Assembly (NCBI GenBank): GCA_022560555.1 | Contig: JADFSZ010000075.1 | Span: 1 to 8,311 of the forward strand | Source of the DNA: PVC group bacterium | GTDB taxonomy: Bacteria > GCA-001730085 > JADFSZ01 | Length of the DNA: 8,311 bases | Reading direction: 5' to 3' | Part shown: positions 1-8,311 of the stretch, piece after piece | How the letters are laid out: every line of letters starts with the position of its first letter | Position numbering within the stretch: position 1 is the stretch's first letter | The notes under the pieces: model-generated | Told to the model about the DNA's origin: nothing | What the model saw: the letters and a program-made list of their open reading frames with translations, nothing else | Database searches by the model: none | Program-made: the position numbers and the translations under genes

Positions 1-117
1 GAAGAAGAATCTCTGTTTCGAGTCACTCTTAAAAGTTTGAAGCGCGTAGGAAATGACGGCCCCGGTCTGCTTTATCTTGACCGGGAGATGGGAAAAAGAA
101 CCTCGATTCGGAAATGA
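1..117 (+). CDS. 3' end (last 38 codons) of an unidentified upstream gene, partial
   Basis: Frame 1 is the only + frame open from the window edge, and it ends at TGA 115-117. Frame 2 stops at 38-40 and frame 3 at 30-32. A strong intrinsic terminator follows 30 nt downstream. The peptide EEESLFRVTLKSLKRVGNDGPGLLYLDREMGKRTSIRK has no motif I recognise. Confidence 0.4.
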   Translation, partial: EEESLFRVTLKSLKRVGNDGPGLLYLDREMGKRTSIRK

Positions 118-142
118 TTTGCTGTATTTTTTGTTTTTCTAC

Positions 143-178
143 AAAAAGGGAACTTTCTTCAAAAAGTTCCCTTTTTTT
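143..178 (+). terminator. Rho-independent terminator of the upstream gene
   Basis: A perfect 9-bp stem pairs GGGAACTTT (148-156) with AAAGTTCCC (163-171) around a 6-nt loop (157-162). It is followed by a T7 tract (172-178). A5 (143-147) precedes the stem, so the element is roughly symmetric and could extend by A-U pairs. Confidence 0.75.
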
Positions 179-179
179 C

Positions 180-208
180 TTGACTTTAAGAGGCGCATTC
201 GATAGACT
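180..208 (+). promoter_or_regulatory. Candidate sigma70-type promoter of the Rieske/cyt b operon
   Basis: TTGACT (180-185) is separated by a 17-nt spacer from TAGACT (203-208, TAnnnT). It sits directly after the terminator T-tract and about 70 nt upstream of the first ATG of the operon. This is a sequence match only. Confidence 0.4.
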
Positions 209-280
209 CCTTAGAATTTATATTATACTAGTATCCGGATTTTCAAAGCCAAAATCGCCATAGATTGCCGGATTTAGAGC

Positions 281-1195
281 ATGAACATTATGAATAGTGC
301 TGACAAAGATTTGCAAGAAAACCCCCCGGAGGAAAAAAGCAAACTCGGGGTTATTGTCCATTCATTTTTTATCATTCCGTTTCTCATCGCGGTTTTTTGT
401 GTTTTAATCTTTGCGGGTGTGCGCATCCTTACCAAAGAGCCGCATACTGTCTATGATTATATTGAGGACATAAAGGTCGGCTCCCTCAGCAAAAGGTGGC
501 AGGCGGCGTTTGAATTGTCCAAAATCCTTGTAAACAAAGAGAAAGTTCCGCGCGAGGAAGCGTTTGTAAGAGAAATGATCGCGGCGTTTGAACATGCCAA
601 GCATGATGATGCGCGCATCAGACAGTATCTGGGACTTGCTATGGGGCGCTCGGAAATCAAAGCATTTGTACGTCCGATTGAAGACAGCCTTTCTACGGAA
701 TCCGAAGAGAATCTTCCCTCCCTTATTTATGCTCTCGGCCTGTTGAAATCACGGGACACAGCAACAAGCATTCATGATTTCATAAATCATCCTGATACTC
801 GAATACGGCTTTTATCCGTTATGGCGCTCGGAAATATTCAAAATCCTGAAAGCGTGCCTTTCCTTCAAAAAGCTTTGAATGACACAGAAGTCAATGTCCG
901 GTGGGACGCTGCGATTGCTCTGGCCAAATTCGGGGATGATTCAGGCTATTCGGTGCTAAGAAATCTCCTAGATAGAGATTATTTAGCTCAATTTCCGGAG
1001 GTTGATTCCTATGAAGCCAATGAAGCCATAGTTGTGGCCATTGAAGCATCGATCTTGCTCAATCATCCGCAATTAAACGAAACGATTTACCAATTGAGTG
1101 AAAATGATGAAAATATTCGTGTTCGCCGGGTGGCCCTGAAAGCTGTCAAAATGTCAACGGATAAAGCTTCAACCCAAACGCAAAATTCACTATAA
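281..1195 (+). CDS. Membrane-anchored HEAT-repeat (PBS-lyase HEAT-like) protein, 304 aa
   Basis: There is one N-terminal hydrophobic helix (about res 23-47, GVIVHSFFIIPFLIAVFCVLIFAGV). It is followed by repeated HEAT_2/PBS-lyase-like units, for example IRLLSVMALGNIQNPESVPFLQKALND, VNVRWDAAIALAKFGDDSGYSVLRNLL and IRVRRVALKAV. The start could also be the ATG at 290. The stop lies 6 nt before the Rieske gene. Confidence 0.85.
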   Translation: MNIMNSADKDLQENPPEEKSKLGVIVHSFFIIPFLIAVFCVLIFAGVRILTKEPHTVYDYIEDIKVGSLSKRWQAAFELSKILVNKEKVPREEAFVREMIAAFEHAKHDDARIRQYLGLAMGRSEIKAFVRPIEDSLSTESEENLPSLIYALGLLKSRDTATSIHDFINHPDTRIRLLSVMALGNIQNPESVPFLQKALNDTEVNVRWDAAIALAKFGDDSGYSVLRNLLDRDYLAQFPEVDSYEANEAIVVAIEASILLNHPQLNETIYQLSENDENIRVRRVALKAVKMSTDKASTQTQNSL

Positions 1196-1201
1196 TAAAG
1201 T

Positions 1202-1813
1202 ATGACTATGACCGAAGACGCAATAAATCAAAATCCAAATGAAAATCCGGAAAGTCAAAATAAACCGGAAGTGTCTCCACCGGCATCTCCTGTGGGTGAG
1301 AAAACACCCCCCATAGAAGCCAAGGAGAAGGTCAGTCGTCGATCTTTTCTAACCTCAGCGACTCTGGCATGGGGCGCTTTTGCCGTGGCCACCGCGGGAA
1401 TTTTAACCGGTGCCGGGAGATTCTTTTTCCCCAATGTTCTCTTTGAGCCGCCGCAAACTTTTAAGGCCGGGTATCCCGATGAATATACAATCGGAGAAGT
1501 TTCAGAACGATGGAAAGAAAAATTTGGTGTATGGATTGTTCGTGAAAAGGGAATGATCTACGCTCTTTCAACCGTATGTACCCATCTGGGATGTACGCCC
1601 AACTGGCTTGGCAATGAGAAGAAATTTAAATGCCCTTGTCATGGAAGCGGATTCCGGTCGACAGGGATCAATTTTGAAGGTCCGGCACCTCGGCCCTTGG
1701 AACGCTACCGGATTGTTCTGGCTGATGACGGCCAAATTTTTGTGGATAAAACCAAGAAATATCAACATGAAAAGGGACAATGGAGCGATTCTGAGTCCTT
1801 TATTGCTGTTTAA
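1202..1813 (+). CDS. petC: Rieske [2Fe-2S] iron-sulfur subunit of a cytochrome bc/b6f-type complex (PetC/QcrA equivalent), 203 aa
   Basis: Cluster box I is CTHLGC (res 126-131) and box II is CPCHGS (res 144-149), with the 12-residue spacing typical of b6f/Bacillus-type Rieske proteins. A twin-arginine motif SRRSFL (RR at nt 1337-1342) is followed by the hydrophobic anchor TSATLAWGAFAVATAGILTGAG. Confidence 0.95.
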   Translation: MTMTEDAINQNPNENPESQNKPEVSPPASPVGEKTPPIEAKEKVSRRSFLTSATLAWGAFAVATAGILTGAGRFFFPNVLFEPPQTFKAGYPDEYTIGEVSERWKEKFGVWIVREKGMIYALSTVCTHLGCTPNWLGNEKKFKCPCHGSGFRSTGINFEGPAPRPLERYRIVLADDGQIFVDKTKKYQHEKGQWSDSESFIAV

Positions 1814-1819
1814 GGGGAG
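1814..1819 (+). promoter_or_regulatory. Shine-Dalgarno site for the cytochrome b gene
   Basis: GGGGAG lies 5 nt upstream of ATG 1825 and directly after the Rieske stop codon (TAA 1811-1813). Confidence 0.6.
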
Positions 1820-1824
1820 CGTCA

Positions 1825-2616
1825 ATGGCTGATCCGAAGAAAAAAACGATGTTTCAAAAAATAGCTGAATCCCAATTCCTAAAGTCCATTTTTCGTACGG
1901 GGATCCCGCACACGCGTCGCCAACGCATGATGGCGGTTCTTAATAATGTGTTTCTCCATCTCCACCCGGTTCGCTTACCCAAACATGCCGTCAAAGTGAA
2001 ATACACATGGTGTATGGGGGGCTTGTCCTTTTTTGTTTTTTTGGTTTTGACGGTTACGGGGATTCTTCTCATGTTTTACTACCGTCCTACCGTCGAATAT
2101 GCTTATGGAGACATTATAGATCTTGCCGAGCAAGTGCCCCTGGGAATTATGAGAGAAATTCATCGGTGGGGTGCCCATCTCATGATCATTACTGTTTGGC
2201 TTCATATGTTTCGGGTTTTTATGACAGGATCCTATAAACCGCCGCGGGAATTTAACTGGGTTATAGGGGTTCTCCTTTTGGTACTGACGATGCTTCTGAG
2301 TTTTACAGGGTATCTTTTGCCATGGGACCAGCTCGCTATTTGGGCGATCACAGTCGGATCTAATATGGCAAGAGCAACCCCTTTTCTTGGACACGAGGGG
2401 CCCGGCGCGGCTCTTCTGGCCATAGGGGATATCAATCTTGTTCATGCCGCTAGTGATGTGAGGTTTGCGCTTTTAGGCGGCCGATTTGTCGGTGAAGCCA
2501 CATTACTCAGGTTTTATGTGCTGCATTGTATTGGATTCCCGTTCATTATAATGATCTTTATGGTCGTGCATTTTTGGCGTATCCGAAAAGACGGAGGCAT
2601 ATCCGGGCCAACGTAA
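1825..2616 (+). CDS. petB: Cytochrome b6-like subunit (N-terminal four-helix half of split cytochrome b; PetB/QcrB equivalent), 263 aa
   Basis: It can be aligned by eye with cytochrome b6: WCMGG..TG..MFYYRPT, REIHRWGAHLMIITVWLHMFRVF, PREFNW, TGYLLPWDQ, ATLLRFYVLH..P and a C-terminal RKDGGISGPT. The helix B His pair is H113/H127 (13 residues between). The helix D His pair is H234/H249 (14 between, which is b6-type spacing). Confidence 0.95.
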   Translation: MADPKKKTMFQKIAESQFLKSIFRTGIPHTRRQRMMAVLNNVFLHLHPVRLPKHAVKVKYTWCMGGLSFFVFLVLTVTGILLMFYYRPTVEYAYGDIIDLAEQVPLGIMREIHRWGAHLMIITVWLHMFRVFMTGSYKPPREFNWVIGVLLLVLTMLLSFTGYLLPWDQLAIWAITVGSNMARATPFLGHEGPGAALLAIGDINLVHAASDVRFALLGGRFVGEATLLRFYVLHCIGFPFIIMIFMVVHFWRIRKDGGISGPT

Positions 2617-2618
2617 AT

Positions 2619-3734
2619 ATGGACGCTTTCAAAAGTATAATCAATAGCCTTTCTGAACCCCAGATCATGTTTTCCTTTCTTGTTCTGGTTTTTTTCTTTA
2701 TCTTTCCTCCGAGTGATAAGCTTTACCGGATCCATAAAAAACTCCGATTGGACCTATTGTGGACGAATGTGGGAGGGGTGTTCATTTTTACCGGCCTTTT
2801 TGTGTTTTTTGGTTTGGGCGTGACCGATGAGAATTTTCGACTGATTGTGACAAAGCCCGATAATGTTCCTATTGTGGGCCTGCTCTTTTTGACAATCTTT
2901 TTTCTCTGGCTTAGCATGAAACAGGGCCGCGATAACGATATCCGTTTGGCTGAAGGCCAAAAACCAAACGAATATCATGACCCGGAAGATAAGGTGCTCG
3001 TATGGCCGGATCTTGTCTATATTGAGTTGATCGCCATCGTTCTTTGTTCCATTCTGCTCATGGTGTGGTCCATTTATCTGAAAGCGCCTCTTGAAGGGCC
3101 GGCCAATTTGGCGGACTCCCCGAATCCCTCAAAAGCGCCATGGTATTTCTTGGGTTTGCAAGAGATGCTTGTGTATTTTGATCCCTGGCTCGCAGGTGTT
3201 GTGCTCCCGAGTTTTATCGTTTTGGGTCTGATGGCTATCCCGTATATTGACAGTAATAGAAAAGGACAGGGTTACTATACGTTTAACGAAAGAAAGACAG
3301 AGATATCCTTATTCCTGTTTGGATGGCTCCTTTTATGGGTCTTTCTGATCTTTGTCGGTACATTTTTACGCGGCCCCAACTGGAACTTTTTCGGTCCGTT
3401 TGAAGAATGGAGCCTCAGTAAAGTTGTTCCCTTGACTAATATAAATCTGTCAGAACTCGTCTACGTCAGATGGCTTAAAACGGGATTACCGGACAATATT
3501 TTTCTGAGGGAATTTTTCGGAATTTCATTCGTTGTAGGATATTATTTGATACTGCCTCCGCTCTTGGCTAGAACTATTTTGAAAAAATTCTATTCGAAGA
3601 TGGGGATATTTGCCTTTAGTATGTTCGTGATCTTGCTCCTGACATCCGTGACGCTCCCGATTAAAATGTACCTTCGATGGACCTTGAATCTTAAATATAT
3701 CGTGGCCATTCCCGAATTTTTCTTTAACATTTAG
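2619..3734 (+). CDS. petD: Extended subunit-IV-like protein (C-terminal half of split cytochrome b; PetD-like core with extra helices), 371 aa from ATG 2619
   Basis: The core matches subunit IV/helices E-G: VWPDLVYIELIAIVL..., the Qo-loop motif SKAPWYFLGLQEML (equivalent to PEWY) and LPSFIVLGLMAIPYID. About 8 hydrophobic helices are visible by eye. I prefer the start at ATG 2619, 2 nt after the cyt b stop. The tracked start at 2526 would overlap the cyt b 3' end by 91 nt, and ATG 2667 is an alternative. Confidence 0.85.
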   Translation: MDAFKSIINSLSEPQIMFSFLVLVFFFIFPPSDKLYRIHKKLRLDLLWTNVGGVFIFTGLFVFFGLGVTDENFRLIVTKPDNVPIVGLLFLTIFFLWLSMKQGRDNDIRLAEGQKPNEYHDPEDKVLVWPDLVYIELIAIVLCSILLMVWSIYLKAPLEGPANLADSPNPSKAPWYFLGLQEMLVYFDPWLAGVVLPSFIVLGLMAIPYIDSNRKGQGYYTFNERKTEISLFLFGWLLLWVFLIFVGTFLRGPNWNFFGPFEEWSLSKVVPLTNINLSELVYVRWLKTGLPDNIFLREFFGISFVVGYYLILPPLLARTILKKFYSKMGIFAFSMFVILLLTSVTLPIKMYLRWTLNLKYIVAIPEFFFNI

Positions 3735-3752
3735 GACTTTGAAAGAACGCCT

Positions 3753-6689
3753 GTGGCTGAAAAAAAAGAAGCAAAACAAGAGCGATACTACAGCATCTCT
3801 AAGCTGAATAAGTGGTTCGCTATCTCCAGCATGATTCTTTGTGTGGCCGTATTTGGTGTATTTGCCCAAGATTATCTGAGGGAATGGAGGGTTTTTCAGA
3901 GAGAATTCCGTGAACTGGAAGTGGAAAAAACACGTCAGGCTTATGAGAACGCTCAACAAGATCTTGAGCAAAATCAAGAGTACCAAACGCTCATTGAAGA
4001 TCAGAAGAAAGCGTCCCTGGAACTTGAGGGGAAAGAAGTTCTGCGTAAAGCGCTTCAAAAGGACATTGATAAGCTCGACTCCGAATATTACAGCGTTAAC
4101 CGACGGCATCAGTTCGCCAAGGCCGAATACGATGCCGCGAAATATCGATATGAAGACGCCCAAGATCACGAGGGATTAACAAAAGATATCAGAGACGAGT
4201 TTGCCAAAACCCAATCCCTGATGAAAGAATTAAAAATCAGCGCCGAAGATACGAAAAAGCTTTTGGATTTCAAAAAAGAGGAGCTAAGTTCTTTCGATGA
4301 GAAGATCAATCAGTTGGACAAGGCGAAAGAGGCCTTGTCGCATGAACTTGATGTTATAAATCGGATGCTGGCGAAAATCGATACGGCCCATATGTCTTTT
4401 GGTAACAGGATGGCGGATAAATTCCGAGATTTGCCCATTGTGGATTTTATGAATCCGAGCGAAAGAATTGAACAAGTCGTTGTGAAAGTAGATACGGAAA
4501 ATCTGAATTTTATGCGTGTACCGAGAGTGGATCGTTGTGTGACATGTCATCAGGGAGTACTCAGAAAAGATTTTGCCGACGCGGACAACCCGTATAAAAC
4601 CCATCCTAATCTTGATCTCTTTTTATCCAGCGGATCGCCGCACCCGTTGGAAGAATTTGGCTGTACGAGTTGTCACGCGGGTCGCGGACGAGGCACGGAT
4701 TTTGTCAGTGCCGCGCATACACCTTCAAGTCCTGAACAAGCCAAAGAATGGGAGGAAAAATATGGTTGGCATGAATTCCATCTTTGGGAAGCCCCTATGC
4801 ATGCCAAACCCCATGTGGAAGCCGGATGTTTTAAGTGTCATTCCGGCGAAACAGTGCTTCGGGGTGCCGAGAAACTTACTTTTGGTCTCAATTTGATTGA
4901 GCGCTCAGGCTGTTATTCTTGTCACACAATCGAAAAATATAAAGGCGATCCTAAAACGGGTCCCAATCTTGCTAAAATCTCATCAAAAACATCGAAAGAC
5001 TGGACCTTCCGATGGATCAAAGATCCCCAAGCCTTTCGACCAGGAACATGGATGCCCTCATTTTATGGACTATCCAATAATGATGATCCGGAGTCTGTCC
5101 AATGGACGGATCAAGAGATTCATGCCATTGTGCACTATCTTTACACCGAGAGTGAAAACTATGACATGAAAGAAATCCCTGTAGTGGGCCATTTGGCTCG
5201 CGGGGAAGAACTTGTGTCATCTATCGGGTGTTTTGCCTGTCATAAGGGTCCCAATGAGGACGATGATGAAGATCGGGATCGACAACATCTCCTCAGTGAA
5301 TTCGGACCGCATCTTTTGGGTTTTGGATCTAAAACCAGCGAGAAGTGGCTCTATCATTGGCTGAAAGATCCGAAAACATATCACCCGGATACTCGTATGC
5401 CGAATCTCAGACTCACCGATCAAGAAGCCGCGGATATCTCATCGTATCTCGTCAGTCTTTCAAATGAGGAATTTATGGAATCGTCTGTTCCTGAAATCAA
5501 CGAAGACATGATGGATAACATTACACATGAACTCTTAAGCCTTAAATTTCCCGCATGGGAGGCCGAAGAGAAATTGAAATCCATGTCTCTTGAAGATAAA
5601 TTAGCTTTTAGCGGAGAAACAATTATTCGTCAGCAGGGATGCTTTGCCTGTCACAATATTCCCGGATTTGAAGATGAAAAACCCATCGGAGTCGAACTGA
5701 CGGAAGAGGGAAGCAAGTCACTTCATAAATTTGCTTTTGAACTTTCGGATATCGAGCATAGCAAGGCAGCCTGGTTTCAGACAAAATTGAAACATCCAAG
5801 AATTTTTGATAAAGGGAAAATAAAGGGCCCTTATGAAAAATCCCGAATGCCGAAATTCCAATTTTCGGATGAAGAGATTGATGCGGTTGTGACGGCATTG
5901 CTTGGATTTGTGAAGACAGATCCCAATCTCCGGAAAAAACCCCGAACACCCAAAAACTTGTTTGTTGAAGCCGGGCAGTCTTTTATCCGTCAACACAACT
6001 GTCAGGGATGCCATATCATAGAAGGTGAAGGGGGCGCGATACAGGAGAATATTCAGGATTGGCTTGTGAAACACCAAGGAAAAACCGAAGCGGATGCCGA
6101 AGCCCTGGCCGCAAGTTTCAGCCCTCCGAATCTCATTGGAGAAGGTAAAAAAGTTCAGTCTGATTGGCTGTTTTCTTTTTTACATGAGCCCACAATAATA
6201 CGCCCCTGGCTCAAAGTCCGAATGCCGACGTATGATTTTAATGAAGAAGAGATCAATACGGCGATCAAGTATTTCAATTTTCTGGATGACGAACCGTTTC
6301 CCTTTACCGAGAAAATAAAACCTGATTTGTCCGCGGAAGAGATGGCGGCAGGAGAAAAGATGTATTCACCGGATTATTTTGATTGTTTTAATTGTCATAT
6401 TCGGGGCGCAAAAATGCCGGGTGGAACGCCGGACCGTTGGGCTCCAAATTTGGAACTTGCCAAGGAGCGTCTCAAGGCAAAATGGATCATCGATTGGATC
6501 AAAAACCCGCAAAAACTTCTTCCCGGAACCAAAATGCCGATGTATTTTGATCCTGAATATTTTGATGACTCCGGCCCGGATGACATTTTGGATGGTGATG
6601 AACATGAGCAGATTCGTGTGCTGAGAGACTATCTCCTGGTTTTACCCAAAGCTGCAAATCCTTCGTCTCCAAGTGATCAAGACGGATAA
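3753..6689 (+). CDS. Membrane-anchored octaheme c-type cytochrome with coiled-coil stalk, 978 aa (GTG start)
   Basis: There are eight CxxCH motifs: CVTCH 4536-4550, CTSCH 4662-4676, CFKCH 4827-4841, CYSCH 4911-4925, CFACH 5229-5243, CFACH 5640-5654, CQGCH 6000-6014 and CFNCH 6384-6398. A basic N-terminus plus TM helix (WFAISSMILCVAVFGVFA) is followed by an E/K/Q-rich helical region (res ~45-210). GTG 3753 is the only start upstream of the TM helix after the preceding stop (TAG 3732-3734). Confidence 0.92.
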   Translation: MAEKKEAKQERYYSISKLNKWFAISSMILCVAVFGVFAQDYLREWRVFQREFRELEVEKTRQAYENAQQDLEQNQEYQTLIEDQKKASLELEGKEVLRKALQKDIDKLDSEYYSVNRRHQFAKAEYDAAKYRYEDAQDHEGLTKDIRDEFAKTQSLMKELKISAEDTKKLLDFKKEELSSFDEKINQLDKAKEALSHELDVINRMLAKIDTAHMSFGNRMADKFRDLPIVDFMNPSERIEQVVVKVDTENLNFMRVPRVDRCVTCHQGVLRKDFADADNPYKTHPNLDLFLSSGSPHPLEEFGCTSCHAGRGRGTDFVSAAHTPSSPEQAKEWEEKYGWHEFHLWEAPMHAKPHVEAGCFKCHSGETVLRGAEKLTFGLNLIERSGCYSCHTIEKYKGDPKTGPNLAKISSKTSKDWTFRWIKDPQAFRPGTWMPSFYGLSNNDDPESVQWTDQEIHAIVHYLYTESENYDMKEIPVVGHLARGEELVSSIGCFACHKGPNEDDDEDRDRQHLLSEFGPHLLGFGSKTSEKWLYHWLKDPKTYHPDTRMPNLRLTDQEAADISSYLVSLSNEEFMESSVPEINEDMMDNITHELLSLKFPAWEAEEKLKSMSLEDKLAFSGETIIRQQGCFACHNIPGFEDEKPIGVELTEEGSKSLHKFAFELSDIEHSKAAWFQTKLKHPRIFDKGKIKGPYEKSRMPKFQFSDEEIDAVVTALLGFVKTDPNLRKKPRTPKNLFVEAGQSFIRQHNCQGCHIIEGEGGAIQENIQDWLVKHQGKTEADAEALAASFSPPNLIGEGKKVQSDWLFSFLHEPTIIRPWLKVRMPTYDFNEEEINTAIKYFNFLDDEPFPFTEKIKPDLSAEEMAAGEKMYSPDYFDCFNCHIRGAKMPGGTPDRWAPNLELAKERLKAKWIIDWIKNPQKLLPGTKMPMYFDPEYFDDSGPDDILDGDEHEQIRVLRDYLLVLPKAANPSSPSDQDG
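4911..6644 (+). other. Five tandem class-I (mono-heme, His/Met) cytochrome c modules inside the octaheme CDS (a protein-level repeat)
   Basis: Each module has CxxCH, then a GPNL-like turn, then W..W(I/L)K(D/N)P, then (R/K/W)MP (axial Met candidate), then an acidic helix ending in Y/F-L. The five core segments are WTFRWIKDPQAFRPGTWMPSF, WLYHWLKDPKTYHPDTRMPNL, WFQTKLKHPRIF..SRMPKF, WLFSFLHEPTIIRPWLKVRMPTY and WIIDWIKNPQKLLPGTKMPMY. Confidence 0.8.
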
Positions 6690-6722
6690 ATTCCCACCAC
6701 CCAACATACGGGTAAATTTTCT

Positions 6723-7505
6723 ATGATTTTGAATATCATCAGCATCATTTTTATTCTCTTCGCTATTTGTTATCCGCTAGGATATGTTTTTCATTTTGGC
6801 GTACCGATAAAACAAAGTTTTGATCGCTTCAATTATGCTTTAATCTCCATCGTTGCGTCTCTGGGAGTTCTGGCGTGCTTTGCCTTAAATATCCCTCGTA
6901 ATTCTCTGATCACTCTTATTGCTTGGGTCATCCTGCTTCTTTGTTTCACCTGGTTTTTGTGGGACCGGGATAAGTATAAGGAGATTGTGCTGATTTTGAT
7001 GTCCATGATAGGGATGCTTGTGTTTGGATTTGTCTCCAAAGACATTTTCCCTACGGCATCCATAAATCTCATATCCATGGCCGTGTGTATTCTCGGAGGT
7101 TGGGTTATTTCCTTGGCCATTTACGCGATGAATCTGGGGCATTGGTATCTGAATGTCAAAAAACTTGATCTTAAACATCTCATAAGAACCGTTTACGGAT
7201 TTACGGGACTTGTTATTTTGAGATTGATTTGGGATGGTGTGATGTTTCTCACTAAAAGCTTTACTTATAGAGGTGAAATGATCAGTTTAGGAAAATATCT
7301 TTTTACTCTTGATGGGGTATTCCTTTGGATCGCCCTTCTTTTCGGATCCGTAGTTCCACTTATTCTTACATTCATGACTCTGGAGACGCTTCGAGTCAAA
7401 TCAACACAATCGGCCACCGGGATCCTCTATGTTATTGTCGTGTCTTTGATGATAGGGGAGCTTACGTACAAATACTACCTCGTCCAATTTGGATGGGTTC
7501 TGTAA
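6723..7505 (+). CDS. Polytopic integral membrane protein (about 8 TM), unknown family, 260 aa
   Basis: The ORF is strongly hydrophobic, with about 8 helices by eye (2-23, 37-56, 61-80, 88-104, 112-137, 156-176, 193-218, 232-255). It is on the same strand 33 nt after the cytochrome c stop, and the next gene starts 2 nt after its own stop. I recognise no family motif. Confidence 0.8.
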   Translation: MILNIISIIFILFAICYPLGYVFHFGVPIKQSFDRFNYALISIVASLGVLACFALNIPRNSLITLIAWVILLLCFTWFLWDRDKYKEIVLILMSMIGMLVFGFVSKDIFPTASINLISMAVCILGGWVISLAIYAMNLGHWYLNVKKLDLKHLIRTVYGFTGLVILRLIWDGVMFLTKSFTYRGEMISLGKYLFTLDGVFLWIALLFGSVVPLILTFMTLETLRVKSTQSATGILYVIVVSLMIGELTYKYYLVQFGWVL

Positions 7506-7507
7506 CG

Positions 7508-7960
7508 ATGAAAACGGTAATCCTTGATTGTTTAGAATGTGATCAATCAACCACTAACGCTGTTGAGGATCAAAATGAAATACTCTGCTCCGGATGTCAA
7601 AAAAAATGGCTTTTTTATTCAGAAGGGTATCAATTTGAAACGTGCCCCATCTGTGAATGTAAAGAGTTTTACCGGCAAAAAGATTTTGATAAACGTATCG
7701 GATGTCTCATTATGTTTGTCGCGATTGTTCTTGTGCCATGGACATACGGGCTTTCGCTCCCGTTCTTTTTTGCGATTGATTGGTTTTTATATCGAAGGGT
7801 CCCCGATATGGCGGTGTGCTATCTGTGCCGGGGTGAGTTTAGAGGATTTGACCTTCAAAAAAAAATCAAAACCTTCAACCATATTATGGCAGAAGGCTTT
7901 GAAAAAAAACGTTTAACGCAAAAGAAATGGTTTTCAAGCCCTCAGGACACCCCCGAATGA
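7508..7960 (+). CDS. Small membrane protein with four CxxC pairs (double zinc-ribbon or rubredoxin-like, split by a hydrophobic hairpin), 150 aa
   Basis: I prefer the start at ATG 7508, 2 nt after the preceding TAA (7503-7505). The tracked start at 7325 overlaps the membrane-protein gene in another frame. The Cys pairs are C8xxC11, C27xxC30, C46xxC49 (CPIC) and C104xxC107. A hydrophobic segment (res ~64-95) lies between the third and fourth pairs, and the C-terminus is basic. Confidence 0.75.
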   Translation: MKTVILDCLECDQSTTNAVEDQNEILCSGCQKKWLFYSEGYQFETCPICECKEFYRQKDFDKRIGCLIMFVAIVLVPWTYGLSLPFFFAIDWFLYRRVPDMAVCYLCRGEFRGFDLQKKIKTFNHIMAEGFEKKRLTQKKWFSSPQDTPE

Positions 7961-8004
7961 AAATCATCCAAGTCTAATAGTATCAGTATATTAAAAATCT
8001 CATC

Positions 8005-8033
8005 TTGACACAAAATCCCAAATAAGCTACTCT
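8005..8033 (+). promoter_or_regulatory. Candidate sigma70-type promoter for the downstream secreted-protein gene
   Basis: A consensus -35 TTGACA (8005-8010) is separated by a 17-nt spacer from TACTCT (8028-8033, TAnnnT). It lies in the 189-nt gap after the operon. This is a sequence match only. Confidence 0.35.
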
Positions 8034-8138
8034 ATCGAAAATTTTCAATCTCTGTAAGGGTTTGAATTCGAATAAGTAAAGCCCAATATCGTTCCTTAAA
8101 ACAGAGAGCAGAATGCCCTTAATATCATCCCAAAACCC

Positions 8139-8144
8139 GGAGGA
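8139..8144 (+). promoter_or_regulatory. Shine-Dalgarno site
   Basis: GGAGGA lies 5 nt upstream of ATG 8150. Confidence 0.7.
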
Positions 8145-8149
8145 CATTT

Positions 8150-8311
8150 ATGAAACACATTCAAACAATCCTTTTACCTATCATGGCGATCTTTTTGACG
8201 ACAACGTGTGTCGATGCCGCTTCTATCACGGGGAAGGTCGTTTACGAGGGGGCCGTTCCTAACTTAAAACCCATCAGCATGGACGCGGATCCTATATGTG
8301 CCGCAAAGCAT
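8150..8311 (+). CDS. 5' end of a secreted protein (signal peptide plus start of a beta-sandwich-like domain), partial and running off the window
   Basis: It has a strong SD and ATG and stays open to the window end (54 codons): MKHIQTILLPIMAIFLTTTCVDAASITGKVVYEGAVPNLKPISMDADPICAAKH. A Sec-type signal (basic n-region, hydrophobic core, VDA-A cleavage-like site) is present. It is missing from the ORF track because it is truncated. From memory, the G-K-V-x-Y/F-E-G-x-x-P...MDADP-x-C motif matches the N-termini of secreted proteins often annotated as carboxypeptidase-regulatory-like or cupredoxin (plastocyanin/azurin family). Confidence 0.65.
   Translation, partial: MKHIQTILLPIMAIFLTTTCVDAASITGKVVYEGAVPNLKPISMDADPICAAKH

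Follow-up and report, generated by a model that had tools for sequence, protein, structure and literature searches.

An operon from an uncultured PVC-group bacterium that encodes a widespread type of probable complex III together with a separate two-gene membrane module

We describe seven tightly spaced genes (O1-O7) from an uncultured PVC-group bacterium. Genes 1-5 are one conserved unit, in the order HEAT-repeat protein, Rieske protein, b6-like cytochrome b, long subunit IV and octaheme cytochrome c of about 980 aa, and this type of complex is very widespread across phyla. O6 and O7 are conserved genes that constitute a separable module, and are not demonstrated subunits of the bc complex.

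Gene layout and boundaries

The window, by which we mean the whole stretch of 8,311 nt that was analysed, contains the following features, all on the plus strand.

1..115, +, 3' end of an upstream ORF (frame 1; its translation ends in ...GKRTSIRK and a stop), outside the system and setting its 5' boundary
143..178, +, intrinsic terminator hairpin, AAAAAGGGAACTTT / AAAGTTCCCTTTTT plus a T run (RNA fold: 14-bp stem, dG -16.6 kcal/mol)
180..208, +, promoter-like site TTGACT-17-TAGACT (9/12 consensus match only)
281..1195, +, O1, membrane-anchored HEAT-repeat protein, 304 aa (Pfam HEAT_2, E 4.8e-20)
1202..1813, +, O2, Rieske 2Fe-2S protein, 203 aa (Pfam Rieske, E 1.5e-11)
1825..2616, +, O3, b6-like four-helix cytochrome b, 263 aa (Pfam Cytochrome_B, E 1e-43)
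2619..3734, +, O4, enlarged subunit IV, 371 aa (Pfam Cytochrom_B_C, weak, E 3.2e-4)
3753..6689, +, O5, membrane-anchored octaheme cytochrome c, 978 aa, GTG start (at least 4 Cytochrom_C stretches)
6723..7505, +, O6, 8-TM membrane protein, 260 aa (AF2 model, pLDDT 93.8)
7508..7960, +, O7, small membrane protein, 150 aa (4 CxxC motifs and a hydrophobic hairpin, residues 59-91)
8150..8311, +, cupredoxin-like, CarboxypepD_reg-domain protein, N-terminal 54 aa, running off the contig end (alignment and Pfam CarboxypepD_reg)

The gaps between the seven ORFs of the 281-7960 segment, when recomputed, were 6, 11, 2, 18, 33 and 2 nt, exactly as a first-pass annotation of this DNA had given them. For O4 and O7 the ORF lister offers longer forms with TTG starts (at 2526 and 7325, respectively), and homologue alignments support the ATG codons at 2619 and 7508. 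Pfam and NCBIfam profile searches were run on each ORF, and homologues exist for each of the seven.

The same annotation had placed a terminator and a promoter upstream of O1 (143-208). The hairpin at 143-178, which we identified by RNA folding and which is not among the consensus-scan entries, is real and closes the upstream unit; the promoter amounts to the partial consensus match listed above, and is plausible because of its placement between the terminator and O1. Over the whole window, promoter and terminator counts equalled the shuffle expectation, and the scans therefore add nothing past this one clear hairpin. Downstream of O7, the 189-nt gap (7961-8149) is present as had been described, but the new promoter attributed to it was not confirmed: the consensus scan, at its threshold, returned no promoter in the gap and no terminator after O7. 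A TTGACA element occurs in this gap at 8005-8010, paired, as judged by eye, with a poor -10. In Omnitrophota, ATP synthase F1 genes lie immediately 5' of the cluster; judged by eye only, the upstream ORF at 1..115 did not resemble the ATP synthase epsilon subunit that precedes the cluster in those relatives.

The five-gene core

The best 80 of at least 597 confirmed O3 matches in the genome scan were 68-88% identical to O3. In nearly all of the best 80 related loci the order O1-O5 was kept, and such loci were found in Marinimicrobia, Acidobacteriota, Planctomycetota, Omnitrophota, Latescibacterota and Bdellovibrionota. One carrier of the five-gene core is a MAG (L049) of the cultivated species Bacteriovorax stolpii.

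O1 carries a TM segment at about residues 22-50 and HEAT_2/HEAT_PBS repeats at residues 147-297. Its inclusion in the bc neighbourhood, which the first-pass annotation had made dependent on synteny, stands: with few exceptions among the best 80 related loci, which represent six or more phyla, the Rieske gene has it immediately 5'. Positive-inside counts favoured an N-in arrangement with the HEAT domain out (27 loci vs 6), and by this rule alone the domain is probably periplasmic. O2 exhibits a Tat motif, SRRSFL (nt 1334-1351), and the Rieske elements CTHLGC (1577-1594) and CPCHGS (1631-1648); its NCBIfam matches, PetC-like and Rieske_proteo, were under cut-off. In O3 we observed the ligand pairs His113/127 and His234/249, the heme-ci motif WCMGG (nt 2008-2022) and a conserved N-terminal LHLHP (1954-1968), and its top PDB match was cyanobacterial b6 (1vf5_A, E 7.8e-44).

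Hydropathy predicted about 8 TM helices in O4, of which 3 are canonical, 3 are extra at the N-terminus and 2 are extra at the C-terminus. The Qo motif, APWY, is at nt 3135-3146, and residues 109-241 match b6f subunit IV in the PDB (E 2.5e-6); the NCBIfam b6f subunit IV model gave 26.5 bits, under its cut-off. O5 has an N-terminal TM helix (15-41), followed by about 165 residues of long helices (44-209) and by exactly eight CxxCH motifs. Three of these (at 262, 304 and 359) are in a c3/c7-like part and five (at 387, 493, 630, 750 and 878) are in class-I domains, each with a conserved Met-Pro ligand motif. All eight heme motifs are kept in 45 of 46 homologues, and the homologue alignment also shows conservation of H284/H297/H322 and M434/M549/M699/M824/M928. 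The AF2 model of O5 (pLDDT 79, pTM 0.66) and its sequence were both used in searches for a PDB analogue, and neither fold comparison nor sequence search returned one. By these domain, motif and hydropathy criteria, the core is as had been described from the sequence: a Rieske protein with a split b6-type cytochrome b, a subunit IV of about 8 rather than 3 helices, and an anchored octaheme protein in place of cytochrome c1/f.

The operon is probably not self-contained, as the cupredoxin-like gene comes next and in relatives precedes COX1-COX3-COX4-COX2-CtaA-CtaB. By alignment, relatives of the 8150..8311 product carry HNVH...CDVHPWM. Among 48 long loci, the octaheme gene was followed by the cupredoxin gene in 24, and COX1 was present in 10; neither was within the fetched flanks of any Vicinamibacterales-labelled locus. 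Since a cupredoxin-like gene and an A-type oxidase cluster are often downstream, the complex is most likely complex III of an oxygen-respiring chain.

The O6-O7 pair

The counts given earlier for these two proteins, eight TM segments in O6 and four CxxC motifs in O7, agree with the AF2 model of the former and the sequence of the latter. Neither protein gave a match in Pfam/NCBIfam profile searches. O6 has the family motifs MNLGHWYLN (nt 7128-7154) and STQSATGILY (7401-7430), and belongs to a family of 1400 clusters. Its top Foldseek matches were ActF/ActC of alternative complex III and PsrC (TM 0.47-0.65, E 0.02-0.2), and one family member, P0289 (98.8% probability in an alignment with the O6 profile), matches Pfam DmsC above threshold. 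By this one bridging sequence and the Foldseek matches, O6 is probably a divergent DmsC/NrfD-like anchor. O7 contains two Cys4 sites of zinc-ribbon or rubredoxin-like type, CLEC with CSGC, and CPIC with CYLC, the latter bridging the hairpin. Residues C46, C49, C104 and C107 are invariant among 24 homologues, and weak profile matches were obtained to the zinc-ribbon proteins RpoP, L37Ae and S27e.

Of the 19 fetched loci with an O6-family gene, 15 have an O7 gene 3' of it (the exceptions being L092, L094, L095 and L096); the two genes overlap by 4 nt in relatives and are 2 nt apart here. The first-pass annotation had counted both as parts of the bc system, and the synteny that this predicts was observed in part. 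Omnitrophota MAGs preserve the arrangement of all seven genes, including MAGs in which O6 is down to 33-35% identity; the position of O6/O7 is kept across relatives of 33-46% identity, and in a MAG without O1 the pair is still joined to the bc genes. However, synteny with the bc core is confined to Omnitrophota/PVC-type relatives, and among the fetched loci we found neither gene in any from Marinimicrobia, Acidobacteriota, Latescibacterota or Bacteriovoracaceae with the same core. The pair also occurs in non-bc contexts: in locus L090 it closes a cox operon and is translationally coupled to COX2, not to bc genes, and distant pairs are within a Nuo-like Fe-S operon, NuoBD-NuoG-Fer4-Fer2. Single O6-family genes adjoin genes for IscA-like Fe-S_biosyn proteins, Mrp/ParA ATPases with FeS_assembly_P, and small Fer2/Fer4 ferredoxins. 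As the pair is found in a cox operon and beside ferredoxin/Fe-S genes, it is not bc-specific.

Relation to known complexes

By its Qo APWY and heme-ci WCMGG motifs, the core is assigned to the APWY clade of cytochrome b (Kao & Hunte 2014, PMC4122944), which is probably the same as subfamily G of Dibrova et al. (PMC5600118). It shares with that clade a split b6-like cytochrome b with WCMGG, a subunit IV with APWY, a Rieske protein of the Ser-Phe type and a mixed taxonomic spread that suggests lateral transfer. The available portions of the two papers are confined to cytochrome b, subunit IV and Rieske, and their descriptions do not include a HEAT gene, an 8-helix subunit IV or an O6-O7 pair; the S-F type of Rieske is predicted there to be of mid-to-high potential (PMC4122944), and Marinimicrobia, Omnitrophota, Latescibacterota and Bdellovibrionota are outside the phyla given for the clade in that portion of the text (PMC4122944).

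The suggestion that this combination is a distinct variant does not hold for the Rieske-b6-subunit IV-octaheme arrangement, which Lucker et al. had already described in 2013 (PMC3578206). The operons in question, from Nitrospina gracilis, Methylomirabilis oxyfera and Kuenenia, include a single cytochrome c, an octaheme protein of atypical form, which we liken to O5 by description; unlike here, neither a HEAT gene nor O6/O7 is mentioned for these operons, and the Nitrospina complex is discussed for reverse electron flow (PMC3578206). In Kustd1480-1485 of Kuenenia stuttgartiensis, likewise, a b6-like cytochrome b binds heme cN, subunit IV is enlarged, and the long alpha-helices of a large octaheme cytochrome c wrap the complex in the published model (cf. 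the helix residues of O5) (PMC12954380). It differs in having 5 helices in subunit IV and no HEAT protein, in including a cytoplasmic NAD(P) oxidoreductase that contains Fe-S clusters, of which the window has no counterpart, and in its setting, which is the anammoxosome, not beside an aa3-type oxidase (PMC12954380). In related complexes of Kuenenia, the two Rieske proteins have measured potentials of +303 and +335 mV (PMC12954380).

The closest named profile models are those of Geobacter sulfurreducens ExtO/ExtP/ExtQ/ExtS (NCBIfam NF040969-71; PMC5877670), which have a like arrangement of Rieske, b, membrane protein and c-type cytochrome. Yet the scores against ExtP (O3), ExtQ (O4) and ExtS were 270, 62.6 and 57 bits, under the curated cut-offs of 290, 150 and 100; moreover, ExtQ is of 16.8 kDa, ExtS has 4 hemes, and the Ext cluster also encodes a porin, a rhodanese and 10-12-heme cytochromes. 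A complexome study by de Almeida in 2016 reportedly bears on the Kuenenia Rieske/cytochrome b complex. To our knowledge, no member of the APWY-type clade has been purified.

PDB searches returned no close homologue of the core with a solved structure, and the top solved relatives of O3 and O4 are of cytochrome b6f (PDB 1vf5, 1q90, 6rqf). The two systems have in common a split cytochrome b, a CxGG heme-ci motif and a cupredoxin acceptor (plastocyanin in b6f, a proposed one here), whereas this complex lacks cytochrome f and PetG/L/M/N, is in a non-photosynthetic context, and has a subunit IV of 8 instead of 3 helices with APWY instead of PEWY. The actinobacterial bcc-aa3 supercomplex (PDB 6hwh, 7rh5) offers a single functional parallel to the proposed electron path, in that a membrane-bound multi-heme c subunit takes the place of soluble cytochrome c as the link between complex III and an A-type oxidase; that subunit carries two hemes where O5 has eight, the cytochrome b is not split, and the heme-ci motif is missing. 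O6 resembles the DmsC/PsrC/ActC-ActF NrfD-like anchors (PMC8076601) in its 8-TM fold, in the DmsC match of P0289 and in the Fe-S or ferredoxin genes that often adjoin its family; unlike them, it has no Pfam match of its own, the window has no NrfC/DmsB-type four-cluster ferredoxin partner, and its partner is a small Cys4 membrane protein. As the first-pass annotation had supposed, no identical gene set with experimentally defined subunits was found in the PDB or in the searchable literature.

Proposed function and alternatives

We regard it as fairly probable that O1-O5 form a quinol-oxidising complex III of the APWY clade that feeds a cupredoxin and an A-type oxidase, with O1 as a scaffold and O6-O7 as a separate module. 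We infer the following path and direction of electron flow. Quinol would be oxidised at a Qo site built by cytochrome b and the enlarged, APWY-bearing subunit IV. The first electron would pass to the Tat-exported Rieske cluster and then along eight c-type hemes in a membrane-anchored chain, of which the first three are probably bis-His-ligated and the other five lie in His/Met class-I domains; this chain would stand in for cytochrome c1/f. The second electron would cross the membrane through hemes bL and bH, and a probably covalent heme ci, to the Qi site, so that a Q cycle would generate proton-motive force. The most likely recipient of electrons from the octaheme wire would be the cupredoxin-like product of the next gene, which would in turn supply an A-type heme-copper oxidase. 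O1 would be a conserved fifth component, membrane-anchored and probably periplasm-facing, with a structural or assembly role. O6-O7 would be a translationally coupled module of a DmsC/NrfD-like anchor and a cytoplasm-facing membrane Cys4 protein, put between bc and cox genes in this lineage, and may be an accessory/assembly factor or an n-side redox partner. Against the proposed path, three bis-His hemes suggest low-potential entry, which is unusual right after a fairly high-potential Rieske centre; the oxidase link is tempered by a cox/cupredoxin linkage that is frequent and not universal.

Alternatively, the pair might serve in biogenesis or in the delivery of an Fe-S, heme or copper cofactor, for maturation of the Rieske protein or the oxidase, and not as a redox subunit. 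The Fe-S biogenesis and ferredoxin neighbours of the O6 family, the location of the pair between or after structural genes and near CtaA/CtaB here and in L090, and its absence from many lineages with the same core, as for a dispensable helper, are consistent with such a role, to which we give about one chance in four; the DmsC/NrfD-like fold is known in quinone-interacting anchors, not in assembly factors, and the NuoBD-NuoG context resembles an electron-transfer enzyme. Somewhat less probable is the view of the first-pass annotation that all seven proteins associate in one novel holo-complex with O6/O7 as integral supernumerary subunits. The 33- and 2-nt gaps, the overlap in relatives, the unchanged order in divergent Omnitrophota MAGs and the retention of the pair with bc genes where O1 is missing would fit this view, and the loci with the same core and no pair, the coupling to COX2 in L090 and the Nuo-like and Fe-S biogenesis contexts argue against it.

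It is unlikely, in our judgement, that the complex serves something other than oxygen respiration, either in reverse mode (from a high-potential donor to quinone) or with the octaheme wire delivering electrons to nitrogen oxides, metals, selenite or some other anaerobic or extracytoplasmic acceptor. Earlier proposals assign roles of this kind to other complexes of the APWY clade and to the Geobacter Ext cluster: Kao & Hunte, in the available portion of their paper, tie APWY to possible reverse operation (PMC4122944), the Ext cluster, source of the closest NCBIfam models, is tied to Fe(III) and selenite reduction, and a coupling to NAD(P)H and nitrite has been put forward for the Kuenenia relatives. 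About half of the long loci show no cox or cupredoxin neighbour. Yet the recurrent neighbours across phyla are cupredoxin, A-type oxidase and heme A synthesis genes, the window holds no reductase genes, the five His/Met class-I domains fit a high-potential exit, and every Ext score is under its cut-off. That O1, O6 and O7 are chance neighbours of the bc core we consider extremely improbable, as only their want of functional annotation speaks for it: chance adjacency was rejected for O1, whose position is constant over at least six phyla, and for O6/O7, whose adjacency to bc and cox genes is conserved at 33-46% identity.

Layout and boundaries of the operon

Seven ORFs, designated O1 to O7, lie on the + strand across positions 281-7960 and are separated by spacers of 6, 11, 2, 18, 33 and 2 nt, so that our ORF listing bore out the seven same-strand genes and the gaps described in the first-pass annotation. 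Its counts were likewise correct: 8 CxxCH motifs in the octaheme cytochrome c (O5), about 8 helices in subunit IV (O4), 8 in the membrane protein O6, and 4 CxxC motifs in the small membrane protein O7. For O4 and O7 the ORF lister places the start further upstream, at a TTG within the gene before; homologue alignments begin at ATG 2619 (O4) and ATG 7508 (O7). The following features bound the operon.

143-178, + strand: terminator hairpin with a 14-bp stem (dG -16.6 kcal/mol), then a T run
180-208, + strand: promoter-like site, 9/12 consensus match
189-nt gap after O7: the next gene, on the + strand, starts at 8150 and runs off the contig

The terminator, the promoter-like site upstream and the 189-nt gap downstream were thus found as first proposed. 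The new promoter that had been placed in this gap was not: a consensus scan detected no promoter within the 189 nt and no terminator 3' of O7. The window was also scanned for RNA genes (Rfam, tRNA) and for repeats, and neither RNA genes nor meaningful repeats were detected. The window is an entire NCBI contig of 8311 bp from a MAG labelled "PVC group bacterium". In the deposited record O6 is present as IID04_04865, and O5 and O6 were matched at 100% in the protein collection, where the exact O7 protein was absent from the matches (best 86% identical); O7 may be unannotated, or given another start, in that record.

Conservation of the five-gene core and its HEAT-repeat protein

One scan of a one-genome-per-species collection with the b6-like cytochrome b (O3) as query matched at least 600 stretches, at least 597 of them confirmed relatives, and the best 80 of these were used as the synteny set. 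By the taxon labels of the MAG depositors, the 80 loci come from Marinimicrobia/Fidelibacterota, Acidobacteriota (Vicinamibacterales, Thermoanaerobaculia), Planctomycetota, Omnitrophota, Latescibacterota, Bacteriovoracaceae and others, and cytochrome b identity across these best 80 of at least 597 is 68-88%. We observed by tblastn that the order HEAT-repeat protein, Rieske protein, cytochrome b, subunit IV, octaheme cytochrome (O1-O2-O3-O4-O5) is kept nearly everywhere in the same best 80 loci. A MAG of Bacteriovorax stolpii, a cultivated species, has these five core genes as well (L049). Independent ORF clustering concurred, and recovered O1 in several loci that tblastn had missed; in high-GC loci, simple ORF calling gave rise to spurious antisense ORFs (cluster c1), and synteny there is tblastn-based. 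Because the O1-O5 order is kept in nearly all of the 80 loci, the HEAT gene belongs to the conserved cluster and is no chance neighbour, and its earlier assignment to the bc operon was upheld. In one relative (L016), a 514-aa ORF at 8377-9921 breaks the fixed order between the Rieske and cytochrome b genes, and a 207-aa ORF at 12010-12633 lies between the subunit IV and octaheme genes; these extra ORFs may be an insertion.

O1 has an N-terminal TM helix, and the counts of flanking Lys/Arg favour an N-in/HEAT-out orientation (111 vs 75 residues, 27 loci vs 6), which by the positive-inside rule weakly suggests a periplasmic HEAT domain. The HEAT lyases CpcE and NblB form single thioether bonds, and by analogy O1 might be a heme-ci lyase. 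This idea was set aside as less likely: O1 scores 34 bits with the NCBIfam CpcE profile against a cut-off of 330, and its HEAT domain is predicted by the positive-inside rule to be on the p-side, whereas heme ci lies n-side. Long "fused" O1 homologues (413-861 aa), considered as a clue to topology, were either HEAT proteins of an unrelated kind or ORFs that had been extended too far in high-GC loci. In the open-access literature we found no HEAT protein tied to Rieske/cytochrome b complexes.

Rieske protein, cytochrome b and subunit IV

The Rieske protein (O2) matches the Pfam Rieske model (E 1.5e-11), and carries the cluster motifs CTHLGC and CPCHGS together with a twin-arginine (Tat) motif, SRRSFL; it therefore combines the Rieske motifs and export signal of a bc-complex subunit. 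O3 is a four-helix b6-like cytochrome b, with cyanobacterial b6 as its best solved relative (1vf5_A, E 7.8e-44). Its His pairs, H113/H127 and H234/H249, align with the b6 ligands of hemes bL and bH and are kept in 46 homologues, which gives the four-helix bundle with two His pairs that is expected of bc complexes. A conserved WCMGG is found at the position of the b6 heme-ci cysteine, and from this CxGG-type motif a covalent heme ci is predicted on O3. The cytochrome b is split, with O3 and O4 as separate genes, and in combination with the CxGG motif this is the b6f-type arrangement.

O4 can be aligned to b6f subunit IV over residues 109-241 only; of its approximately 8 helices, 3 are extra ones before the alignable part and 2 come after it, and the C-terminal extension is itself well conserved. 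In bc1 and b6f the Qo motif is PEWY. At residues 173-176, inside the conserved stretch PNPsKAPWYFLGLQE, O4 has the variant APWY, so that a PEWY-type Qo motif is present in the subunit IV position.

When O3 was compared by eye with b6, its helices C and D seemed to be set apart by an insertion of some 20 residues. The stretch, FLGHEGPGA...GDINLVHAASDVRFALLGGRFVGE (window ~2380-2490, O3 residues ~186-222), is conserved across phyla, and the insertion probably accounts for the Pfam match of O3 being split in two. The N-terminal extension of O3 contains a conserved (V)FLHLHP, in which LHLHP corresponds to window positions 1954-1968 and O3 residues 44-48. AlphaFold3 models of Kuenenia complexes have an extra b-type heme at the dimer interface, held by the cytochrome b N-terminal His43 or His62 (PMC12954380).

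Octaheme cytochrome c

O5 begins with a TM helix (residues 15-41) and approximately 165 residues of long helices (44-209), which lead into a stretch of low model quality that contains three CxxCH motifs and the conserved residues His284, His297 and His322; five class-I cytochrome c domains come next, each with a conserved Met-Pro motif. All 8 heme motifs are kept in 45 of the 46 homologues, which come from different phyla, and the sole exception has masked residues. Database names for these homologues are only "c-type cytochrome" or "mono/diheme cytochrome c family protein". A PDB sequence search with O5 gave weak CcoO/cytochrome c matches only, and a Foldseek search of the PDB with the O5 model returned only coiled-coil proteins; neither yielded a solved analogue.

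A near-identical cluster was observed in a second assembly (L001; GCA_022561295.1, JADFRM010000043.1, 3514-6813), with 95-100% amino-acid identity and an identical cytochrome b. Its octaheme gene is called at 1099 aa versus 978 and differs at the C-terminus; this difference may stem from a frameshift, from strain variation or from faulty assembly.

Linkage to an A-type oxidase and proposed role

Downstream of the seven genes is the start of a further conserved gene, which is complete in relatives.

8150-8311, + strand: N-terminus of a cupredoxin-like gene, off the contig end; conserved protein of ~238 aa in relatives
L006 15010-15729, L016 18681-19400 and L082 14754-15470: the cupredoxin-like gene in three related loci

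The cupredoxin-like protein has a signal peptide and a CarboxypepD_reg domain, and its relatives show a type-1-copper-like pattern, HNVH...CDVHPWM. In relatives the gene is followed by COX1, COX3, COX4, COX2, CtaA and CtaB, and lies directly 5' of COX1 in many lineages. Of 48 loci with long flanks, 24 carry it 3' of the octaheme gene and 10 have COX1; no cupredoxin/COX1 linkage was detected within the flanks of the Vicinamibacterales-labelled loci of this set. At the other end of the cluster, the HEAT gene is immediately preceded by ATP synthase F1 genes in 2 Omnitrophota contigs.

From the genes present, a quinol:acceptor oxidoreductase activity with a Q cycle is predicted. The best-supported reading is that the complex would act as the quinol-oxidising complex III of an oxygen-respiring chain, although we infer direction and acceptor from gene neighbourhood only. 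The octaheme wire, probably with the cupredoxin, would then pass electrons on to the A-type oxidase, and the cupredoxin-like protein is a candidate for the carrier between octaheme cytochrome and oxidase.

In the 2 Omnitrophota contigs the F1 genes are those for alpha, gamma, beta and epsilon (L082 1-3318, L084 1-3347); F1, bc and cox genes are all on the + strand within ~20 kb, with ECF sigma factor and VWA-domain genes between bc and cox. The ORF fragment at positions 1-115 of the window is, by eye, unlike epsilon.

Relation to known complexes

The core belongs to the Rieske/cytochrome b superfamily and, as judged by its sequence motifs (APWY in O4, WCMGG in O3, and CPCHGSGF, with Ser-Phe, in O2), to the APWY clade of cytochrome b. 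According to Kao & Hunte, 2014 (PMC4122944), Rieske box II of the Ser-Phe form is that of the mid-plus potential class, and no member of the APWY clade had yet been characterised in vitro or in vivo. The clade is probably the one that Dibrova et al. (PMC5600118) call subfamily G.

The core resembles b6f in having a split cytochrome b and a heme-ci motif, but departs from it in lacking a three-helix subunit IV, cytochrome f and the small Pet subunits: O4 has its approximately 8 helices, an octaheme partner is found instead, and Pfam and NCBIfam gave no cytochrome f or Pet match among the window genes. Among curated profiles, those of Geobacter come nearest, namely ExtP (270 bits, cut-off 290), ExtQ (62.6, cut-off 150) and ExtS (57, cut-off 100). 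Since all three scores are below cut-off, the window proteins are close relatives of the Ext proteins rather than Ext equivalogs. The Kuenenia complex Kustd1480-85 differs in that its operon has a gene for an NAD(P) oxidoreductase/Fe-S subunit, of which there is none in the window. In (predicted) function, the closest resemblance would be to the membrane-wired complex III-IV chains of Actinobacteria.

The first-pass annotation had regarded the whole combination as a distinct variant. Its octaheme part has a precedent, in that a Rieske-b6-subunit IV operon beside an octaheme cytochrome c is described for Nitrospina gracilis, Kuenenia and Methylomirabilis in PMC3578206; going by this description, O5 would be a subunit of that kind. 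Relative to the open-access literature that was searched, the new elements are the HEAT gene with its conservation, a subunit IV of 8 helices, the O6-O7 module, the breadth of distribution and the recurrent cupredoxin/A-type oxidase linkage. That literature, searched for Rieske/cytochrome b with HEAT repeat, Omnitrophota or Marinimicrobia, gave no description of this cluster, and papers on Caldithrix and cable bacteria concern other clusters.

Several abundant but poorly cultured groups appear to use the five-gene cluster as a major form of complex III, its carriers including ocean Marinimicrobia, soil Acidobacteriota, Omnitrophota, Planctomycetota and predatory Bdellovibrionota. No solved structure, purified example or agreed name for it was found in the PDB or the open-access literature. 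Genome annotations label its parts only "c-type cytochrome" or "hypothetical", and metagenome-based metabolic reconstructions may therefore overlook or misname it, a mislabelling that touches calls on which lineages respire oxygen. For bc research, the cluster is a test case for heme ci binding beyond phototrophs and Firmicutes, for Qo-site function without the acidic residue (APWY), and for the reason why multi-heme wires replace c1/f.

The O6-O7 module

O6 and O7 are a separate lead, to a large uncharacterised family apparently related to quinone-interacting anchors. A word-indexed search gave 252 homologues of O6, all named "hypothetical" and none with a Pfam domain; a profile search gave at least 1400 clusters at 50% identity, with the common motifs LGHWYL and STQSATG(I/L)LY. 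Pfam has no model for this family. AF2 gave a confident structure for O6 (pLDDT 93.8), whose top Foldseek matches were 9ilt_F, 6btm_F, 8k9e_C, 6lod_C and 2vpw_C (TM 0.47-0.65, probability 0.98-1.0, E only 0.02-0.2), the best PDB folds being the NrfD-like ActF and ActC of alternative complex III, and PsrC. PDB profile searches with O6 and O7 gave nothing significant. Pfam DmsC did not match O6 or 45 of the 46 members of the O6-family alignment; the family protein P0289, however, reached 31.1 bits against a cut-off of 22.3. Because P0289 also aligns to the O6 subfamily (hhalign probability 98.8%), we lean towards reading O6 as a divergent DmsC/NrfD-like anchor.

The four CxxC motifs of O7 make up two Cys4 sites, and the protein has one 33-residue hydrophobic hairpin. 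Its second site, C46/C49 with C104/C107, is invariant and forms only if both hairpin ends are on the same side of the membrane, which is therefore how we place them; charge reasoning by eye on the O6 loops suggests that this is the cytoplasmic side. Profile similarity of O7 is weak and to zinc-ribbon proteins only, and Zn or Fe would both be compatible with the sequence.

Among the best 80 loci and those fetched in addition, O6-O7 accompany the core only in Omnitrophota/PVC-type relatives (L004, L007, L009, L016, L082-L087), where the gene order is held at 33-46% identity, often with a 4-nt gene overlap; one such relative without O1 retains O6-O7. The proposal that O6 and O7 belong with the bc core thus holds for these relatives but not for other lineages carrying the same core, in which neither gene was found within 10 kb. 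Distant members of the family have other neighbours: the pair was also observed directly 3' of COX2, beside a permuted octaheme-HEAT-Rieske-b-subunit IV-Fer4 operon (L090, a distant relative), and as the last two genes of a NuoBD-NuoG-like-Fer4-DUF2203-Fer2 operon in a Bdellovibrionota MAG. Single O6-family genes come after Fer4-Mrp-FeS_assembly_P, after an NADH_4Fe-4S protein, and after Fer2-Fe-S_biosyn. We conclude that O6-O7 is a separable two-gene module, associated with the bc-cox locus but not specific to it. The O6 family appears to be one not described before, whose members would partner cytoplasmic Fe-S proteins at the membrane, and in the present operon O6-O7 could be an accessory subunit, an assembly factor or an n-side redox partner.

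A more far-reaching reading, which we consider improbable, would join these elements. O6-O7 would be an undescribed, widespread module, a DmsC/NrfD-like 8-TM protein with a membrane double-Cys4 metal protein, that can be plugged into different respiratory operons, where it would let electrons in or out on the n-side or provide a quinone site. Here it would form a second n-side redox branch of the Rieske/cytochrome b complex, comparable to that proposed for the NAD(P)-reducing anammox complexes, and with the periplasmic HEAT subunit would constitute a new architectural class of complex III.

Fe-S genes recur beside members of the O6 family (P0225/L093, P0283/L094, P0276/L095, P0289/L096 and P0241/L090, each a family protein with its locus). 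These neighbours are small Fer2/Fer4 ferredoxins, Fe-S biogenesis genes (IscA-like, Mrp, DUF59) and a NuoBD-NuoG-like operon. The permuted cluster of L090, at 8873-15730 on the minus strand, consists of octaheme, HEAT, Rieske, b and subunit IV genes and then a 126-aa Fer4 ferredoxin, and converges on the cox operon that ends in O6-O7; with an attached ferredoxin gene, this bc type is reminiscent of the anammox complexes and their cytoplasmic Fe-S subunits.

Follow-up and report, generated by a model that had tools for sequence, protein, structure and literature searches.

The 150-residue protein encoded at positions 7508–7960 of the stretch of DNA analysed here (CxxC150) and the membrane protein encoded directly upstream of it (mem260) probably form a so far undescribed module that is accessory to, or assembles, one clade of Rieske/cytochrome b complexes, in which cytochrome b carries a CxGG motif. 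A short helical hairpin would anchor CxxC150 in the cytoplasmic (n-side) leaflet of the membrane, and a Cys4 metal site, likely a structural zinc, would staple the two ends of this hairpin in the manner of the LITAF domain. The N-terminus would form a second zinc ribbon, which is dispensable. CxxC150 would be the obligate partner of mem260, presumably in direct physical contact, and the invariant His, Thr/Gly and Tyr residues of mem260 would also be located at the cytoplasmic face. The pair would serve a b6-type clade, which comprises the CxGG cytochrome b, a HEAT protein, a 371-aa subunit IV and a multihaem cytochrome c of ~1000 aa, and it would act on the n-side of this complex, either as accessory subunits or as an assembly/maturation factor. 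Taken as a whole, this model of a zinc-stapled, hairpin-anchored n-side protein, which together with mem260 is dedicated to one bc clade, is in our judgement slightly better than an even bet. Conservation, predicted fold, gene coupling, synteny and genome co-occurrence form its basis, and from these we infer the metal, the topology, the contacts with mem260 and with the complex, and the activity.

Cytochrome bc/b6f complexes belong to the best-studied energy-converting enzymes. To our knowledge, the bc complexes of Omnitrophota, Planctomycetes, Acidobacteriota, Bdellovibrionota and Marinimicrobia have never been purified. The initial annotation of this DNA knew of no described bc/b6f subunit of this kind, and our search of the literature likewise found no description of one. 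What is new here is a nameless two-gene module that tracks one CxGG (haem cn-type) clade in at least eight phylum-level groups, also when the genes are unlinked. Should the pair turn out to be subunits, a bc complex with a zinc-stapled element on its n-side and a membrane protein of the NrfD fold would be unprecedented.

The window, i.e., the whole stretch analysed, is an entire contig of 8311 bases (C44) from a metagenome-assembled genome of 1.66 Mb in 222 contigs; the source phylum is represented by only two further genomes among the sampled relatives. The genes are arranged in the order HEAT protein, Rieske protein, cytochrome b, subunit IV, multihaem cytochrome c, mem260 and CxxC150, and the following features were assigned:

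281–1195, + strand: membrane-anchored HEAT-repeat protein with PBS-lyase-type repeats, first gene of the operon (Pfam, NCBIfam; syntenic)
1202–1813, + strand: Rieske 2Fe-2S protein
1825–2616, + strand: cytochrome b, short b6-type, with the haem-cn motif CxGG in the form TWCMGG (meaning of the motif from PMC5600118)
2619–3734, + strand: extended subunit IV, 371 aa
3753–6689, + strand: multihaem cytochrome c, 978 aa, with a coiled-coil-like N-terminal region
6723–7505, + strand: mem260, 260 aa, with eight predicted helices and a predicted NrfD/PsrC/ActC/CydAB-like fold (AlphaFold2, VIA-align, synteny)
7508–7960, + strand: CxxC150, 150 aa, double Cys4 protein with a predicted internal membrane hairpin (open reading frame, homologues, AlphaFold2)
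8150–8311, + strand: secreted cupredoxin-like protein, 5' part only, ending at the contig end

The cupredoxin-like gene is present in full length (232 aa) on a strain-variant contig (C138), where it is followed by COX1. Scans for promoters and terminators gave nothing over background.

The frame at 7508–7960 on the + strand is open and yields 150 residues. Its ATG is placed 2 nt past the TAA (7503–7505) of the mem260 gene. The initial annotation had described the gene as translationally coupled to a b6-type complex. Translational coupling and a common operon are indeed seen, but the gene to which CxxC150 is directly coupled is that of mem260 (6723–7505) and not a cytochrome gene.

The cysteine pairs proposed for this reading frame are present as described, namely C8/C11, C27/C30, C46/C49 and C104/C107, with C51 and C66 as additional cysteines. 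Also the hydrophobic stretch is found, which covers residues 65–95 (31 residues) and is centred on WTYG. CxxC150 was assigned to no family of Pfam or NCBIfam. A word-indexed search returned 28 close homologues, and an exhaustive HMMER search of 1.84 billion proteins gave 364 cluster representatives at E<=1e-3, 108 of them at E<=1e-10; the source names, where given for few of these relatives, read "hypothetical protein". Since many homologues exist and their cysteines are conserved, the gene is real and not a chance reading frame.

All eight paired cysteines are invariant across the 81 full-length members of the family (alignment A4), which answers the question of conservation raised by the initial annotation. 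In a wider survey of 177 family sequences, C46 was counted in 167, C49 in 169, C104 in 168 and C107 in 169. The four core cysteines 46, 49, 104 and 107 are all kept in 157 of the 165 sequences that cover the core, and the sequences lacking the full set are mostly fragments. Further near-invariant positions are K58-D59-F60, G65, T79, L84, D91 in the second hairpin helix, Y105 and R112. The N-terminal knuckle pair is less constant: ~70% of the 177 sequences have it and ~19% are without it, and short forms lacking the N-terminal ribbon occur in ten Bdellovibrionota genomes. Therefore, the universal core of the family consists of the split site and the hairpin. One 477-aa protein (P0143) was considered as a fusion of mem260 and the CxxC protein and was rejected, since it resembles a frame-shifted gene call; the remaining long forms of the family contain no informative domains.

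The structure of CxxC150 was predicted with AlphaFold2 on alignment A4 (mean pLDDT 93.4, pTM 0.82). Within the model, strands are formed by residues 3–7, 14–18, 23–26 and 33–36, with C8/C11 lying between the first two and C27/C30 between the last two. A strand (54–58), two helices (62–79 and 83–97), two further strands (100–104 and 110–112) and a last helix (125–143) follow. Together with the family survey, this leads to the following subdivision of the protein:

7514–7615, + strand: putative N-terminal zinc-ribbon-like module, residues 3–36 with C8, C11, C27 and C30, accessory (AlphaFold2, profile match)
7643–7654, + strand: first knuckle of the predicted split ribbon, C46-P-I-C49 (family survey)
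7691–7798, + strand: predicted helical hairpin, residues 62–97, with the conserved tip VPWTYGLSLP and the near-invariant D91 (AlphaFold2, conservation)
7817–7828, + strand: second knuckle of the predicted split ribbon, C104-Y-L-C107, with Y105 near-invariant (family survey)
7880–7936, + strand: predicted basic C-terminal helix, residues 125–143 (AlphaFold2)

It had been proposed that C46/C49 and C104/C107 form one site only if the hydrophobic stretch folds as a hairpin that leads the chain back to the same side. The model displays exactly this arrangement, as its hairpin returns the chain to the side from which it came and puts C46/C49 beside C104/C107. Furthermore, both Cys4 sites in the model fit the ribbon plan, in which CxxC knuckles sit on beta-hairpins; at the split site, the strands flanked by C46/C49 and C104/C107 are 54–58 and 100–112. 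Since the hairpin helices comprise 18 and 15 residues and are probably too short for the bilayer, the hairpin is best taken as a re-entrant, monotopic membrane anchor.

The sequence of CxxC150 has no signal peptide, and basic residues flank the hairpin on both sides (R56, K58, K62 and R63 before it, R96 and R97 after it); the C-terminal helix is basic as well. From this, and following the positive-inside rule, both Cys4 domains and both termini are predicted to be cytoplasmic, in line with the placement given in the initial annotation.

The search for known relatives of these ribbons gave weak matches, all of them to zinc ribbons. In a PDB profile search residues 5–37 matched RpoP/Rpo12 best (E=0.002), and S27e ribbons were matched too. 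Foldseek against the PDB gave no global match, and the local matches were confined to ribbons (eS27, Rpb12, ZitP and TMEM55B). When the 81 members were scanned against Pfam, zinc-ribbon families matched 7–27 members each, all below the gathering scores. The resemblance to Cys4 zinc ribbons such as Rpo12/RpoP/Rpb12, eS27 and ZitP lies in residues 3–37, with two CxxC knuckles on beta-hairpins. These matches are sub-threshold, and the families matched consist of soluble proteins that bind nucleic acids or other proteins, whereas CxxC150 is predicted to be membrane-anchored.

For the second, split site the LITAF/SIMPLE-like domain (PF10601; human LITAF and CDIP1) offers a closer comparison, since the plan of a hydrophobic segment between two CxxC motifs is common to both. 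LITAF has been shown by experiment to be a monotopic protein that binds Zn, and Cys-rich zinc-finger motifs stand on either side of its hydrophobic segment of 22 residues (PMC5095921). This segment dips into one leaflet, the termini are cytosolic and one zinc staples the flanks (PMC5095921, PMC5142333). The nearest named ESM-Atlas cluster of CxxC150 is also a "LITAF-like zinc ribbon" (score 0.81), which serves as a lead only. However, a match of PF10601 to the window protein was not obtained at E<=1. Among 121 Bdellovibrionota genomes, including 45 with the CxxC150 family, PF10601 was found in none; the control genomes gave zero as well, so that this count has no positive control. CxxC150 differs from LITAF by a hydrophobic stretch of ~31 residues with two predicted helices instead of 22 residues, and it additionally has a ribbon at the N-terminus and a helix at the C-terminus. 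Moreover, LITAF is eukaryotic, whereas CxxC150 is bacterial, with an obligate eight-helix partner and a respiratory context. By analogy, CxxC150 thus appears to share the logic of LITAF, and it is not a demonstrable member of the LITAF family.

The initial annotation had also suggested that the cysteines could hold iron in a rubredoxin-like manner. The Cys4 site or sites would then link a cytoplasmic partner by electron transfer to a quinone or haem site, located in mem260 or on the n-side of the bc complex. Two Cys4 sites predicted on the n-side would suit such a role. Nevertheless, at a cut-off of E<=1 rubredoxin did not match the window protein, and it is absent from the 25 Pfam families most matched by the 81 members, the weak matches all being zinc ribbons. 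The rubredoxin signature CxxCG/CPxCG is missing: the residues after the second cysteine are D12, Q31, E50 and R108, with no conserved Gly at this position. Since the knuckles are without the rubredoxin Gly, structural zinc is the more likely metal, as judged from the sequence. That around one fifth of the family is without the N-terminal site also fits poorly with electron transfer. The partner gives a mixed picture. The fold predicted for mem260 is that of the quinone-reactive NrfD/PsrC/ActC subunits, which are normally paired with an Fe-S subunit, and in Marinimicrobia the pair adjoins a 4Fe-4S ferredoxin and the Fe-S carrier Mrp/NUBPL. On the other hand, the quinone sites of NrfD-type proteins are located on the opposite (p) side of the membrane, as seen in the structures of PsrC and ACIII. 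Overall, we regard a redox function of CxxC150 as quite unlikely. RubA of photosystem II is similar in being a small n-side Cys4 protein on a bioenergetic membrane. RubA, however, is a true rubredoxin domain with one C-terminal transmembrane helix, whereas CxxC150 lacks the rubredoxin signature and has two sites, one of them split by an internal hairpin.

The second protein of the pair, mem260, gave no Pfam, NCBIfam or PDB-sequence match. Its AlphaFold2 model (pLDDT 95.4) shows eight helices, and a VIA-align comparison aligned it with PsrC, ActC, ActF, CydA and CydB over 213–252 residues at Z 14.3–17.0, followed by the next, unrelated row at Z 9.8. The nearest named ESM-Atlas cluster is DmsC (0.84). 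The likeness to NrfD/PsrC/DmsC/ActC-ActF and CydA/CydB thus lies in a double four-helix-bundle fold of ~240–250 residues. In contrast to the NrfD-type proteins, mem260 has no sequence-family match and no Fe-S or molybdopterin partner, and its conserved residues are on the predicted cytoplasmic face. Here, G139, H140, T232 and Y236 are invariant (alignment A3), and G233, W80, R167 and Y251 are nearly so; G139-H140 are part of the motif LGHWYL and G233 lies within STQSATGILY. The loops carry ~10 positive charges on one side of the protein and 5 on the other. The termini would therefore point outward, which would place H140 at the end of helix 5, T232–Y236 at the start of helix 8 and W80 at the cytoplasmic face. 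This conserved face would then be on the same side as the one predicted for the ribbons of CxxC150.

The coupling of the two genes extends well beyond the window. A scan with a 13-sequence alignment as query, using one genome per species, gave 177 relatives of CxxC150, and 80 loci were analysed. A mem260 homologue is located directly upstream of the CxxC150 gene in 72 of these 80 loci, and in 64 loci the gap between the two genes is –4 to +30 nt, typically with an ATGA overlap.

The synteny with bc genes, for which the initial annotation had asked, was likewise found. The complete order HEAT, Rieske, cytochrome b, subunit IV, cytochrome c, mem260 and CxxC150 is present in ~50 of the 80 loci, which by record label come from at least six phyla; the labels on these full-operon loci include Omnitrophota, Planctomycetes, Hydrogenedentota, Verrucomicrobia and Calditrichaceae, among others. 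The same order is also present in the sole relative of the same phylum that has the CxxC150 family. Many loci extend further, with ATP-synthase genes upstream, and downstream with genes for a secreted cupredoxin-like protein, COX1, COX3, COX2, CtaA and CtaB.

Due to this downstream arrangement, it could be argued that the pair is part of the adjacent haem-copper oxidase set or that it mediates a bc-oxidase supercomplex. Many loci have the pair precisely between the bc genes and the cupredoxin-like-COX1-COX3-COX2-CtaA-CtaB genes, and in one locus (L017) it is grouped with the oxidase genes, the bc genes being 4.5 kb away. However, where ECF sigma/anti-sigma genes intervene between CxxC150 and the oxidase genes, as in several loci, the pair is left beside the bc genes, and four loci (L027, L032, L042 and L055) have bc genes and the pair with no downstream oxidase. 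Therefore, the mem260-CxxC150 pair segregates with the bc genes. Also two loci of a sister clade of cytochrome b have a cupredoxin-like gene next to the bc genes and no pair. We consider an assignment to the oxidase very unlikely.

Outside the operon, the pair stands alone amid housekeeping genes in genomes labelled as Marinimicrobia/Fidelibacterota, Thermoanaerobaculia, Bacteriovoracaceae, Auribacterota and Chlamydiae. The neighbours of the unlinked pair are mixed and comprise ferredoxin-Mrp/NUBPL, UppS-BamA/Lpx, LptFG, two-component systems and CorC. That such neighbours appear wherever the pair sits outside the operon speaks against a dedicated bc module, and the pair might instead be a general, non-respiratory membrane housekeeping pair whose linkage to bc genes is accidental. 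This seems highly improbable, since the synteny is kept in ~50 loci and, in two phyla that mostly have the genes at a great distance from each other, the pair co-occurs nearly perfectly with one cytochrome b clade. The Mrp/NUBPL and ferredoxin neighbours in Marinimicrobia could have pointed to a connection with Fe-S assembly, but this was rejected as well, as elsewhere only nearby Mrp genes were seen, in three loci.

The co-occurrence was determined at the level of genomes, with a clade cytochrome b defined as one at least 66% identical to that of the window; all counts are uncorrected for shared ancestry. Among 151 Acidobacteriota genomes, 37 have both CxxC150 and the clade cytochrome b, one (G157) has CxxC150 only and none has the clade cytochrome b only. 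The 37 genomes with the clade cytochrome b are thus a subset of the 38 genomes with a strong CxxC150 match; they include one unpublished genome (G088), without which the count is 36 of 36. In the 121 Bdellovibrionota genomes both are present in 44, CxxC150 only in one (G280) and the clade cytochrome b only in three, and here the genes of the pair and of the cytochrome are mostly hundreds of kilobases apart. The Marinimicrobia-type phylum behaves differently: of its 101 genomes, seven have both, two (G061 and G062) have CxxC150 only and at least seven have the clade cytochrome b only. In five of these cytochrome-only genomes neither protein of the pair was detected at E<=0.01. Within a sample of 61 diverse genomes, the CxxC150 family was present in 3 of the 3 that have the clade cytochrome b.

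Since the pair was not found in at least 10 genomes that have the complex (three Bdellovibrionota and at least seven of the Marinimicrobia type), it is unlikely to be an indispensable core subunit. The tie between the pair and the cytochrome b clade is strong and not obligatory, and the module is dispensable in some lineages. Conversely, G157, G280, G061 and G062 are four genomes with CxxC150 and without this cytochrome b clade, an observation that runs against the model.

One activity deserves separate consideration, since it would connect the pair with the CxGG motif itself. In cytochromes b this motif binds haem cn, also called haem ci (PMC5600118). The pair, perhaps together with the PBS-lyase-like HEAT protein, could insert or ligate this haem, which is thioether-bound to the Cys of CxGG, in b6-type cytochromes b outside cyanobacteria, and would then be a non-homologous counterpart of the CCB system. 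According to Dibrova et al., only cyanobacteria and plastids have the CCB system, and haem cn insertion elsewhere "remains a mystery" (PMC5600118). No later claim of an insertion system outside cyanobacteria was found in the literature. If the two proteins are assembly factors, they would be testable candidates for this step.

Several observations on the cytochromes b speak for this reading. TWCMGG is present in every complete sequence of the pair-bearing clade that was examined (~50). In Acidobacteriota, the 37 genomes with this Cys-type cytochrome have the pair, whereas the 18 genomes of a sister clade (54–61% identity) carry TWG[ML]GG and CxxC150 is found in 0 of the 18. The two sister loci examined consist of Rieske, cytochrome b, subunit IV and cytochrome c genes with the adjoining cupredoxin-like gene, and they contain neither the HEAT protein nor the pair. 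Nevertheless, this correlation of Cys and Gly with presence and absence of the pair may simply reflect common inheritance in a single clade. For both proteins, the conserved residues are predicted on the n-side, the side on which haem cn is attached, but the Cys4 sites appear to be structural rather than catalytic.

The comparison with CCB1-4 (System IV) leads to a similar balance. If the pair matures haem, both systems would have a CxGG cytochrome b6 as their target and approach it from the n-side, and the presence of the pair correlates in part with the Cys of CxGG. The two have no common sequence family, as neither protein of the pair has a Pfam match, and many CxGG lineages are without the pair. 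A CxGG cytochrome b without CxxC150 is found in G005, G008, G054, G047, G045, G050 and G056, the last of which retains mem260, and the Marinimicrobia-type genomes without CxxC150 (at least seven) have an otherwise identical operon. A role of the pair as a universal haem cn system was rejected, since several CxGG cytochromes b occur without it. Due to these cytochromes, and to G062, which has the pair and whose sole detected cytochrome b is without the Cys, haem cn maturation stays a minority hypothesis and is rather unlikely in our view. In favour of the hypothesis, G061, which also has the pair but not the clade cytochrome b, contains a different cytochrome b that carries a Cys at this position.

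The operon in the window is headed by a membrane-anchored HEAT-repeat protein and continues through a multihaem cytochrome c and the eight-helix protein mem260 toward a secreted protein, whose gene is the last open reading frame and of which only the start is contained:

281-1195, forward strand: membrane-anchored HEAT-repeat protein with phycobilisome-lyase-type repeats and CpcE/NblB-like matches, first gene of the operon
3753-6689, forward strand: 978-aa cytochrome c with an N-terminal helix, a coiled-coil-like region of about 200 residues and many CxxCH domains
6723-7505, forward strand: mem260, 260 aa, with an NrfD/PsrC/ActC/CydAB-like 8-helix fold and no assigned sequence family
8150-8311, forward strand: start of the secreted 232-aa protein, with a copper-like C-x2-H-x2-M motif and a CarboxypepD_reg domain
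Variant contig (L002), 489-1187 and 1247-1792: secreted 232-aa protein, followed by a COX1 gene

This variant contig, C138, belongs to the same genome bin, and its positions 1-650 overlap the 3' end of the window (7661-8311) with 94.6% identity. Its copy of CxxC150, the 150-aa double-Cys4 protein encoded directly downstream of mem260, is 91% identical to that of the window. The overlap suggests either heterogeneity among strains or a duplicate that was collapsed in the assembly.

The secreted protein is also found 3' or 5' of the bc genes in the sister operons of Acidobacteriota, and it likewise adjoins the bc genes, before or after them, in genomes without the mem260-CxxC150 pair. Due to this, the secreted protein is a likely electron acceptor of the bc complex.

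The cytochrome b sister clade to which these operons belong comprises L103, L104 and L107-L123 and has glycine in place of the haem-cn cysteine (TWGMGG). The extended subunit IV and a multihaem cytochrome c of about 1000 aa are retained in the two loci examined. The Gly-type clade offers a natural Cys-to-Gly comparison for work on the loss of haem cn. In the window, residues 54-212 of the 978-aa cytochrome c, which precede the CxxCH domains, match SMC-like coiled-coil models, and this region would form a stalk, unusual among bc-complex cytochromes.

The HEAT gene goes with the CxGG cytochrome b clade, also in genomes that have lost the pair, and no HEAT gene adjoins the Gly-type operons in the two loci examined (L103, L104). 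The thioether linkage of a tetrapyrrole vinyl group to cysteine is the reaction of CpcE-type lyases.

For mem260, the invariant LGHWYL and STQSATGILY motifs are predicted to lie at the cytoplasmic face. The mem260 and CxxC genes are unlinked in one genome (G052), and in another (G056) mem260 is present with no detectable CxxC partner.

In Marinimicrobia/Fidelibacterota (L023, L040 and 14 other loci), the pair lies within a conserved gene string comprising a 4Fe-4S ferredoxin, an Mrp/NUBPL Fe-S carrier, mem260, the CxxC protein, UppS, BamA, OmpH, LpxD and LpxC, among others. Three loci of other lineages (L008, L082 and L084) have Mrp genes close to the pair as well. Marinimicrobia genomes furthermore harbor a different Rieske/unsplit cytochrome b complex (G062, L098 6521-11274), whose 355-aa cytochrome b is without the CxGG cysteine and which is flanked by three multihaem cytochromes c. 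In several Omnitrophota-labelled loci (e.g., L022 10537-13353), the bc and pair genes are separated from the oxidase genes by a gene for an ECF sigma factor and by one for an anti-sigma protein with zf-HC2, VWA and YfbK_C domains.
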